From positions 3,100,318 through 3,164,317 of the forward strand of contig OY730441.1 of assembly GCA_963422665.1 (NCBI GenBank): a stretch of DNA of 64,000 bases. Reading direction: 5' to 3'. Below, in pieces: positions 1 through 64,000 of this stretch; within the stretch, counting starts at the first letter, position 1; each line of letters starts with the position of its first letter. Below the pieces are notes generated by a model. The model made no database searches. It was not told the DNA's origin and saw nothing but the letters and a program-made list of their open reading frames with translations. The translations under genes and the position numbers were made by a program. The DNA comes from Alphaproteobacteria bacterium (GTDB lineage Bacteria; Pseudomonadota; Alphaproteobacteria; Bin95).

Positions 1-107
1 GTGGGAACAGCGGGCGCCGGAGTCAACCGGCGCATATGTCGATGGTCGGAGCGGCCGCTTTTGCGTCTGCCTTGGAAACTCGTCCGGCGACAGCGTTTCG
101 GGCGCCT

Positions 108-980
108 TCAGGACCTCGGGTCGAGCGCGTCTTGCAGCGCGTCGCCGAGGAAGTTGAAGGCGATCACCGTTGCGAAGATCAGCAGGCCCGGCCAGACGGC
201 GAGGCGCGGGGCCTGCCAGATCGTCTCCTGGGCGTGGGCGAGCATGTTGCCCCAGCTCGCCGCCGGCGGCTGGATGCCGAGCCCGAGAAAGGAGAGGACG
301 CTCTCGAACAGGATGATGTTCCCAACAGAAAGCGTCGTCGCGACCAGGATCGGCGAGGCGACATTCGGCAGGATGTGCCGGAGCGCGATGCGCCCGCTGC
401 CGGCGCCCAGCGCGCGGGCGGCCCGCACATAGTCCTGGGCGCGGGCGGCGAGCGCGGCGGCGCGCACCAGCCGGGCTACCGTCGTCCAGCCGACGAGCGC
501 CACGATGGCGATGACGCGGAAGAGGCTCGCATCCGTCCCGTCATCGAGGCCGAGCTTGCCGGGATCGACCGCCGCCAGCACGATCAGCAGCGGCAGCAGC
601 GGCAGGGCGATCACGCCGTCGGTCAGCCGCATGAGCGCGGTGTCGAACGCGCCGCCGCGATAGCCCGCCAGCAGGCCGAGGCCCGTGCCGATGAGCGCGG
701 CGATGAAGGCGGCGGCGAGCCCGACCGAGAGCGAGACCTGCCCGCCCCGGAGCAGCCTTGCCAGCAGGTCCCGCCCGAGATCGTCGGCGCCAAGCGGATG
801 GGCGGCCGACGGCGGCGCATAGCGGGAGAACAGGTCCACCGATTCGGCGTCGATGCCGAGCGCCGCTTCGATGAGCGGCGCGGACCAGGCGGCGGTCGCG
901 AACAGCAGCAGGAAGACCGCCCCGGCCAGCCCCGCCTTGTGGCGCCGGAACCGGAGCCAGGCCAGCGCGGCGGGACTCAT
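108..980 (-). CDS. ABC transporter permease (peptide/nickel type, DppC/OppC-like)
   Basis: 290-aa ORF with a multi-span hydrophobic profile and a binding-protein-dependent permease core (GGQVSLSVGLAAAFIAALIGTGLGLLAGY). ATG overlaps the stop of the upstream permease (ATGA at 977-980). Confidence 0.85.
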   Translation of the reverse strand: MSPAALAWLRFRRHKAGLAGAVFLLLFATAAWSAPLIEAALGIDAESVDLFSRYAPPSAAHPLGADDLGRDLLARLLRGGQVSLSVGLAAAFIAALIGTGLGLLAGYRGGAFDTALMRLTDGVIALPLLPLLIVLAAVDPGKLGLDDGTDASLFRVIAIVALVGWTTVARLVRAAALAARAQDYVRAARALGAGSGRIALRHILPNVASPILVATTLSVGNIILFESVLSFLGLGIQPPAASWGNMLAHAQETIWQAPRLAVWPGLLIFATVIAFNFLGDALQDALDPRS

Positions 981-1939
981 GCCCCGGCCCGGAAGGCGAT
1001 GCGCGGGTCGAGCGCGACATAGGCGCCGTCCGCGGCGATATTCGCGGCAAGCGTCGTGAAGGTTGCGAACAGCAGGCCGACCAGCGCGAGATTGTAGTCG
1101 CTCGCCATCACGGCGTTGTAGATGAGCGCGCCCATGCCGGGATAGCCGAACATGATTTCCGTGATGAGCGCGCCGGAGAAGAGCGCGCCCATGTCGAGCG
1201 CGAGGATCGTGACCACCGGGATCATCGCGTTGCGCAGCGCATGGCGGCGCAGGACGGCAGCGCGTGAGAGGCCCTTGGCCCGCGCGGTGCGCACATAGTC
1301 CTGGCGCAGCGCCTCGCGCATGGACGCGCGGACATAGCGTGCGATGCCGCCGGCGGAGAGCAGCCCCAGCACGGCCACCGGCAGGACGAGGTGGCGCAGC
1401 CGCTCCGCCCAGCCGGCGTCGCCCGCCGCCGGGTAGCCCGTCGCCGGCAGCCAGCCGAGCGTCACCGAAAACAGCAGCATGGCCATGATCGCGAGCCAGA
1501 AGGGCGGCGTGGAGATGCCGGCGAAGCAGAGGAAGTTGATAGCGTAATCGCCGAAGCGGTTGGCCTTGAGCGCGGCGAAAATGCCGGCCGGGAGCGCGAT
1601 GGCGACCGAGAGCGCAAAGGCGAGCCCCATCAGCAGGACCGTATGCGGCAGCCGCTCGGCCAGCAGGTCGAGCGCCGGGCGGTGGTAGATGCGGCTGTGG
1701 CCGAAATCGCCGCCGAGCGCCCGGCCCGCCCAGGCGAGGTAGCGTTCCCAGACGGGGCGGTCGAGGCCGTAGAGCGCCTTCAGCCGTTCGGTGTCTTCCG
1801 AGGTGAGTTCCGGGTCGGCCGCGATCATGGCGTCGATCGGGTCGCCCGGCATCAGGCCGATCAGCCCATAGACGGCGAAGGACATGACGGCCAGCACGAG
1901 CGCCGCCTGCAACAGGCGGCCGGCGAGAAAACGGCTCAT
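977..1939 (-). CDS. ABC transporter permease (DppB/OppB-like)
   Basis: Track ORF 977..2374 trimmed to the ATG at 1937-1939 (MSRFLAGRLLQAALVLAVMSF...), which overlaps the TGA of the upstream binding-protein gene. The 5' extension is Arg/Gly-rich and not protein-like. Confidence 0.85.
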   Translation of the reverse strand: MSRFLAGRLLQAALVLAVMSFAVYGLIGLMPGDPIDAMIAADPELTSEDTERLKALYGLDRPVWERYLAWAGRALGGDFGHSRIYHRPALDLLAERLPHTVLLMGLAFALSVAIALPAGIFAALKANRFGDYAINFLCFAGISTPPFWLAIMAMLLFSVTLGWLPATGYPAAGDAGWAERLRHLVLPVAVLGLLSAGGIARYVRASMREALRQDYVRTARAKGLSRAAVLRRHALRNAMIPVVTILALDMGALFSGALITEIMFGYPGMGALIYNAVMASDYNLALVGLLFATFTTLAANIAADGAYVALDPRIAFRAGA

Positions 1940-3591
1940 TCCCCGGCGCGCCACTCCTCGATCCAGAGCGTGGTCGGGTATTGGTGGCCGGTGGGCGTCA
2001 CGCCCTTGAGCCATTTCGGGAAGACATAGGGCGTGGCGCGGAAATAAAGCGGCAGCACCGGCAGGTCGCGCGCGTAAGCCGCCTGGAGTTCCGCCCAGAG
2101 GCCGCGCCGCCTTTCGCGGTTGAGCTCGGTCTCGATGCGGTCCAGCAGCCTGTCCACCTCCGGGTTCCGGTAGCCGGTGTAGTTCTGCCCGGACCAGTTG
2201 TTCTCCGCCGTCGGAATCATGGCGGAGTGAAGCGTCGAACGCGGCACGCTCTCCGGCGCTGACAGCCAGGCATACATTGCCAACCCGCTGAATTGCCGCT
2301 TGGAAACCGTTTCGCCGAAGAACACGCGCGCCGGCTGGTTGCGGATGCGCACATCGACGCCGACATCCTTCCACGCCGCCTGCAACACTTGCTGCACCAG
2401 TTCGCGCGAGCGGTTGCCGGCGGTGGTGCCAAGTTCGAGCCGGAGCGGCTCGCCGGCGGCGTTGCTGCGCCGGGTCCCCGGCCCGTCATTGGTCCAGCCC
2501 GCCTCGTCCAGCAGTTTCCGTGCGGCGTCCGGGTCGAACGGCGTGCGCGGCAGGTCGGCGTGATAGACCCGGTCGAGCGGACTGACCGGCCCGTGCGCCA
2601 CCGGCTGGCGGCCGAAAAAGAGGCGCTCCGAAATCGTCTCCCGGTCGACGGCGTGCAGCAGCGCCCGCCTGACGCGGATGTCGGCCAGCGCCGGATTGTC
2701 GAGATTGAGGTCGATATGCTCGTAGATCAGCCCCGCCTTGTAGGCGAAGTCCCAGGCGCCGCCCTCGCGCTGCTCCATCGCGGCCGCCTGGTCGAGGCTG
2801 AGGCCCAGTTCGCCGGCGATATAGTCGATGGCGCCCGAGCGCAGGTTGACCTCCAGCGCGGCGGTATTCTCGACGATGCGGACGATGATGGTCTCGAAGG
2901 CCGCCGGCTCGCCCCACCAGGTCGCGTTGCGCCTGAATTCGATGACGGCGCCCGGCTCCACGCGAACGACCCGGTAGGGGCCGAACCAGAGGCCGGGATT
3001 GGCGCTGTCGGCGTCATAGGCGGTGCGGGTGCGGTAGTCCGCCGGCCCGGCCTCGAAATTGGCGCGGTCGATATGCGCCGGAAGCACGAGGCCGCCGATG
3101 TCGTTGTAGTCGAAGGTCACGCGGTCGATATGCAGGGTGAAACGGCGCTCGTCATGGACCTCCAGCCTGAGGATGCGCCGGAAGAGCTCCGCCGAGGCGA
3201 CGCCGGATTGCGGGTGCTTGCCGACCTCGACGGCGAAGGCCACATCCTTCACCGTCACCGGAACGCCGTCGCCCCAGCGCGCATCCGGGCGGATCGTATA
3301 GGTGACGGCGATGCCGTCCTTGCCGTCGGGCGTCTTCTCCAGCACCGCGCCGCCGTTCTCGACGGTCGGAAGCTCGACGCAGAGCATGCAGACGAGCCGC
3401 CAGTCCGGGTCGTAGGCCGTGAACGGGCGCAACCCCATCGCGAGCGCGTAGCTCTTGGCCAGCATCGAGTCGATCTGCGGATGCAAGGTCGAGGGGAACT
3501 GGGTCATGCCGATAACAAGCCGCTCCTTCGCCCCCGCCGGCAGGGCGGCGGCGAACAACAGCAGGACCGCAGCGGCGACGACGCGGATCAT
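1936..3591 (-). CDS. ABC transporter substrate-binding protein, family 5 (peptide/nickel)
   Basis: About 550 aa with an N-terminal signal peptide (MIRVVAAAVLLLFAAALPAGA) and a family-5 SBP-like body. ATG at 3589-3591 is preceded by GAGAGG. First gene of the SBP-permease-permease operon. Confidence 0.85.
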   Translation of the reverse strand: MIRVVAAAVLLLFAAALPAGAKERLVIGMTQFPSTLHPQIDSMLAKSYALAMGLRPFTAYDPDWRLVCMLCVELPTVENGGAVLEKTPDGKDGIAVTYTIRPDARWGDGVPVTVKDVAFAVEVGKHPQSGVASAELFRRILRLEVHDERRFTLHIDRVTFDYNDIGGLVLPAHIDRANFEAGPADYRTRTAYDADSANPGLWFGPYRVVRVEPGAVIEFRRNATWWGEPAAFETIIVRIVENTAALEVNLRSGAIDYIAGELGLSLDQAAAMEQREGGAWDFAYKAGLIYEHIDLNLDNPALADIRVRRALLHAVDRETISERLFFGRQPVAHGPVSPLDRVYHADLPRTPFDPDAARKLLDEAGWTNDGPGTRRSNAAGEPLRLELGTTAGNRSRELVQQVLQAAWKDVGVDVRIRNQPARVFFGETVSKRQFSGLAMYAWLSAPESVPRSTLHSAMIPTAENNWSGQNYTGYRNPEVDRLLDRIETELNRERRRGLWAELQAAYARDLPVLPLYFRATPYVFPKWLKGVTPTGHQYPTTLWIEEWRAGE

Positions 3592-3664
3592 GGCCAAACC
3601 TCTCTGAGCGACGGGAGGAAATTAGCCGCTCCGCCGGACCGGCGGAATGACGTTTGCCGCGGCT

Positions 3665-4336
3665 TCACGCCGTCGCTGCCGCCAGCCAGTCTTCCAGCCT
3701 GTCGGCGATGTGGTGGACGGCGACCGGATCGAGGCCCCGGGCGGCCTGGGGCCGTTCGGTGCGCAGCCAGACGGTCGTCATGCCCGAGGCGGCGGCGGGG
3801 ATGAGGTTGCGGGCCGTGTCCTCCACCATGACCGCACGGCGGGGATCGACCGCGTGGCGGGTGAGCAGGCGACGGTAGCCTTCCCGGTCCGGCTTGGGAA
3901 GGAACCCGGCGGCCTCGACATCGAACACCGCCTCGAAATGGGCGCTGAGGCCGAGTCGGTCCAGCACGCGCTCGGCATGGGCGGTATTCGCATTGGTGTG
4001 GATGAGCCGCCGGCCCGGCAGCCGCGCCAACAGCCGCTGAAGGCGCGGGGAGGGATGGAGCGAGGAGAGGTCGAGGCGATGCGTTTCCTCCAGATAGTCA
4101 TGGGGGTCCACGCCGCATTCCGCAATCAGCCCCCCGAGGGTCATGCCGTAGCGACCGAGCCAGTCCTTGCGCAGCCGGTGCGACTCGCGCGCCGAAACGC
4201 CGAGACGACGCTCGATAAAGGCGGAGATCGCCGCTTCCATCTGCTGCGAGAGGTCGCATTCCGACGGGCTGTAGAGTGTGTTGTCGAGGTCGAAGACCCA
4301 GCAGTCCACGCCGTCGGGGTCCGGCGCGGTCGTCAT
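3665..4336 (-). CDS. HAD-superfamily hydrolase, pyrimidine 5'-nucleotidase-like
   Basis: DxDxT motif ([10 protein letters not shown]) near the N-terminus and a later HAD motif (MVEDTARNL). Start overlaps the argB stop. Confidence 0.75.
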
Positions 4337-5250
4337 CGCCGCCGGATCAGCGTGCCCACGCCCGAGCGCGTCAGGATTTCCAGCAGCACGGCATGGTCCA
4401 TCCGCCCGTCAAGGATGACCGCCGCCTCGACCCCGCCCTCCACGGCCTCCAGGCAGGTTTCGACTTTCGGGATCATGCCGCCCTTGACCGCGCCGCTGGC
4501 GATCATGCGCCGGGCGCGGTTGCGGTCCATTTCGGCAATAAGCCGGCCGTCCTCGTCCAGCACGCCGGGCACATCGGTCAGCAGCAGGAAACGGCGCGCC
4601 TTGCAGGCGGCGGCGATGGCGCCGGCGACCGTATCCGCGTTGACATTGTAGGTCTCGCCGTCCGCGCCGAGCCCGATGGGCGCGACGACCGGGATGAAAC
4701 CTGCCTGGGCGAGCGCGTCGATCACCGCGGTATCGACGGCCGAGGGCTCGCCGACGAAGCCCAGGTCGAGCGCCTTTTCGATATTCGATTCCGGGTCGCG
4801 CCGTGTGTGCTTCAGACGTTTCGCCGTCATCAGCCCGGCATCCTTGCCGGACAGCCCGACGGCGCGGCCGCCCGCCGCGCCGATGGCCGCGGCCACCGCC
4901 TTGTTGATGCGGCCGGCCAGCACCATCTCGACGATCTCGACCGTATCGGCGCTGGTGACGCGAAGGCCGTCCACGAAATCGCTGCCGATGCCGAGGCGCT
5001 CCAGCATCCGGCCGATCTGCGGGCCGCCGCCATGAACCACGACCGGATGGATCCCGATCTGCTTCATCAGCACCACGTCGCGCCCGAATGCGGCGAGCGC
5101 GTCGGCATCGCCCATCGCGTGCCCGCCATATTTCACCACCACGGTCGCGCCGGCATAGCGCGCGATATGAGGCGCCGCTTCGGAGAGCACGGCCGCTTTC
5201 GCGATGCCCTCGGCAATCGGGCCGGAAACGGCGGCGGCAGCCTCGGTCAT
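4333..5250 (-). CDS. argB: acetylglutamate kinase
   Basis: Track ORF 4333..5907 trimmed to the ATG at 5248-5250 ([11 protein letters not shown]...). Amino-acid-kinase family sequence ([29 protein letters not shown]). Confidence 0.9.
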
Positions 5251-5909
5251 GGGCTCGAGTCCTCTGCAAGGGCGGCGAGTTCGGCGCGCAACCGGGGGAT
5301 GCCGCCGCCGGCGCGCGCGCTGGTGGCGATGACGGACGGGTGGGCCGCCGCCCGCCGGGCAATGCCGGCCTCGACTTCGGCAACCGCCCGGCCCAGCGCC
5401 GGCGCGCTCAATTTGTCGATCTTGGTCAGCACCACCTGATAGACGACGGCGGCCCGGTCGAGCGCCTCCATCAGCGCGCCGTCGCTGTCCTTGAGCCCGT
5501 GCCGGGCATCGACCAGCAGGCAGAGCCGGCGCAGCGTCGCCCGCCCGGCGAGGAAGTCCCGCGTCAGCGCCGTCCAGGCCGCCGACTTGCTCCGGGACAC
5601 CTTGGCATAGCCGTAGCCCGGCAGGTCCACGAGCCCGAGCCGCCCGGCGAGGTCGAAGAAGATCAGCGCCTGGGTCCGGCCGGGCGTATTCGAGGTGCGC
5701 GCCAGGCTGTTGCGGCCCGTCAGCGCGTTCACGAGGCTCGATTTGCCTACGTTGGACCGGCCCGCGAAGGCGACTTCCGGCAGCCCGGCCGGCGGAAGCT
5801 GGGCCGCCTCGGCGGCGGCCGCCACGAAGCGACACTCCCCGGCAAAGAGCCGCCGGCCCCGCTCGATCCTGTCCTCGGGGGCCTCTCCCAGGGGGCCGGG
5901 CGCGCACAC
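5247..5909 (-). CDS. engB: ribosome-biogenesis GTPase YihA/EngB
   Basis: P-loop [17 protein letters not shown] and TKIDK motifs. Conserved position downstream of yidC. GTG start. Confidence 0.9.
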
Positions 5910-5922
5910 GGGCCTGCGGGCC

Positions 5923-7668
5923 TCAGGTCTTGCCGGCCGTCGCGCGGGTCACGCCTGCCCGGCGCATGATGACCCATTGCTGCGCCATGGAAAGCAGGTT
6001 GTTCCAGGTCCAGTAGATCACCAGCCCGGCCGGGAAGGTCGCCAGCAGGAAGGTGAACACCAGCGGCATGAACTGGAAGATCTTGGCCTGGATCGGGTCG
6101 GCGGGCGTCGGGTTGAGGCGCATCTGCGCCCACATCGAAATGCCCATCAGGATCGGCCATATGCCGAGATGGAGGAAGGAGGGCGGCCCCCAGTCCACCA
6201 GGCCGAAGAGCGTGAACAGGTTGGTCGGATCGACCGCAGAGAGGTCCACGATCCAGCCAAAGAACGGCGCATGGCGCATCTCGATCGCCACGAACAGCAC
6301 CTTGTAGAGCGCGAAGAAGACCGGAATCTGGATCAGGATCGGCAGGCAGCCGGCGGCCGGGTTGACCTTCTCGCGCTTGTAGAGCGCCATCATTTCCTGG
6401 TTGAGCTTCTGCCGGTCGTCGCCCAGCCGCTCGCGCAGCTTCACCATTTCCGGCTGCAGCGCCTTCATCTGGCTCATCGAACGGTAGGACTTGTTCGCGA
6501 GCGGGAAGAAGACGAGCTTGACCGCGACGGTAAGCGCGAGGATGGCCAGGCCGAAATTGCCGAGCACGCCCTGGAGCCAGGACAAGGCGTAGAAAAACGG
6601 CTTGGTGAGGAAGTAGAACCAGCCGAAATCGATGGCGAGATCGAATTTGGCGAAGTCCAGATCGTCCCGGTAGCGGTCCAGAAGATGGGCTTTCTTCGCG
6701 CCGGCGAACACATGGTTGCGGACCGTTGTCCGCCCGCCCGGCGGAACGGTCACGGCTTCGCGCAGATAGTCCGTCTGATACTTGTCGACGCCCTGCTCAA
6801 GCCGGTGCAGGAAGCGCGCCGTGAAGGCTTCGCCCGGCTCCGGGATCAGCGCCGTCAGCCAGTATTTGTCGGTGATGCCGAGCCAGCCCTGCGTATTCTC
6901 GACCTTGATCTCGCCGTCGTCGACGAGGTCGTCGTAGTCGTGCTCCTGCAACCCCTCGCCGAGAACCCCGAGCGGCCCTTCATGCAGGATGAAGAAACCC
7001 GAGGTCTCCGGCGTGCCGGAGCGGGAGACAAGGCCGTAGGGGAAGAGCGCAACCGGCGAGCCGGTGTCGTTGGCGACGGACTGCTCGACCGTCACCAGAT
7101 AGTCGTCCGCGAGCACGAAGGTGCGGGTGAAGCGCAAGCCCGCGCCATTGTCCCAGGCGAGTTTCAACGGCCGCTCGCGGGTGAGCGTACGGTCGTTGGT
7201 GGACCAGAGCGCGTCCCGCGTCGGCGTCGGCGTCGCGCCGTCGGCGGCGACCCAGCCGATCTCCGCGTAGAAGGCGCTGCGCTGGCCCGGCGGCGAGAGC
7301 AGGGTAATGCGCGCGCTCCCGGGATCGGTCGTCTCGTGGTAGTCCTTCAGCGTAATGCTGTCGATACGTGCGCCGGCGAGCGGGATCGACCCGGCGATGC
7401 GGGCGTCGTCTATCGGGATGCGCGGCGTTTCGGCTCCGCCCGAAGCGGGCGTGGAGGCGGTTTTCGGTCCGGCAGCGGCGCCCGGCAGGGCGGGGCGGCT
7501 GCCGGAGGGCGCCGGAATGGCATCGGTCGCGGCGCCCGGAACAGGCGGCGCGCCTGCCTCCTCCGCCGGACGGGGCGGCGTTTCCGGCGGCGGCATCAGC
7601 ATGTTGAAGCCGAGCAGGATGGCGATCGAGATGACGATCGCGAGGAGGAGGTTGCGGTTGTCGGGCAC
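5923..7668 (-). CDS. yidC: membrane protein insertase YidC
   Basis: 581 aa with an N-terminal TM (LLLAIVISIAILLGF), a large periplasmic domain and a C-terminal 60-kDa insertase core (NPAAGCLPILIQIPVFFALYKVL). Confidence 0.92.
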   Translation of the reverse strand: MPDNRNLLLAIVISIAILLGFNMLMPPPETPPRPAEEAGAPPVPGAATDAIPAPSGSRPALPGAAAGPKTASTPASGGAETPRIPIDDARIAGSIPLAGARIDSITLKDYHETTDPGSARITLLSPPGQRSAFYAEIGWVAADGATPTPTRDALWSTNDRTLTRERPLKLAWDNGAGLRFTRTFVLADDYLVTVEQSVANDTGSPVALFPYGLVSRSGTPETSGFFILHEGPLGVLGEGLQEHDYDDLVDDGEIKVENTQGWLGITDKYWLTALIPEPGEAFTARFLHRLEQGVDKYQTDYLREAVTVPPGGRTTVRNHVFAGAKKAHLLDRYRDDLDFAKFDLAIDFGWFYFLTKPFFYALSWLQGVLGNFGLAILALTVAVKLVFFPLANKSYRSMSQMKALQPEMVKLRERLGDDRQKLNQEMMALYKREKVNPAAGCLPILIQIPVFFALYKVLFVAIEMRHAPFFGWIVDLSAVDPTNLFTLFGLVDWGPPSFLHLGIWPILMGISMWAQMRLNPTPADPIQAKIFQFMPLVFTFLLATFPAGLVIYWTWNNLLSMAQQWVIMRRAGVTRATAGKT

Positions 7669-7685
7669 GGGGCGGAAGCGTCCGT

Positions 7686-7919
7686 TCAGCGGCTTTGGGC
7701 ACTGTCGTCCAGCGGCACCGGGTCATAGCCCGAACCGCCCCAGGGATGGCAGCGGGCGAGGCGTTTCGCCGCAAGCCAGCCGCCGCGCAGCATGCCATGC
7801 GTGTCGATGGCTTCCAGCGCAAATGCGGAACAGGTCGGCATGTAGCGGCAATTGGCGGGAAGCCACGGCGAGACCAGCCAGCGATAGGCGTAGATCGGCG
7901 TCTTGAGGAGCAGCTTCAT
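7686..7919 (-). CDS. yidD: membrane protein insertion efficiency factor YidD
   Basis: 77 aa with the YidD signature ([15 protein letters not shown] ... [14 protein letters not shown]). Lies between rnpA and yidC. Confidence 0.85.
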
Positions 7920-8248
7920 CGCCGTTCGACCCTATTGGCGGCGGCTTTCAGGTCGCCGACCAGCGCCTCCCAGCGCCGCGAGAGCGCGGCGCGGCGGCCG
8001 ATCACGACATAATCCCTGCCGGGGCGCCGCCCCAGCGACTCGCGGACGGCCGCCCGCAGGCGCCGGCGCACCCGGTTGCGCTCGACGGCATTGCCGACCT
8101 TCTTCGACACGGTATAGCCGATCCTCATGGGTCCATCGTCGTCGCGGGGGCGCATTTGCAACACCAGTCCCGTCGCAGCCCAGCGCCGCCCGCCCGCCCG
8201 GACACGGAGGAATTCGGCGCGATTCTTGAGCGTCCGGGGGGCGTCCAT
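7916..8248 (-). CDS. rnpA: ribonuclease P protein component
   Basis: Track ORF 7916..8419 trimmed to the ATG at 8246-8248 ([17 protein letters not shown]...). RNase P protein motif [22 protein letters not shown]. Overlaps the yidD start. Confidence 0.85.
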
Positions 8249-8268
8249 GCGCGTCGGCGGGGTCGGGC

Positions 8269-8403
8269 TCAGGCCGAAAGGACCTTGCGCCCCTTGGCGC
8301 GCCGCCGTTGCAGCACACGGCGGCCGCCAACGGTCGCCTTGCGGGCGCGGAAACCGTGGCGCCGTTTGCGCACGAGGCGGCTCGGCTGGAAAGTGCGTTT
8401 CAC
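8269..8403 (-). CDS. rpmH: 50S ribosomal protein L34
   Basis: 44 codons: [44 protein letters not shown], with a GTG start at 8401-8403. Hidden at the end of a spurious 300-aa track ORF. Confidence 0.9.
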
Positions 8404-8454
8404 GGAATATGAGCTCCATCGCGGACGAGATGAACGGCCACCGGCCGCATCCGG

Positions 8455-9264
8455 ATGACCCGAATAATGGTGATACCGGCGCCCGCTGTCAACGCTATGA
8501 TGGCGGCAGCGGACGATGCGGAGGTGCGGGCGATGGCCGCAACCGGGCGGCGCTCCTGGAGCGCCGCGGCGAAACGCCTCTCGATCCTGGCGGTGCTGGC
8601 GGCAGGCCTTGCCGTGTTTTTCGCCGCCGGGCTCCAGGAGCATTTGAGTTTCGAGGCGCTGCGGGACAACCGGGAAATGCTGGCAAGCTGGGTCGAGGAG
8701 AACCGGTTCGCGGCGCTGCTCGCCTACGCCGCCGCTTATGTCGTCGTCATCGCCTTCTCGCTGCCGGTGGGCGCGGTGGCGACCATTTCCGGCGGATTCT
8801 TCTTCGGGCTCTGGTTCGGGACCGCGGCAACGGTCGTCGGCGCCACGCTCGGCGCGACGGCGCTGTTCATCGCGGCCCGGACCGTGCTCGGCGGCCGGCT
8901 GCGCGCCAGGGTCGGCGCCGCGCTCGAACGCATGGACAGCGGCTTTCGGCAGAATGCCTTCAACTACCTGCTCGTGCTGAGACTGGTGCCCCTGTTCCCC
9001 TTCTTCCTCGTCAATATCGCGCCGGCCTTCGCGAATGTCCGGCTCGCGACCTATGTCTTGGCCACCTTTCTCGGCATCATCCCCGGCACTTTCGTCTATA
9101 CGAGCGTCGGCAACGGGCTGGGAGCGGTGTTCGACAGCGGCGGCGAGCCCGATCTCGGGCTCATCCTGCAACCGGAAATCCTGCTGCCGATTCTCGGGCT
9201 TTCGGCGCTGGCCCTGGTCCCGGCGATCTACAGGCGCTTCCGGCGCAGCCCGCCGCCGGCATGA
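8455..9264 (+). CDS. TVP38/TMEM64 (SNARE-associated, DedA-related) membrane protein
   Basis: 269 aa, multi-TM, with the family core [23 protein letters not shown]...[12 protein letters not shown]. The exact start is uncertain. Confidence 0.75.
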
Positions 9265-9329
9265 CGCAGCGGTTCGCGGCGCACTCCATGCGGCGTTCCC
9301 CGCCCCGCTTGCGATAACGAGCCGGGGCG

Positions 9330-10706
9330 ATGCGGCTGCCGCGCTCGTTTCGTTCGCTTTCGGCGCGCCTGCTCGTGCTGACCGTATTCTTCGTCATGCT
9401 GGCGGAGCTGCTGATCTATGCGCCGTCCATCGCGCGCTTTCGCATCGCCTATCTGGCGGACCGGCTGGCGGACGCGCATATCGCCGCGCTTGCGTTGGAG
9501 GCGGCGCCGACGCGGGCGGTGGACGAGGCGCTGGAGATGCGCCTGTTGCGCCATGTGTCGGCCTACAGCGTCGAGCTGCGGGTGGGCGAGCACACGACCT
9601 ACGTGCTTGGCGACGGCATGCCGCCGGAAGCGGATGCCGCCTTCGAGCTCGACGAGGCCATGGCGGTCTCCTCGGTCTGGGAAGCCGCCTCCGCCCTGGC
9701 CCGGCGGCGAAACCGGGTCTTGCGGGTTAGCGGCAGTTCCTCCCACGAGCCGGGCGCGCGGGTCGAGATCACGATGGACGAATGGCCGATGCGCCGCGCG
9801 ATGATCGCCTATTCCGAGCGTACCCTGCTGCTCTCGCTGGTCATCTCGGCGCTGACGGCCGCGGCCGTCTTCCTGACGCTGCACTGGCTGATGGTCCGCC
9901 CGATGGGCCGGTTGACCGAGGCGATGGTGCGGTTCGGCACCGATCCCGAAGACCAGAGCCGCATCCACGCGCCGTCGGAGCGCAGCGACGAGATCGGCGC
10001 CGCCGAGCACCAGCTTGCCGGAATGCAGCGCCGCCTCCACGCCGCGCTCAGCCACCGGGCGCATCTGGCGGCGGTCGGGGAGGGCGTGGCGAAGATCAAT
10101 CACGATCTGCGCAACATGCTGGCCTCCGCCCAGCTCGTCTCCGACAGCCTGGGAGAGAGTCGCGACCCTCGCGTGCGCAAGGCCGTCCCGACCCTGGTCG
10201 GAGCGCTCGACCGGGCGGTCGGCCTCTGCACGCGGGTGGTGGATTTCGCACGCGCAGGCGGCCCCCGGCTTACCCTGGAGGCGGTGCTGCTGGCGGAGGT
10301 GATCGACGATGCGGCGGGCGTCGCCGGCAAGGGCGCGGCATGGGCCAACGGCGTCCAGCCCGGCATCGCGGTGGAAGGCGACCGTGAGCAATTGTTCCGC
10401 GTCTTCGCCAATCTCGCCCGCAATGCGGCGGAGGCGGGCGCCAGGGCCGTTTCGGCGACCGCCAGAGTGCGCGAAGGGCGCGTGCATGTGACGATCGCGG
10501 ATGACGGTCCCGGCCTGCCGGAGCGGGCGCGCGCGAATCTGTTCCGGCCCTTCCAGGGCTCGACGCGGCCCGACGGCTCCGGGCTCGGCTTGGCGATCGC
10601 GCGCGAGATCGTGCGCGCCCATGGCGGCTCGATCCGGTTGATTTCTTCCGACGGCGAGGGGACGGTGTTCCGGCTGGATTTCGCGATGCACAGGGAACGG
10701 CGATGA
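9330..10706 (+). CDS. sensor histidine kinase (no adjacent response regulator)
   Basis: N-terminal TM segments, H-box ([16 protein letters not shown]) and ATPase N/G boxes ([31 protein letters not shown]). Confidence 0.8.
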
Positions 10707-11494
10707 GCACACGAGGGGGCGGGGCCTGGGACCCCGGGCAGTATCTGCGCTTCGGCGGGCACCGCTTGCGCCCGGCGCTCGAACTGTTCCAGCGCGTCGA
10801 GCACGATGCCGTCGGCCTCGCCGTCGATATGGGTTGCGGCACCGGCGATATCGCCCGCGCCATGGCGGCGCGCTGGCCGGAGGCCGAGGTGCGCGGGCAC
10901 GACCTCTCGGAAGCGATGCTGGAGGAGGCGGAGGCCGCGGACCCCGACGCCCGTGTTGCCTGGTCGAGGACCGACCTCCGGGACTGGCGGCCCGACCGGC
11001 CGGTGGATGTGCTCTACGCCAACGCCGTTTACCAGTGGGCGGACGACCACGAGACGCTTTTCCCGAGGCTGCTGGGCGCGCTGGCTCCGGGCGGCGTGTT
11101 CGCCGCGCAGATGCCGATGAGCTGGTCGGAGCCGAGCCATAGGGGGTTGCGCGACGTCCTCGCCGAACACGGCTTCGGCACGCCGGAATTGCGGACGCGG
11201 CTAGCGCGCAAGTGGGTGGCGGAGGCCGACCGGTATTACGGCCTGCTCCGTCCGCTCGTGGCGGAGCTGGACATCTGGGAGACCCGCTACCTCCAGGTGC
11301 TCCAGGGCGGGGACCCGGTGCTGGAATGGGTCAAGGGTACGGGGCTGCGTCCGGTGCTCGAAGCGCTCGAGGGCGAGGAGAAGGACCGCTTCCTCGCCCT
11401 CTACGCCGCCCGCCTCCGCGAACTCTATCCGAGGCGCGACAGCGGCGAGACCCTCTATCCCTTCCCCCGCCTGTTCATCGTGGCCCGGCTGTAG
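10703..11494 (+). CDS. tam: trans-aconitate 2-methyltransferase-like SAM methyltransferase
   Basis: Tam-like N-terminus (WDPGQYLRFGGHRLRP) and SAM motif I (VDMGCGTGDIA). ATGA overlap with the kinase stop. Confidence 0.78.
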   Translation: MSTRGGGAWDPGQYLRFGGHRLRPALELFQRVEHDAVGLAVDMGCGTGDIARAMAARWPEAEVRGHDLSEAMLEEAEAADPDARVAWSRTDLRDWRPDRPVDVLYANAVYQWADDHETLFPRLLGALAPGGVFAAQMPMSWSEPSHRGLRDVLAEHGFGTPELRTRLARKWVAEADRYYGLLRPLVAELDIWETRYLQVLQGGDPVLEWVKGTGLRPVLEALEGEEKDRFLALYAARLRELYPRRDSGETLYPFPRLFIVARL

Positions 11495-11548
11495 GCGCGG
11501 GCGCCGCGCCGGATTGACGCCGAACGGCTGCTACGCCATCTTGACGGC

Positions 11549-11806
11549 ATGGCTGTTGCGCTCGATACCTTGGCCGCCATGCGCCGCATGGAAGACGCCG
11601 GCATGGAGCGCGAGCACGCGGAAGCCGTCGCCGAAGCAGTTCGCGAAGCCGCTTCCAGCGCCAGTGCGGCTGCGGTCGCCGACCGGGACCGCATGGCGAC
11701 CAAGGCGGACCTTTCGGCGCTGGAAGCCCGTCTCACATGGCGGATCGTCGGCTTCGTCATCGCAGCCAATGCGCTGCTTGTCGCCGCGGTGAAGCTGATT
11801 CCGTGA
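11549..11806 (+). CDS. DUF1640 (CCDC90-like) small membrane-anchored coiled-coil protein
   Basis: 85 aa with a coiled-coil (ATKADLSALEARL) and a C-terminal TM ending AAVKLIP. A paralogue at 26136..26399 ends in the same heptapeptide. Confidence 0.6.
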   Translation: MAVALDTLAAMRRMEDAGMEREHAEAVAEAVREAASSASAAAVADRDRMATKADLSALEARLTWRIVGFVIAANALLVAAVKLIP

Positions 11807-11967
11807 TATCGAGCGGTGGGCCAGAACGCTGCGCAACTGCCCAGGAGATTTGTGTTGATGGGGGTGACGCGGCGGCTTGAACATGGGTCAAGCGGCTTCG
11901 TCATGCGCAGTTCCTGCCGGAGCGGCGGTTGTCGGAGATGTTGGGTATGTGTTGTTCGGGGCGCGCG

Positions 11968-12576
11968 TCAGCCCTGTTCGAGTTCGCTGTCCCAATAGAG
12001 GAAGTCGGACCAGCTTTCATGCAGGAAATTGGGCGGGAACCGGCGCCCGTTCTCCTGCAGGCGCCAGACGCTCGGCCGGACGGGAAGCTTCTGCAGGCGC
12101 ATGCCCGAATCGCGAAGCAGCCGGTCGCCCTTGGCGCGGTTGCAGCGCCCGCAGGCGGCCACGACATTGGTCCAGCCCGTGCGCCCGCCGCGCGAGCGCG
12201 GCAGCACATGGTCGAAGGTCAGGTCCTCCGGCGGCAGCCTCGAACCGCAATACTGGCAGGCGAAGCGGTCGCGCAGGAACACGTTGAACCGCGTGAAGGC
12301 CGGATGGCGGGCGGGCGCCACATAATCTCTGAGCGCAATGACGGAGGGCAGCCGCATGGCCCGGGTCGGCGAGCGCACCTCGCGATCGTATTCCGCCAAC
12401 ACCTGCACCCGGTTCAGGAACACGGCCTTGACGCTTTCCTGCCACGACCAGAGCGACAGCGGGAAATAGCTCAACGGGCGGAAATCCGCGTTGAGCACCA
12501 GCGTCGGCGCGCTCTCCCCAGGCGGCGTCACAACCCTCTCCCTGCAACCGGACCCGAATCGGCCCTGCATCACCAT
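11968..12576 (-). CDS. HNH endonuclease
   Basis: C-terminal HNH/zinc motif CQYCG...LTFDHVLPRSRGGRTGWTNVVAACGRCNRAKG. N-terminal domain conserved in this HNH subfamily (LVLNADFRPLSYFPLS). Confidence 0.8.
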   Translation of the reverse strand: MVMQGRFGSGCRERVVTPPGESAPTLVLNADFRPLSYFPLSLWSWQESVKAVFLNRVQVLAEYDREVRSPTRAMRLPSVIALRDYVAPARHPAFTRFNVFLRDRFACQYCGSRLPPEDLTFDHVLPRSRGGRTGWTNVVAACGRCNRAKGDRLLRDSGMRLQKLPVRPSVWRLQENGRRFPPNFLHESWSDFLYWDSELEQG

Positions 12577-12636
12577 AGGTGCGCCGAGCGCCAGGGCGCA
12601 AGCTGGGGAGGGCGCAAAGGCGGTGTCGGATGAATA

Positions 12637-12666
12637 GATATTACGGCGGTAATACGATGACGGGCA
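12637..12666 (-). promoter_or_regulatory. candidate sigma70-type promoter for the HNH gene
   Basis: Minus strand reads TTGCCC-18 nt-TAATAT inside the only AT-rich patch between the HEPN gene and the HNH gene. Sequence match only. Confidence 0.3.
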
Positions 12667-12693
12667 ACGAGCTCGGTTCGCGCCGGTTGCAGT

Positions 12694-13098
12694 TCAGCGT
12701 CCCTGCTCTCCGCCCTCCGCCTCCTCCAGTTCCCGCGTGACATGCGACAGCAGCCTCCGGGCGAGCCCCGTCGCTGCCTCACGGTCGATGGCGTCCGTTT
12801 CCGGGTCGGCACCGGTGTAGCGGAACTGGACGGCGTAGGGCGTGTAGCGCTCCATTTCGCGCCAGGGTCCGGCATCCGGGCCGCATCGGGCTAGATGGTC
12901 CAGCAGGGTCTCGAGGCTATGGGTCAGCGGGTAGAGCTCGCCCAGCAGGGCCAACCACGCCTTGAGCGCCTTCTCCGCTGCCTGCTGGACATGGAAGCCG
13001 AACGATTCGTCCGGAACCGAAGCCGCCATACCGTCCAGCGTGAGCAGGTCCCGATCGGCGGAACGCAACATCAGCCGGGCGCATTTAAGGTCGCTCAT
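12694..13098 (-). CDS. HEPN domain protein (toxin of a HEPN-MNT pair)
   Basis: 134 aa, HEPN-like helices (FHVQQAAEKALKAWLALLG ... AVQFRY). Overlaps the upstream nucleotidyltransferase gene by 14 nt. Confidence 0.8.
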   Translation of the reverse strand: MSDLKCARLMLRSADRDLLTLDGMAASVPDESFGFHVQQAAEKALKAWLALLGELYPLTHSLETLLDHLARCGPDAGPWREMERYTPYAVQFRYTGADPETDAIDREAATGLARRLLSHVTRELEEAEGGEQGR

Positions 13099-13420
13099 AG
13101 AGCACCTTGCCTTCCCGGAGCGCGCGGGCGAGGACGTGGTTCAGGGAATCGCGCCAGTAGTCCACCTCGGCGAGCGTGAAGACGAGGATGTCCTTCGGGA
13201 CGCCAAATCGGGACGCCGCCTTGTAGAGCCGCTTGGCCTCGTCGATCCGGCTGCGCCCTGGCCCGAAGGGCTCGGCCTCGATGACGATCAGGTCCACATC
13301 CGAGTCTTCCCGCGCCTCGCCCCGGGCGCGCGAGCCGAAGAGGATCACCTGCTCGGGATCGACCGCCGCCACGATCGCCCGGGCCATCTCGTCCAGCAAT
13401 TCGTCCGTAACCGGGACCAT
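13085..13420 (-). CDS. minimal nucleotidyltransferase (MNT antitoxin of a HEPN-MNT pair)
   Basis: Pol-beta-type NTase motif (ILFGSRARGEAREDSDVDLIV). Start set to the ATG at 13418-13420 behind AAGGAGG. Confidence 0.8.
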   Translation of the reverse strand: MVPVTDELLDEMARAIVAAVDPEQVILFGSRARGEAREDSDVDLIVIEAEPFGPGRSRIDEAKRLYKAASRFGVPKDILVFTLAEVDYWRDSLNHVLARALREGKVLYERP

Positions 13421-13548
13421 CGCCCCTCCTTGCCGGGCGCGCACTACTGGCGATGATGCCGGCGGCGGGCGGGGCCGGCAAGCGGCGCCGGTTCCGCCTT
13501 AGGCGCCGGCGGCGCATAGTGAGCCGGGGCGCGGGGGAGGAATCGGAT

Positions 13549-14781
13549 ATGGCGCAGACTGCGCGGGCGGGAGCGACGGCCGGGGAGGCCCGGACGCTGG
13601 CGCTGATCGGCGCCGGGCATTTCCTTAGCCACTTCTACGCGCTCACCCTGCCGCCGTTGTTCCTGTTCTGGGATGAGTTCGAAGCCAGCTATACGATGCT
13701 GGGGGCGCTGGTCACGGGCTACGCCCTCGTCGGCGGCATGCTCCAGGCGCCGGTCGGGCTGGCTGTGGATCGCTGGGGCGCGCGCCCGGTATTGCTGGCC
13801 GGCCTCGCGCTCAACGCCTCCGCCATCACGGCCATCGGGCTTGCCCCCGACTATTGGGTGCTGGCGTTGCTCGCCGTGGCGGCCGGAATCGGCAACAGCG
13901 TCTTCCACCCGGCCGACTATGCGGTGCTGGCTGCGCGCATCCGGGAGCAGCATCTGCCGCGCGCTTACAGCCTGCACACGTTCCTCGGCTTCTTCGGCAC
14001 CGCTGTCGCGCCCCTGACCGTGGCGGCGCTGGCGGAATGGATGGGCTGGCGAAGCGCGGTCATGCTGGTCGGCGCGGCGGGCATCGCAACCGTTGCAGTC
14101 ATGGCGATGAGCGGCGCCGCCGTCGCATCCCCGCCGCGCCCGAAAGACATGGCGGGCGCCGCGCCGGCGCAGGGCCACTCCCTGCCGATCCTGCTGTTCT
14201 TCGGTTTCTTCGCGGCCTACGGCCTAGCGAGCGGCGGCATCATGGCGTTCACGGTGATCGGGCTCGGCAAGCTCTACGGCCTCGACCCGGCGTCCGCCGG
14301 CGCGGTGCTAACGGCGGCCCTGCTGGCGCTTGCCTTCGGTATCCTCGCCGGTGGCGCGTTGCCCGACCGCGAGCGGCTGCAGGTGCGGATCGCGGGCGCC
14401 GCGCTGGTCGGCGGCGGCGCGCTGACCGCGCTCGCGGGCGTCGCCGATATCGGCGACGTCGGCCTTGCCGTGCTGCTGGGGGCCGCCGGCTTCGGGATGG
14501 GCCTCGTGCTGCCGGCGCGGGACCTGATGCTCCGGCGGATCACACCGCCTGGCAGCACCGGGCGGGTGATCGGCTTCGTATTTGTCGGGCTCTCCGTCGG
14601 CGGCGGCCTCGCGCCACTGCTGTTCGGCTGGGTGATGGACCGGGACTGGCCGGCGCTCCTGTTCTTCGGCTGCGGGGCGTTCCTCGCCGCCGCATTCCTC
14701 TGCTCTTTCGGCGCGGTCCGCGCCGCCCGGCGCAGCGCCCGAAGAGAAGGGCCGCCGCGCGCTGCGCGGCGGCCCCTGTAG
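13549..14781 (+). CDS. MFS transporter
   Basis: About 410 aa with roughly 12 hydrophobic spans. Start moved to the ATG at 13549 behind GGGGAGG. The track's 5' extension is Arg-rich. Confidence 0.8.
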   Translation: MAQTARAGATAGEARTLALIGAGHFLSHFYALTLPPLFLFWDEFEASYTMLGALVTGYALVGGMLQAPVGLAVDRWGARPVLLAGLALNASAITAIGLAPDYWVLALLAVAAGIGNSVFHPADYAVLAARIREQHLPRAYSLHTFLGFFGTAVAPLTVAALAEWMGWRSAVMLVGAAGIATVAVMAMSGAAVASPPRPKDMAGAAPAQGHSLPILLFFGFFAAYGLASGGIMAFTVIGLGKLYGLDPASAGAVLTAALLALAFGILAGGALPDRERLQVRIAGAALVGGGALTALAGVADIGDVGLAVLLGAAGFGMGLVLPARDLMLRRITPPGSTGRVIGFVFVGLSVGGGLAPLLFGWVMDRDWPALLFFGCGAFLAAAFLCSFGAVRAARRSARREGPPRAARRPL

Positions 14782-14803
14782 TCAGCGACGGTCCGGCTGC
14801 CGA

Positions 14804-16342
14804 TCAGGCGAACCACCAGCGTTCGGTGATGCGCGCGGAGTCGAGCGCCCAGACATTGCCGAGATGCTCGCCATGCGCGAGCTTCTTCGACTTGGCGTCG
14901 ATCCAGTTGGCGTACATCGGCACGGCCACGCCGCCCTCGTCGCGGACGATGACCTGCATCTCGTGATAGAGTTCGCGGCGCTTGGCGTCGTCGCGCTCGG
15001 TCCGCGCCTCGGCGAGCAGCATGTTGAACCGCTTGTGGTCCCAGTAGCTGTCGTTCCAGGGCTTGCCAGCCGCGTAGGCGGTCGCGAACATCAGGTCCTC
15101 GGTCGCACGACCGGACCAGAAGCAGGCGCAGAACGGTTTCTTCATCCACACATTGGACCAGTAGCCGTCCGCCGGCTCCTTGATGACATTGATGGACACG
15201 CCGCCGGCGCGCGCCGACTCCTGGAAGAGCTGCGCCGCGTCCACCGCCCCGGCGAAGGCCGCGTCGGACGCCGAGAGGTCGAGCTGCAGGCTGTCCACCC
15301 CGGCCTTCTTAAGATGGAACTTCGCCTTGTCGGGGTCGTAGGCGCGCTGTTCCAGGTCCGCGTGGTAGAAGCGGTTGGCCGGCCCGATCGGGTGGTCGTT
15401 GCCAACCTTGCCGTGCCCGAGCAGGACCTTGCGCACCAGTTCCTCGCGATCGAACAGCAGTTTCAGCGCGAGGCGCACATCGTTGTTGTCGAAGGGCGCC
15501 ACATTGGTGATCATCGGGAAGGTGTAGTGCTGGTTGCCCGTGGTCTCCGATATTTCCACGCCCGGGTTGCGGTCGAGCAGGCGCACCGACTTGGCGTCGA
15601 TGCGGCTGATCGCGTCCACCTCGCCGGTCATCAGCGCGTTGACGCGCGCCGCCGGATCGGTGATCGAGATCGCCTCGATCTCGTCGAACCAGACCTTCTT
15701 GTGGGCGTTCGGGTTGCGCTCGAGCTGGAGGCGGACGCCGGGGTCGAAGCCGACATTGCGGTAGGCGCCGGTGCCGATGCCCTTGCGGATGCTCTCGTCA
15801 ACCATCCCGGCCGGATGGATCAGGATGTGGTAGTCGGAGAGCAGGTAGGGGAAGTCGGCATTGCCGGCGTTGAGGACGAACTGGACCTGGTGGTCGTTCA
15901 TCTTCTTCATCTCGACGATCGGCTCAACGAGTGGCTTGGCCGGCGATTTCGCGCCTTCCGCCACATGCAATTGCAGCGATTCAATCACATCGTCCGCGCC
16001 GAAGCTCTTGCCGTTGTGGAATTCGACGCCTTTGCGCAGGTTGAAGGTCCAGGTCGCGAGATCGGCCGAAGGCTCCCAGCTCTCCGCCAGCTCTCCGACC
16101 AGCGAGCCGTCCGCAGCGATCTCGGTGATGCAGTCGAAGACGCTGCCCATGGCCGAGACCTGCATGAACACGTCGGAATGGGTGCGCCCGTCCCAACTGT
16201 CCGTGGTGTTGCCGCCCGAGAGGCCGAGCCGCAAGATCCCGCCGGCCTTCGGTCCGGCGGCGAAGGCCGGCCCCACGCCCGCCGCCAGCGCCGTCGCGGC
16301 GCTCGCCTTCAGCAATGTCCGTCTGTCCAGTGTGAGTTTCAA
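14804..16342 (-). CDS. ABC transporter substrate-binding protein, family 5
   Basis: 512 aa with a twin-arginine-type signal (MKLTLDRRTLLKASAATALAAGVGPAFA). Last gene of a permease-permease-ATPase-SBP operon. Confidence 0.85.
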   Translation of the reverse strand: MKLTLDRRTLLKASAATALAAGVGPAFAAGPKAGGILRLGLSGGNTTDSWDGRTHSDVFMQVSAMGSVFDCITEIAADGSLVGELAESWEPSADLATWTFNLRKGVEFHNGKSFGADDVIESLQLHVAEGAKSPAKPLVEPIVEMKKMNDHQVQFVLNAGNADFPYLLSDYHILIHPAGMVDESIRKGIGTGAYRNVGFDPGVRLQLERNPNAHKKVWFDEIEAISITDPAARVNALMTGEVDAISRIDAKSVRLLDRNPGVEISETTGNQHYTFPMITNVAPFDNNDVRLALKLLFDREELVRKVLLGHGKVGNDHPIGPANRFYHADLEQRAYDPDKAKFHLKKAGVDSLQLDLSASDAAFAGAVDAAQLFQESARAGGVSINVIKEPADGYWSNVWMKKPFCACFWSGRATEDLMFATAYAAGKPWNDSYWDHKRFNMLLAEARTERDDAKRRELYHEMQVIVRDEGGVAVPMYANWIDAKSKKLAHGEHLGNVWALDSARITERWWFA

Positions 16343-16412
16343 GGCGAAAGCCTCCCTGCGATAGTTCCGGTTGTTGTCCGTCCCAGCCTGTCCAGGTTCC
16401 CGCCCGGATATA

Positions 16413-18074
16413 TTACCCGTCGAGCCTGACGAGCGCCGCCTCCCCGATATTGTCCACGCCGCGCTGCTCCAGCAGGCGGTCGAGCCAGTCCGGGTCCATC
16501 TCCGGCACCGAACTCAGCAGCAGGTCAGTGTAGTCGTGATGTGGCGGCGTGAACATTTCCGTCTTCGGCCCCGCCTCGACGACGCCGCCATCCTTCATCA
16601 CGACGACTTCGTCGGCGATGGCGCGCACGGTGGCGAGATCGTGGGTGATGAACATATAGGCCAGGTTCAACTCGCGCTGGAGCCGGTCCAGCAGTTTCAG
16701 GATGCCCTCGGCGACAAGCTGGTCCAGGGCCGATGTCACCTCGTCGCAGATGATGAACTGCGCCTCGGCGGCCAGCGCTCTCGCGATGCCGACGCGCTGC
16801 TTCTGCCCGCCCGACAGCTCCGAGGGCAGGCGGTCGATATAGAGGTCCGGCTCAAGCTCGATCTGCTCCAGCAGTTCCTCCACCCTCCGGCGCAGATCGG
16901 CGCCCCTCAGCCCACCATAGAACCGAACCGGCCGGCCGACGATATCCCGGATGCGCAGCTTCGGGTTCAGCGCCGTATCGGCCATCTGGTAGATCATCTG
17001 AACCTGGCGGAGCTGATCCTTGGAGCGGTCCCGGTAGCGGGCCGGCAGGGCCTCGCCATTGAACCGCACTTCCCCCTGGCGCGGCGGCAGCAGGCCGGTG
17101 ATGCAGCGCGCGACCGTCGATTTGCCGGAGCCGGACTCGCCGACCACCGCGACCGTCCGCCCGGCATGGATATCGAAGGACACGTCGTGCAGCACATCGG
17201 CGGCCTTGCCGTAGCCGGCGGTCACGCCCGCCACCGAGATGACCGGCTGGACGCCGCGCCCGGCGAGCGGCTGTTCGGGGCGCTTGAAGCTCCGCACCGC
17301 CCAGAGCGATCTGGTGTAATCCTCCTTCGGGGCCAACAGCATGGCGCGCGTGTCGTTCTCTTCCACCTCGCTGCCCTTGAGCAGCACCTTGATCCGGTCG
17401 GCCATCTGCGCCACCACCGCGAGGTCGTGGGTAATGTAGATGGCAGCCGTGCCGAACTGCTCGACGATGTCGCGAATGGCCGCCAGCACCTCGATCTGCG
17501 TCGTGACGTCGAGCGCCGTAGTCGGTTCGTCGAAGATGATGAGGTCCGGCCGGCAGGACATCGCCATGGCGGTCATGGCGCGCTGCAACTGTCCGCCCGA
17601 GACCTGGTGCGGATAGCGGAAGCCGATGCTCTCCGGTTCCGGGAGGCGGAGCCGCGCATAGAGCGCCCTGGCGTCTTCCTGGCTCTCCCGCAGCGTGGAG
17701 ACGCCGTGCAGCACCGGCCCTTCGGTGTGCTGGTCGATCAGCTTGTGCGCGGGGTTGAAGCTCGCCGCCGCCGACTGTGCGACATAGGCGATACGCCGCC
17801 CGAGCAGGCCGCGTTTGGTTTCGTCCGGGGCTGCGACGAGGTCGATATTGTCGAATTCGACGGAACCGCCCACGATGCGGCAGCCGTCGCGGGTGAACCC
17901 CATCGCCGCCAAGCCGACCGTCGATTTGCCGGCGCCCGACTCGCCGATCAGCCCCAGGACTTCGCCGCGGGCGAGGTCGAGATCGACGCCGTTCACGATC
18001 AGCAGCCATTCTTCGCCCGCAAGGCCTGCGATCTTGAGGTCCCGGATCGTCACCAGCGGGCGGTCGCCAGACAT
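16413..18074 (-). CDS. ABC transporter ATP-binding protein, duplicated ATPase (DppD/DppF-type fusion)
   Basis: Two Walker A motifs (GESGAGKST, GESGSGKST) and two signature motifs (VSGGQLQR, LSGGQKQR) in one 553-aa ORF. Confidence 0.9.
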   Translation of the reverse strand: MSGDRPLVTIRDLKIAGLAGEEWLLIVNGVDLDLARGEVLGLIGESGAGKSTVGLAAMGFTRDGCRIVGGSVEFDNIDLVAAPDETKRGLLGRRIAYVAQSAAASFNPAHKLIDQHTEGPVLHGVSTLRESQEDARALYARLRLPEPESIGFRYPHQVSGGQLQRAMTAMAMSCRPDLIIFDEPTTALDVTTQIEVLAAIRDIVEQFGTAAIYITHDLAVVAQMADRIKVLLKGSEVEENDTRAMLLAPKEDYTRSLWAVRSFKRPEQPLAGRGVQPVISVAGVTAGYGKAADVLHDVSFDIHAGRTVAVVGESGSGKSTVARCITGLLPPRQGEVRFNGEALPARYRDRSKDQLRQVQMIYQMADTALNPKLRIRDIVGRPVRFYGGLRGADLRRRVEELLEQIELEPDLYIDRLPSELSGGQKQRVGIARALAAEAQFIICDEVTSALDQLVAEGILKLLDRLQRELNLAYMFITHDLATVRAIADEVVVMKDGGVVEAGPKTEMFTPPHHDYTDLLLSSVPEMDPDWLDRLLEQRGVDNIGEAALVRLDG

Positions 18075-18092
18075 CGCGTCAACCTCCTTGCG

Positions 18093-19031
18093 TCAGCTCT
18101 TCAGGCCGGAATAGCGGTCCAGCATCCAGTCCACGGTGAAATTGATGGCGACCGTCAGCAGCGCAATTGCCGCGGCCGGCAGCAGCGGCAGCGACGCCGC
18201 CTGCCAGTCGCCGTATTCCGCATAGCCGATATAGATCGACAGCTCGCGCACCATGGTGCCCCAGTCCGCCAGCGGCGGCTGGATGCCGATGCCCAGGAAA
18301 CTAAGCGCTGCGATCAGCAGGAACACGAAGCAGAAGCGCAACCCGAACTCCGCCAGCAGGGGCGCGGCGGCATTGGGCAGGATTTCCTTGAAGATCAGGT
18401 AGCCCAGACCCTCGCCGCGCAGCTTCGCGGCCTCGATATAGTCCATCACGACGATGTTGCCGCCCACCGCCCGCGAGAGGCGGAACACGCGGGTCGAGTC
18501 CAGCACGGCGATCACGAGGATCATGTTGATCGTCGATTGTCCGAGGATGGTGATGAGCAGCAGCGCGAAGATGAGCTGCGGAATCGCCATCAGCACATCG
18601 ACGGTGCGCGACACGACCTGGTCCAGCCAGCCGCCGAGCACGGCCGCGACGAAGCCTAAGGTCGCGCCGATGAGGAAGGCGAGCGCCGTCGTCATCAGCG
18701 CGATGCCGATGGTGTTGCGCCCGCCGTAGAGCAGCCGGGTGAGCAGGTCGCGGCCCAGTTGGTCGGTGCCGAGCACGAAGTCGGCATTCTCGCCGGGGAA
18801 GAGGTTGAATTCGTCGAAGACCTGCGACTCGCCATAGGGCGCGATCGCCGGGGCGAGCAGCGCCGCCAGGATGTAGAGGCCGACGACCGTAAGGCCGAAG
18901 GCCGCCGTCAGCGGCATGGCGCGGAAGACGGCGCCGAACCGGCCTGCGACGCTCCGGAGCCCGGCGCGGAGCGTCCAGGCCGCGCCGGTCAGGACGGCCA
19001 GCGGCAGGACGACATAGGTGAGGAAACCCAT
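18093..19031 (-). CDS. ABC transporter permease (DppC-like)
   Basis: 312 aa, multi-TM, permease core (TALAFLIGATLGFVAAVLGGWLD). In operon with the flanking ABC genes. Confidence 0.85.
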   Translation of the reverse strand: MGFLTYVVLPLAVLTGAAWTLRAGLRSVAGRFGAVFRAMPLTAAFGLTVVGLYILAALLAPAIAPYGESQVFDEFNLFPGENADFVLGTDQLGRDLLTRLLYGGRNTIGIALMTTALAFLIGATLGFVAAVLGGWLDQVVSRTVDVLMAIPQLIFALLLITILGQSTINMILVIAVLDSTRVFRLSRAVGGNIVVMDYIEAAKLRGEGLGYLIFKEILPNAAAPLLAEFGLRFCFVFLLIAALSFLGIGIQPPLADWGTMVRELSIYIGYAEYGDWQAASLPLLPAAAIALLTVAINFTVDWMLDRYSGLKS

Positions 19032-19040
19032 CGCGCCCGC

Positions 19041-20039
19041 CTATTTCGGATGCCGGAGGCGCGGATTGGTGAGCACCGAGAGCACGTCCGCAAGCAGGTT
19101 CAGCAGGATATAGGCGGCGGCGAAGACCAGGCAGCAGGCCTGCACGGTCGGCATGTCCCGCAGCTTCACGGCATCGACGAACATTTGCCCGATGCCCGGA
19201 TAAACGAACACCACCTCCACCACCACCACGCCGGTGACCAGGTAGGCCAGGTTGAGCGCGATGACATTGATGATCGGCGCGAGCGCGTTGGGCAGCGCGT
19301 GGCGCACGATCACCCGCCAGCGCGGGACTCCCTTGAGGCGCGCCATCTCGATATATTGCGAGGCCAGCAGGTTGATGATCGCAACGCGCGTCATGCGCAT
19401 CATGTGCGCGGTGACGACGAGCGTAAGGGTGAGGGCCGGCAGCACGGTGCGGTAAAGCCGTTCCCAGAAGTCGAGACCGGCATGGATCTTCGAGATCGAG
19501 GGAAAGATCGGATTGGCCGCCGCCAGGAAGAGGATCAGGATATAGGCGACGAAGAATTCCGGGCTGGAGATGGAGGTGAGCGTGCCGACATTCGTCGCCC
19601 GGTCGAAGATCGAACCCCGGTAGAGCGCCGCCAGTATGCCGAGCGTGAGCGACAGCGGCACCGCCACCGCGGCGGCCGTCGCGGCGAGGAAAATGGTGTT
19701 GGCGAAGCGCGGCGCGAGCTGGTCGGCAACGGTGACGATATCGCGCTCGCCGGTCCGGCCGTATTGGGACTGGAAGCTCAGCTGGTTGAAGCTGACGCCG
19801 AAATCGCCGCTGAACACGCCTCCCAGCCAGGCGAAGTAGCGTTCGACCGGTGAGCGGTCCATGCCGAGGCTCTCGCGGATCGCGGCGACCGCCTCGGGTG
19901 TCGCGCCCTGTCCCAGGATCGCCTGGGCGAAGTCCCCCGGCAGCGCCTCGATGGCGGCGAAGATCGCCATGCTGACGACCAGAAGCGTCAACACGCCAAG
20001 CGCCAGCCGCTGCCCGGCCATGCGCGCAAGACCAGACAT
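19041..20039 (-). CDS. ABC transporter permease (DppB-like)
   Basis: Track ORF 19041..21320 trimmed to the ATG at 20037-20039 (MSGLARMAGQRLALGVLTLLVVSMAIF...). The upstream 427 codons are antisense to lpxB and Arg/Pro-rich. Confidence 0.85.
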   Translation of the reverse strand: MSGLARMAGQRLALGVLTLLVVSMAIFAAIEALPGDFAQAILGQGATPEAVAAIRESLGMDRSPVERYFAWLGGVFSGDFGVSFNQLSFQSQYGRTGERDIVTVADQLAPRFANTIFLAATAAAVAVPLSLTLGILAALYRGSIFDRATNVGTLTSISSPEFFVAYILILFLAAANPIFPSISKIHAGLDFWERLYRTVLPALTLTLVVTAHMMRMTRVAIINLLASQYIEMARLKGVPRWRVIVRHALPNALAPIINVIALNLAYLVTGVVVVEVVFVYPGIGQMFVDAVKLRDMPTVQACCLVFAAAYILLNLLADVLSVLTNPRLRHPK

Positions 20040-20123
20040 GTCCCTCCCCGCTACCGATGGTTTATTAGGGCACGGTCGAGGCGTCTCGTCCAGCCTGCGG
20101 AACCGGGCCGGCGATCGGCGGTC

Positions 20124-21290
20124 GTGACCTTGCGCGTCTATATCGTTGCCGGCGAGCCTTCCGGCGATGCGCTCGGCGCCCGGCTGTTGCGCGCCTTGCG
20201 GGAAGACGGGCCGGTGGAGGCGGCGGGCGTGGGCGGCGAACTCATGGCCCGGGAGGGCGTCGCCAGCCTGTTCCCCCAGGCGGAAACCGCCGTCATGGGG
20301 CTGTTCGAGGTGCTGCCCCGGGCCCGAAGGCTGCTGCGCCGGATGGACGAGACGGCCGCCGACATCCTGCGCTTCCGGCCCGATGCGGTGGTCACCATCG
20401 ATTCCGGCGGCTTCAACAAGGGCGTGGCCAGGCGGCTGGTCGCGGCGGGCTGTCCGGCGGCGCGCATCCACTATGTCGCGCCCATGGTATGGGTCTGGGC
20501 CCCGGGCCGCGCGCGCCGCATGGCCCGGCTTTTCGACCACCTGATGGCGCTCTGGCCGTTCGAGCCGGCGCTGTTCGAGCGCGAGGGGCTGGCGGCGACC
20601 TTCGTCGGCCATTCGCTGGTCGAGGCGAAGGCGGGCGACGGGGCGGCGTTCCGGGCCCGGCACGGCATCGCGCCGGGAAGCGCGCTCGTGGCGGTGCTGC
20701 CCGGAAGCCGGTCGGGGGAGGTGCGCCGGCTGCTGCCGGTGTTCCGCGAAACGCTGGCGCGGCTGGCCGGCGACATGCCCGGCCTGCATCTGGCGGTCCC
20801 GACCGTCGGCACGGTGGCGGCGCCGGTGCGGGACGCGGTGGCGGGCTGGCCCTGGCCGGTCACGGTGACCCTGGGCGAGGACGAGAAGCAGGACGCCTTC
20901 GCGGCCAGCCGCGCGGCGCTCGGGGCGTCCGGCACGGTGGCGCTCGAACTCGCGCTCGCTGGCGTGCCGCAGGTCACCGCCTACCGGCTCAATCCCGCGA
21001 CGGCGCTCATCGGCCGGGCCGTGATCCGGCGGCGGCGATTCTGTCCCGTCAACATCCTGCTCGACCGCGAGGTCGTGCCGGAACTGATCCAGGGGGAGTG
21101 CCGGGCGGGGCCGCTCGCGCGCGCGCTCGGGCCGCTGCTGGCCGACGAGGACGCGCGCGCCGCGCAGCTTTCCGCCTTCCGGGAACTGGCGGACAAGCTC
21201 GGCGGCGGCGGCCGGCCCAGCCTTCGCGCGGCCGAGACCGTGCGGCGGATCGTCCGCGAGGCCGCCCGCCCGGGGCGGGGCGGCATGTAA
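20124..21290 (+). CDS. lpxB: lipid-A-disaccharide synthase
   Basis: GT19 N-terminus (VYIVAGEPSGDALGARLL) with homology-like sequence over the full 388 aa. GTG start. Confidence 0.88.
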   Translation: MTLRVYIVAGEPSGDALGARLLRALREDGPVEAAGVGGELMAREGVASLFPQAETAVMGLFEVLPRARRLLRRMDETAADILRFRPDAVVTIDSGGFNKGVARRLVAAGCPAARIHYVAPMVWVWAPGRARRMARLFDHLMALWPFEPALFEREGLAATFVGHSLVEAKAGDGAAFRARHGIAPGSALVAVLPGSRSGEVRRLLPVFRETLARLAGDMPGLHLAVPTVGTVAAPVRDAVAGWPWPVTVTLGEDEKQDAFAASRAALGASGTVALELALAGVPQVTAYRLNPATALIGRAVIRRRRFCPVNILLDREVVPELIQGECRAGPLARALGPLLADEDARAAQLSAFRELADKLGGGGRPSLRAAETVRRIVREAARPGRGGM

Positions 21291-21310
21291 GCGCCGGCCT
21301 CGTTCCGGGC

Positions 21311-21341
21311 TTGAAAACATCCTTTTGTTCTATATATGTTT
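21311..21341 (+). promoter_or_regulatory. AT-rich candidate promoter (TTGAAA-16-TATATG) overlapped by an SOS-box-like GTTC-N7-GTTT
   Basis: The sequence cTTGAAAacatccttttGTTCtatatatGTTTCtacc is the only strongly AT-rich patch in this intergenic region. Sequence match only. Confidence 0.3.
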
Positions 21342-21494
21342 CTACCGCCCTTCGAGGAAGCGAAGGAAGGCATGATCTGGACCTGACGATCCGGCGGACC
21401 GCTGCGGCGCGCACAAGGCCCCGCACCGGTCATGCCGCAGCGAACGCGGGCCGGCTGTTCACCGGGCAGCAGACGGGAGAAGTGCGCGCGCGCG

Positions 21495-21750
21495 GCGCGT
21501 GGCGGCGTTCGGTTCGCCGGCGGAAGGGCGGCCCGGCGGTGGCGGGCAGGGCGGAATGCTGCATTCGGGTTTGGCGTTGCGAAGGACGGCCGGATCGACC
21601 CGGCAGCGCGGCGGCGGGGCGGAATGTTGCGTTCGGATTCGACGTTGCGGCGGCCGCGCCGGCGCGGCCGGAGGACGGCCGGATCGACCCGGCGGCGCGG
21701 CGGCGGGCGGGGATGTTGCGTTCGGATTCGGCGTTGCGGCGGCGGCGACT
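21495..21750 (+). repeat. tandem direct repeats, about 3.5 copies of a 68-88 bp unit
   Basis: Full copies start at 21550 (68 bp) and 21618 (88 bp). A partial copy starts at 21706 and a degenerate one at about 21495. Shared blocks are GGCGGAATGYTGC-TTCGG-TT-G-CGTTGCG and GGACGGCCGGATCGACCCGGCRGCGCGGCGGCGG. Copy 2 carries an extra perfect 18-nt palindrome GGCCGCGCCGGCGCGGCC (21652-21669). Confidence 0.7.
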
Positions 21751-21767
21751 CAATCGGAGGAGGAACG

Positions 21768-22235
21768 ATGGCGAAGGAATCGGCAGGCGGAACGAAGGGC
21801 GGCCCGGCGGGCGGGCTGCCGGCGTTGCGGCGGGGCCGCCCGGTCGGCGTGGACCTGCGGGCCGCGGCGGTGGCGGCGGTGGTGGAGCGGGGCATGAGCG
21901 CCGCCGCCGCGGCCCGGCATTTCGGGCTGGAGGCGTCCAGCGTCGGCCTCTGGGTGCGGCGCTTTCGCGAGCGCGGCCATGTGCGGCCCGACCCGATGGG
22001 CGGCAGCGCCTCGCGGATCGAGCCGGAGCGGGAGCGCATTTTCCGCATTCTGGAGGCGCAGCCGGCGATTTCGGCCCGGAAGCTGCGCGATGCGCTGGCC
22101 GCCCAGGGACTGGCGTTCGACGCGACCACGGTGCAGCGTTTCCTGAAGCGCCACGGCCTGGACCGCGCCCGGCGCCTCGCCCGCCTCCGCCGCAAGCGCA
22201 AATCCGGGCCCCGCAACCCGCCCCGCCCCGTCTGA
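21768..22235 (+). CDS. stand-alone IS630-family transposase N-terminal HTH domain protein (no DDE domain)
   Basis: 155 aa behind GGAGGAGG. The pattern DLRAAAVAAVVERGMSAAAAARHFGLEASSVGLWVRRFRERGHV...MGG...IEPERERIFRIL...TVQRFLKRHGL resembles the first ~130 aa of IS630-type transposases. The ORF stops, and only 189 bp follow before phoX. Confidence 0.6.
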   Translation: MAKESAGGTKGGPAGGLPALRRGRPVGVDLRAAAVAAVVERGMSAAAAARHFGLEASSVGLWVRRFRERGHVRPDPMGGSASRIEPERERIFRILEAQPAISARKLRDALAAQGLAFDATTVQRFLKRHGLDRARRLARLRRKRKSGPRNPPRPV

Positions 22236-22267
22236 CCCGCCCGAAGCGCCTCCCCCTGCCGCCCCGG

Positions 22268-22291
22268 CCGGAGCAGAGCAGCCTGCTCCGG
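22268..22291 (+). terminator. stem-loop downstream of the HTH gene
   Basis: CCGGAGCAG-agcagc-CTGCTCCGG, a 9-bp perfect stem 33 nt after the stop. No U-tract. Confidence 0.3.
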
Positions 22292-22424
22292 CTCCCGATC
22301 CGGGGAAGAGCCGGGGCGGGGCGGCGGACCGTCCGCGAAACGCATCTGTCATCGAAGCGATAATGGAGTATCATCCAGGTTCGGCATCTGCCGCTGCACA
22401 TGGTGACGGAACCGGAGGAGCTTC

Positions 22425-24308
22425 ATGCCCGATCACGCCAGCGAACTTTCGTTCGATGAATTCGACGAGCTGAACGACCCGCGCGACGAGCCGACCGCCT
22501 TCGAGCGCATCGTCTCCCGCCGCCGCTTTCTGGGCGGCGCGGCCGCCCTCGGCGCCGCCGGCGCGTTCTTCGGCCTGGGCGCGTTCCGCCCGGCGCATGC
22601 GGCCGGCATGGGGGGCCTCGACTTCGAGCCCGTCGCCGCCAACAGCCTGGACACGGTGACCGTGCCGCCGGGCTTCTCCTGGCATAATGTCATCGCCTGG
22701 GGCGACCCGCTCTGGTCCGACGGCAAGCCGTTCGACCACGAGACGCGCGGCACCGGCGCCAGCCAGGAGCGCGCCTTCGGCGACAACAATGACGGCATGG
22801 CCGCCTTCTTCGTTGACGGCAGGACCGTCCTCGCCGTCAACAACGAATATGTGAACCTGTCGATCATCTACGGCAACCGCGCCTCCGGCCTGCCCGAGAA
22901 CGCCGACGATGTGCGCAAGGGCAAGGCCGGCCACGGCGTCAGCGTCTTCGAGGTCGAGATGAAGGACGGCGCGTGGCGGGCGGTCGTCGACTCCCCCTTC
23001 AACAGGCGCATCACCGCGGACACGCCGATGGAGATCACCGGGCCGGCGCGCGGCCACGACATGCTGAAGACCGCGGCGGACCCGACCGGCGCGGCGGCGC
23101 TCGGCACCTGGAACAATTGCGGCAACGGCGAGACGCCCTGGGGCACCTATCTCGCCTGCGAAGAGAATTTCCACGGCTATTTTTCGTCCTCGGACCCGGA
23201 CCATGCCGTGTCGGACGCGATGAAGCGCTACGGCGTCGGGCCGAAGGACCGGGGCTACGCCTGGGCGACGGCGGACGAACGCTTCGACATCTCGAAGCAC
23301 CCGAACGAGCCGAACCGGGCGGGCTATGTCGTCGAGATCGACCCGCTCGACCCGGGTTCGACGCCGAAGAAGCGCACCGCGCTCGGCCGCTTCAAGCATG
23401 AGAACGCCGAAGTCGTGGTCGCCGCCAACGGGCATGTCGTGGTCTATATGGGCGACGACGAGCGCGGCGAGTTCCTCTACCGCTTCGTCTCCGAAGGCCG
23501 CCATGTCGAGGGCGGCGACAATTCCGGTCTTCTGGAATCGGGCTCGCTCTCCGTCGCGCGGTTCGCCGAGGACGGCAGCGGCGAGTGGCTGGCGCTGACG
23601 CCGGAGACGACCGGCATGACGTCCCCGGCCGAGATCGCGGTGCTCACCCGCATGGCCGGCTCGGCCGTGGGCGCGACCACCATGGACCGCCCGGAATGGG
23701 TCGCCGCGCATCCGCAGCGGGCCGAGGTCTATTGCTGCCTCACCAACAACAAGAACCGGGGCAGGAAGCCGAACAAGGGCGGCGACCCGACCCCGGTGGG
23801 CGGCCCCAATCCGCGAGAGGGCAACAAATACGGCCAGATCGTGCGCTGGCGGCCCGCGGGCGGCGACCACTCGGCCGCGGGCTTCGCGTGGGACCTGTTC
23901 GTGGTGGCCGGCAATCCGGCGGTGCACAGCGACGCCAATGCCGGCTCCGCCAATGTTAACCCGGACAACATGTTCAACTCGCCGGACGGGCTGGCGTTCG
24001 ACAGCAAGGGCGGCCTCTGGATCCAGACCGACGGCAAATACACCAACGAGGGCGACTTCGCCGGCCAGGGCAACAACCAGATGCTCTACGCCGACCCCGA
24101 CACGGGCGGGATCGCCCGCTTCCTCACCGGCCCGAAGGAGTGCGAAGTGACCGGGCTCTGCTGGTCGATGGACCGCAGGACCATGTTCGTCGGTCTCCAG
24201 CATCCGGGCGAGAAGGGCGGCAGCAGCCATTTCCCCGGCGGCGGCGGCACCGCGCCGCGCTCGACCGTGATCGCCGTCACCCGCGACGGCGGCGGCGAGA
24301 TCGGCTGA
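22425..24308 (+). CDS. phoX: PhoX-family alkaline phosphatase (DUF839)
   Basis: Twin-arginine signal (SRRRFLGGAAALGAAGAF) and a PhoX-like body (NNCGNGETPWGTYLACEEN, RFKHENAEVV). GGAGGAG lies before the ATG. Confidence 0.88.
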   Translation: MPDHASELSFDEFDELNDPRDEPTAFERIVSRRRFLGGAAALGAAGAFFGLGAFRPAHAAGMGGLDFEPVAANSLDTVTVPPGFSWHNVIAWGDPLWSDGKPFDHETRGTGASQERAFGDNNDGMAAFFVDGRTVLAVNNEYVNLSIIYGNRASGLPENADDVRKGKAGHGVSVFEVEMKDGAWRAVVDSPFNRRITADTPMEITGPARGHDMLKTAADPTGAAALGTWNNCGNGETPWGTYLACEENFHGYFSSSDPDHAVSDAMKRYGVGPKDRGYAWATADERFDISKHPNEPNRAGYVVEIDPLDPGSTPKKRTALGRFKHENAEVVVAANGHVVVYMGDDERGEFLYRFVSEGRHVEGGDNSGLLESGSLSVARFAEDGSGEWLALTPETTGMTSPAEIAVLTRMAGSAVGATTMDRPEWVAAHPQRAEVYCCLTNNKNRGRKPNKGGDPTPVGGPNPREGNKYGQIVRWRPAGGDHSAAGFAWDLFVVAGNPAVHSDANAGSANVNPDNMFNSPDGLAFDSKGGLWIQTDGKYTNEGDFAGQGNNQMLYADPDTGGIARFLTGPKECEVTGLCWSMDRRTMFVGLQHPGEKGGSSHFPGGGGTAPRSTVIAVTRDGGGEIG

Positions 24309-24445
24309 TCCCGCGCGGTCGGCTGTTCGGGGCAAGGGGGTGCATGGGCGGGCGGCCATCGTCTCCCCTCCCGCCGCTCCGCTATGGGCATGGCGTCCCG
24401 CTGCCTGTATATCGGGGCGAGCGGGTTGGCGGGAAGGATGCGGGG

Positions 24446-26095
24446 CACGTGCCGGAAGAAGCGGTCAAGCAGCGCCGTCGGGGGCGCACCCGGCCCAAGG
24501 GCCGCCAGGTCGAGCCGGAGGCGCTGGCGGACGTGCAGGCGCTGCTCGGCGCTGCGCCGCGCCGCCGGGAACTCCTGATCGAGTATCTGCACCTGGTCCA
24601 GGAGCGCTTCGGGCATCTCTCCGCCCGGCATCTGGCGGCCCTGGCGCAGGAAATGCGGCTCGCCATGGCCGAAGTCTGGGAGGTCGCGACCTTCTACGTG
24701 CATCTGGACACGGTGAAGGAAGACGAGGCGCCGCCGCCGGCGCTCACCTTGCGCGTCTGCGACAGCCTCTCCTGCGAGCTGGCGGGCGCGCCGGCGCTGC
24801 TGGACTCCCTGCGCTCCGCTTTCCCCGGCGCGCGCGTCGTCACCGCCCCCTGCATGGGCCGCTGCGACTGCGCGCCGGTCGTGGAGGCCGGGCGACGGCA
24901 TGTGGACCGGGCGACGGCGGACAGGGTGCGCGCGGCCGTCCCGGACATGTCCGGGCGCGCCGTTCCGACGACGCCGGAAGGGGACTATGCGCAGTTTCGC
25001 ACTTGTCTCGAAGGGCGGCGCAGCCGCGAGGAAGTCGCGCGCGAGATCGAGGAGGCGGGCTTGCGCGGCATGGGCGGCGCCGGCTTCCCGAGCGCGCGCA
25101 AATGGGGCTTCGTGCGCGCCGGGCCGAAGCCGCGCCACCTGGCCGTCAATGCCGACGAGGGCGAGCCCGGCACCTTCAAGGACCGCCATTTCCTGGAGAC
25201 CGCGCCCGGCGCCGTGCTGGAAGGCGCGCTGATCGCCGCTTGGGCGGTCGAGGCGGAGACGGTCACGATCTATCTCCGCGACGAATATCCCGATGCGCGG
25301 GAGATCGTGGCCGCCGAAATCGCCCGGCTGGGCGATCTGGCGCCGCCGGGCGGCGTGCATCTGCGCCGGGGCGCGGGCGCCTATATCTGCGGCGAGGAGT
25401 CGGCGATGCTGGAGAGCATCGAGGGCAAGCGGGGCTTGCCGCGCCACCGGCCGCCCTATGTGGCGCAGGTCGGCCTCCACGGGCGGCCGACGCTTGTCCA
25501 CAATGTCGAGACGCTCTACTGGGTGCCCGCGATCCTGGAGCGCGGCGCGGCCTGGTTCGCGGATGCCGGACGCCACGGCGGCACGGGCTGGCGGGCCTAT
25601 TCCGTCTCCGGCCGGGTGAGGGAGCCGGGCGTGAAGATCGCGCCCGCCGGCGTCACCGCGCGCGAGCTGATCGAGGAGTTCTCGGGCGGCATGGCCGAAG
25701 GCCGGCGGTTCAAGGCCTATCTGCCGGGCGGCGCTTCGGGCGGCATATTGCCGGCCGGCCTGGCGGACATCCCGCTCGATTTCGGCAAGCTGGAGCCGCA
25801 TGGCTGCTTCACCGGCTCGGGCGCGGTGGTCGTGCTGGCGGAAGGCGACGATATCGGCGCGGCGGCGCTCAACCTGATGCGCTTCTTCGCCTATGAAAGC
25901 TGCGGGCAATGCACGCCCTGCCGCGTCGGCACCGAGAAGGCGGCCCGGCTGATGGCGGAGCCCGCATGGAACCGGGAGGTGCTGGAGGACCTGGCGACCG
26001 TCATGGCGGATGCCTCGATCTGCGGCCTCGGTCAGGCCGCCCCCAACCCGCTCCGCTGCGCGATGCGGTATTTCCCCGAGGATGTGGGGCTGTGA
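24446..26095 (+). CDS. NuoE/NuoF-fusion flavoprotein (NAD-dependent formate dehydrogenase beta subunit-like)
   Basis: NuoE-like 2Fe-2S cysteines (CDSLSC...CMGRC), NuoF-like FMN/NADH region (GLRGMGGAGFPSARKW, ADEGEPGTFKDR) and 4Fe-4S cysteines (ESCGQCTPCR). GTG at 24446 chosen because third-position GC rises there. ATG at 24344 is an alternative start. Confidence 0.8.
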   Translation, partial: HVPEEAVKQRRRGRTRPKGRQVEPEALADVQALLGAAPRRRELLIEYLHLVQERFGHLSARHLAALAQEMRLAMAEVWEVATFYVHLDTVKEDEAPPPALTLRVCDSLSCELAGAPALLDSLRSAFPGARVVTAPCMGRCDCAPVVEAGRRHVDRATADRVRAAVPDMSGRAVPTTPEGDYAQFRTCLEGRRSREEVAREIEEAGLRGMGGAGFPSARKWGFVRAGPKPRHLAVNADEGEPGTFKDRHFLETAPGAVLEGALIAAWAVEAETVTIYLRDEYPDAREIVAAEIARLGDLAPPGGVHLRRGAGAYICGEESAMLESIEGKRGLPRHRPPYVAQVGLHGRPTLVHNVETLYWVPAILERGAAWFADAGRHGGTGWRAYSVSGRVREPGVKIAPAGVTARELIEEFSGGMAEGRRFKAYLPGGASGGILPAGLADIPLDFGKLEPHGCFTGSGAVVVLAEGDDIGAAALNLMRFFAYESCGQCTPCRVGTEKAARLMAEPAWNREVLEDLATVMADASICGLGQAAPNPLRCAMRYFPEDVGL

Positions 26096-26135
26096 CGATG
26101 CGGATAAAGCCGGTGCGAAAACCGCCGGCGACGGT

Positions 26136-26399
26136 TCAGGGAATGAGTTTTACGGCTGCGACCGTCAGGCCCACGATGGCGATAGCGACGGCGTAGAGTT
26201 TGTTCGTCATGCGCAATTCGAGCTCGGCGAGGTCCGTTTTGGTCGCAAGCACGGCAAGGTCCGCCTTGGTCGCGAGCTCCTCCCGCCCTGCGGCGGCGGC
26301 CCGCACGGTGTTGGCGATGGCTTCCGCATGCGCAGGCTCCACGCCAGCGTCCTTGAGGGCGCTGGCGACGGCGAGCGTATCGAAGACGATTTTAGCCAT
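26136..26399 (-). CDS. DUF1640 (CCDC90-like) small membrane-anchored protein
   Basis: 87 aa (MAKIVFDTLAVASALKDAGVEPAHAEAIANTV...ATKADLAVLATKTDL...AAVKLIP). Paralogue of 11549..11806. Confidence 0.6.
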   Translation of the reverse strand: MAKIVFDTLAVASALKDAGVEPAHAEAIANTVRAAAAGREELATKADLAVLATKTDLAELELRMTNKLYAVAIAIVGLTVAAVKLIP

Positions 26400-26462
26400 G
26401 GATTGCTTTCTACCGCTACCCCCGACGCCCGTGCAAGTCCCGAAGCCGCCCGCCGGCCCCGC

Positions 26463-28145
26463 CTATCCGCGCGTCAGCGGCTTGTAGCGGATGCGGTGGG
26501 GGCGGTCGGCTTCTGCGCCGAGGCGGCGGCGGCGATCGGCTTCGTAGTCGGCATAGTTGCCCTCGAACCACTCCACATGGCTGTCGCCCTCGAAGGCGAG
26601 GATGTGGGTCGCGATCCGGTCCAGGAACCAGCGGTCGTGGCTGATGACCAGCACGGAGCCGGCGAAGGCCAGCAGCGCCTCTTCCAGCGAGCGCAGCGTC
26701 TCGATATCGAGGTCGTTGGTCGGCTCGTCCAGCAGCAGCAGGTTGGCGCCGGACTTGAGCATCTTCGCCAGGTGGACCCGGTTGCGCTCGCCGCCCGAGA
26801 GGGAGCCGACCTTCTTCTGCTGGTCCGGTCCCTTGAAGTTGAAGGTCGAGACATAGGCCCGGCTGGCGACCTCGCGCCCGCCGAGCGCGATGGCGTCGAG
26901 GCCGCCGGAAATCTCCTGCCAGACGGTCTTGTCCGCATCGAGAGCGTCGCGGCTCTGGTCCACCGCGCCGATCTTCACCGTCTCGCCGACCTGCAGCGCG
27001 CCCTTGTCGGGCGCCTCCTCGCCGGTCAGCATCCGGAAGAGCGTCGTCTTGCCGGCGCCGTTCGGCCCGATCACGCCGACGATGCCCGCAGGCGGGAGGC
27101 GGAAGGAGACGCCCTCCATCAACAGCCGGTCGCCGAAGGCCTTGGCCACGCCCTTCGCCTCGACCACCACATCGCCGAGCCTCGGCCCCGGCGGGATGAC
27201 GATCCCGGCCGCGCCCGGCGCCCGGCGCGCGCCCTCGGCCAGCAGCTCCTCATAGGCCCGGAGCCGCGCCCGGCTCTTGGCCTGCCGGGCGCGCGGGCTC
27301 TGGCGGACCCATTCGAGCTCGCGCTGCAGCACCTTGCGGCGCGCGCTCTCCTGCTTCTCCTCCACGGCGAGGCGGCGCTCCTTCTGCTCCAGCCAGGAGG
27401 AGTAGTTGCCCTCGAACGGCACGCCGCGCCCGCGGTCGAGCTCCAGTATCCAGCCGGCGACATTGTCGAGGAAGTAGCGGTCATGGGTGACAGCCACCAC
27501 CGTGCCCTCATATTGCTCCAGGAAGCGCTCCAGCCAGGCGACGCTCTCCGCGTCCAGATGGTTGGTCGGCTCGTCCAGCAGCAGCAGGTCCGGCCGGGAC
27601 AGCAGCAGGCGGCAGAGCGCCACCCGCCGGCGCTCGCCGCCGGAAAGCGTGTCCGTGCCGGCGTCGCCGGGCGGGCAGCGCAGCGCGTCCATCGCGATCC
27701 CGACCATGCGCTCCAGCTCCCAGCCGTTCGCCGCGTCGATCCGCTCCTGGAGCGCGCCCTGTTCCTCGATCAGCGCGTCCATCTCCTCGCCGGTCAGCTC
27801 CTCGGCGAAGCGCGCGCTCACTTCGTTGAAGCGTTCCAGCAGCCGCGCCGTCCCGGCCACGCCCTGCATGACATTGCCCATGACGTCGCGCGCGGGATCG
27901 AGCTCGGGCTCCTGCGGCAGGTGGCCGATGCGCACGCCGTCCGCGGCCCATGCCTCGCCGTCGAACTCGGTCTCGATGCCCGCCATGATGCGCATGAGCG
28001 TCGATTTGCCGGCCCCGTTCGGCCCGAGCACGCCGATCTTGGCCCCCGGCAGGAAGGCGAGGCGGATATTGTCCAGCACCCTGCGCCCGCCCGGATACGC
28101 CTTGGCGAGACCGTGCATGACATAGACATATCGATGTGCAGCCAT
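26463..28145 (-). CDS. ettA: energy-dependent translational throttle protein EttA (ABC-F)
   Basis: Two ABC cassettes ([18 protein letters not shown]; [22 protein letters not shown]). Start set to the ATG at 28143-28145 ([13 protein letters not shown]), as in EttA N-termini. Confidence 0.9.
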
Positions 28146-28245
28146 GGCGCCGCTCATACCCTGCCGGCCGCTTCGCCGCAACGCAGCGGCGCGCGCGGCG
28201 GCGACCGGCTATACTCGCCCGGCGATGCAAGAGGGAGATACGGTC

Positions 28246-28662
28246 ATGGAAGTCCCGTTCGGCGGCGGCTGCGCGTGCGGCGCCATTCGCTACGAGGTCA
28301 CCGGCGCACCGCGCTATATGGGCAATTGCCATTGCCGCGACTGCCAGCAGGCGACCGGCAGCGCCTATTTTCCGGCCGTGGTGGTGAGAGAGAGCGAGTT
28401 CACCCTGCTCAGCGGCGAGCCGGGCTGGTTCGAAAGGCCCGCAGACAAGGGACACCCGATGCGGCGGGCCTTCTGCCCCTCATGCGGCTCGCCGGTGTTC
28501 CTCGTCAATGGGGCGAACGAGTCGGTCCGGGCGCTCTACGCGGGCAGTCTGGACGATCCGGGCGGCTACACGCCAAGCCGCGATATCTTCGTCGGCAGCG
28601 CCCAGCCCTGGAACCCGATGCACCCGGACCTTCCCAAGGACGAGGGTATGCCGGGGCGGTAG
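28246..28662 (+). CDS. GFA-family (glutathione-dependent formaldehyde-activating-like) zinc protein
   Basis: Cys clusters GGCACGAIRY, CHCRDC and CPSCGSP. ATG at 28246 behind GAGGGAG. Confidence 0.8.
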   Translation: MEVPFGGGCACGAIRYEVTGAPRYMGNCHCRDCQQATGSAYFPAVVVRESEFTLLSGEPGWFERPADKGHPMRRAFCPSCGSPVFLVNGANESVRALYAGSLDDPGGYTPSRDIFVGSAQPWNPMHPDLPKDEGMPGR

Positions 28663-28674
28663 GACCGGTCGTCT

Positions 28675-29127
28675 TCAGGCGGCCCTGGCCCGTCGGCGCT
28701 CCAGGCCGCGGGCGAAGTTGTCGAGCGTGATCTTGCGGTCGAGCGACAGGTCCTCGCGGAGGATGTCGTAAACCTCGCCGTCCACCGCCTGCATCGAGAG
28801 CAGGATGATCGCGCCTTCCGGCCCGCCGCCTTCGACATGGGTCTCGTCGCCCCGGTTCTCGGAGAAGGCGCCGGCCGGGCGGATGTCGGGGGGCCCCAGC
28901 GTCCCGTCGGGCGCAGGCTTGTAGATGCGGTGCTCGCCCTCGAGCACCAGCGTCTTGGTGACGCCGACATGGGTGTGCGGCGCGCATCTGGCGTCCGGGT
29001 CGAACTTCATCAGCATATCGACCCGGTTGAGCTCCCGGTCCACGCTCTGGATGGCGTAGTAGAGGCCCTCGAAACCGTTGAACGGGGCCCAGTCGATGGC
29101 GCGGTCGTCGAATTTGTATGCGGTCAC
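28675..29127 (-). CDS. cupin domain protein (ChrR-like cupin)
   Basis: 150 aa with a cupin His motif region (APHTHVGVTKTLVLEGEH). Confidence 0.6.
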   Translation of the reverse strand: MTAYKFDDRAIDWAPFNGFEGLYYAIQSVDRELNRVDMLMKFDPDARCAPHTHVGVTKTLVLEGEHRIYKPAPDGTLGPPDIRPAGAFSENRGDETHVEGGGPEGAIILLSMQAVDGEVYDILREDLSLDRKITLDNFARGLERRRARAA

Positions 29128-29272
29128 GGCGGTTCGCTCCTTCCTGCGAGTCGGGAATCGACCGCCAGTAGAGCGCAGGACCGGAGGGACGGGAAGGGCG
29201 AACGGGTTTGCATCGACCGGCTATCCGCCATAGGGTGGATCGGTCAATCTTGAATCTACCCTTGGATCGGCA

Positions 29273-29530
29273 ATGGGCCTCAACATCGAGAATGAAGAGA
29301 CCTGCCGGATTGCCCGCGAACTCGCGCGATTGACCGGCGAGACGATGACCGGCGCCATCCCGGTCGCGTTGCGCGAACGGCTGGATCGGGAAAGGCGCGC
29401 GCGGGACAAGGAAGCCCGACTGCGGGAGCTCCGCGCCATTGCCTACAGTTGCGCCGGGCTCATGGGGCCGGGGCCGTCCGCCGTAGAGCACGGCGATTTC
29501 CTGTATGACGAACGGGCAGAACGGCGATGA
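29273..29530 (+). CDS. vapB: VapB-family (Rv0623/PSK-like) type II antitoxin, orphan
   Basis: MGLNIENEETCRIARELARLTGETMTGAIPVALRERLDRE... and the C-terminal ...HGDFLYDE match the pattern of this antitoxin family. No PIN gene follows. Confidence 0.65.
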   Translation: MGLNIENEETCRIARELARLTGETMTGAIPVALRERLDRERRARDKEARLRELRAIAYSCAGLMGPGPSAVEHGDFLYDERAERR

Positions 29531-30663
29531 AATCGGGTCGGGTGGCGTTCGGGCGCATGGACGCGGTGAGTTTCGGCGCGCCGCTGGAACAGGCGGTGGC
29601 CGAAGAGGCGGAGCGGCTCGGGGCGGCGCGCATCTTCCTCATGGTGAGCGGCACGCTCAACCGCGGGACGGGCGAGATCGAAAAGCTGCGCCGCGCGCTC
29701 GGCAACAAGGTCGCCGGCCAATTCGACCGCATGGCGCCGCACACGCCGCGCCGGGATGTGATCGCCGCGGCGGAGGCCGCGCGCGCCGCGGATGCCGACC
29801 TCATCGTCACCTTCGGCGGCGGCTCGCTGACCGACGGGGCGAAGGCGGTGCGCATGTGCCTCGCCAACGATATCCGCGCGCCGGAGGAGATGGATGCGCT
29901 GCGCGACCCGGCGGCCGGGCCGACGATTCCGCAGGTCAGCATCCCGACCACGCTTTCGGCCGGCGAGTTCAGCGCCATTGCCGGCGTCACCGACGAGCGC
30001 GTGAAGCTGAAGGAGCTGTTCCGCCATCCGGACGCCATCCCGAGCGCCGTCATCCTCGACCCGGCGCCGAGCGTGCATACGCCGGAATGGCTGTTCCTCT
30101 CCACGGGCGTGCGCGCGGTGGACCATTGCGTCGAGGGCGTCTGCTCCGGCGAGGCGCATGCTTACGGCGACGCGCAGGCGCTCAAGGGGCTGGCGCTGTT
30201 GACGCAAGGGCTCGCGCGGGTGAAGGCGGACCCGGCCGACATCGAGGCGCGGCTCGATTGCCAGCTCGGCTCCTGGCTGTCGATGGCGCCGCTCGCCTCC
30301 GGCGTGCCGATGGGCGCCAGCCACGGCATCGGCTATGTGCTGGGCGCGGTGTTCGGCACGCCGCACGGCCACACCTCCTGCATCATGCTGCCCTTCGTGA
30401 TGCGCTGGAACCGGCCGGCCAATGCCGAGCGCCAGAAGCTGGTGGCGGCGGCGATGGGCGAGCCGGACGCGGATGCGGGCGATCTGCTCGACCGCTTCAT
30501 CGCCGGTCTCGGCATGCCGCGCAGCCTTTCCGCGGCGGGCGTCGGGCGCGAGCACTTCCGGAGGATCGCGGAACAGGCGATGGGAACGCCCTGGGCGCCG
30601 CGCAACCCGCGCCCCATAGACGGGCCGGCGCAGGTCATGGAAATCCTGGAATTGGCCGCCTGA
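29527..30663 (+). CDS. iron-containing alcohol dehydrogenase family (maleylacetate reductase-like)
   Basis: Fe-ADH motifs (LIVTFGGGSLTDGAKAV; SHGIGYVLG...TPHGHTSC). ATG overlaps the vapB stop (ATGA). Confidence 0.8.
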   Translation: MKSGRVAFGRMDAVSFGAPLEQAVAEEAERLGAARIFLMVSGTLNRGTGEIEKLRRALGNKVAGQFDRMAPHTPRRDVIAAAEAARAADADLIVTFGGGSLTDGAKAVRMCLANDIRAPEEMDALRDPAAGPTIPQVSIPTTLSAGEFSAIAGVTDERVKLKELFRHPDAIPSAVILDPAPSVHTPEWLFLSTGVRAVDHCVEGVCSGEAHAYGDAQALKGLALLTQGLARVKADPADIEARLDCQLGSWLSMAPLASGVPMGASHGIGYVLGAVFGTPHGHTSCIMLPFVMRWNRPANAERQKLVAAAMGEPDADAGDLLDRFIAGLGMPRSLSAAGVGREHFRRIAEQAMGTPWAPRNPRPIDGPAQVMEILELAA

Positions 30664-30702
30664 CGCGCCTCCAGCCCGCTGCAGCAAGAGGAGACGCAAC
30701 CC

Positions 30703-31545
30703 GTGCCGATCATCGACGCCCAGGTTCACGCCTACGAACGCGACCGTCCCGGCCGGCCTTGGGCCGGAACGCTGGCGGGGCCGCCGGAGGTCACGGGCGC
30801 CGACATGGTGGCCGCAATGGAGGCGGTCGGCGTGGACGGGGCGGTGCTCGTCTCGCCCTACACCATGTACCGCTACGATGCGAGCTATGCAGTCGATGTC
30901 CATGCCGCGCATCCGGGCCGTTTCTGCCTGGTCAAGCCGGTCGATCCCTCCGACCCCGGGGTCGCCGAGACGGTCGCCGACTGGGCGAGGGTGGAGGGCG
31001 CGGTCGCCGTGCGGATCATGCTGGCCTACGGGGTTTCGAGGGACCCGGACGATGCCGGCGTCGCGCGCATCCTGCGCGCCGCCGCCCGGTGCGGACTGCC
31101 GGTCAACCTGCTCTGCTGGGGCCTGCTCGACCAGGCTTTGGCGCTGGCGAAAGCCCATCCGGACACCCGGCTGGTCATCGACCATCTCGGCCTGAAGCAG
31201 CCCTTCGACCCGCCGGCCCCGCCGGAGCCGTTCGCGGACCTGCCGCGCCTGCTCGCGCTGGCCGAGTGCGAGAATGTCGTCGTCAAGATCACCGGCGCCT
31301 GCACGCTCTCGCACGCGCCCTATCCCCATGACGACATCTGGGACCCGCTCTGCCGCATCTTCGAGCGCTTCGGCATCGACCGCTGCCTCTGGGGCACCGA
31401 CTGGACCCGCGCGGTCAACCTCATCACTTACGAACAGGGGGTCGAGCCGTTCCGCCGGACGGACAGGCTGACGGAGCACGAGCGCGCGGAACTCATGGGC
31501 GGCGCCCTCCGGCGGGTTTACGGCTGGTCGCCCTCGGCGGGCTGA
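30703..31545 (+). CDS. amidohydrolase-2 family metal-dependent hydrolase
   Basis: N-terminal IIDAQVHAY motif and later DHLG and WGTDW motifs typical of this TIM-barrel hydrolase family. GTG start. Confidence 0.72.
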   Translation: MPIIDAQVHAYERDRPGRPWAGTLAGPPEVTGADMVAAMEAVGVDGAVLVSPYTMYRYDASYAVDVHAAHPGRFCLVKPVDPSDPGVAETVADWARVEGAVAVRIMLAYGVSRDPDDAGVARILRAAARCGLPVNLLCWGLLDQALALAKAHPDTRLVIDHLGLKQPFDPPAPPEPFADLPRLLALAECENVVVKITGACTLSHAPYPHDDIWDPLCRIFERFGIDRCLWGTDWTRAVNLITYEQGVEPFRRTDRLTEHERAELMGGALRRVYGWSPSAG

Positions 31546-31603
31546 CCGGCGGCGCCTCCTCCTCTCCCGGCCCTGCGCTCCCGATCCCGGCTGCCGCCGC
31601 CGG

Positions 31604-32122
31604 CTACTCGTCGAAGCGGACCTCGCCTTTCCACAGGTACAGGCGGCCGTCTTCGCCGGGAATGTACTGCCCGGCGCGGACGGCGGCGATGCCGTAACGG
31701 GGCAATTGCAACTCGAGCCGGCGCGTTCCGGCGGCCTGGAAAATTCCGATCCCCGGATCGGCGGCGGCGCTCAGGAACGGGAAGTCGATATTGTGGAAGC
31801 CGTATTGCCGGCGTTCGGGCGGCAGGTCATCGACGTTGGCAGGAACGATGTGCGGAAAGAACCGTCCGTCGGCGCCATTCGAGCCGCAATCCCGATTGAC
31901 ATAGACGATCCCGGCGCCGCGCCGATAAACATTCCAGGTGTTGGAACGAATGACCGGCTCGCCCGCCGCCTTCAGCGCCAGCGCAATGCTGTCATAGGCG
32001 CGCATGGACGCCATTGCGGCCAGCCGGAGCGAAAGCACGGTCGGCAGAACGGCCACGAGCAAACCGATTCCCCCCCCGGCTGAACAACGCACACGCTCCG
32101 GCAATGACGCGCTTGCCGGCAT
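31604..32122 (-). CDS. hypothetical membrane-anchored protein
   Basis: Track ORF trimmed to the ATG at 32120-32122. One N-terminal TM (GIGLLVAVLPTVLSL), then a ~130-aa domain (RFFPHIVPANVDDLPPERRQYGFHNIDF). More A/T-ending codons than the neighbours. Confidence 0.45.
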   Translation of the reverse strand: MPASASLPERVRCSAGGGIGLLVAVLPTVLSLRLAAMASMRAYDSIALALKAAGEPVIRSNTWNVYRRGAGIVYVNRDCGSNGADGRFFPHIVPANVDDLPPERRQYGFHNIDFPFLSAAADPGIGIFQAAGTRRLELQLPRYGIAAVRAGQYIPGEDGRLYLWKGEVRFDE

Positions 32123-32225
32123 CCGCCAGCCAGTGCGTCTTCGGCTCCCCGACCGGTAGAAGCAGATTGCGGGAATAGGCACAGGAAAAGGCCGCGAAGG
32201 CAATGCCCAGTTCGCCAGGCTCCGA

Positions 32226-32248
32226 ATGGCCGGAACAAGTCCGGCCAT
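32226..32248. repeat. REP-like perfect hairpin
   Basis: ATGGCCGGA-acaag-TCCGGCCAT. On the minus strand it translates to ...VMAGLVPAI..., the pseudo-peptide I associate with a common alphaproteobacterial intergenic repeat (from memory). Confidence 0.35.
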
Positions 32249-32415
32249 GACGGTGGAGAAAGTGCGCGAAGCCTCGCGCGCGCAAAACGCCCGCCGGCGC
32301 CAAAGGCGCGCACGCCCGCACCCGCCCGCGCCGCGTCGTCCCCATCGGAAGCCGGCGATGGACTCCCGGCGCTGAAGGGCGGCCCAAGGCCTTCCATCGC
32401 CTGCGCGGGCGGCGT

Positions 32416-33432
32416 CTAGCTCCCCTGGCGCACCTTCGGGAACACGTCCTCGGCAAGCCGCTGCAGGGTCTCCAGCGCAAGGCTCTGCGGCATGCCCGAC
32501 CACTGGACGCTCATCACGACGTGGTTGACGCCGGTGGTGCGGGCCAGCGCGATCATCTGCTCCGCCACCTCGTCAGCGGAGCCGACAAGGAAGCGGTCGC
32601 GGGCGAGGTCGTCGAAGGCGGCGGTCAGGTCGGCATCGCCCGCCGGCATCGCCTTGTCCTGCCCCCAGGAGGCATAGACGGCGTATTTGCCCGCAAGGTG
32701 CGGGCCGCAAAGCCGAACCGCTTCCTCGCGGCTGTCGGCGACGAACACCTCGCGCCGGATCGGCAGCTCCCCGGGCATGGGCCTGCCGAGTTCGTCGAGC
32801 GCCCGGCGATAGACATCCAGTTGTTCGAGGATCGTCGAAATCCGGTTGTGGGGATTGATGTACCAGCAGGTCCCGAGCCGGGCCGCCCGGCGGATTGCGC
32901 CGTCGGCATTGGCGCCGATCCAGATTGGCGGATGCGGCTTCTGGACCGGTTTGGTAGGGCAAGACGCCTCCCGCAGCGCGAAATGCGAACCCGCCATGGT
33001 GACGGTCTCTTCCGTCCAGAGCCGCTTCATCGCCTCAAGGTTTTCCTCGAAGCGGCGAATCCGTTCCGGGCGGTTCGTGCCGAAACCGTCGAACTCCACA
33101 TCCCGGTAGCCAAGGCCGGCGCCGACGATCACGCGCCCGCCCGACATCACATCCATGGTCGCCAATTGCTCGGCCAGGTCGAGCGGCTTGTGCAGCGGCA
33201 GCAGGATGATGCCGGCATTGAGGCGCAGATTGGGCGCCTCCGCCATCATCCGGGTGAGATAGGGCAGTTGCTGGAAGTCCTGGTAGGGCCAGGCGCTGTA
33301 ATGGGAGCCCTTGGTCAGGGATGCGAACCCGAGGCGGTCCGCCAGCCGCACCTGTTCCGCAAGCTCCGCGAAGCGCTGCTGCATGTCGTCGCCGAGCTCG
33401 TACTGGCCGCGTGTCATCAATCCGAACTGCAT
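32416..33432 (-). CDS. LLM-class (luciferase-like) flavin-dependent oxidoreductase
   Basis: 338 aa, luciferase-like TIM-barrel sequence. Collinear paralogue of the adjacent gene (MQFGLMTRGQYELGDDM vs MQFVLAIRGQFPPGDDM). Confidence 0.85.
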   Translation of the reverse strand: MQFGLMTRGQYELGDDMQQRFAELAEQVRLADRLGFASLTKGSHYSAWPYQDFQQLPYLTRMMAEAPNLRLNAGIILLPLHKPLDLAEQLATMDVMSGGRVIVGAGLGYRDVEFDGFGTNRPERIRRFEENLEAMKRLWTEETVTMAGSHFALREASCPTKPVQKPHPPIWIGANADGAIRRAARLGTCWYINPHNRISTILEQLDVYRRALDELGRPMPGELPIRREVFVADSREEAVRLCGPHLAGKYAVYASWGQDKAMPAGDADLTAAFDDLARDRFLVGSADEVAEQMIALARTTGVNHVVMSVQWSGMPQSLALETLQRLAEDVFPKVRQGS

Positions 33433-33435
33433 GGC

Positions 33436-34446
33436 CTACAGCCCTTGCTTCACAAGGGGAACGACCTCTTCCGCCATCACATGCATCTGCTCGACGACGA
33501 CTTCTTGCGGCATTCCCGGCCACTGGATCGGGCAGGACAGCTGGTTGGCGCCGGTCGCCTTCATCATGCCCACGATCTGTTCGGCGACCTCGTCGGCGGA
33601 GCCGAAAAGGAAGCGGTCGCGGGCGAGCTCGTCGAACTCCTGGCCCAGGTCGTTGTCGCCTTCCGGCATGGCGTCGCCCTGGCCCCAGTCGTGATACGCC
33701 TTGTATTTGGCCTCCAGATAGGGCCGGGCGAGCCGGACCGCCTCGGCGCGGGTCCGCGCCACGAACATCTCTCGCGCCAGCGGCAATGTTTTCGGCCAGG
33801 GCTTGCCCGCTTCGTCCAGACCGCGCTTGTAGACTTCAATCTGGCGCAGGATCGTGTCGATGCGGTTGTGCGGGTTGATCATCCAGCTATCGGCAATATG
33901 CGCCGCACGGCGAATCGCCGGGTCGGCATTGGCGCCGATCCAGATGGGCGGCGGGCGGCGGGGCTTCAGCGAGCAGACGGCGCCGTCGAGCTCGAAATGC
34001 GAGCCCTTCATCGTCACCGCGTCCTCGGTCCACAAACGCCTGATCGCCTGGATATTCTCCACCAGGCGCGGCACCCGCTCCTCGCGGCCGGTGCCGAAGG
34101 CCTTGAACTCCACATCGCGGTAGCCGATGCCGACGCCGAGGATGAAGCGCCCGCCGGTGAACAGGTCCAGCGCTGCGGTCTGCTCGGCAATCTCCAGCGG
34201 CTTGTGCAGCGGCAACAGCACGATCGAGGTAAGGAAGGTCAGGCCGGGCGCTTCCGCCGCCGCGCGGGCGAGGAAGGGAATCTGCTGGATTTCCTGCCAG
34301 GGCGAGGAGCTGTAGTGGCAGGACTTGGCGATGCCGGTGAAACCGAGCTGTTTCGCCAGACGGACCTGCGCCATCAACTCTTCGAAACGCATATTCATGT
34401 CGTCTCCGGGCGGAAACTGGCCCCGGATCGCCAGAACGAACTGCAT
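33436..34446 (-). CDS. LLM-class flavin-dependent oxidoreductase (tandem paralogue)
   Basis: Start set to the ATG at 34444-34446 by alignment with the paralogue. The stop lies 3 nt from the next start. Confidence 0.85.
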   Translation of the reverse strand: MQFVLAIRGQFPPGDDMNMRFEELMAQVRLAKQLGFTGIAKSCHYSSSPWQEIQQIPFLARAAAEAPGLTFLTSIVLLPLHKPLEIAEQTAALDLFTGGRFILGVGIGYRDVEFKAFGTGREERVPRLVENIQAIRRLWTEDAVTMKGSHFELDGAVCSLKPRRPPPIWIGANADPAIRRAAHIADSWMINPHNRIDTILRQIEVYKRGLDEAGKPWPKTLPLAREMFVARTRAEAVRLARPYLEAKYKAYHDWGQGDAMPEGDNDLGQEFDELARDRFLFGSADEVAEQIVGMMKATGANQLSCPIQWPGMPQEVVVEQMHVMAEEVVPLVKQGL

Positions 34447-34527
34447 GGAAAGGAATCCCCGATTTGCGTTGCCGGCATTATGCACGAATTGGCGAGCGCG
34501 GCCGGCATGGCGGGCGTCTCCGGATCG

Positions 34528-35400
34528 CTACGGATGGCGCGCGGCGCGCCGATGCTCCCGCCAGATCGCGAAGATCCCGCTCGCGACAACGACGGACGCC
34601 CCGACGATCGTCCACCTGTCCGGGAAGGCGCCGAAACCGACCCAGCCCCAGACCGTCGCCCAGACCAGCAGGGTGTAGCTGAACGGCTGCAGGACGGCTG
34701 CCGGGGCCTCCCGTGCGGCGAGAATGAGCAAGCCGTGTGTGACAACTCCCAGTATCCCGATCGCACCCAGGAGCGCCCATCCATGGGTGTCCGGCGGGAC
34801 CCATGCGAAGGGCGCGGTCGTACTCCACACGACAAGACCGACAATCGCCGTGTAGAGCAGGGTCGTCTCGGGCGGGTCGTCGCGCAAACGGCGCAGCAGC
34901 AACTGGTAATAGGCCCAGGCGAACGCGGCCACGAGCGGCAGAATGGTCAACGGATCGAACACGCCGATACCGGGGCGAATCACGATCAGCGTGCCCGCAA
35001 AGCCCAGCGCCACGGCCGCCCACCGCCAGGGACCCACACGTTCGCCCAGCAGGGGAACGGCAAGCGCTGTCGCGATCAGCGGCGAGACGGCGGCAACGGC
35101 ATGAACATCTGCAAGCGGCAACTTCGAGATCGCATAGACGAACAGCCACATCTCGAGCGCCAGCAGGAAGGAGCGAAACAACTGGAGGCGCCAGTTTCGC
35201 GTCCGCAGCATCGGGCGGACGCCGCCCCGCCGGGCCGCGAGCGCCAGTGCGAAGGCGAGGAAAACGGCGAAGCGCAGGAAGAGCACCTGCGAGACGGGAT
35301 AAGTCTGGGTCGCGAGCTTTCCGACGGCATCGAGGCTCGCCAGCATTGCCATGCCCGCGATCATGAGGGCGATGCCGCGTCCGGGTCGATCCGGCCTCAT
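34528..35400 (-). CDS. DMT-superfamily (EamA-like) transporter
   Basis: Track ORF trimmed to the ATG at 35398-35400 (MRPDRPGRGIALMIAGMAMLASLDAV...). About 10 hydrophobic spans in two EamA-like halves. Confidence 0.8.
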   Translation of the reverse strand: MRPDRPGRGIALMIAGMAMLASLDAVGKLATQTYPVSQVLFLRFAVFLAFALALAARRGGVRPMLRTRNWRLQLFRSFLLALEMWLFVYAISKLPLADVHAVAAVSPLIATALAVPLLGERVGPWRWAAVALGFAGTLIVIRPGIGVFDPLTILPLVAAFAWAYYQLLLRRLRDDPPETTLLYTAIVGLVVWSTTAPFAWVPPDTHGWALLGAIGILGVVTHGLLILAAREAPAAVLQPFSYTLLVWATVWGWVGFGAFPDRWTIVGASVVVASGIFAIWREHRRAARHP

Positions 35401-35525
35401 GGAAAAGGATGCAATGCGAAGCGGGAATACGCGCGGGTCATGCGGCGGTTTCACACGACCCGGATCGGTTGTATCGACCGGAAGCAGCGGGCAATATCCA
35501 CCGCTCTCTCTTCCCCGGACAAGGT

Positions 35526-36482
35526 ATGACCCCCGAACAATTGGAAAAGCTGGAGTCCATTGAGCGTGTCCGCGAAGGCTATGCGGAACTCGGCTATATC
35601 TGTTCGCGCCAGATTGCAACGGCGATCTATGTTGCAGGCCATCTCGGCAAGCCGGTTCTGGTCGAGGGGCCTGCGGGCGTCGGCAAGACCGAACTGGCGA
35701 ACACGACGGCTGCCTATCTCGACCTGCCGCTCATCCGGCTGCAATGCTACGAAGGTCTCGACGAGGCCAAGGCGCTCTACGAATGGCGCTACGCCAAGCA
35801 GCTTCTCTACACGCAGATTCTACGGGACAAGCTCGGCGAAGTTCTGGGCGAGGCCCAGGGGCTCAAGGAGTCCATGGACCGGCTGCACGCGCATGCGGAC
35901 GTCTTCTTTTCCGAGCGTTTCCTCGCGCCGCGGCCTTTGCTGAAAGCGCTGCGCGAACCCGGCGGCGCGGTGCTGCTGATCGACGAAGTGGACAAGTCGG
36001 ACCACGAGTTCGAGGCCTTCCTTCTGGAAATCCTGTCCGAATTCCAGGTCTCCATTCCCGAACTCGGGACGATCAAGGCCGGGCGCCGCCCCGTCGTGTT
36101 CCTGACCTCCAACAACACCCGGGAGATGAGCGACGCGCTCAAGCGGCGTTGCCTGCATCTCTATGTGCCGTTTCCCGATGCGCCGCTCGAACGGGAGATC
36201 ATCCAGGCCCGTATCCCGGAGATTCCGCGCAACCTGAAATACCAGCTCGTGTCCTTCGTGCAGCAGGTGCGCGGACTGGACCTGAAAAAGCAGCCCTCCG
36301 TAAGCGAATCCATCGACTGGGCGCGCGTGCTGCTGCTGCTGCATGCCGACGAACTCGAAGCGGACATGGTTCGGGAAACGCTCAATGTCTTCCTCAAATT
36401 CGAGGAGGACATCCAGTCGGTCGATGCGGAACTCTACGGGCTCACCCGCCAGGCGAAGAAGGCCGACGGCGCGCGCGCCTGA
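35526..36482 (+). CDS. MoxR/CoxD-like AAA+ ATPase
   Basis: Walker A GPAGVGKT and Walker B LLIDEVDK, with a MoxR-like C-terminal region. ATG at 35526. Confidence 0.85.
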   Translation: MTPEQLEKLESIERVREGYAELGYICSRQIATAIYVAGHLGKPVLVEGPAGVGKTELANTTAAYLDLPLIRLQCYEGLDEAKALYEWRYAKQLLYTQILRDKLGEVLGEAQGLKESMDRLHAHADVFFSERFLAPRPLLKALREPGGAVLLIDEVDKSDHEFEAFLLEILSEFQVSIPELGTIKAGRRPVVFLTSNNTREMSDALKRRCLHLYVPFPDAPLEREIIQARIPEIPRNLKYQLVSFVQQVRGLDLKKQPSVSESIDWARVLLLLHADELEADMVRETLNVFLKFEEDIQSVDAELYGLTRQAKKADGARA

Positions 36483-37813
36483 TGGAGCGCATCTTCACCA
36501 ACTTCCTGTCGGCGCTGCGCGGGGCCGATATCCGGGTCTCGGTCGCCGAGACGCTCGATGCCATGGAAACGGCGCGGCTGATGGGCTGGTCGGACCGGCA
36601 AAGCCTGCACGACGCTCTTGCCATGGCGCTCGCCAAGACGCCTGAGGAAAAGACCGGATTCACCCGTATCTTCGACGAATTCTTCGCCTTCGAAAGCTTT
36701 CACGAGCGCCGGGACGGGGAGGAAACAGAGGAGAGCGGGCAGGCGGACGGCGGAGACCTGCTGACCATGCTGGAAGCCGGCGACCGCGCCGCGCTGGCGC
36801 TCGCCATGCAGAAGGCGGCGGCGGAGGTCGGCGTGGAGAACATCCGCTTCTTCACGCAGCGCGGCCTTTATACCCAGCGTGTGCTCCAGCAAATGGGCGT
36901 CGAAGGCGTGGATGCGCAGATCCAGGCGATGGGCAGGCAGGGCGGCGGCGGCAGCGCCGGGCAGGCCTTGCAGGAAAGCCGAGCCTGGCTGTTCGAGCAA
37001 GTGCGCAACCATGTCGAGCAACAGCTTTCGCTGCAAGGCGCGGCAACGTCGCAGGAATTGAGGGAAGACCGGCTGCGCCGCTCCCGGCTCGGGAATCTCG
37101 ACCGCCGCGACCGGGAGCAAATGCGCCGCATCGTGGAAAAGATCTGCCGCCGGCTGGTGGCGCTCCATTCCCGGCGGCGCAAGATGAAGAATCGCGGCCA
37201 GCTCGATATCCGCCGCACCATGCGCCGCAATTACGGCAATGACGGCGTGCTGTTCGAGCTGGAGTGGAAGAAGCGCAAGCTCGACCGGCCCCGCGTCATG
37301 GCGATCTGCGATGTCAGCGGCTCCGTTGCCAGCGTCGCGCGGTTCCTGTTGCAGTTCCTCTATGAGCTGCACGAACTCCTGCACGATATTCGGAGCTTTG
37401 CCTTTTCCGGCTACCTCATCGAGGTCTCGGAGCACTTCAAGGACAATATCGCCGACGAGGCCGCCGACAAGGTAATGCAGAAGGTCGGCTACATGCCGAC
37501 GGACTACGGCGAATCGCTCACCAATTTCCGGGAGAGTTTCCTCGCCGATGTGGACCGGAACACAACGATCGTCTTCCTCGGCGACGCCCGGTCGAACAAC
37601 ACCGATCCCAGGGCCGAATACCTGAAGGAGATGCACAAGCGCTGCAAGCGGCTCATCTGGCTCAATCCGGAACCGCCGCCGCTCTGGGGCACGGGAGACA
37701 GCGAGATGCGCCGCTACCGGCCCTATTGCGATCTCTTGCGCGAATGCAACACGCTCAACCACCTGGAGCGCGTCGTCAACGATCTGCTCGAAACCGCCCG
37801 AAGGGCCGCCTGA
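36482..37813 (+). CDS. CoxE-like VWA domain protein
   Basis: C-terminal VWA with a MIDAS-like motif (AICDVSGSV) and a CoxE-like tail (IWLNPEPPPLWGTGDSEM). ATG overlaps the ATPase stop (TGATG). Confidence 0.85.
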   Translation: MERIFTNFLSALRGADIRVSVAETLDAMETARLMGWSDRQSLHDALAMALAKTPEEKTGFTRIFDEFFAFESFHERRDGEETEESGQADGGDLLTMLEAGDRAALALAMQKAAAEVGVENIRFFTQRGLYTQRVLQQMGVEGVDAQIQAMGRQGGGGSAGQALQESRAWLFEQVRNHVEQQLSLQGAATSQELREDRLRRSRLGNLDRRDREQMRRIVEKICRRLVALHSRRRKMKNRGQLDIRRTMRRNYGNDGVLFELEWKKRKLDRPRVMAICDVSGSVASVARFLLQFLYELHELLHDIRSFAFSGYLIEVSEHFKDNIADEAADKVMQKVGYMPTDYGESLTNFRESFLADVDRNTTIVFLGDARSNNTDPRAEYLKEMHKRCKRLIWLNPEPPPLWGTGDSEMRRYRPYCDLLRECNTLNHLERVVNDLLETARRAA

Positions 37814-37825
37814 GGCCGGGCAGGA

Positions 37826-38398
37826 TTATCCGCTCTCAGCGGCTTCCTCGACCCAGTGGCGGCGGAACACCGGTATCTGCGCCAGCGAGAAGGCGAATGT
37901 GAAGCCGATGGTGCCGAACAACTTGTAATTGACCCAGAAGTCCGTGGACTGTGTGCGCCAGACGATCTCGTTCAGCACCGCCATCGCGATGAAGAACAGC
38001 CCGAAGCGTAGCGTCAGCTTGCGCCATCCGTCGTCGTCCACCTTCCAGACCCCTCCGAACAGCGGTTTCAGCAGGGGCTTGCCGAAGGCAAGGCCGCCGA
38101 GCAGCACGGCCGCGATGAACGTTTTCACGATGGTCGGCTTCATCTTGATGAAGGTTTCGTCCGCGAGCAGCAGGGTCAACCCGCCGAACACGGCGACCAG
38201 GCCTGCGGTAACGAGCGGCAACGGCGCCAGGCGTCGCTCGAAATACCAGGAGACACCGAGCATGACGGCGGTGGCCGCCATGATCGCAGCCGTCGCCCAC
38301 ATGATGCCGGCGGCGTAGTAAGCGAAGAAGAAGACCAGCAGCGGGCCGTAATCGACCGCGAAACGGAGGCCCTTCGGCGGCGCGCCCGGTTCAGACAT
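37826..38398 (-). CDS. yciB: intracellular septation protein A (YciB/IspZ)
   Basis: 190 aa with 5 hydrophobic spans and family-like sequence (DETFIKMKPTIV...WRKLTLRFGLFF). The ATG is embedded in the last codons of the upstream dioxygenase beta gene. Confidence 0.82.
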   Translation of the reverse strand: MSEPGAPPKGLRFAVDYGPLLVFFFAYYAAGIMWATAAIMAATAVMLGVSWYFERRLAPLPLVTAGLVAVFGGLTLLLADETFIKMKPTIVKTFIAAVLLGGLAFGKPLLKPLFGGVWKVDDDGWRKLTLRFGLFFIAMAVLNEIVWRTQSTDFWVNYKLFGTIGFTFAFSLAQIPVFRRHWVEEAAESG

Positions 38399-38891
38399 TG
38401 TAGATGTCCAGAGCCACATCGACCCCGTCGTTCAGGAAGGTCACCGTCTTGGCTGCAATCCGCCATTCGCCGTCTTCGAGGCGGAGCCGGTAGCGGTAGC
38501 GCCCTCCATGCACGCGCGCGCCCTTGAGCGAGGCATATTGATGGACCGTCCAGGACGCGGCCGCCTCGACCTCGCCGTTGCCTGCGGAAAGGATCAGCAC
38601 ATTGCCGACCACATGGCATGAGCGCGGCAAGGGCAGCGAGGCGTAACTGTCCCGCGTGCCTATCCGGAATACCCGGTCGTCCAGCCCTGCCTTGCCCCGG
38701 ATGTAGATGAGCGCCAGCTCGGTCTCGGGATCGCGGGCCAGCGTTTCTTCGCCGGTCCAGGCAGGAACCCAGAAAGTCACGTCATCGGTGAACAGCGCCA
38801 GCCATTCCTCGAAGCGGCGCTCGTCCAGCAGCCAGGCGTCCATATGAACAACCCGCTCGACGGCAAGTTGCAGTTCCGGGTCGATCTTCAC
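38391..38891 (-). CDS. aromatic-ring-hydroxylating dioxygenase beta subunit
   Basis: NTF2-like beta-subunit sequence (LDERRFEEWLALFTDDVTFWVP). GTG at 38889-38891 overlaps the alpha-subunit TGA (GTGA). Confidence 0.8.
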   Translation of the reverse strand: MKIDPELQLAVERVVHMDAWLLDERRFEEWLALFTDDVTFWVPAWTGEETLARDPETELALIYIRGKAGLDDRVFRIGTRDSYASLPLPRSCHVVGNVLILSAGNGEVEAAASWTVHQYASLKGARVHGGRYRYRLRLEDGEWRIAAKTVTFLNDGVDVALDIYNV

Positions 38892-40210
38892 GCTGCGGCC
38901 CTGTCGGCGCGCGCCATAAGGCGGCGCCATTGGCGATATTGGCCGTGATAGAGCGTCTCGTGGTCCCAGCGCGGGCTGCTGGAAACCGGGCGGATACCGA
39001 GGTCGGTTGCGGCATCGTCGCCACCGTGTCGCATTGCCCCGAGCCCCCGCGACAGGTCGTTCCAACGGTCGAGACGCCCCTCGCATCCGACCTGAGTATC
39101 CTCCAGCGCCGCCGAATCATCCGGCGTCGCCAGGCCGCTCATCAGGAAGAAATCCCGAAACTTCGCCATTCGTGCAGTGCGCGCGGCCCGGCTCTCGCCC
39201 TTCGGCGCTATGCAATGGACCGTGATTTCAGTGCGGCTCGGCGATAGCGGGCGAATGACCCGGATCTGCGTCGAGGACTGGTCCATGAGGAACACGTTCG
39301 GGAAGAGCAGCAGATTGCGCCCCCGCGCGCACATCCAGGTCCATTTGCGCTCGCCAACCAGTGGCAGCAGGCGTTCGCGCGCTTCCCACAGCGGCGCCGA
39401 CTCGGGCATGCCCCGCTCGGTCCAGATCAGGTTGTGGCCGTTGCCGAGGTCGTAGCAACCATTGCGGGTCGCGCCCATGAAGCGGCTGTTATCGGTGCGC
39501 CTTGCACCGGTGGCGCCGGATTGCAGGTCGCGGCGCTGAATAGTGGTCACGAAGTTCCGGTGCACGGTGGAGACATGGTAGCCGTCCACGCCGTTTTCGG
39601 TCTGGAGCTTCCAGTTCCCGTCCACGACATAGCTTGCCTGCCCCGGAACGACCTCCATGCCATCGGGCGACTGGTCCGCGAGCAGGTCGATGACCGGGAC
39701 CGCCTCGCCCAGATGTTCGGCGAGCGGCGGCGCATCCGGATTGAGCGAGCCGAAGACAAAGCCCTTGTAGCTCTCGACCAACGGCACCGTCTTGAGGCTG
39801 AAATCCGCGCGCGACGCGCCGGACGGCAAGGCGGACGTACGCTCGTCCTTGATCTTCGTGCAGGCGCCGAAGGTGTCGTAGCACCAGCCGTGATAGCGGC
39901 ACACGAAGGCGGTCGCCTTGCCCTGACGAGTGGGCGTCAGGCGCGCGCCGCGATGGGCGCAGGCATTGAGCATGGCCCCGACAGAGCTGTCGGCGCGCCG
40001 ATTGACGATCACCGGTTGGCGGCCCATCCAGACGGCGAGGTAGTCGCCGGGTTCCGGGATCTGGCTCTCATGCGCCAGATAGATCCAATTGCCCTCGAAA
40101 ATCGCCTCGATTTCCGCAGCAAAGACATCCGGGTCGGTATAGATGGTCCGGTCCACCCGAAAAACGCCGTCGCCGGCGCGGTCGTCCACGAGCGATGCCA
40201 AGGCGCTCAT
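38888..40210 (-). CDS. Rieske-type aromatic-ring-hydroxylating dioxygenase alpha subunit
   Basis: Rieske CxH...CxxH motif (CAHRGARL ... CRYHGWCY), followed by the catalytic domain. Confidence 0.88.
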   Translation of the reverse strand: MSALASLVDDRAGDGVFRVDRTIYTDPDVFAAEIEAIFEGNWIYLAHESQIPEPGDYLAVWMGRQPVIVNRRADSSVGAMLNACAHRGARLTPTRQGKATAFVCRYHGWCYDTFGACTKIKDERTSALPSGASRADFSLKTVPLVESYKGFVFGSLNPDAPPLAEHLGEAVPVIDLLADQSPDGMEVVPGQASYVVDGNWKLQTENGVDGYHVSTVHRNFVTTIQRRDLQSGATGARRTDNSRFMGATRNGCYDLGNGHNLIWTERGMPESAPLWEARERLLPLVGERKWTWMCARGRNLLLFPNVFLMDQSSTQIRVIRPLSPSRTEITVHCIAPKGESRAARTARMAKFRDFFLMSGLATPDDSAALEDTQVGCEGRLDRWNDLSRGLGAMRHGGDDAATDLGIRPVSSSPRWDHETLYHGQYRQWRRLMARADRAAA

Positions 40211-40277
40211 CGCATTGCGTCTCCTCAGCGGATATCGCTCTATACCCCAAATCGCCGGCTATTGGGGAGGGAGGCGC

Positions 40278-41258
40278 ATGGCGCTCCGGCTTGAAGAGGG
40301 ACTGAAGCTCGGTATCCAGACGATCCACCGCGAAGGCGACGCGCCAACCGGCCCCTGGCAGCCGCGTATCGACGACCTCGTGACGTTCGTCGAAGACGTG
40401 GATGCCAAGGGCTTCGACGAAATCTGGTTGGGCGACCACGTCTCCTTTGCAATCCCGTTCCTCGACCCGTTGCTGATGATTGCGCAGGCCGCTGTGGCGA
40501 GCCGGCGGCTGGTCTTCGGCACCGGCGTCTATCTCCTGCCGCTGCGGCATCCGGGACCGGTCGCCAAGATGACAGCCACACTCGATCACCTGACCGAAGG
40601 ACGGTTCATCTTCGGCGTCGGCGTCGGCGGCGAATTCCCGAAGGAATACGAGGTATGCGGCGTGCCCCGCGAGGAGCGCGGACAGCGGCTGACCGAGGGC
40701 ATCGAAGCGATCCGCGCGCTTTGGTCGGGACGGCTGGCAAGCTATTGCGGGCGCCATTTCTCCTTCGAGGATGCGCCGATGCTGCCGCCGCCGAGGCAGC
40801 CGGGCGGTCCGCCGATCTGGTGCGGCGGTCGGCGCCCGCCGGCATTGCGGCGCGCCGGCCGGCTTGCGAACGGCTATGTCTCCTATGTGGTGACGCCGGA
40901 AATGTTCGCGCGGGCGCTCGACGAGATTGGGCGGGCGGCCGAAGCGGCAGGGCGCGGCGAGGCGCCGTTCGGCACCGGGCATCTGCTGTTCGCCCGCATC
41001 GACGACAGCTATGAGCGTGCGCTCGATATCGCGACCGGGTCGCTGTCCCGCCGCTATGCGATGGACTTCCGCAAGGCCGCGGCGCGCTACGCGGCGCTGG
41101 GCGCCGCCGAGCAGGTGGCCGGGCGCATCCGCGACTTCCACCAGGCGGGCGCCAGGCATGTTGTGGTCGATCTTGTCGGCCCCTATGACCGGCGCTCGGA
41201 ACAGATCGAACGTTTCGCCAGCGACGTCATGCCGCTCCTCGCCGACCTGAGGCGCTGA
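40278..41258 (+). CDS. LLM-class flavin-dependent oxidoreductase
   Basis: ATG at 40278 behind GGGGAGGGAGG. Luciferase-like sequence (FDEIWLGDHVSF ... LDHLTEGRFIFGVGVGG). Confidence 0.8.
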   Translation: MALRLEEGLKLGIQTIHREGDAPTGPWQPRIDDLVTFVEDVDAKGFDEIWLGDHVSFAIPFLDPLLMIAQAAVASRRLVFGTGVYLLPLRHPGPVAKMTATLDHLTEGRFIFGVGVGGEFPKEYEVCGVPREERGQRLTEGIEAIRALWSGRLASYCGRHFSFEDAPMLPPPRQPGGPPIWCGGRRPPALRRAGRLANGYVSYVVTPEMFARALDEIGRAAEAAGRGEAPFGTGHLLFARIDDSYERALDIATGSLSRRYAMDFRKAAARYAALGAAEQVAGRIRDFHQAGARHVVVDLVGPYDRRSEQIERFASDVMPLLADLRR

Positions 41259-42909
41259 CCGGCCAGCCCCGGACCGCCTCGGTCACGGAGAGCGTGCTGC
41301 CGAAGGAAGGGATGACACAGGAATGGCGTCCGGCCCCGCCGGCGACCATGACCATGAGCTGTTTCCGCTCGCTGACGATGCGCACGCCGTCCCTGCCGTC
41401 GAGCCCGACGAAGCGCTCCGGCACCTGTTGGCGGTAAAGCGCCATCTGCGCCTTGCCGATATGCCAGCGGGGGATAATCGCGCGCTCGATGATGAAGCGT
41501 TCGACATCCTCCTTCGACCAGCCCTCGCGCGCGATGACCTCGGCATGTTCGGGGCCGATCACGACCAGGTATTCGCCGTGGAAATAGGAGTTGTTGCAGC
41601 CGGGCGTGGCCATGGTGCCGCAGATCGTCAGCAAAACGTCTTCGGCCGTCTCGCTGTAGTGGTCGTTGACATTGTGCGGCCCCTCGACGCCGCAAAGCGT
41701 GACGGCGTTGTCCTCAGCCGCGATGCCGCGTTCGACCTGGAAGGGCGCCCAGGGGTTGGCTTCCTCGTTCTCCGCAAAGCAGTAGCTGTATTTGGCGGGC
41801 GTGCCCATGGTCGCGCGGTCGAGCACGCCGGGCTGGGCGCCCCCGATATTGGTCAGCACCAGCCGGACGGCGCGCCCGATCGCGGCATTGGCGTGCGCGC
41901 CCTGGCCCATGCAGTTGGTGCCGGAGGCAATGTCGAGTTCTTCCGCCATCGGCCCGTGCACGACGGTCAGCAGGCCGCAGGGATGGGTCGTGGACTGGAG
42001 CGCCTTCAGGTTCAGCCGCTCGGCGGTCATGGCGCGGGTCGCGGCCAGGATGACCGGCATCATCGCGGGCGCCGCCCCGGCCATCACGGCATTGGCGGCC
42101 ACCTTGCCGACCGTCGCAAGACCGAGGCGCGGTTCGATGAGGCCGATCTCCTCGTCGGGGTCGCGCCCGCCCAGCATGGCGTCCCGGCGGTCGGGCGTCG
42201 GCGCCACGAAGGGCAGTCCGTCGGTCCAGCCGCGCTGGTAGAAGACGCGGTTCAACGCTTCCGGCGAATCGGGGCCGGAAATCCGTTCCGGCGCGCCGGG
42301 CGCGTTGTAGTCGCCTTCAAAAAGCGAACGGTAGCGCATCCGCCCCCGCTTCGGCAGCGGACGGTTGCGGCATTCCTCCGCAAGCGCCGCCGCATCGGCC
42401 TCCAGCATGTGGACGATCTGGTCTATGGCCTCGTCGGCGATCTCCGCCACTCCCGCCGGAAGCAGCTTCGCCACCGGATGCGGCACGACGGCGATCGGCA
42501 GTCCGGCCATGCCGAGGCATTCCGCCTCCGCCTTGCCGAGGGCGAAGAATTCGTCGGTGCAGGTGACGGCTACGGGAATGCCGCGCTCTTCAAGCTTGAT
42601 CGCGTCATGGATACACCACGACGTGCAGGAGCCTCAGTCCCCGAAAGCGGCCGCCACAGCGTGGACCCGGTTGAGCCATTGCTGCGAAAAGTCGGCGGGC
42701 TCGCTTGCGATTTTCTGGAAGAGCTCGAACTCCAGGTGCGGGTAGCGCGCCTTCAGCCGGTGCGATACTTCCTCCAGGTAACGGTCGGCATTGGCCTTGA
42801 GGTTGGAGAACAGGCCGACGACCCCGATGTCCTCCAGGGGCCGTCGGGGCGCCAGCGCGCCGTTATTGCGCTGGTAGATGCCGCAGGGATTGATAAGCTC
42901 GCGCGCCAT
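41227..42909 (-). CDS. predicted UGSC-motif selenoprotein (in-frame UGA at 42634-42636) fused to a ~370-aa uncharacterised domain
   Basis: Track ORFs 42634..43287 and 41227..42510 share one frame. Hand translation across the single TGA gives ...[39 protein letters not shown]...[13 protein letters not shown]... Third-position GC looks coding-like on both sides. ATG at 42907-42909. Confidence 0.6.
42603..42623 (-). promoter_or_regulatory. candidate bacterial SECIS-like hairpin
   Basis: mRNA CGUCGUGG-UGUAU-CCAUGACG. The 8-bp stem (one G-U pair) starts 10 nt after the UGA, and the 5-nt loop contains GU. Confidence 0.4.
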
Positions 42910-42949
42910 GGGCGCAAACCTAGCGCCGGGATCGGAAGGAAGGCAAGAG

Positions 42950-43708
42950 ATGGGACGCCTCGAAGGGAAAACCGCGATCATTACCGGCGCCGGGTCCGGG
43001 ATCGCCAGGGCGGCCACCGGAATCTTCATCCGCGAGGGGGCGAAGGTGATGGTGGCGGAGATCGACGAGGCGGCGGGTGCAGCAACGGCGGCGGAAGCCG
43101 GTGCGGCCTTCCACCGCACCGACGTGACCGACGATGCCTCGGCGGCGGCTTGCGCCGCAGCGGCGATGGCCGAGTTCGGGCGCATCGACATCCTGTTCAA
43201 CTGCGCGGGCGGGTCGGTCGTCGAGGACACGAAGATCCACGAGGTCGATCTCGATGTCTGGAACCGCACAATCCCGCTCGACCTCAAGGGGCCGATGCTG
43301 ATGTGCCGTCATGTCGTGCCGCCCATGATTGCGGGCGGCGGCGGGGCTGTCATCAATATCTCCTCCGTGGTGGCGCTGCGCGGCAACCATCCCGCGCACA
43401 TCTATTCGGCGGCCAAGGGCGGCTTGATTTCCTTCACCCGCTCGCTTGCGGGCTCCTATTCGGACGAGGGCGTGCGGGCCAATGTGATCTGCCCCGGCCT
43501 GATCCTGACCGAGCGCATCCGCGCCCGCTACCGCCAGCCGAACGAGGAGCGGCCGCGGGAGGGATCGGTCTCGACATTCGAGTCATACCCGTTCGGCGTG
43601 GGCCAGCCCGAAGACATCGCCAATATCGGGCTCTTCCTTGCCTCCGACGAGTCGCGCATGGTCAACGGCGCAGTCATCCCGGCGGAGGGCGGTATCTCCG
43701 CCTATTGA
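42950..43708 (+). CDS. SDR-family oxidoreductase
   Basis: Rossmann motif TGAGSGIARA and catalytic YSAAK. ATG at 42950 behind GGAAGGAAGG. Confidence 0.88.
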   Translation: MGRLEGKTAIITGAGSGIARAATGIFIREGAKVMVAEIDEAAGAATAAEAGAAFHRTDVTDDASAAACAAAAMAEFGRIDILFNCAGGSVVEDTKIHEVDLDVWNRTIPLDLKGPMLMCRHVVPPMIAGGGGAVINISSVVALRGNHPAHIYSAAKGGLISFTRSLAGSYSDEGVRANVICPGLILTERIRARYRQPNEERPREGSVSTFESYPFGVGQPEDIANIGLFLASDESRMVNGAVIPAEGGISAY

Positions 43709-44220
43709 GCGGGGCGGGCGGCCAGGTGCGGCATCGCCAACCGGAACGGAATGAGCATAGCGAGCGCGAAGGCGGCTTTCCAGAGGAAGTCGCCGATGCC
43801 GAGCGTGATCCACGGCAGGCCCGTAGCGTAGAAGGCGATCGAGAAGAACAGCGCCGTATCGACCGCGGAACCCAGCATCGAGGAGACCAGCGGCGCCTGC
43901 CACCACGCCCGGCGCCGCATCCGGTCGAACACGGATACGTCCAGAAGCTGCGCCGCCAGGAACGCGAGGCCCGAGGCGACCGCGATGCGCGGCGTCGCAA
44001 GCAGGACGGACAGGACGACGGCCGCGGCGAACCCGACATAGACGACCCGCCGCGCCGTCGCCGCGCCGTGCATCCGGTTGGTGAGGTCAGTGACCAGGAA
44101 GCAGACGGGATAGGTGAAGGCGCCCCAGGTCAACCAGTCGCCGAGCGGATACTGGACGAGCACATTGGAGAGCGCGACCAGCCCGGCCATGGCGGCCAGC
44201 GGCAGGAGAGGAAGGCGCAC
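43702..44220 (-). CDS. yhhQ: queuosine-precursor transporter family (YhhQ/VUT, DUF165)
   Basis: 172 aa, multi-TM, family-like sequence (YPVCFLVTDLTNRMHG ... SMLGSAVDTALFFSIAF). GTG start. Confidence 0.78.
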   Translation of the reverse strand: MRLPLLPLAAMAGLVALSNVLVQYPLGDWLTWGAFTYPVCFLVTDLTNRMHGAATARRVVYVGFAAAVVLSVLLATPRIAVASGLAFLAAQLLDVSVFDRMRRRAWWQAPLVSSMLGSAVDTALFFSIAFYATGLPWITLGIGDFLWKAAFALAMLIPFRLAMPHLAARPAQ

Positions 44221-44241
44221 GGCGCAGGAATCCCGGTAGCA

Positions 44242-44270
44242 GGCGGGCGCGGAACCTAGCCGCGCCCGCC
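44242..44270 (-). terminator. GC-rich stem-loop between the RraA-like gene and yhhQ
   Basis: GGCGGGCGCGG-aacctag-CCGCGCCCGCC, an 11-bp perfect stem about 33 nt after the RraA-like stop. No clear U-tract. Confidence 0.35.
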
Positions 44271-44302
44271 CTTTCCGGCAACCGTTTCGCCCGTCGGAAG
44301 CG

Positions 44303-45010
44303 TCAATGCACGTCTTCCGGGCCGAGCATGGCGCGTTTCAGCTTCTCGAAGGTGAAACCCGGGCCGCGGCAGACATCCAGCACGATCTTTTCCTTCGCCG
44401 CGACCTCGGCCGCCGCCTTCGGCACCTCGCGCGCCCGGTCGATGGGAATGACGGCTGCGCCATGTTGATCCGCATGCACGAGATCGCCGCTGTTGACGAC
44501 CATGCCGGCGACGCTCACCTGTCCGCCGAAATCCACGACATGCACATGGGCGTGCGCCGGCTTGATCGAGCCCGCAACGGCCTGGAACCCGTCCGCCCAG
44601 TCGGGAATGTCGCGGATGCAGCCGTCCGTGACGACGCCGAGGCAGCCGAGCGCCTTGTGGATGTTGGAGTTGACCTCGCCCCAGAAGGCGCCGAAGCCGG
44701 CGCGCGGGCCGTCGAGGTCCTGCAGCACGACGATCTGCGGCGCCGGGCCGCCATGGGCGACATAGTCGTAATAGGAGACTCGGAGCTTCGCGGCGTCGCT
44801 GCCGACGACAGAGCTCGGGAACTGCGAGCGGATGGAGCCGGTGCGCGCATAGCCGACGATGGGCGGCAGGCCGGGAAACGGACAGACCAGCGGCTCGACG
44901 GTGAAGCCGGTATTCAGCCGGCTGCCGGCCACCACCTCCAGCGCGTTGCAGATCGTCGGGGTATCGAGCGCGCGGAGCGCCGTGAAATCGTCTTCGGTCA
45001 ATGCGGACAA
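44303..45010 (-). CDS. RraA-family protein (HMG/CHA aldolase-like)
   Basis: 235 aa with RraA-like motifs (DTPTICNALEVV ... GAFWGEVNSNIHKALGCLGVVTDGCIRD). TTG start. Confidence 0.78.
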   Translation of the reverse strand: MSALTEDDFTALRALDTPTICNALEVVAGSRLNTGFTVEPLVCPFPGLPPIVGYARTGSIRSQFPSSVVGSDAAKLRVSYYDYVAHGGPAPQIVVLQDLDGPRAGFGAFWGEVNSNIHKALGCLGVVTDGCIRDIPDWADGFQAVAGSIKPAHAHVHVVDFGGQVSVAGMVVNSGDLVHADQHGAAVIPIDRAREVPKAAAEVAAKEKIVLDVCRGPGFTFEKLKRAMLGPEDVH

Positions 45011-45090
45011 GGGTCGTGTCTCCTGACAGGGAAATAGCGGATGGAGCCACTATGCCGCGCGCCGCAAGGCGCCGGAAGTGGCCCCGGCGC

Positions 45091-45843
45091 TCATCGGCCG
45101 GTAAAGGCGGGCTTGCGCTTCTCGCGGAACGCGCGCCCGCCTTCCTTCTGGTCCTCGCTGCGGCTGATCGAGAGCAGCTCGCGCCGCGCCAGCGCCTGGA
45201 GCTCCGAGGGGCCGCGCGCCACCACGGTATCGCGCACGAAACGCTTCACTGTCCTGAGCACGAGCGGCGCGCTGTCCCGCAGGACGGTTGCATATTCCCT
45301 CGCAGCGGCCATCAGCTCGCCTCGCGGCACGGCGCGGTTGACCATGCCGATCTCGGCGGCGCGTTCTCCGTCGAAATGCCGTCCCGTCATCATGAATTCC
45401 ATCGCGAGCTTGTGCGGGATACGCGCCGCCAGACCCGCAATGAGGCCGCCGCAAAAGCCGATCTGGGCCTCGGGATAGAAGAAGTCCGCAGTCTCGTCGG
45501 CGACGGCGAGATCGCAGAATTCGACCAGGCAGAATGCCCCGCCGACGCAGTAGCCATGCACGGCGGCGACGATCGGCTTGTCCACCATCACGCCGACGCC
45601 CGGCATACATTCCCAGAGTTCCGGGTCGCGGGGCGGGTCGCGCAGGTCGGCGCCGACCGAGAAGGCCCGTTCGCCGGCGCCGGTCAGGATCGCGACGCGG
45701 TCGTCGCCCTCCTGCAGCCGCTCGAAGGCCTCGACGAGTTCGGCGACGAGCCCGTTCGACAGCGCATTCATCTTGTCGGGCCGGTTGAGCGTAATCGTTG
45801 CGATTCCGTCTTCGGAGCGATAGTCGATCAGCGGCGCACTCAC
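45091..45843 (-). CDS. enoyl-CoA hydratase/isomerase family protein
   Basis: Crotonase fold sequence (ITLNRPDKMNAL, GAGERAFSVGADL, VHGYCVGGAF). Confidence 0.88.
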   Translation of the reverse strand: MSAPLIDYRSEDGIATITLNRPDKMNALSNGLVAELVEAFERLQEGDDRVAILTGAGERAFSVGADLRDPPRDPELWECMPGVGVMVDKPIVAAVHGYCVGGAFCLVEFCDLAVADETADFFYPEAQIGFCGGLIAGLAARIPHKLAMEFMMTGRHFDGERAAEIGMVNRAVPRGELMAAAREYATVLRDSAPLVLRTVKRFVRDTVVARGPSELQALARRELLSISRSEDQKEGGRAFREKRKPAFTGR

Positions 45844-45907
45844 GGATGCGTTCTCCCATTGGTGAATCCGGTATAGGATAGCGCCTCCCCGCGAGGGAGG
45901 GCGACTC

Positions 45908-46774
45908 TTGGCCGAACGACCGCAGGTTGAGGCGCTGTTTCACGAGCCGAGTTCGACGGTGAGCTACATCGTGTCCTGCCCCGAGACGGGCAGGGCCGCC
46001 ATCGTCGATCCGGTGCTCGACTACGACATCCATTCCGGACGGACCGAAACCGTATTCGCGGAGCGGCTCATGGAGCGGGTCCGCGGGCGCGGGCTTGCCG
46101 TCGAGTGGATACTCGAAACCCATGTCCACGCCGATCATCTGAGCGCCGGCGCCTTCCTGAAGCGAGCCCTTGGCGGTCGAACTGCTATCGGCAGCCACAT
46201 CGTCGATGTGCAGGCGGTCTTCAAGGACATCTACAACCTGCCGCCGGAATTCCTGACCGACGGTTCCCAATTCGACCGGCTGTTCGACGACGAGGAGCGG
46301 TTCCGGTTCGGCCGTCTGGAAGCGCGGGTGTTGCACACGCCCGGCCATACGCCGGCCTGCGTTACCTATGTCATCGGCGATTCCGCGTTCACGGGCGACA
46401 CGGTCTTCATGCCGGATTTCGGCACGGCGCGCTGCGACTTCCCCGGCGGCGACGCAGCCGCGCTCTACCGTTCGGCGCGGCGCATCCTTTCGCTGCCGCC
46501 CGAAACGCGCATCTTCGTCGGCCATGACTACGCGCCCGGCGGTCGGGCGGTCGCCTGGGAGACGACGGTGGCGGAGGAGCGCAGGGCGAACCGGCATGTA
46601 CGCGACGGCATCGACGAGCGGGCCTTCGTCGCCATGCGCACCGAACGGGACAGGACGCTGGACGTGCCGGCGCTGCTGCTGCCGTCGATCCAGGTCAATA
46701 TGCGCGGCGGCGACCTGCCGGAGCCGGAAAGCAACGGCCGCGCCTATCTCAAGATTCCGCTCAACGCCTTCTGA
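45908..46774 (+). CDS. MBL-fold hydrolase, persulfide dioxygenase-like
   Basis: HxHxDH motif (THVHADH), TPGHTP, and the long C-terminal extension typical of the ~290-aa proteobacterial type. TTG start. Confidence 0.78.
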   Translation: MAERPQVEALFHEPSSTVSYIVSCPETGRAAIVDPVLDYDIHSGRTETVFAERLMERVRGRGLAVEWILETHVHADHLSAGAFLKRALGGRTAIGSHIVDVQAVFKDIYNLPPEFLTDGSQFDRLFDDEERFRFGRLEARVLHTPGHTPACVTYVIGDSAFTGDTVFMPDFGTARCDFPGGDAAALYRSARRILSLPPETRIFVGHDYAPGGRAVAWETTVAEERRANRHVRDGIDERAFVAMRTERDRTLDVPALLLPSIQVNMRGGDLPEPESNGRAYLKIPLNAF

Positions 46775-46777
46775 CCC

Positions 46778-47002
46778 ATGGCCGATGTGCTGGACGCCAC
46801 GGGCCTTCGCTGTCCGATCCCGGTCCTGCGGGCCCGCAAGCGCCTCAAGGCGATGGCGCCGGGCGGCCGGCTGGAGGTGTTGACCGACGACCCGGCATCG
46901 CCCATCGACATGCGCCATTTCTGCGCCACGGAAGGCCATGACATCGTGGAAGCCCAGGAGGCGGACGCGCCCTTCCGCTTCGTGATCGCAAAGGCCGGGT
47001 AG
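46778..47002 (+). CDS. TusA-family sulfurtransferase
   Basis: 74 aa with the active-site motif GLRCPIPVLRARK. Lies 3 nt after the MBL gene. Confidence 0.8.
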   Translation: MADVLDATGLRCPIPVLRARKRLKAMAPGGRLEVLTDDPASPIDMRHFCATEGHDIVEAQEADAPFRFVIAKAG

Positions 47003-47130
47003 GATCGACAGCACGATTCCACATGGCTGAAGCGACTGCCGGTCGACAGCCCGTCTGCGGTTCGGCATCCGGGGCCGGCCGCCGCCCTCCGGGCCGGGCA
47101 AAGCCGCACCGAGGAACACCCCGCGCGAAG

Positions 47131-47157
47131 TGTCATGAAATGTCATGTTCTGTCATG
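47131..47157 (+). repeat. three TGTCATG direct repeats at exact 10-bp phasing (iteron-like)
   Basis: TGTCATGaaaTGTCATGttcTGTCATG at 47131, 47141 and 47151. They overlap the last codons and the stop (47143-47145) of the minus-strand HTH gene. The 20-mer TGTCATGAAATGTCATGTTC recurs exactly at 55717. Confidence 0.75.
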
Positions 47158-47457
47158 GTCCGGGGTGAATTCCTCATCCTCCGGCCCGTCCGTGTCGTCC
47201 GGTTCGTCGGGGTCGAATTCCTTCTCGCCGGGCCAGCGGGCCTCATCCCGTTCGGTGCGTTCCCACGACAGGCGGATGCGGCGCAGGCGTTCGACGATCC
47301 GGGGCCGCTCCAGCAGGGCGCAGCCGGTCTGGCGGGCGAAGCGCTCGGCATTGCCGGCGCGCCTTGCGGCGTCTGCAGCATTGCCGGAGACGGTGAAATG
47401 GCGGCGGAAGGCTTCCTGCCTTGTGGACAGGGCGACAGTCGGGTCGAGAAAGGACAT
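47143..47457 (-). CDS. small HTH protein resembling phage terminase small subunit (Terminase_2-like), acidic C-terminal tail
   Basis: 104 aa. STRQEAFRRHFTVSGNAADAARRAGNAERFARQTGCALLERPRIVERL follows the k-q-e-F...gNa..AA..AGys...A..q...LL..p.v pattern of small terminase HTH domains. High third-position GC. ATG behind GAAGGAA. Confidence 0.6.
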   Translation of the reverse strand: MSFLDPTVALSTRQEAFRRHFTVSGNAADAARRAGNAERFARQTGCALLERPRIVERLRRIRLSWERTERDEARWPGEKEFDPDEPDDTDGPEDEEFTPDHDRT

Positions 47458-47683
47458 GGGGCGGCGGTTCCTTCGTTTCGTTGTCGCCCGGTTTCGGAGC
47501 GAGCCTGTTTCGCGCGTGTCGCGGGCGCGGGCGTGTGGGGGCGTGCGCGCCGTCCGCGCCAGTGCTCGTGTTGCGCGCGGGCTGAACGCAGGGCGCACTT
47601 CACCTGTTGGCTGAATCGCGGGCGTTCCGGCGCCGGGCCGGGGCGAAGGACGACGGTCCGCGGACGCCGCTTGCCTCCAGCCC

Positions 47684-47692
47684 ATTCTAGCA
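47684..47692 (-). promoter_or_regulatory. extended -10 element TGcTAGAAT
   Basis: The same 11-mer (gtgcTAGAATg) is conserved at the paralogous locus (55908-55916). It lies about 225 nt upstream of the HTH gene ATG. The -35 is weak. Confidence 0.35.
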
Positions 47693-47896
47693 CGGATATT
47701 CTGTAGCCAGGCCCCAATCGGGAATTATTTCCAAAATTCCGCGAATCCGTGCCGGGTGCCGCTGAATCGGACCTGTGCTGGTTGCCGCCGGCGTCCGGGG
47801 CGACGGAAGAGGACGGAGACCGGTCTGGCCGGGCCAGCGGGCCGCGTCCGTTGAGCCGGGGCGCCACGACTGCGGGACTCGCCGGACAGGCGCTCC

Positions 47897-48355
47897 CTAT
47901 CGGGAACGCCGGTATCGGCGCAGGCCGGGCCTCCTGGGGAAGCGTTGACGGATGCGCGCCTCGAGATCGCTGCGCACCGACCGGAAAGCGATTAGCCGCT
48001 GCTCGCGCGATCCCTCGTTCAATGTCGGGTCCGCGACATCCCAATATTCGACCGCCGTGGGCGAACCCGCGGCGTACGCTTCCGCCTCCGAATTTGCGCT
48101 TTTCGACAACGCGACGATGAGATCGAAGCGGCAATCCGAAAGCTCCTCGAACGTTCTCGCCCGATGGCCGCGAATATCGAGACCGATTTCGTCCATGACG
48201 ACAACCGCGAACGGGTTGACGGGGGCGGGCTCCACTCCTGCCGAATCGATAAAGACCCCGGAACCGAGCCAGCGTCCGGCGAGCGCCTCGGCCATGGGCG
48301 AGCGGACCGCGTTCCGGGTGCATGCGAAGAGCAGGCTGCGAGGCAGGCCGTTCAT
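47897..48355 (-). CDS. low-molecular-weight phosphotyrosine phosphatase / ArsC-family protein
   Basis: CX5R(S) P-loop (CTRNAVRS) near the N-terminus. Conserved position after the UPF0262 gene. Confidence 0.8.
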   Translation of the reverse strand: MNGLPRSLLFACTRNAVRSPMAEALAGRWLGSGVFIDSAGVEPAPVNPFAVVVMDEIGLDIRGHRARTFEELSDCRFDLIVALSKSANSEAEAYAAGSPTAVEYWDVADPTLNEGSREQRLIAFRSVRSDLEARIRQRFPRRPGLRRYRRSR

Positions 48356-48849
48356 TCGGGCCGGGCCCGGAAATGCAGAACGCAGAGCAGGGTGAACAGC
48401 CGCCGGGCCGTATCGTGGTCCAGATCGACGTGAGCGGCGAGCGCCTGTTGCAGCTTGTCCGCGCCTTCGTCATGCAGGGCGCGCCGGCCTATGTCGATGG
48501 CTTCGATCCGGGATGGCGACAGACGCTTGATCGCCTCGTAGTAGCTGTCGCACACGACGAGATAGTCCTTGACAATGCGCCGGAAGCCCCCGAGCGACAC
48601 CGTTATCTTGAGCGGAGGCGTGCGGTCGGGAGCGGCGATCCGCAGATTCAACCGCCGCTCGACGACAGCCAGATGCAGAGCATAAGGACCGGAGGGACCC
48701 TCCAGGAGGCGAAACCGGTTGTTTTCGACCAGATCGAAGATCGCTACGGCGCGCTCCTGCTCGATCTCCGGCGTGCGCCGCAGGACGAGCCGCTCGTCGA
48801 GGCTGACCGAAGCAATCTGGAATCGATTGTCCGCCCCGCTGTCAGCCAT
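48352..48849 (-). CDS. UPF0262 family protein
   Basis: 165 aa (IEQERAVAIFDLVENNRF ... DYLVVCDSYYEAIK). Typical alphaproteobacterial partner downstream of hisD. Confidence 0.8.
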   Translation of the reverse strand: MADSGADNRFQIASVSLDERLVLRRTPEIEQERAVAIFDLVENNRFRLLEGPSGPYALHLAVVERRLNLRIAAPDRTPPLKITVSLGGFRRIVKDYLVVCDSYYEAIKRLSPSRIEAIDIGRRALHDEGADKLQQALAAHVDLDHDTARRLFTLLCVLHFRARPE

Positions 48850-50125
48850 CGAGCCGGAGCGAAACCGACAGGCCGTGGGCGTCCAGCCCTTCGGCGGCCG
48901 CGAGCGCGGCCGCGGCCGGGCCTATGGCGGCCAGCGAGTCCGCACCGCAGCCGAGCAGGGTCGTGCGCTTCATGAAGTCCATGACGCCGAGCCCGGAGGC
49001 GAAGCGCGCCGTGCGCGATGTCGGCAGGACGTGGTTCGGCCCGCCAACATAGTCGCCGACAGCCTCGGGCGTGAGCGCGCCCAGAAAGATGGCGCCGGCA
49101 TGACACACTCGCGCAGCCAGCGCATCGGGGTCGGCGACCGCCAGTTGGAGGTGCTCCGGCGCCACGGCGTCAACCAGCGCCGGCGCCTCGTCGAGGTTCC
49201 GGACGACGATGCTGGCGCCGTGACGCTCCCAACTCGCTCGCGCGGTCGCAGCGCGCGGCAGGGTTTCCAGATAACGGCCGATTTCCGCTTCGACGGCATC
49301 GGCATAATCGTGCGACAGCGCAATGAGAATGCTTTGCGCGGCCTCGTCGTGTTCCGCCTGCGCCAGCAGGTCGGCTGCGATCCAGGATGCGGGGCAACAG
49401 CCATCCGCGACGATGAGCACCTCCGAAGGGCCGGCAATGGTGTCGATACCGACATGCCCGAATACCTGGCGCTTGGCGGTTGCGACCCACATATTTCCGG
49501 GGCCGACGATCTTGTCCACCGGCGGAATGCTCGCCGTCCCGAACGCCAGCGCGCCCACCGCCTGCGCGCCGCCGATCCGGTAAACCTCCTCTATGCCGGC
49601 GAGCCGGGCGGCCGCAAACACCAGAGGGTCGAATGCGCCCGCCGGCGTCGGCGCCGTCATGGCGAGCCGTTCGACGCCGGCAACCCGCGCCGGGATTGCA
49701 TTCATCAGCACCGAACTCGGATAGGCGGCGGCGCCACCGGGCACATACAGGCCAACCGCCTCGACAGGAGTCCAGCGCAAGCCCAAGCGTACTCCCAGCG
49801 CGTCGCGGTAGTCGAGGTCCGCCGGCATTTGCGCTCGATGGAACGCCTCGATCCGCGAGGCCGCCAGCTCCAGCGCGTCCCGCGCCGGGCCTGGCGTTTC
49901 CGCGAGCGCCCGATCCAGAGTCTCCGCCGGGATGCGCAGCGGGCCGGTCACCCCGTCGAAACGTTCGGTGTATTCGCTGACGGCCGTGTCGCCGCGGGCG
50001 CGGACATCGGAGAGGATGGAGGCAACGGCTGCAGCGACATCCTCCGCGCCGGCGCGCTCCGAGCGTATCAGCGCCTCGAAATCGCGGGCGAAGTCCGGGT
50101 CGACGGTGTCAAGCCGCCTGGGCAA
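48842..50125 (-). CDS. hisD: histidinol dehydrogenase
   Basis: Full-length HisD-like sequence. TTG at 50123-50125 behind GGGAGG is preferred over the track start, which would overlap hisG by 116 nt. Confidence 0.9.
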
Positions 50126-50771
50126 GGGACGCCTCCCGAAAGCGCTCGATCCAGCCTTGCAGTTCGGCCGTCCGGGTCTTGAGCGCAGTGCGGTTGACGA
50201 CCAGGCAGGAAGTGATGTCGGCAATATGCTCGACCTCGACCAGGCCGTTGGCCCTCAGGGTCGCGCCGGAGGAAACGAGGTCCACGATGCGCCGACAGAG
50301 CCCGAGCGATGGCGCCAGTTCCATCGCGCCGTTGAGCTTGATGCACTGCGCCTGCACGCCGCGCGCCGCGAAGTGGCGTTTGGTGATCTCGGGATATTTG
50401 GTCGCGATCCGGATCTGGCTCCAGCGCCGGGGGTCGTCATTCGCGACCATGGCCGCGGGTTCGGCGACCGCCAGGCGGCAGCGTCCGATGCCGAGGTCGA
50501 GCGGCGCATAGAGCTCGTCATAGCCGAACTCCATGATGACGTCCCGGCCCGCAACGCCGATCGCCGCCGCACCGAAGGCAACGAAGGTGGCGGCGTCGAA
50601 CGACCGAACCCGGACGATCGATACGTCAGGCAGGTTTGTCCGGAAATGCAGCCGGCGGTCGCGGGGGTCGTCGAATCCCGCTTCCGGCTCGATCCCGGCC
50701 GCGCGGACCAGGGGCATCGCTTCTGAAAGGATGCGCCCCTTCGGCAGGGCCAACACGAGCGGAGTCGTCAT
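50109..50771 (-). CDS. hisG: ATP phosphoribosyltransferase (short form)
   Basis: 220 aa ([17 protein letters not shown] ... [16 protein letters not shown]). Confidence 0.9.
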
Positions 50772-51109
50772 TTTCCGTCCCCGTCATGGTCGGGCCGCCA
50801 GATCGTGGGCCAGGGTTCGCCCAGGTCGTCAAGGATGCAATCGAGCGGCTCGCTTTCGATCCGCACGGTGGCGCCGCCGGCAAAGGCGAGATCGACAGCC
50901 GTGCCTTCGCTTGCCGCGAGGGTCAGCAGGTTGAGCGGCCGGTCCGGCCGGTCACGGTCCACATTCCTCGTGCGGACGGCCTGCGCATTCTGGAAGGACA
51001 GCATGGTGTGCGTGCGCTCGAACGGCGGCGCGATCGCGTCCTGCACACATGTCGCGATCGCCTGCAACTCCTCGACGGATGTGGCGCGCAGTTTGAGCCG
51101 CCCGCTCAT
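50768..51109 (-). CDS. DUF2948 family protein
   Basis: Track ORF trimmed to the ATG at 51107-51109 ([26 protein letters not shown]...). ATGA overlap with the murA stop. Confidence 0.72.
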
Positions 51110-52452
51110 TGGACCGCCAGATCGCTTTCCAGCGACGGCACGACATCGATATCGGCGCCGATGCTCGCCAGCCGTCCGGGAATGTCCGCGTAGCCACGCT
51201 CGATGAAGCGGGCTCCGAAGACCTCGCTTTCCCCCTCGGCGATAAGGGCGGCGAGCAGATAGGCGAAGCCTGCCCGCAGGTCCGGCACCTCGATCCGCCG
51301 TCCGACAAGCGGCGTTGCGCCCTGCACGACGGCGCTGTGCGGAAAGTTCCGTTCGACGAACCGGCAGGGTTTGCCGCCGAGGCAAGCCATGGAGAGCGCG
51401 ATATTGGCGCCCATGTCGTTCAGGGTCCGGGTATAGCCGAAGCGGTTTTCATAGACCGTCTCGTGCAGGACGGAGACGCCTTCGGCCTGGGTCAGCAGCG
51501 TCGCCATGGGCTGCTGCCAGTCGGTCATGAAGCCCGGATGGACGTCCGTCTCGATATGGATCGGCCGCAAGGCGTCGCGGGCGCGGAAGAAGGTGATGGC
51601 GTCGTCCACGATCTCGAAACCGCCGCCGACCTTCCGCAGCACGTTGAGGAAGGTGACCATGGTCCGCTGGTCCGCCCCGGTAATGCGGATGCGCCCGCCG
51701 GTCGCAACCGCCGCCATGGCGAACGAAGCAACCTCGATACGGTCCGCCATCGGCCGGTGGGTCGCCCCGGAAAGCCGCTCCACCCCCTCGATAACGATTT
51801 TCCGGTCGGTTTCGATCTGGATCAGTGCGCCCATCTTCTGGAGAAAGAGGACCGTATCGACGATCTCCGGTTCGATGGCGGCGTTGTGGATCACGGTCGT
51901 GCCGTCCGCGAGGCAGGCGGCCTGGATGGCGTTCTCCGTGGCGCCGACGCTGGGGTAGGGCAGTTGGACGACGGCGCCCTGGAGCCGGTCCGCCCTGGCG
52001 GTATAGCCGTCCCTGTCGGCGTCGATGCGGGCGCCCATCTGCTCCAGCAGCCCGATGTGGAAGTCGATGGGCCGCTCGCCGATATGGTCCCCGCCCACCA
52101 CCGGGACGCGCGCCACGCCCGCCCGGTGCAGCAGAGGGGCGATCAGCAGCACGGGCAGGCGGTTGACGCCGGAATAGCGCTGGCCGACGGCGGTGGAGGC
52201 GATGTCCGCGGTCTGGATATCGACGGCGCCGGATTCGTCGCGGGACACGGTCGCGCCGATCTCGGTCAACATGCCGAGCGCGAGGTCGATCTCGGAAATG
52301 TCGGGCACATCCAGCAAACGGCTCGGCTCGGCAGTCAGCAGGGAAGCGACCAGCTGCTTGCTGACGGCGTTTTTCGCCGTCCGGGCGCGGATTGCGCCGT
52401 TCAGCGGCCTGCCGCCGCGAATACGGTAGGCTCTGGCGCCGGTTTCGAGCAC
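51106..52452 (-). CDS. murA: UDP-N-acetylglucosamine 1-carboxyvinyltransferase (Asp at the fosfomycin-target position)
   Basis: EPT-fold sequence (PSVGATENAIQAA, VYENRF, DLRAGFAYLLAALIAEG). GTG at 52450-52452 behind GAGGG is preferred, and the track's TTG at 52551 is possible. The active-site loop reads GGDHIGERP. Confidence 0.85.
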   Translation of the reverse strand: MLETGARAYRIRGGRPLNGAIRARTAKNAVSKQLVASLLTAEPSRLLDVPDISEIDLALGMLTEIGATVSRDESGAVDIQTADIASTAVGQRYSGVNRLPVLLIAPLLHRAGVARVPVVGGDHIGERPIDFHIGLLEQMGARIDADRDGYTARADRLQGAVVQLPYPSVGATENAIQAACLADGTTVIHNAAIEPEIVDTVLFLQKMGALIQIETDRKIVIEGVERLSGATHRPMADRIEVASFAMAAVATGGRIRITGADQRTMVTFLNVLRKVGGGFEIVDDAITFFRARDALRPIHIETDVHPGFMTDWQQPMATLLTQAEGVSVLHETVYENRFGYTRTLNDMGANIALSMACLGGKPCRFVERNFPHSAVVQGATPLVGRRIEVPDLRAGFAYLLAALIAEGESEVFGARFIERGYADIPGRLASIGADIDVVPSLESDLAVQ

Positions 52453-52531
52453 GAGTCGAGCCCTCGTTGTGGACCGCGCGCCGCGGGACCGATTTTCGTC
52501 CGCCGCAGCGTTTTGCGGCCCGCTTGTAGCT

Positions 52532-52687
52532 TCAGCAGTCCCGTTCGGCAACGCTGTCGGGCGTTTCGGTGCTCTCGCCGCTCTCGCCGCGTTGCCGCGC
52601 TTTGCGGCGGCGCAGGTTCCGCCTGAGCGCTTCCGCGAGGCGCCGTTGCTTCTCTTCCTTCGTCTCCCGGTATTCGGAGGCTGCCAT
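52532..52687 (-). CDS. small basic hypothetical protein
   Basis: 51 codons (MAASEYRETKEEKQRRLAEALRRNLRRRKARQRGE...), ATG behind GGGAGGG. Lies between tRNA-Thr and murA. Third-position GC is moderately high. Confidence 0.4.
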   Translation of the reverse strand: MAASEYRETKEEKQRRLAEALRRNLRRRKARQRGESGESTETPDSVAERDC

Positions 52688-52735
52688 GTCCGCTTGCCCT
52701 CCCGGCGTCCCCTGTGGCATAGACGCGCCCGGCGG

Positions 52736-52810
52736 GCCGCCGTAGCTCAGGGGTAGAGCACACCCTTGGTAAGGGTGGGGTCGAGTGTTCAATTCACTCC
52801 GGCGGCACCA
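52736..52810 (+). tRNA. tRNA-Thr (anticodon GGT)
   Basis: Hand-folded cloverleaf. Acceptor GCCGCCG/CGGCGGC, D stem GCTC/GAGC, anticodon stem CACCC/GGGTG with loop TTGGTAA, T stem GAGTG/CACTC with loop TTCAATT, discriminator A, encoded CCA. Confidence 0.93.
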
Positions 52811-53532
52811 TCGCCCGGCGCATGGCAAGCATGGTTTCGCGCGCCGCGGACAGCGCCTCCCCGACCGGAAGGTCGAGGGAATGCAGGAACACCCGCTCGG
52901 TCGCGCGCACGCCTCCCGGTCGAAAGCCGCGAGGGCTTCCGCCATTGCAAGCGCCTCGTCGAGAACCTGCTCGTCCGGCACGATCCGGTTGATCATCCCG
53001 AGTTCCAGGGGCCGGTTGGCCGAGACATTCTCGGCGAGTGTCAACAGCTCGAACGCCGCTTTCGGCCCGACCCGGTGCGCGAGCCCCGGCGCCACCATGG
53101 TCGCGGCCAGCCCGCGCCTGACTTCGGGATAGCCGAAACCGGCGCTCGCGCCCGCAACCGCGAGATCGCAGGCGATGGCGAGGTTGCATCCGCCGCCGAG
53201 CGCATAGCCGCGCACCGCCGCGATCGGGGGCTTGTCGGTCAGCCGCCCGAGTTCGTAGATCGCCGCTCCCGCCTCCGCCCGGTCGCGTGCGGCGCGCAGA
53301 CCTTCGCCGGCATGGTCCGCAGCCTCCTTCATGTCAGCCCCGGCCGAGAATGCGCGCTCATTGCCCTGCAGCAGGATGCAGGCGACCGCGTCGTTTCGGT
53401 GGGCGCGCGCACCGCGCCGCAGATGGCCTCCACCAGCGCCCCGTTGAGCGCATTCGGCCTGCGCGGTCGGTCGAGGGTCGGGATGCGGATGCTGTCGCGG
53501 TCTTCCCGGAGGGGGATATCGGTTTCCGGCAT
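52794..53532 (-). pseudogene. enoyl-CoA hydratase pseudogene (two 1-nt frameshifts)
   Basis: Crotonase sequence is spread over three frames: MPETDIPLREDRDSIRIPTLDRPRRPNALNGALVEAICGAV / NDAVACILLQGNERAFSAGADMKEA...ALAAFDREA / VRATERVFLHSLDLPVGEALSAARETMLAMRR. Shifts lie near 53403-53411 and 52902-52910. The 3' end overlaps the tRNA 3' end. Confidence 0.65.
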
Positions 53533-53601
53533 GGCCGAGGCGTCCTTGGAGCGGGCGGCGCAGTGTATGGTGGATTGTGAGGAACGGAAGAGGGGAAGAC
53601 C

Positions 53602-54228
53602 ATGAGCGATCTCAATCAATGGCTCGAGCGGGTTTACGACGCCGGCTCCACGGCAGAGAACCGGCGCCTCTACGATGACTGGGCGGACAGCTACGACGCC
53701 GATATGTCGTCGGGCGGCTATGCCTATGCGCCGATGGCGGCAGGCCTGTTCGGCCGTCATGTCGAGCCGGGCGAAACGCCGGTTCTGGATGCGGGCTGCG
53801 GCAGCGGCCTCATCGGTGCGACGCTTGCGCGGCTCGGATACGCCAACCTGACCGGCATCGACCTGTCGGACGGCATGTTGCGGGCAGCCGAGCGCAAGGG
53901 AGTCTATCGGGACCTGCGCCGGAGGGTTCTGGGCGAGCCGCTCGATTTCGACGACGGCGCGTTCCGGGCGGTCGTCTGCACGGGCGTCTTCACCCCCGGC
54001 CATGCGCCGCCCGAATCGCTCGACGAACTCGTGCGCGCAACGGTGGAAGGCGGCGTGCTGATCTTCTGCTGCACGGACGCCGCGCTCTCGGACGGCGGCT
54101 TTCAGGCCAGGATCGATGCCCTCGCCGAGGCCGGCCTTTGGACGCGGATCGACACGGCGGGGCCGGTGACGGCGCTGCCCCGGGCCGCCATCCGCCACGA
54201 CGCGATGTTTTTCGTCTATCGGCGCTGA
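53602..54228 (+). CDS. class I SAM-dependent methyltransferase
   Basis: SAM motif I (VLDAGCGSGLIG). 208 aa. Confidence 0.8.
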   Translation: MSDLNQWLERVYDAGSTAENRRLYDDWADSYDADMSSGGYAYAPMAAGLFGRHVEPGETPVLDAGCGSGLIGATLARLGYANLTGIDLSDGMLRAAERKGVYRDLRRRVLGEPLDFDDGAFRAVVCTGVFTPGHAPPESLDELVRATVEGGVLIFCCTDAALSDGGFQARIDALAEAGLWTRIDTAGPVTALPRAAIRHDAMFFVYRR

Positions 54229-54374
54229 AGCGGGGCCTCCCCGTCGCCGTTCGGGGCTGCCGGCTCCAGTTCCTTCAACTGTTTGGCGGCCTGGACCCGC
54301 CGGTAGACCAGCCAGATCTTGAGGCCGGCGACCAGCGCGAGCGCGCCGAAAACGACCAGCGCCTCGACGATCAT
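54216..54374 (-). CDS. small single-TM protein translationally coupled to ccr
   Basis: 52 codons ([52 protein letters not shown]). ATG overlaps the ccr TGA (ATGA at 54371-54374). 46 of 52 codons end in G/C by hand count. Confidence 0.45.
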
Positions 54375-55606
54375 GAAGCGCCTTGGCCGCGTTCGGTGGC
54401 GTTGACCAGCACGGCCATCTGTCCGGCCGGATGGCGGTTCTCGTGCATCAGTTGGTGGGCGTGGCCGAGCTCGTCGAAGTCGAACACCTCCGACAGGCAG
54501 GGGTCGATCTTGCCGTCGATGACCATCCGGTTCACCGCCGCCGCCTGTTCGTCGTTCGACAGGTGGCTGCCCTGGAAACGCTTCTGCCGCATCCAGTGGT
54601 AGCGGAGGTCCAGCGTCACATTGTAGCCGGTGGTGCCGGCGCAGATGACGATCATGCCGCCGGTGTCGCAGACGAACTCCGAAGTCGGCAGGGTCGCTTC
54701 GCCCGGATGCTCGAAGACGATCTTCGGGCTCGCGCGCTCGCCGAGCGCCTCCCAGATCGCCGCACCGAAGGCGCGGGCTCCCTTCGCCCATGCGCCGTAG
54801 GCTGCGCTGTCGTTCGTGTCCGGCATCGGCCCCCAATGGTCGAAGGCCTTGCGGTTGATGACGCCGACCGCGCCCATTTTCATGCACCAGTCGCGCTTGG
54901 CGTCGTCCGAAATGACGCCGACCGGCCGGCCGCCGAGCGCGGCCGTGATCTGCAGCGCCATGGCGCCGAGTCCGCCCGACGCGCCCCATACCAGCACCGG
55001 ATCGCCCGGCTCGACCGTATGCGGCGGCCAGCCCATCAGCATCCGGTAGGCCGTCGAGGCGCAGAGCAGGTAGCAACCGGACTGCTCCCAGGTGAGGTGT
55101 TTCGGGCGCGGCTGGCACTGGTGCGCCTGCGCCTTCGCAAACTGGCAATAGGAGCCGTAATTGGTCTGGTAGCCCCAGATCCGGGTGGAGGAAGCCAGCA
55201 TCGGGTCCTTGCCCGCCAGGACCCACGGGTCGTCCGGCTCCCACCAGCCGGAGTGGATCACGACCTCGTCGCCGACCTGCACGTTCGTGACGTCCGACCC
55301 GACGGCCTGGACGATGCCGGAGCAGTCGCTGCCGCCGGCATGGAAGTCCTCCGGCTCGCCCTTGCGCATCCGCTCCTGGATCACGTCCAGCGGATAGCCG
55401 AGCGCCGCCCAGACATTGTTGTAGTTGATCCCTGTCGCCATGACATAGACGAGCACCTCGTCCGGCTTCAGCGCCGGAACCGGAATGACCTCCCGCTGCC
55501 AGGCGTCCTTCGGTTCCCCGAAACGGTCCTGGCGCACCATGAAGGCGTGCATCTTCTCGGGCGCTTCGCCGAGCGGCGGCTGTTCGCCCAAAGCGCAGAG
55601 TTCCAT
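54371..55606 (-). CDS. ccr: crotonyl-CoA carboxylase/reductase
   Basis: MDR-fold Ccr-like sequence ([53 protein letters not shown]). ATG at 55604-55606 behind GGAGGAG is preferred, and TTG at 55639 is possible. Confidence 0.9.
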
Positions 55607-55716
55607 CGGGCCGGCTCCTCCATCGTTTCGCGTCAGCAACGATACGCTCTAGGCGGTTGCCGTCCGGAATTCAATTCCCGGTCCGCTCCGGCGCCGCCGG
55701 AAGGATACTCGGGAAA

Positions 55717-55736
55717 TGTCATGAAATGTCATGTTC
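55717..55736 (+). repeat. iteron copy TGTCATGAAATGTCATGTTC (two TGTCATG units)
   Basis: Exact 20-mer match to 47131-47150. Lies at the end of a leader paralogous to the one at 47458-47690, about 110 nt upstream of ccr. Confidence 0.7.
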
Positions 55737-55907
55737 CGGCGTCTCCCTGGTTTCGTTGCCGCCCGGCTCGGGGGCGACCCCGTTTCGCCCGTATCGCGGG
55801 CGTGTGCGGGCTTGCGCGCGGGGCGGCGGACGCAGCTCTCCCGCGAGTTTCGGACGGAGTGCTCGGAAGCGAGAGACGCGGCCCAGGAGGCCGCTGCTCC
55901 CAGGATC

Positions 55908-55935
55908 ATTCTAGCACACTTTCTCCCCGGTCAAG
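55908..55935 (-). promoter_or_regulatory. candidate promoter CTTGAC-16-TAGAAT with extended -10 (TGc)
   Basis: Minus strand reads gcTTGACCggggagaaagtgTGcTAGAATg. It points toward ccr, about 300 nt upstream of the ccr ATG. Confidence 0.4.
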
Positions 55936-56054
55936 CCCCAAACGAAACAAAAAGTGAATATTCCGGCTCCCCGTTTCGTCGGATGAGGGTGCGCAAGGCG
56001 GAGCGGCCGGATACGGATATGTGAATCCGATGGGCGCCGCGGGAGGGACATTCG

Positions 56055-56077
56055 TGTCATGTCATGAAATGTCCATG
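56055..56077 (+). repeat. third, degenerate iteron copy (TGTCATGTCATGAAATGTCcATG)
   Basis: Same orientation as the other two copies. Lies about 160 nt upstream of the prpE ATG. Confidence 0.55.
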
Positions 56078-56234
56078 CGGTGTCTTGAGACCGGTTGCCG
56101 GCAGCTACCGGAGGTCCTCGCGCCGCCTCCCGGAAGCGCCTTATTAAGCTTTTCCCTATGTCAAGCTGCTCCCGCTTCCGCCCGTGCCGCCGAGGTGCTA
56201 TCCATCCGGCCCCAGCGGAAAGGGAGGGATCGTC

Positions 56235-58145
56235 ATGGCCGGAGCATATGAGACCGCGTTCCGCCGCTCGCTCGACGAGCGCGAGGCGTTCTGGGCGGAG
56301 GCCGCCGCTGACCTGCATTGGTACAAGGCCCCGACGCAGATCCTGGAAATGGAGTCCACCCCGGCCGGGCGCTGGTTCGCGGACGGCGTGACCAACACCT
56401 GCTTCAACGCCCTCGACCGGCATGTCGAGGCCGGGCGGGGCGAGCAGGCCGCGATGATCTACGACAGCCCGGTGACCGACACGATACAGACCTTCACCTA
56501 CCGCGAATTGCGCGACGCGGCGGCGCTCTTTGCCGGGGTGCTCAAGAGCCGGGGCATCGGCAAGGGCGACCGGGTCGTCATCTACATGCCGATGATTCCG
56601 GAGACGGCGGTCGCCATGCTCGCCTGCGCCAGGCTCGGCGCGGTGCATTCCGTGGTTTTCGGCGGGTTCGCATCCAGCGAGCTCGCGGTCCGCATCGACG
56701 ACAGCGCCTGCAAGGCCGTGGTCGCCGCCTCCTGCGGCATCGAGCCGGGGCGCGTCGTGGAATACAAGCCGCTGCTCGACGGCGCCATCGAGCTCGCCGG
56801 GCACAAGCCCGAATTCTGCCTCGTCTTCCAGCGGCCCGAATGCGAGGCGTCGATGGTCGAGGGGCGCGATGTCGACTGGGCCCGGGCCGTCGCCGGGGCC
56901 GAGCCGGCGGATTGCGTGCCGGTCGGGGCGCTGGACCCGCTCTATATCCTCTACACCTCCGGCACGACCGGCCAGCCGAAGGGCGTGGTGCGGGACAATG
57001 GCAGCCATATGGTGGCGCTGCACTGGACCATGAAGAATGTGTACGACGTCGAGCCGGGCGAGGTGTTCTGGGCCGCCTCCGATGTCGGCTGGGTCGTCGG
57101 CCATTCCTACATCGTCTATGCGCCTCTGCTCGCCGGCAATACGGCCATCCTGTTCGAGGGCAAGCCGGTCGGCACGCCGGACGCCGGCGTCTATTGGCGC
57201 GTCATCGAGCAGCACAAGGTCGCCGCCCTGTTCACCGCGCCGACCGCCTTCCGGGCGATTCGCCGGGACGATCCCGAAGCGAAGCTGCTGCAGGGACGCG
57301 ATCTGTCGCATTTCCGCACGCTCTTCCTCGCCGGCGAGCGCAGCGATCCGGACACTCTGAAATGGGCCGAGGACGTGCTTTCGCGTCCGGTGATCGACCA
57401 TTGGTGGCAGACGGAGACCGGCTGGCCGATGTGCGCCAACTGCGTCGGCATCGAGCTTCTGCCGGTCAAGCATGGCTCGCCGACGCGCCCGGTGCCGGGG
57501 TGGGACCTGCGGGCGGTGGACGACGGCAACAGCGAATTGCCCGCCGGCACCATCGGGGCGCTGGTGGTCAGGACGCCCTTGCCTCCAGGCGCCTTCCCGA
57601 CGCTCTGGAACGCGCATGAGCGCTATCTCGACACCTATTTCACCGAGTTCCCCGGCTACTACAAGACGGCGGATGCCGGCTATATCGACGAGGACGGCTA
57701 CGCCTACATCATGGCGCGCACCGACGACATCATCAACGTCGCCGGCCATCGGCTCTCCACCGGCGCGATGGAGGAGGTGCTGGCCGCGCATTCCGATGTC
57801 GCGGAATGCGCCGTCATCGGCGTCGCCGACCAGTTGAAGGGCCAGATTCCGGTCGGCTTCCTGGTGCTCAAGGCGGGCGTCAACCGTCCGGTCGAGGAAA
57901 TCGAATCGGAGGTTGTCGCCCTCGTGCGCCGCCGGATCGGCCCGGTTGCGGCCTTCAAGACGGCGGTCGTGGTCGAGCGCCTTCCGAAGACGCGCTCCGG
58001 CAAGATCCTGCGCGGCACGATGCAGAAGGTGGCCGACCGGGAAACCTGGAAGATGCCGGCAACCATCGAAGACCCGGAGATCATGGCGGAGATCGAGGCC
58101 GCGCTGAAACAGGCCGGCTATGCGGGCGGCGCGGCGGCGGCGTAG
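56235..58145 (+). CDS. prpE: propionate-CoA ligase (acyl-CoA synthetase, PrpE-like)
   Basis: ATG at 56235 behind AGGGAGGGA. PrpE-like N-terminus (YETAFRRSLDEREAFWAEAAADLHWYK) and AMP-binding motif YTSGTTGQPKGV. Confidence 0.82.
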   Translation: MAGAYETAFRRSLDEREAFWAEAAADLHWYKAPTQILEMESTPAGRWFADGVTNTCFNALDRHVEAGRGEQAAMIYDSPVTDTIQTFTYRELRDAAALFAGVLKSRGIGKGDRVVIYMPMIPETAVAMLACARLGAVHSVVFGGFASSELAVRIDDSACKAVVAASCGIEPGRVVEYKPLLDGAIELAGHKPEFCLVFQRPECEASMVEGRDVDWARAVAGAEPADCVPVGALDPLYILYTSGTTGQPKGVVRDNGSHMVALHWTMKNVYDVEPGEVFWAASDVGWVVGHSYIVYAPLLAGNTAILFEGKPVGTPDAGVYWRVIEQHKVAALFTAPTAFRAIRRDDPEAKLLQGRDLSHFRTLFLAGERSDPDTLKWAEDVLSRPVIDHWWQTETGWPMCANCVGIELLPVKHGSPTRPVPGWDLRAVDDGNSELPAGTIGALVVRTPLPPGAFPTLWNAHERYLDTYFTEFPGYYKTADAGYIDEDGYAYIMARTDDIINVAGHRLSTGAMEEVLAAHSDVAECAVIGVADQLKGQIPVGFLVLKAGVNRPVEEIESEVVALVRRRIGPVAAFKTAVVVERLPKTRSGKILRGTMQKVADRETWKMPATIEDPEIMAEIEAALKQAGYAGGAAAA

Positions 58146-58196
58146 CCGTCCCAGGACCCTCTTTCCATCCGAACCCCTTACCGAGATGACCATACG

Positions 58197-59390
58197 ATGC
58201 CCGATTCCATGAAGCAGAAGCGCGCCGCCTTCGTCTGGGAAGATCCGTTCCTTCTGGGCGACCAGCTCGACGAGGACGAGCGCCTGGTGAGCGAGACGGC
58301 GCGGCGCTTCGTCGCCGAAACGCTGGCCCCCGGCGTGCGCGACGCCAACCGCCGCGAGACCTTCGATCCGGCCTTGATGAAGGCTTATGGAGAGGCCGGG
58401 TTCCTCGGCGTGGGCCTGGACGGCTATGGCTGTCCCGGGGGCAGCGCGATCATGTACGGCCTGATCGCGCGCGAGGTGGAGCGCTGCGACAGTTCCTACC
58501 GCTCGGCGATGAGCGTGCAGTCCTCGCTGGTCATGTTCCCGATCCACACCTACGGCGCCGAGGCGCAGAAGGAGAAATACCTCCCGAAGCTGGCGTCCGG
58601 CGAATGGATCGGCGCCTTTGGGCTTACCGAACCGGACCACGGCTCCGACGCCGGCGGGCTGACGACGCGCGCCCGCAAGGTTCCCGGCGGCTACCGCCTC
58701 ACCGGGGCCAAGATGTGGATCACACAGGCCAATATCGCCGATGTCTTCGTTATCTGGGCGAAGGACGACGAGGACGTCATCCGCGGCTTCGTGCTGGAGC
58801 GCGGCATGGAGGGGCTCACAACGGCGAAGATCGAGGGCAAGTTCTCGCTGCGCGCCTGGCCCACCGGCGAGATCGCGATGGACGATGTCTTCGTGCCGGA
58901 AGAGAACCGCTTTCCTCATGCGCGCGGCCTCGGCGGCCCGTTCGGCTGCCTCAACAAGGCGCGATACGGCATCGCCTGGGGGTCGATGGGGTCGGCCGAG
59001 TTCTGCTGGCATGCGGCCCGGCAATACACGCTCGACCGCCATGCCTTCGGCCGCCCGCTGGCTCAGACGCAGTTGATCCAGAAGAAACTCGCGGACATGC
59101 AAACGGAGATTGCGCTCGGCCTCCAGGGGGCGCTGCGCGTCGGCCGGCTGATGGACGCGGGCCGGGCGGCGCCGGAGATGATCTCGTTGGTCAAGCGCAA
59201 CAATTGCGGCAAGGCGCTCGACATCGCCCGCACCGCCCGCGACATGCACGGCGGCAACGGTGTGCATGACGAATACCATGTCGTGCGCCATTCGATGAAC
59301 CTGGAAGCCGTCAACACCTATGAGGGCACGCACGACGTCCACGCCCTCATCCTCGGCCGCGCCCAGACCGGCCTGCAGGCGTTTTCCTGA
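58197..59390 (+). CDS. gcdH: glutaryl-CoA dehydrogenase
   Basis: ACAD fold with a GCDH-type N-terminus ([19 protein letters not shown]) and C-terminus ([16 protein letters not shown]). Confidence 0.88.
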
Positions 59391-60108
59391 CGCGGCGGGG
59401 CGGAGGGCGGACGCGCGCCGCCGGGCTTGCGCTCGGCGCGGCGGCGGTCGCGCTGCTGCTGTTGTTCCCGGTCGATCCGGGCAATCTGCCTGCCAGTCGG
59501 CTGGCGGCGGTCGCGGCGCTCATGGCCGTGTGGTGGATGACCGAGGCGCTGCCCCTGTTCGCGACGGCGCTGCTGCCGCTGGCGCTGTTTCCCGCGCTCG
59601 GCATCATGGCGGGCCGCGAGACGGCGCCGGTCTATTTCAACAGCGTGATCGTGATGTTCCTCGGCGGCTTCACGATTGCGCTCGCCATGCAGAAATGGGG
59701 CTGCACCGGCGCATCGCGTTGAACATTATCCGTCTGGCCGGCGGCGGGCCGGCGCGCATCGTGCTGGGTTTCATGGCCGCGTCGGCGTTCCTCTCCATGT
59801 GGATTTCGAACACTGCGACAGCGGTGATGATGGTGCCGATCGGGCACGCATCCGTTGGCGTTGACGATCCCGGCGACGCTCTCGGCCTCATGCGCCTTCA
59901 TGCTGCCGGTCGCGACCCTGCCGAACGCGGTGGTGTTCGGCAGCAACCGCCTGTCGATAGCGGAGATGGCGCGCGCCGGCATCGTGCTGAATCTCGTGGG
60001 CGCGCTCGTCATCGCGACGGTCGTCTCGACGCTCGGCTTCGCGGTCTTCGACATCGACCCCGCCGCCCCGCCGGCCTGGGCCATTGACGGGGCAGCGGCT
60101 GGGCCTCG

Positions 60109-60112
<4 letters not shown>
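59387..60112 (+). pseudogene. DASS/SLC13-family anion symporter remnant (frameshift plus large internal deletion)
   Basis: Three frames carry N-terminal (AAVAALMAVWWMTEALPLFATALLPLALFPALGI...IALAMQKWG), next (LHRRIALNIIRLAG...FLSMWISNTATAVMMVPIG) and C-terminal (SASCAFMLPVATLPNAVVFGSNRLSIAEMARAG...) DASS segments. The total is only about 240 codons, and there is no ATG or GTG at the 5' end. Confidence 0.65.
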
Positions 60113-62238
<2,126 letters not shown>

Positions 62239-62250
62239 CGGCGCCGTCGG

Positions 62251-63249
62251 TCAGAGCCAGTCGGGGGCCGGCAGGCCGGCTTCCTTCAGGAAGGCCGGGT
62301 TCCAGATCTTGGCCGAATAGCGCTGTCCGAGGTCGCAGAGCAGGGTGACGACGGTGTGGCCGGGTCCGAGTTCCTTCGCCGCGCGGATCGCGCCCGCTAC
62401 ATTGATGCCGCTCGAAAGTCCGACGCAAAAACCCTCTTCCTTCAGCAGGTCGAAGACGATCGGGAGCGCCTCGGAGTCCGGTATCAGATAGGGGAAATCG
62501 ACCTCCAGACCCTCCAGATTGGCCGTTACGCGCCCCTGGCCGATGCCCTCGCTGATCGAGCTGCCTTCCGACTCGAGCACGCCGTTGGCATACCATTCGT
62601 AAAGCGCGGCGCCCTGCGGGTCGGCGAGCGCGATCTTGATGTTCCGGTTGCGCTCCTGCAGGCCCATGGCGGCGCCGGCCAGCGTCCCGCCCGTGCCGAC
62701 GGCGGAGACGAAGACATCCACCTTCCCGTCGGTCTGTGACCAGATTTCGGGCGCGGTGGTCTCGATATGGATCTGACGGTTGGCGAGATTGTCGAACTGG
62801 TTGGCCCAGATCGCGCCCTGTTTGTGCGTTGCTGCAAGCTCTTCGGCCAATCGTCCGGAGACATGGACGTAGTTGCCGGGATCGCGATACGGCACGGCCG
62901 GCACTTCGCGCAGGTCCGCGCCGCAGAGCCGCAGCATCTGCTTCTTCTCTTCAGCTTGCGTTTCCGGGATCACGATGACCGTCCGGTAGCCGCGTGCGTT
63001 GCCGACCAGGGCGAGTCCGATGCCGGTATTGCCGGCGGTGCCCTCGACGACGATGCCGCCGGGTTCGAGCTGTCCCTTGACCTCGGCGTCGCGGATGATG
63101 CCGAGCGCTGCGCGGTCCTTCACCGACCCGCCCGGATTGAGGAATTCCAGCTTGGCCAGCACCTCGCAACCGGTCAGCTCGGAGGCTTTCCGGAGGCGCA
63201 CCAGCGGCGTGTTCCCGATGGTGTCGATGAAACCGTCGCGAATGTTCAT
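62251..63249 (-). CDS. cysK: PLP-dependent cysteine synthase family protein
   Basis: Start set to the ATG at 63247-63249 ([19 protein letters not shown]). PLP-lysine region NPGGSVKDR and GTGGT loop. Confidence 0.85.
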
Positions 63250-63325
63250 GGCTCTCCAACCCTTGCCGCGCGCCAAGTGCAGGTCATATAAGCGGATTAT
63301 CGGCGGCGAGGAAGGGCGCGCGGCG

Positions 63326-64000
63326 ATGGGCCTGTTGAAGGAGATCGACAGCTATATGGACCGCGATCCGGCGCTGCGTTCGCGCCTGGAAGTGATCCTG
63401 GCCTATCCGGGGTTCCATGCGCTGGTCTTCTATCGCACCTCCAACTGGTTCTGGCGCAAGCGGTTCTATCTCGTCGGGCGGTTCGTCAGCCATCTTGGGC
63501 GCTGGTTCAGCGGCATCGAAATTCATCCGGGCGCGACCATCGGCAAGCGGCTCTTCATCGACCACGGCATGGGCGTCGTGATCGGCGAAACGGCCGAACT
63601 CGGCGACGATGTCACGCTCTACCAGGGGGTGACGCTGGGCGCGACCTCGACCGCGAAGGGCAAACGCCATCCGACCCTCGCCGACGGCGTCATCGTGGGA
63701 TCGGGAGCACAGGTGCTCGGGCCGTTCACGGTGGGCGAGGGCGCGCGGATCGGCGCCAACGCGGTGGTTCTCAAGGAGGTGCCGCCCGGCGCGACCATGA
63801 CCGGCATCCCGGCGAAGATGGCCGCGCCGCGCAGCCGGAAGCAGCCGGAGAGCTTCGTCGCCTACGGCACGCCGGAAGGCGTGACCGACCCCGACAGCCG
63901 CTCGCTCCGCACGCTTGTCGAGACGGTGAAGCGGCTGGAGGCGCGGGTGGCCGAGCTGGAGCGCGAAGCCGGCGAAGAGGACCGTCCACCGCGAATCGGC
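63326..64000 (+). CDS. cysE: serine O-acetyltransferase (3' end cut by the window)
   Basis: Not in the ORF track because there is no stop in the window. Hand translation from the ATG at 63326 gives [33 protein letters not shown]...[34 protein letters not shown]..., i.e. hexapeptide repeats. Confidence 0.88.

Follow-up and report, generated by a model that had tools for sequence, protein, structure and literature searches.

Thiol-dependent enzymes can be fused to their own reductant, as in peroxiredoxin-glutaredoxin and methionine sulfoxide reductase-thioredoxin proteins, and in the glycine and D-proline reductases selenoprotein B (GrdB/PrdB) acts together with a partner that handles the substrate and relies on the thioredoxin system for its re-reduction. 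The selenocysteine (Sec) of GrdB/PrdB (PF07355) lies in a UxxC motif (PMC2398784, Table 2). UGSC is a predicted selenoprotein family prominent in aquatic metagenomes (Zhang & Gladyshev; PMC2398784, PMC1976440), where it has counted among the most abundant predicted selenoprotein families since 2007-2008, and a thioredoxin fold has been suggested for it (PMC2398784). Stand-alone UGSC proteins are 190-216 amino acids long, whereas the protein described here has 560 residues; it has in common with the family the U-G-S-C motif and the existence of Cys forms.

The gene lies on the minus strand of the window (the whole 64-kb stretch of DNA analysed here) at 41227..42909. The first-pass annotation had held that two ORFs of the automatic track, 42634..43287 and 41227..42510, share one frame with no further stop between them, and that reading through the UGA joins them into a 560-residue product. 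Translation of the minus strand bore this out, giving 561 codons, that is 560 residues including the Sec at position 92 and a terminal stop (41227..41229), with a TGA at codon 92 (42634..42636) as the sole internal stop. This TGA follows the residues AAAFGD and opens the U-G-S-C of the motif D-U-G-S-C-T-S-W. The start is the ATG at 42909, and homologue alignments begin at residue 1. A scan of the window for other same-frame ORF pairs gave just ordinary adjacent genes.

A tblastn search returned uninterrupted matches over query residues 1-~550 in 80 loci, which span Alpha-, Gamma- and Deltaproteobacteria at amino-acid identities of 48-94%. The codon-92 column is TGA in every one of these orthologous loci, each from a different species genome (80/80, or 81/81 counting the window), and a TGA also stands at 10 more UGSC sites, in stand-alone genes or in the reversed order. 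The loci include complete congeneric MAG chromosomes, namely OZ224045.1, OZ244041.1, OZ253490.1 and OZ219786.1 (L008, L010, L014 and L015). In comparison with congeneric genomes, pN/pS was 0.13-0.21 in codons 1-91, fell to 0-0.03 in codons 93-133 and lay at 0.09-0.17 in codons 134-545, which shows purifying selection on both sides of the TGA. Because it is retained in 80 of 80 orthologous loci between stretches under purifying selection, the in-frame TGA is present far more than chance would allow, and is no chance event.

Had the TGA instead arisen by recent nonsense mutation, or from an error in base calling, in an ordinary gene with a Cys codon, it would be understandable that standard gene callers cut the gene in two, and that the databases list more than 100 of its homologues as proteins of 410-455 amino acids lacking their N-terminal part. 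Conservation of the same TGA codon at the 80 loci and 10 further sites excludes a sequencing error, and the strong purifying selection on either side of it, together with the RNA-level constrained hairpin that follows it (see below), likewise speaks against a pseudogene; we regard this explanation as vanishingly improbable. The splitting itself had been foreseen in the first-pass annotation, and the database records agree: gene callers predict products from internal starts, and the 120 closest homologues listed are nearly all recorded as N-terminally truncated 'hypothetical proteins'. The gene is in this respect a textbook case of a selenoprotein broken by automatic annotation.

The first-pass annotation had also given the name 'UGSC family (seleno)protein', and this proved correct. 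Run with a Cys in place of the TGA (codon 92), the protein passed the cutoffs of both Pfam PF24696 'UGSC' (172 positions; 140.8 bits, cutoff 25, residues 5-170) and the NCBIfam equivalog model NF041046 'UGSC family (seleno)protein' (147 positions; 127.7 bits, cutoff 125, residues 30-169), and UGSC was the sole NCBIfam match to the full-length protein. The UGSC domain thus extends over residues 5-170 (42400..42897, minus strand). It does not match the stand-alone architecture of NF041046, as it takes up the N-terminal third of a longer chain of 560 residues, and membership therefore holds at the level of the domain and not of the small-protein equivalog. Accordingly, the assignment of the whole protein to UGSC stands for the first ~170 residues, while the remaining ~390, on which the first-pass annotation had not commented, make up a different, unnamed domain that we call X. 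By its domain matches, the window gene is a further member of the known, uncharacterised UGSC selenoprotein family.

These domain limits bear on a second explanation, that the UGA is a true stop ending a 91-residue protein and that a second gene begins at an internal start, be it the ATG at 42510 or another. That ATG does exist, and gene callers do predict products from internal starts of this kind, but the PF24696 domain itself spans the TGA, and the 41 codons between the UGA and the ATG have the lowest pN/pS in the gene (0-0.03, within the genus) and are its most constrained part. Moreover, the internal start positions vary among homologues, the Cys homologues are continuous, and the two halves were never found as unrelated separate genes. 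Two real genes are thus exceedingly unlikely.

Homologues also spoke to the identity of the residue at codon 92. A Cys occupies this column in P0007, which reads DCGSC, and in 16 of 23 full-length representatives, in answer to the check for an aligned Cys or Sec proposed in the first-pass annotation. The C/U-x-x-C motif is lost in the other seven, one of which has Gly at column 92, and none of the 23 has Trp there. In an alignment of stand-alone UGSC proteins the motif column is an invariant Cys/Sec. The partner residue of the U-x-x-C pair, Cys95 (42625..42627, minus strand), is conserved as Cys in 90% or more of the sequences with a UGSC domain and in all 80 loci, in agreement with the proposal that the UGA encodes the first residue of a UxxC pair.

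In bacteria the SECIS hairpin recruits SelB carrying Sec-tRNA(Sec). Folding and comparative evidence placed an in-frame candidate for such an element, CGUCGUGG-UGUAU-CCAUGACG, at 42603..42623 on the minus strand, within codons 96-103 (T-S-W-C-I-H-D-A), with its loop and a core stem of 7 bp (42622..42616 paired with 42610..42604) in codons 96-102. The stem begins 11 nt past the UGA and the apical loop UGUAU 18 nt past it, and the minimum free energy (MFE) is -8.7 kcal/mol with 7 bp or -11.1 kcal/mol with 8 bp. Published constraints on bacterial SECIS (bSECIS) elements specify a loop of 3-9 nt with a G in its first two positions, a stem of 4-16 bp, a UGA-to-loop distance of 16-37 nt and an MFE of -7.5 kcal/mol or lower (PMC13188914), and the hairpin lies within all of them in its loop, its stem of 7-8 bp, its spacing and its MFE.

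All 7 core pairs are intact in every one of the 67 distinct sequences; three of these sequences carry compensatory changes from G-C to A-U and six carry changes from G-U to G-C or A-U, the covariation being modest because variation is low. The synonymous sites of codons 96-102 are almost invariant: codon entropy there is 0.17-0.33 bits, compared with 1.19 on average across 138 conserved columns, Thr is encoded by ACG in 78 of 81 sequences and Ser by TCG in 79 of 81, and the hairpin uses CAT for His and TGT for Cys despite a GC content of 68%. These patterns of codon use and pairing show selection on the RNA structure of the hairpin that goes further than the protein sequence alone would demand. 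The fold of an 81-nt segment was no more stable than its shuffles (z = -0.31), and it is sequence comparison, not thermodynamics, that speaks for the hairpin. Rfam searches of the whole window at the gathering threshold, and of 42300..42900 at E <= 10, returned no SECIS family and chance sRNA matches only.

Decoding of the UGA as a standard amino acid, through reassignment to Trp or Gly or through near-cognate readthrough, would fit with the lack of visible Sec machinery in the window: tblastn with E. coli SelA, SelB and SelD gave no match in the 64 kb or in the 80 loci, and an ARAGORN scan of the window and of 60 loci yielded no tRNA-Sec. On the other hand, neighbouring genes of the window end in TGA as an ordinary stop, the homologues carry Cys at the column, with no Trp and with Gly in a single motif-less representative, and the hairpin falls within the SECIS ranges. 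Furthermore, a cluster from a related lineage (L090, L091) has a tRNA-Sec gene and selB, the latter sharing 36% identity with SelB of E. coli (E = 2e-96), amid two UGSC-plus-X gene pairs. We therefore consider decoding as a standard amino acid very unlikely, and predict from the aligned sequences that UGA codon 92 almost certainly encodes selenocysteine; every check proposed in the first-pass annotation that we ran supported its selenoprotein interpretation.

The fold of the N-terminal domain was taken from an AlphaFold2 model of the natural Cys homologue P0007 (pLDDT 90), which shows a three-layer alpha/beta domain with a strand at residues 84-88 and a helix at 93-108, so that in the model the Sec would sit at the N-terminus of a helix, after a beta-strand. 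Foldseek with the full P0007 model gave weak flavodoxin-like matches to this domain (WrbA and flavodoxin domains; target-normalised TM 0.4-0.5, E ~1e-3), and thioredoxin-fold entries were absent from the top 50 matches, which were weak overall. Given that the motif is lost in 7 of 23 full-length representatives, the N-domain may also have a non-redox role.

Domain X covers residues ~205-550 (41260..42297, minus strand) and belongs to a very large unnamed family, with 6961 representatives at the 50% clustering level and relatives that are all named 'hypothetical protein'. It had no sequence match in Pfam or the PDB, and PDB sequence searches with the protein and with per-domain profiles were equally without a match. 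A model of X alone, built from the C-terminal part of the window protein (pLDDT 86), reached a best TM of only ~0.2 against PDB folds. Class-I fumarate hydratase and 'Toblerone-fold' cyclic amide hydrolases were considered as relatives and rejected, the Foldseek values (TM ~0.2, rmsd 11-18 A) not indicating homology, and no internal repeat emerged when the two halves of X were compared with hhalign.

Among the best 150 of the 6961 representatives (50% identity clusters), ~40 positions of X are at least 90% conserved. Most are Gly, Pro or Ala, and the polar ones include D230, R346, N341, D364 and E380; within the fused subfamily the invariant polar residues include H309, K373, E409, N413, N415, H417, E454 and H455. 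The conservation of Cys377 (41779..41781, minus strand), in the motif K-Y-S-Y-C-F-A-E-N-E, makes it a candidate redox or catalytic residue: it is Cys in 133 of the best 150 of 6961 X representatives and in at least 90% of the fused subfamily. Position 279, which is Cys in 93% of the X family (best 150 of 6961 representatives), is Ala in the window protein. The sequence conservation of X, of a pattern typical of an active site, suggests an enzyme-like module.

UGSC and X are linked in several arrangements. Besides the UGSC-X fusion of the window gene we found the reversed order, X-UGSC, in which the predicted proteins stop exactly at GD, ahead of the Sec, and in five of five sampled loci X as a separate gene adjoins a TGA-split UGSC gene. 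Two further fusion partners of X are a thioredoxin-reductase-like Pyr_redox_2 module carrying a CAVC motif, in P0169, and the catalytic chain of ferredoxin:thioredoxin reductase, in P0253. The gene neighbourhoods of the fused form are heterogeneous, with no single conserved operon partner. Neighbouring genes for TctC, DctP and SBP_bac_5 uptake systems and for luciferase-like monooxygenases suggest carboxylates and the monooxygenase products as candidate substrates. The genetic tie of UGSC to this one unnamed domain thus shows in fusions of either order, in gene pairs and, in one case, beside tRNA-Sec and selB.

The survey of the GOS selenoproteome includes a 'UGSC/Unknown_1 fusion' (PMC2398784, Fig. 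S1A), which can be compared with UGSC-X by its description only, and judged in that way the UGSC-X architecture is very probably the one published there. The motifs of X did not occur in the part of Dataset S1 that we examined (PMC2398784). The reversed X-UGSC order, the gene pairing and the thioredoxin-reductase-like and ferredoxin:thioredoxin-reductase-like fusions, all seen here, are not described in that publication.

The UGSC-X and X-UGSC fusions, the adjacent genes, the reductase fusions and the conservation of Cys377 together support a functional coupling of UGSC and X, for which we propose the following mechanism. The UGA at codon 92 would be recoded to Sec, signalled by the SECIS hairpin inside the coding sequence, and the UGSC domain would present the Sec92-x-x-Cys95 redox pair at the N-terminus of a helix, acting as a dedicated selenol/thiol redox partner of X. 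Sec92 might then attack an oxidised or substrate-bound intermediate at Cys377 of X, after which Cys95 and Sec92 would form a selenenylsulfide that a thioredoxin-type system could re-reduce, and the whole protein would function as a Sec-dependent reductase acting on a small-molecule substrate. We consider it highly probable that the locus is one 560-residue selenoprotein gene in which a SECIS directs Sec insertion at the UGA and UGSC serves as the redox partner of X.

Two described systems lend the proposal analogies. With GrdB/PrdB the protein has the UxxC motif in common, and the analogy is functional only, since no sequence similarity to PF07355 was detected (no match at E <= 0.01 on the full protein). 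The likeness to enzyme-reductant fusions, a working analogy, is that a catalytic domain with a conserved Cys would be combined with a CxxC or UxxC module in either order or as neighbouring genes, and that other members of the X family are fused to other disulfide reductases; the protein differs from them in that the modelled N-domain of UGSC gives flavodoxin-like matches only.

A genuine selenoprotein could also work the other way round, with UGSC as the catalytic centre, for instance as a thiol/selenol oxidoreductase in its own right or as a site that binds metals or metalloids, and X in a regulatory, scaffolding or substrate-delivery role. UGSC has indeed been described as an independent family, the redox motif is lost in some X-linked N-domains, and X of the window protein is without the otherwise conserved Cys279. 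We nevertheless think such a division of roles unlikely, given that the ~40 conserved positions of X and the invariant polar residues of the fused subfamily form an active-site-like pattern, and that the other fusion partners of X, two further kinds of disulfide reductase, are donors of electrons and not substrates.

The genetic linkage of UGSC to X gives a testable hypothesis, that of a two-component reductase with Sec92, Cys95 and Cys377 as candidate residues. In its broader form, to which we lean neither for nor against, UGSC and X would constitute a widespread, uncharacterised two-component Sec-dependent reductase, with X as a new family of enzymes, comprising ~7000 clusters (50% identity), without a Pfam model or structural relative, whose cycle would need a dedicated U/CxxC donor, either UGSC or a fused thioredoxin-reductase-like or ferredoxin:thioredoxin-reductase-like module. 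If true, the UGSC/X system would at present be hidden from view by gene callers, which split the gene or cut it short, and it would be to aerobic proteobacteria what the glycine and proline reductases are to clostridia.

Translation of the minus strand from window position 42909 to 41227 gave 561 codons with one internal stop, a TGA at codon 92 (42636..42634), exactly as the first-pass annotation had described: the two open reading frames it cited share a single frame, with no further interruption between them. Homologues align from the first residue, which supports the start at ATG 42909. At the other end, the gene overlaps the 3' end of a convergent luciferase-like monooxygenase gene (40143..41258, plus strand) by 32 nt (window 41227-41258), and the selenoprotein's C-terminal ~10 residues are unconserved among homologues.

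When the TGA is translated as Cys, the NCBIfam model NF041046, 'UGSC family (seleno)protein', scores 127.7 bits over residues 30-169, above its curated cutoff of 125 bits, and the Pfam model PF24696, 'UGSC', scores 140.8 bits over residues 5-170, bearing out the family identity given in the first-pass annotation. The domain spans the TGA, and the two 'halves' therefore cannot be the unrelated separate genes that had been considered as an alternative. In the literature, 'UGSC-containing protein' denotes a predicted selenoprotein of unknown function; the present gene is a member of this known family in a fused form, in which UGSC is followed by an unnamed domain, X (residues ~205-550). In an AlphaFold2 model Sec/Cys92 lies at the N-terminus of helix 93-108, following strand 84-88, and Foldseek returned just weak flavodoxin-like matches for the N-terminal domain.

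A search in which each GTDB species was represented by a single genome recovered 395 relatives, and in all of the best 80 loci, which have 48-94% amino-acid identity, TGA occupies the same column within the motif D-U-G-[S/A]-C-T-S-W. These loci include Alphaproteobacteria (Rhodospirillales among them), Gammaproteobacteria (Pseudomonadales, Ca. Azotimanducaceae, Immundisolibacterales), Deltaproteobacteria/Thermodesulfobacteriota and one Ca. Sulfotelmatobacter MAG. All but one of the best 120 of more than 1000 protein-database homologues are 366-473 aa long, and the eight inspected start at differing Met residues just past the Sec position, which is the signature of gene callers halting at UGA. 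The single full-length match among these 120, P0007, carries DCGSC, and across 23 full-length representatives from the wider family the Sec column holds Cys in 16, Trp in none, and Gly in one, a protein whose redox motif is lost. The C/U-x-x-C motif is lost in the full-length UGSC-X proteins P0141, P0171, P0175, P0234, P0268 and P0277; in motif-less fused proteins the Sec column is occupied by Ile, Ser, Gly or Asn, and their existence indicates that the N-terminal domain can persist without redox chemistry.

Comparison with five genomes of the same genus, at 83-89% nucleotide identity, gave pN/pS values of 0.13-0.21 over codons 1-91, 0.00-0.03 over the 41 codons from the UGA to the next ATG, and 0.09-0.17 over the remainder of the gene. 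The strongest constraint in the protein thus falls on the stretch that gene callers would treat as non-coding. Together with the Cys homologues, these data exclude three readings of the interrupted frame: a pseudogene, by the TGA kept in 80/80 loci and the low pN/pS after it; a sequencing error, by the same 80/80 conservation; and two genes, by the UGSC domain crossing the TGA and the pN/pS of 0.00-0.03 beyond it. Nor is a reassigned genetic code the explanation, because several neighbouring genes in the window end in TGA as an ordinary stop and homologues have Cys at this position, with no Trp and only the one motif-less Gly among the 23 full-length representatives.

The RNA 3' of the UGA folds as CGUCGUGG-UGUAU-CCAUGACG (window 42623..42603); its loop, U-G-U-A-U, is 5 nt long and lies 18 nt from the UGA, the stem has 7-8 bp, and the MFE is -8.7 or -11.1 kcal/mol. 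This hairpin satisfies every published bacterial SECIS constraint, namely an apical loop of 3-9 nt, a stem of 4-16 bp, a G within the first two loop positions with, in most cases, G or U after it, a UGA-to-loop distance of 16-37 nt and an MFE <= -7.5 kcal/mol (PMC13188914). No Rfam family matched at the hairpin. Its seven core pairs form in 67/67 distinct sequences; pair 15-33 changes from G-C to A-U in three of them, and pair 18-30 is G-U, G-C or A-U and never mismatched. Since the stem sits in the codons for T-S-W-C-I-H-D, synonymous sites were tested, and codons 96-102 had entropies of 0.17-0.33 bits versus a mean of 1.19 over 138 other columns, each conserved at 95% or more; Ser94, two codons 5' of codon 96, had 1.54 bits. 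Thr is encoded by ACG in 78/81 and Ser by TCG in 79/81, and the hairpin uses CAT for His and TGT for Cys despite a genome of 68% GC, from which it follows that selection acts on the RNA of codons 96-102. The same hairpin lies 3' of the TGA at 10 more UGSC sites with other gene arrangements.

The only tRNA in the window is a tRNA-Thr, and selA, selB and selD were found neither within its 64 kb nor in the 80 orthologous loci; ARAGORN found no tRNA-Sec in the 60 of those 80 loci scanned. It did report an overlong 'tRNA-Pro(cgg)' (92 nt, L008:1519-1610) and 'tRNA-Ala(cgc)' (96 nt, L040:5751-5846) in two homologous loci; these may be either spurious predictions in GC-rich sequence or tRNAs whose arms are atypical. 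A related metagenomic UGSC/X cluster (L090:829-9053; L091:729-8953) contains Sec-decoding genes, and its two tandem pairs of TGA-split UGSC and X are arranged as [UGSC-Sec][X]-TctC-[UGSC-Sec][X]-amidohydrolase (Amidohydro_2)-tRNA-Sec(UCA)-selB-Pyr_redox_2. In L090 the tRNA-Sec, with anticodon UCA, lies at 6094-6190 and selB at 6195-8147; the product of the latter aligns with E. coli SelB over 632 residues at 36% identity (E = 2e-96), and the beta-barrel and winged-helix domains of SelB are both present in it. The selenoprotein interpretation of the first-pass annotation is upheld by the conserved TGA, Cys homologues, UGSC models, hairpin and pN/pS, and the prediction is about as secure as bioinformatics can make it from this stretch of the genome.

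Domain X had no Pfam match even at E <= 10, UGSC was the only NCBIfam match of the full-length protein, and X matched nothing in the PDB by sequence, alone or as a profile. AlphaFold2 models of P0007 (pLDDT 90, pTM 0.88) and of residues 185-560 of the window protein (pLDDT 86, pTM 0.88) were confident, and Foldseek found no convincing structural relative of X, the best matches being class-I fumarate hydratase and Toblerone-fold hydrolases (TM ~0.2). Searching 1.84 billion representatives with a profile of X recovered 6961 clusters, 1885 of them below 1e-30; X is often stand-alone (340-370 aa), and all source names seen among its relatives were 'hypothetical protein'. Conserved polar residues in the fused subfamily include D230, H309, N341, R346, D364, R365, K373, E380, E409, N413, N415, H417, E454 and H455. 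Among the best 150 of the 6961 X representatives, D230, N341, R346, D364 and E380 are at least 90% conserved, position 377 is Cys in 133/150, and position 279 is Cys in 93% (NAVMAGC); residue 279 (window 42073-42075) is Ala in the window protein and close relatives (NAVMAG-A). Cys311 (TTHPC) is present in the window protein and is Cys in just 26 of these 150. Two tandem copies of X occur in one chain in P0190 (717 aa), with the conserved Cys displaced one position (YTCV), and P0232 (741 aa) and P0257 (713 aa), each matched by the X profile in three separate stretches, may be similar.

By Pfam, the genes around the selenoprotein gene encode a Rieske ring-hydroxylating oxygenase (38888..40210, minus), the luciferase-like monooxygenase, a divergent short-chain dehydrogenase (42878..43708, plus; start probably near 42950), a Vut_1 transporter (43702..44220, minus), an RraA-like aldolase (44303..45010, minus), an enoyl-CoA hydratase (45091..45843, minus) and a metallo-beta-lactamase (45908..46774, plus). 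A luciferase-like monooxygenase lies nearby in 35/80 loci, usually as the direct neighbour (18 ORFs upstream and divergent, 18 downstream and convergent, in loci L001-L039), an association that spans two clades of Alphaproteobacteria; in 23/80 there is a short-chain dehydrogenase close by. Three luciferase-like paralogues lie <10 kb from the gene (window 32416-34485 and 40143-41258). The 80 neighbourhoods are otherwise variable, with PhnD-like binding protein, GMC oxidoreductase, amidohydrolase, TctA, acyl-CoA ligase and sulfatase genes.

UGSC and X also occur in the reversed order, X-UGSC, where predicted proteins end at '...GD', immediately before Sec, and the rest of UGSC is a same-frame downstream fragment; at one such junction (L084) the sequence reads GD-TGA-GGCTSWSVHD, with the hairpin present. 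All five stand-alone X genes sampled adjoin a stand-alone TGA-split UGSC gene, often in tandem pairs. P0169 joins X to a Pyr_redox_2 module that resembles thioredoxin reductase and carries a CAVC motif, and P0253 joins it to a ferredoxin:thioredoxin reductase catalytic chain. The 'UGSC/Unknown_1' fusion noted in 2008 in a paper on GOS data (PMC2398784) is probably the UGSC-X architecture. The three mutually unrelated partners of disulfide-reductase type, the two orders of fusion and the obligate gene pair all suggest that X is an enzyme dependent on a thiol/selenol reductant for its cycle, a part that UGSC would play. The family is systematically mis-annotated, with N-terminally incomplete records for all but P0007 of the best 120 homologues. 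We infer, with moderate support, that UGSC is the redox partner of the uncharacterised enzyme domain X, and this putative role is the part of the finding worth pursuing.

Follow-up and report, generated by a model that had tools for sequence, protein, structure and literature searches.

Small terminases are parts of phage, satellite, or GTA packaging machines, and the locus studied here raises the question of what a gene for a small-terminase-like (terS-like) protein is doing by itself in an alphaproteobacterial chromosome, with its stop codon set inside an array of phased repeats. The window, i.e., the whole analyzed stretch of 64,000 nucleotides, carries this gene on the minus strand as an open reading frame (ORF) of 104 codons (47143..47457), whose translation agrees with the 104-aa protein with an acidic tail described in an earlier note on this DNA. 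The HMM search assigns it to PF03592 (Terminase_2) at 31.2 bits, above the gathering cut-off of 26.1, with a match confined to profile positions 2–55 of 141, that is, to the helix-turn-helix (HTH) domain; PHROG terS families match at 9e-9 and 2e-5, so that the small-terminase HTH proposed earlier is borne out. The neighbors are Vut_1, RraA-like, ECH (enoyl-CoA hydratase), MBL hydrolase, and TusA genes on one side and LMW-PTP (LMW phosphatase), UPF0262, HisD, and HisG genes on the other. The 25 families listed for each of the Pfam and PHROG searches with 44 further window ORFs include no terminase, portal, capsid, or integrase, in line with the earlier reading of the window.

The gene ends in three CATGACA heptamers with a 10-bp period and A/T-rich spacers (47131..47157, minus strand), which supply its stop codon. 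On the plus strand, the heptamers TGTCATG start at 47131, 47141, and 47151; the coding-strand 3′ end of the ORF reads ...CCG GAC CAT GAC AGA ACA TGA within CATGACAgaaCATGACAtttCATGACA (47157–47131), and the stop TGA (47143–47145) is the TGA of the middle heptamer. Overall, 4.15 heptamers are expected in the window and 12 are present. For the 10-bp pair TGTCATGN3TGTCATG, the count is three and the expectation 0.02, and none of 100 shuffles reaches three; the helically phased repeats that the earlier note had seen around the stop codon are confirmed. The array is followed by an end motif, cTTCGCgcGGGG (47119..47130, minus strand), recognized from family conservation (consensus cTTCGCAGGGG); past this motif, conservation falls to the level of the flanks, which places the right boundary of the element approximately here. 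On the other side of the gene, the leader, or 5′ UTR (47458..47683, minus strand), has family-conserved blocks, including GGAACGcCCgCGATTCAGC and GAAACAGGcTCGCTCC, and the ribosome-binding site AAGGAA. The promoter and left end (47684..47740, minus strand) comprise an extended −10 element TGcTAGAAT (47692–47684), a degenerate −35 box, for which a sigma-70 consensus scan calls no full promoter in this copy, and an A/T-rich GGAAATAATTCC block. The extended −10 element and the leader of about 220 nt before the ATG are present as previously described, and the −10 motif is conserved across the family. Homology of the window copy to other copies has its left edge at about 47732–47739.

The first protein search returned 35 relatives, all from uncultured Alphaproteobacteria, in which the N-terminus and the last residues (..PDHDxx) are conserved, and the middle is variable or absent; on their contigs, the gene is every time a solo gene amid unrelated housekeeping genes. 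A search with an intact protein retrieves 340 proteins, mostly of 305–345 aa, with PF03592 as the sole domain, and intact copies score 45.6 and 50.6 bits on this profile. The family is narrow, as a profile search of 1.84 billion representatives finds only 49 clusters at E<=1e-30. Among 2.9 million viral contigs there is no family member, the only matches being at the HTH level (32–34%). The locus census, a scan of one genome per species (GTDB), gives 115 element loci, with 5–10 per genome in the best-covered metagenome-assembled genomes (MAGs). All 115 loci are in MAGs named "Alphaproteobacteria bacterium" or "Rhodospirillaceae bacterium", with sponges as the source of several of these MAGs; the element is restricted to one clade of uncultured, host-associated (animal) Alphaproteobacteria labelled Rhodospirillaceae-like.

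These numbers contradict the earlier idea of an orphan single gene, be it a prophage relic or a GTA-type terminase. If the gene were the lone leftover of a packaging module from a prophage, satellite, or GTA, the terS homology, which is real, would be accounted for; against this stand the 115 loci of the GTDB scan, the several solo copies per genome, the hundreds of proteins that the family comprises, and the lack of family members in the viral contigs. The protein also has the N-terminal DNA-binding domain whose absence defines GTA-type terS (PMC6854486), and we consider this explanation hardly credible.

The homology to small terminases extends beyond the profile match. The AF2 model of P0155, an intact paralogue of 314 aa encoded on the window's own 4.59-Mb contig, was built with 38 homologues and is all-helical, with pLDDT above 90 in the HTH, long helices at residues 52–106, two more helical segments with pLDDT of about 70–77, and disordered linkers and tail. 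Comparison of the model with the DNA-binding domain of SF6 G1P (4zc3/2cmp) gives a TM score of 0.85 and an rmsd of 1.5 Å at 39% identity; its structural matches are small terminases only, namely, the SF6 domain, full-length SF6, PaP3, and NV1. For 85% of its length, a relative of 149 aa (P0008) can be aligned with the terS of a Bacillus phage, at 30% identity. The window protein and the small terminases of the SPP1/SF6 type are true homologues. The C-terminal extension of intact proteins (about 190 aa) has no match in Pfam, NCBIfam, PADLOC, or PDB, the intact protein has none in PADLOC and NCBIfam, and neither the P0155 model nor the domain searches show anything like a transposase, recombinase, or nuclease. 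In public annotation, the genes of this family are called "terminase small subunit", a label that can inflate prophage calls in these MAGs.

The intact element is a single transcription unit of 1.25–1.4 kb, composed of an extended −10 promoter, a conserved leader of 230–300 nt, one gene, and a 3′ array. In nearly all loci the gene encodes 300–345 aa, in which a small-terminase core of the SPP1/SF6 type is followed by the conserved C-terminal extension, which is helical/acidic. The family promoter consists of TTGCAT or TTGACC, 15 nt, and TGnTA(t/g)(a/g)AT, with an A/T-rich block before it. The conservation profile over 41 copies rises from 0.2–0.45 in the flank to 0.62–0.67 in the promoter block, starting from T(T/C)GTTC, which is usually seen at the left boundary of copies, and reaches 0.56–0.95 in the leader and 0.76–0.97 in the ORF. 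It drops to 0.41–0.68 in a hypervariable tail and returns to 0.85 in the heptamers, the array forming a conservation island behind the tail. No terminal inverted repeats or target duplications are seen when more than 40 copies are aligned at their ends, although the ends are placed within a few bases, so that very short duplications are possible. As for the leader RNA, Rfam gives no match to the element or leader at the gathering score or at E<=10, and the covariation term of RNAalifold is about 0; the 5′ hairpin of the leader is 89% paired, against 55–60% when the pairing is slid, with covariation no better than in shuffles.

Compared with this anatomy, the window locus is a decayed, non-autonomous, internally deleted copy of a 1.25–1.4 kb multicopy element. 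It retains about positions 1–622 and about positions 1289–1408 of the intact element; the deletion removes, in frame, some 670 bp of the full-length gene (aa ~75–285). Residues 1–74 of the window ORF hence correspond to the HTH and the start of the long helix, and residues 75–104 are an acidic-tail remnant, i.e., what is left of the hypervariable tail common to all family members; the oligomerization helices and the entire C-terminal extension are gone. In addition, the invariant Cys18 is replaced by Arg, and nearly invariant residues are changed as well (P2S, Y21F, Y36N, S40F). The dN/dS ratio between the window copy and another short copy is 0.43, against 0.21 for the same codons of intact copies, on the basis of only 36 substitutions. 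Since the oligomerization region is gone and invariant residues are changed, the window copy most likely makes no functional ring and persists as a decaying relic, acting only in cis, whose ends can still be recognized.

Short forms are not restricted to the window. A 97-aa paralogue is found in the window's own genome, and the deletion junction of the window copy (RDEARWP..EFDPDEPDDTDGP) is common to a second locus of the same genome (P0002) and to a locus in another MAG (P0006); the short form itself has therefore been copied. Other short forms are orthologous to intact copies (L015 with L047, L013 with L057), which indicates decay in place. One further copy (L014) is broken by a 260-bp MITE and a frameshift; when read through, it encodes a much longer protein.

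The family protein is under purifying selection. The ORF is intact in 48 of the 55 assessable loci, and dN/dS, calculated within and between genomes, is 0.03–0.22 for the terS core and 0.21–0.41 for the C-terminal extension; in the poorly aligned tail it is about 0.6–1.6. Low dN/dS both within and between genomes means that the protein is functional.

The array was characterized in 63 arrays/loci. It contains two, three, or four units (18, 42, and 3 arrays, respectively), its period is exactly 10 bp in 111 of 111 cases, and 158 of the 174 units are CATGACA; the spacers are 78% A/T in a genome with 68% G+C. Nearly all intact ORFs (45 of 48) reach an array at the 3′ end, and 44 of these 45 stop at the TGA of a unit. 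They enter it in all three frames (37, 6, and 2 ORFs) and take the stop from unit 2, 3, or 1 accordingly. The same arrays end elements in lineages whose proteins are only 50–59% identical, and arrays are also found in copies without an ORF. Being met in three frames and present without an ORF, the array is constrained as DNA and not as a peptide. Conservation of a C-terminal peptide was considered as the cause of the array and rejected, given the three-frame entry and the ORF-less arrays. The heptamers form a DNA array that is non-random, under functional constraint, and attached to a terS-like gene. The earlier note had set its proposal against an array common genome-wide in random contexts: the array is indeed common in this lineage, but the contexts are not random, as it is always the 3′ end of this one element or of a remnant of it. 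A scan of the viral contigs for the triple heptamer gives ten matches, all of them unrelated simple repeats and most in lower-GC contigs.

TGTCAT is the core of the Pho box, and the heptamers might accordingly be host response-regulator sites (Pho-box-like CTGTCAT direct repeats bound by PhoB) that have nothing to do with the terS-like protein. A CTGTCAT half-site is present upstream of phoX in the window. However, the Pho-box period is 11 bp, against the invariable 10 bp of the array, the 11-bp pattern is not enriched in the window, and the array goes with a single element and a single gene family even across deeply diverged lineages; hence, we regard this origin of the heptamers as very improbable. 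The best reading of the array is that it would serve as a binding site for a ring of HTH domains contributed by intact copies, and a pac-like binding role seems the most natural one.

The third 10-bp heptamer pair of the window, at 55717, was absent from the earlier note and belongs to a second copy (55717..55985, minus strand) that has no ORF: its promoter and leader are joined directly to two heptamers (55717–55733). Aligned with the first locus, it shows the same leader blocks, the same TGcTAGAAT (55916–55908, minus strand), and a good −35 box TTGACC (55934–55929). This copy reads toward ccr (54371–55639, minus strand), a gene for crotonyl-CoA carboxylase/reductase (TIGR01751, 549 bits) that lies downstream of it. 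A degenerate heptamer array, TGTCATGTCATGaaaTGTCcATG (56055..56077, minus strand), lies past the left end of this copy, at a distance of about 70 nt, and about 95 nt upstream of its promoter region. Another ORF-less copy (in L001) faces sdhC, so that both ORF-less copies examined point at the gene just 3′ of them, while only one of the six ORF-bearing copies examined has a co-oriented downstream gene.

The two ORF-less copies would fit a domesticated multicopy regulator or mobile-promoter cassette, in which the protein is a transcription factor or nucleoid protein, the heptamers are an operator combined with a three-frame stop or insulator, and the ORF-less copies are portable strong promoters. 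The aim of the two ORF-less copies at ccr and sdhC, the conservation of the extended −10 element and the A/T-rich upstream block, the retention of copies at orthologous sites (see below), and the purifying selection on the ORF all agree with it. So does the composition of the array: three phased CATGACA units, at a period of 10 bp, necessarily give TGA and ATG in every frame. On the other hand, the low frequency of co-oriented downstream genes among ORF-bearing copies does not suit a promoter cassette, and ten or more near-identical genes per genome undergoing concerted evolution would be unusual for a host regulator. We therefore hold a regulatory function of this kind to be quite unlikely.

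Within a genome, copies are 82–97% identical over 1.2–1.4 kb, and their flanks are unrelated. The number of copies was also assessed from word depth relative to unique flanks in host-associated metagenomes. It is 61–71x in the heptamer bin, 19–21x in the promoter bin, and 2–7x over the HTH part (X1, X6); these ratios mix copy number with mappability, and show that the ends are far more abundant than the ORFs. Read depth suggests roughly 20–70 copies of element ends per genome, and the element itself is present in at least 5–10 and probably tens of copies, with 5–10 intact ones seen in each genome of related MAGs. Contigs from short-read assemblies break at the element. The runs marked "RNA?" have the same 3:1 end ratio as DNA and are for that reason uninformative.

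No large terminase, portal, phage, integrase, or transposase gene adjoins the element within 10 kb on either side of five loci; no transposase adjoins any of about 90 loci inspected, and the inspected surroundings of the copies contain no large terminase, GTA cluster, or nuclease near any copy. At one locus (L001), an unrelated IS1595 fragment is found about 6 kb from the element.

Many copies occupy orthologous sites in different MAG species, and here the flanks are 93–95% identical, but the elements are only 79–86% identical, each being 92–99% identical to paralogues from its own genome. For instance, at L019 and L065 both flanks are 93% identical and the elements 78.6%, while each element is 96–99% identical to its own-genome paralogues; three further orthologous pairs show the same pattern. 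Copies thus evolve in concert within a genome, i.e., they are homogenized, either by frequent ectopic conversion or by turnover at the same sites. For the orthologous sites, long residence with gene conversion fits as well as mobility. Synteny often breaks exactly at a copy, and a solo array at one locus (L101), accompanied by an extra gene, has no counterpart at that place in the window. Cross-matching of flanks and comparison of orthologues of the neighboring MBL gene give no clean pair of empty and filled sites. As inverted repeats, target duplications, and clean empty/filled pairs were looked for and not found, transposition as such is conjectural.

Mobility could still be provided from elsewhere, if the element were a non-autonomous, MITE-like one moved in trans by an unlinked transposase (e.g., of the HUH/rolling-circle or IS110-like type), with the terS-like gene as a passenger or accessory DNA-binding factor and the heptamers as the end site of the transposase. 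IS91 inserts beside GTTC/CTTG, and the usual left boundary of the element is T(T/C)GTTC. Inverted repeats and target duplications are absent from IS91, IS200/605, and IS110 as well; many copies with unrelated flanks, deletion derivatives that retain both ends, and the short form with an identical deletion junction at two loci also conform to this explanation. Yet the inspection of about 90 loci revealed no adjoining transposase, and no partner gene was found; copies are retained at orthologous sites across species, and the strong purifying selection on the terS-like ORF is more to be expected if the ORF encodes the protein that propagates the element than if it is a passenger. A MITE-like origin is accordingly unlikely, although it deserves more weight than a regulatory cassette.

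The explanation that we prefer combines the status of the window locus as a decayed copy of a multicopy element with intact proteins that would form rings on the array and a partner that would act in trans. As a package, we place it just on the probable side, most of the doubt concerning the binding and the partner and not the identity of the locus. The intact proteins would assemble into terS-like rings, whose outward HTH domains, about 10 bp of wrapped DNA apart, would bind the phased heptamers; heptamers separated by A/T-rich spacers would turn the same side of the DNA, in a segment that is probably bent, toward each HTH in turn. With a ring on the array, the 3′ end of the element would become a pac-like nucleoprotein site, and this site, together with the promoter/leader end, may be needed in cis for copying or conversion of the element. 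A requirement for both ends in cis would explain why deletion derivatives keep both. The complex is probably required in cis, since both ends are present in every derivative and the sole ORF is under selection. The cutting or copying enzyme would lie outside the element and would have to act in trans, as a terminase-type nuclease from a resident GTA or phage, a host recombination function, or an unlinked transposase. In the pac site of SPP1, direct repeats lie around the terS gene, and the ring of SF6 is selective for bent DNA (PMC4737164). The DNA-binding domain of SF6 itself binds weakly and non-specifically (PMC4737164), so a sequence-specific heptamer site would depart from the closest solved relative.

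A stronger version, which we consider possible but doubtful, is that the element represents a new class of selfish element, with a small-terminase homologue as its only gene, whose ring would bind the phased heptamers at the end of its own element and recruit in trans the nuclease or packaging motor of a GTA or phage. Were this so, breaks at the arrays would cause copies to convert one another and, from time to time, to insert at new sites, and the chromosome would carry tens of packaging-initiation sites, amounting to a built-in mobilization of host DNA or diversion of a phage terminase. We know of no report of a small terminase as the sole gene of a repeat element, full-text literature searches returned no description of such an element, and it seems not to have been described previously. 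The family could point to a hitherto unknown route by which DNA spreads or is packaged in animal-associated symbionts, and, if the protein binds the phased array, it would offer a natural system for an HTH ring reading a 10-bp-phased site.

Comparison with known systems shows partial similarity to several of them. The protein shares with SPP1/SF6 G1P the N-terminal HTH fold followed by long helices, as in the oligomerization core, and, as in these phages, direct repeats are found in or beside the terS gene (PMC4737164). The 10-bp period would fit a terS ring wrapping about 100 bp over 8–11 subunits (PMC6854486); the oligomerization domain that forms this 8–11-mer ring in small terminases is deleted in the window copy, whereas intact copies have the predicted long helices 52–106. 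In contrast to SPP1/SF6, there is no large terminase, portal, or other phage gene here; a bacterial genome harbors tens of copies, and viral contigs harbor none; a conserved C-terminal extension of about 190 aa is added to the protein; the repeats are at the 3′ end across the stop codon, and not over the promoter and start; and the heptamers are conserved in sequence, while the SF6 domain binds with little sequence specificity. RcGTA gp1 is similar in its alphaproteobacterial host and its relationship to small terminases; however, it has no N-terminal DNA-binding domain and heads a GTA structural cluster (PMC6854486), whereas the protein studied here has this domain and is never found in such a cluster.

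The satellites PICI, cf-PICI, and PICMI, which redirect the packaging of their helpers, likewise have a chromosomal terS with its own recognition site, apart from its large terminase, but each is an island of several kb that occurs in single copy and carries genes for integrase, regulation, and replication, whereas the element is a one-gene multicopy unit without those. The Pho box (PhoB) is likewise made of direct repeats with a TGTCAT core; it differs in its 11-bp period and in not being part of a repeated element. Finally, insertion sequences and their MITE derivatives have in common with the element its size (about 1.3 kb), one ORF filling most of it, dispersed copies, deleted derivatives with both ends, synteny breaks, and purifying selection on the single ORF. 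Unlike them, the element has an ORF without a transposase or recombinase fold or family, no inverted repeats or visible target duplication, a left end that is a promoter, and many copies at orthologous sites across species that evolve in concert.

The copy of the element at 55717-55985 (minus strand) consists of the promoter, the leader, and two heptamers, lacks an ORF, and is directed towards ccr, the crotonyl-CoA carboxylase/reductase gene (54371-55639), which may be transcribed from the promoter of this copy. A degenerate heptamer array (56055-56077) is located approximately 70 nt past the left end of the copy. An ORF-less relative with three heptamers and the same promoter type is found in L001, a locus from the same genome as the window or a sister one, at 8398-8800 on the minus strand; it is directed towards sdhC and is arranged head-to-head with the 97-aa copy, a short terS-like paralogue, with a GST gene between them.

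The most invariant block of the leader is GGAACGACCCCGATTCAGC (window positions 47610-47628), seen in all copies (A4/A5) and including a GANTC (CcrM-type) site. It could form a 9-bp pairing with the second invariant leader block, GGGTCGCTCC; as both blocks are invariant, there is no covariation by which to assess this pairing. The GC-rich part of the leader also has a short match at 32277-32335 (about 80% over 55 nt), which may be due to chance or represent a small fragment.

At the L014 locus, the HTH-coding part of the terS-like copy is interrupted by a MITE of 260 bp (10160-10425), whose inverted ends have the sequence GGCTTTCTCCCCAATGTCA. In the leader of the same copy, about 190 nt containing GC-rich hairpins have also been inserted, and this insertion is present in L068/L069 as well. 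In L101 (4095-5520), from a 94%-related strain, at the site following TusA, orthologous to that of the window, the heptamer array is interrupted by an IS4-family element (DDE_Tnp_1, 393 aa). This locus also carries a solo array of four units, flanked by an extra enoyl-CoA hydratase gene and the RraA-like gene, at a place where the window has no array.

Elsewhere in the window, the ORF at 21432-22235, with weak, sub-threshold matches to HTH domains of Tc1/IS630-type transposases, is possibly an IS remnant. A CTGTCAT half Pho box (22335-22360) is located about 80 nt upstream of the alkaline phosphatase gene phoX (22425-24308). A stretch of lower G+C content (34500-37830; 64% vs. 68%) contains genes for an EamA transporter, a MoxR/CoxD-like AAA_5 ATPase, and a VWA CoxE-like protein. 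The sole Rfam match in the window is a tRNA gene (52736-52807). Among the 44 called ORFs, there is one with similarity to HNH-endonuclease families of PHROG, the best match being at 1.4e-32.

At 47770-47830 of the window and in several loci, there are short, GC-rich repeats that form hairpins of the type GTCGCCCCGGAC...GTCCGGGGCGAC. They recur in intergenic DNA, also adjoining copies of the element, and look like a separate family similar to REP/MITE repeats.
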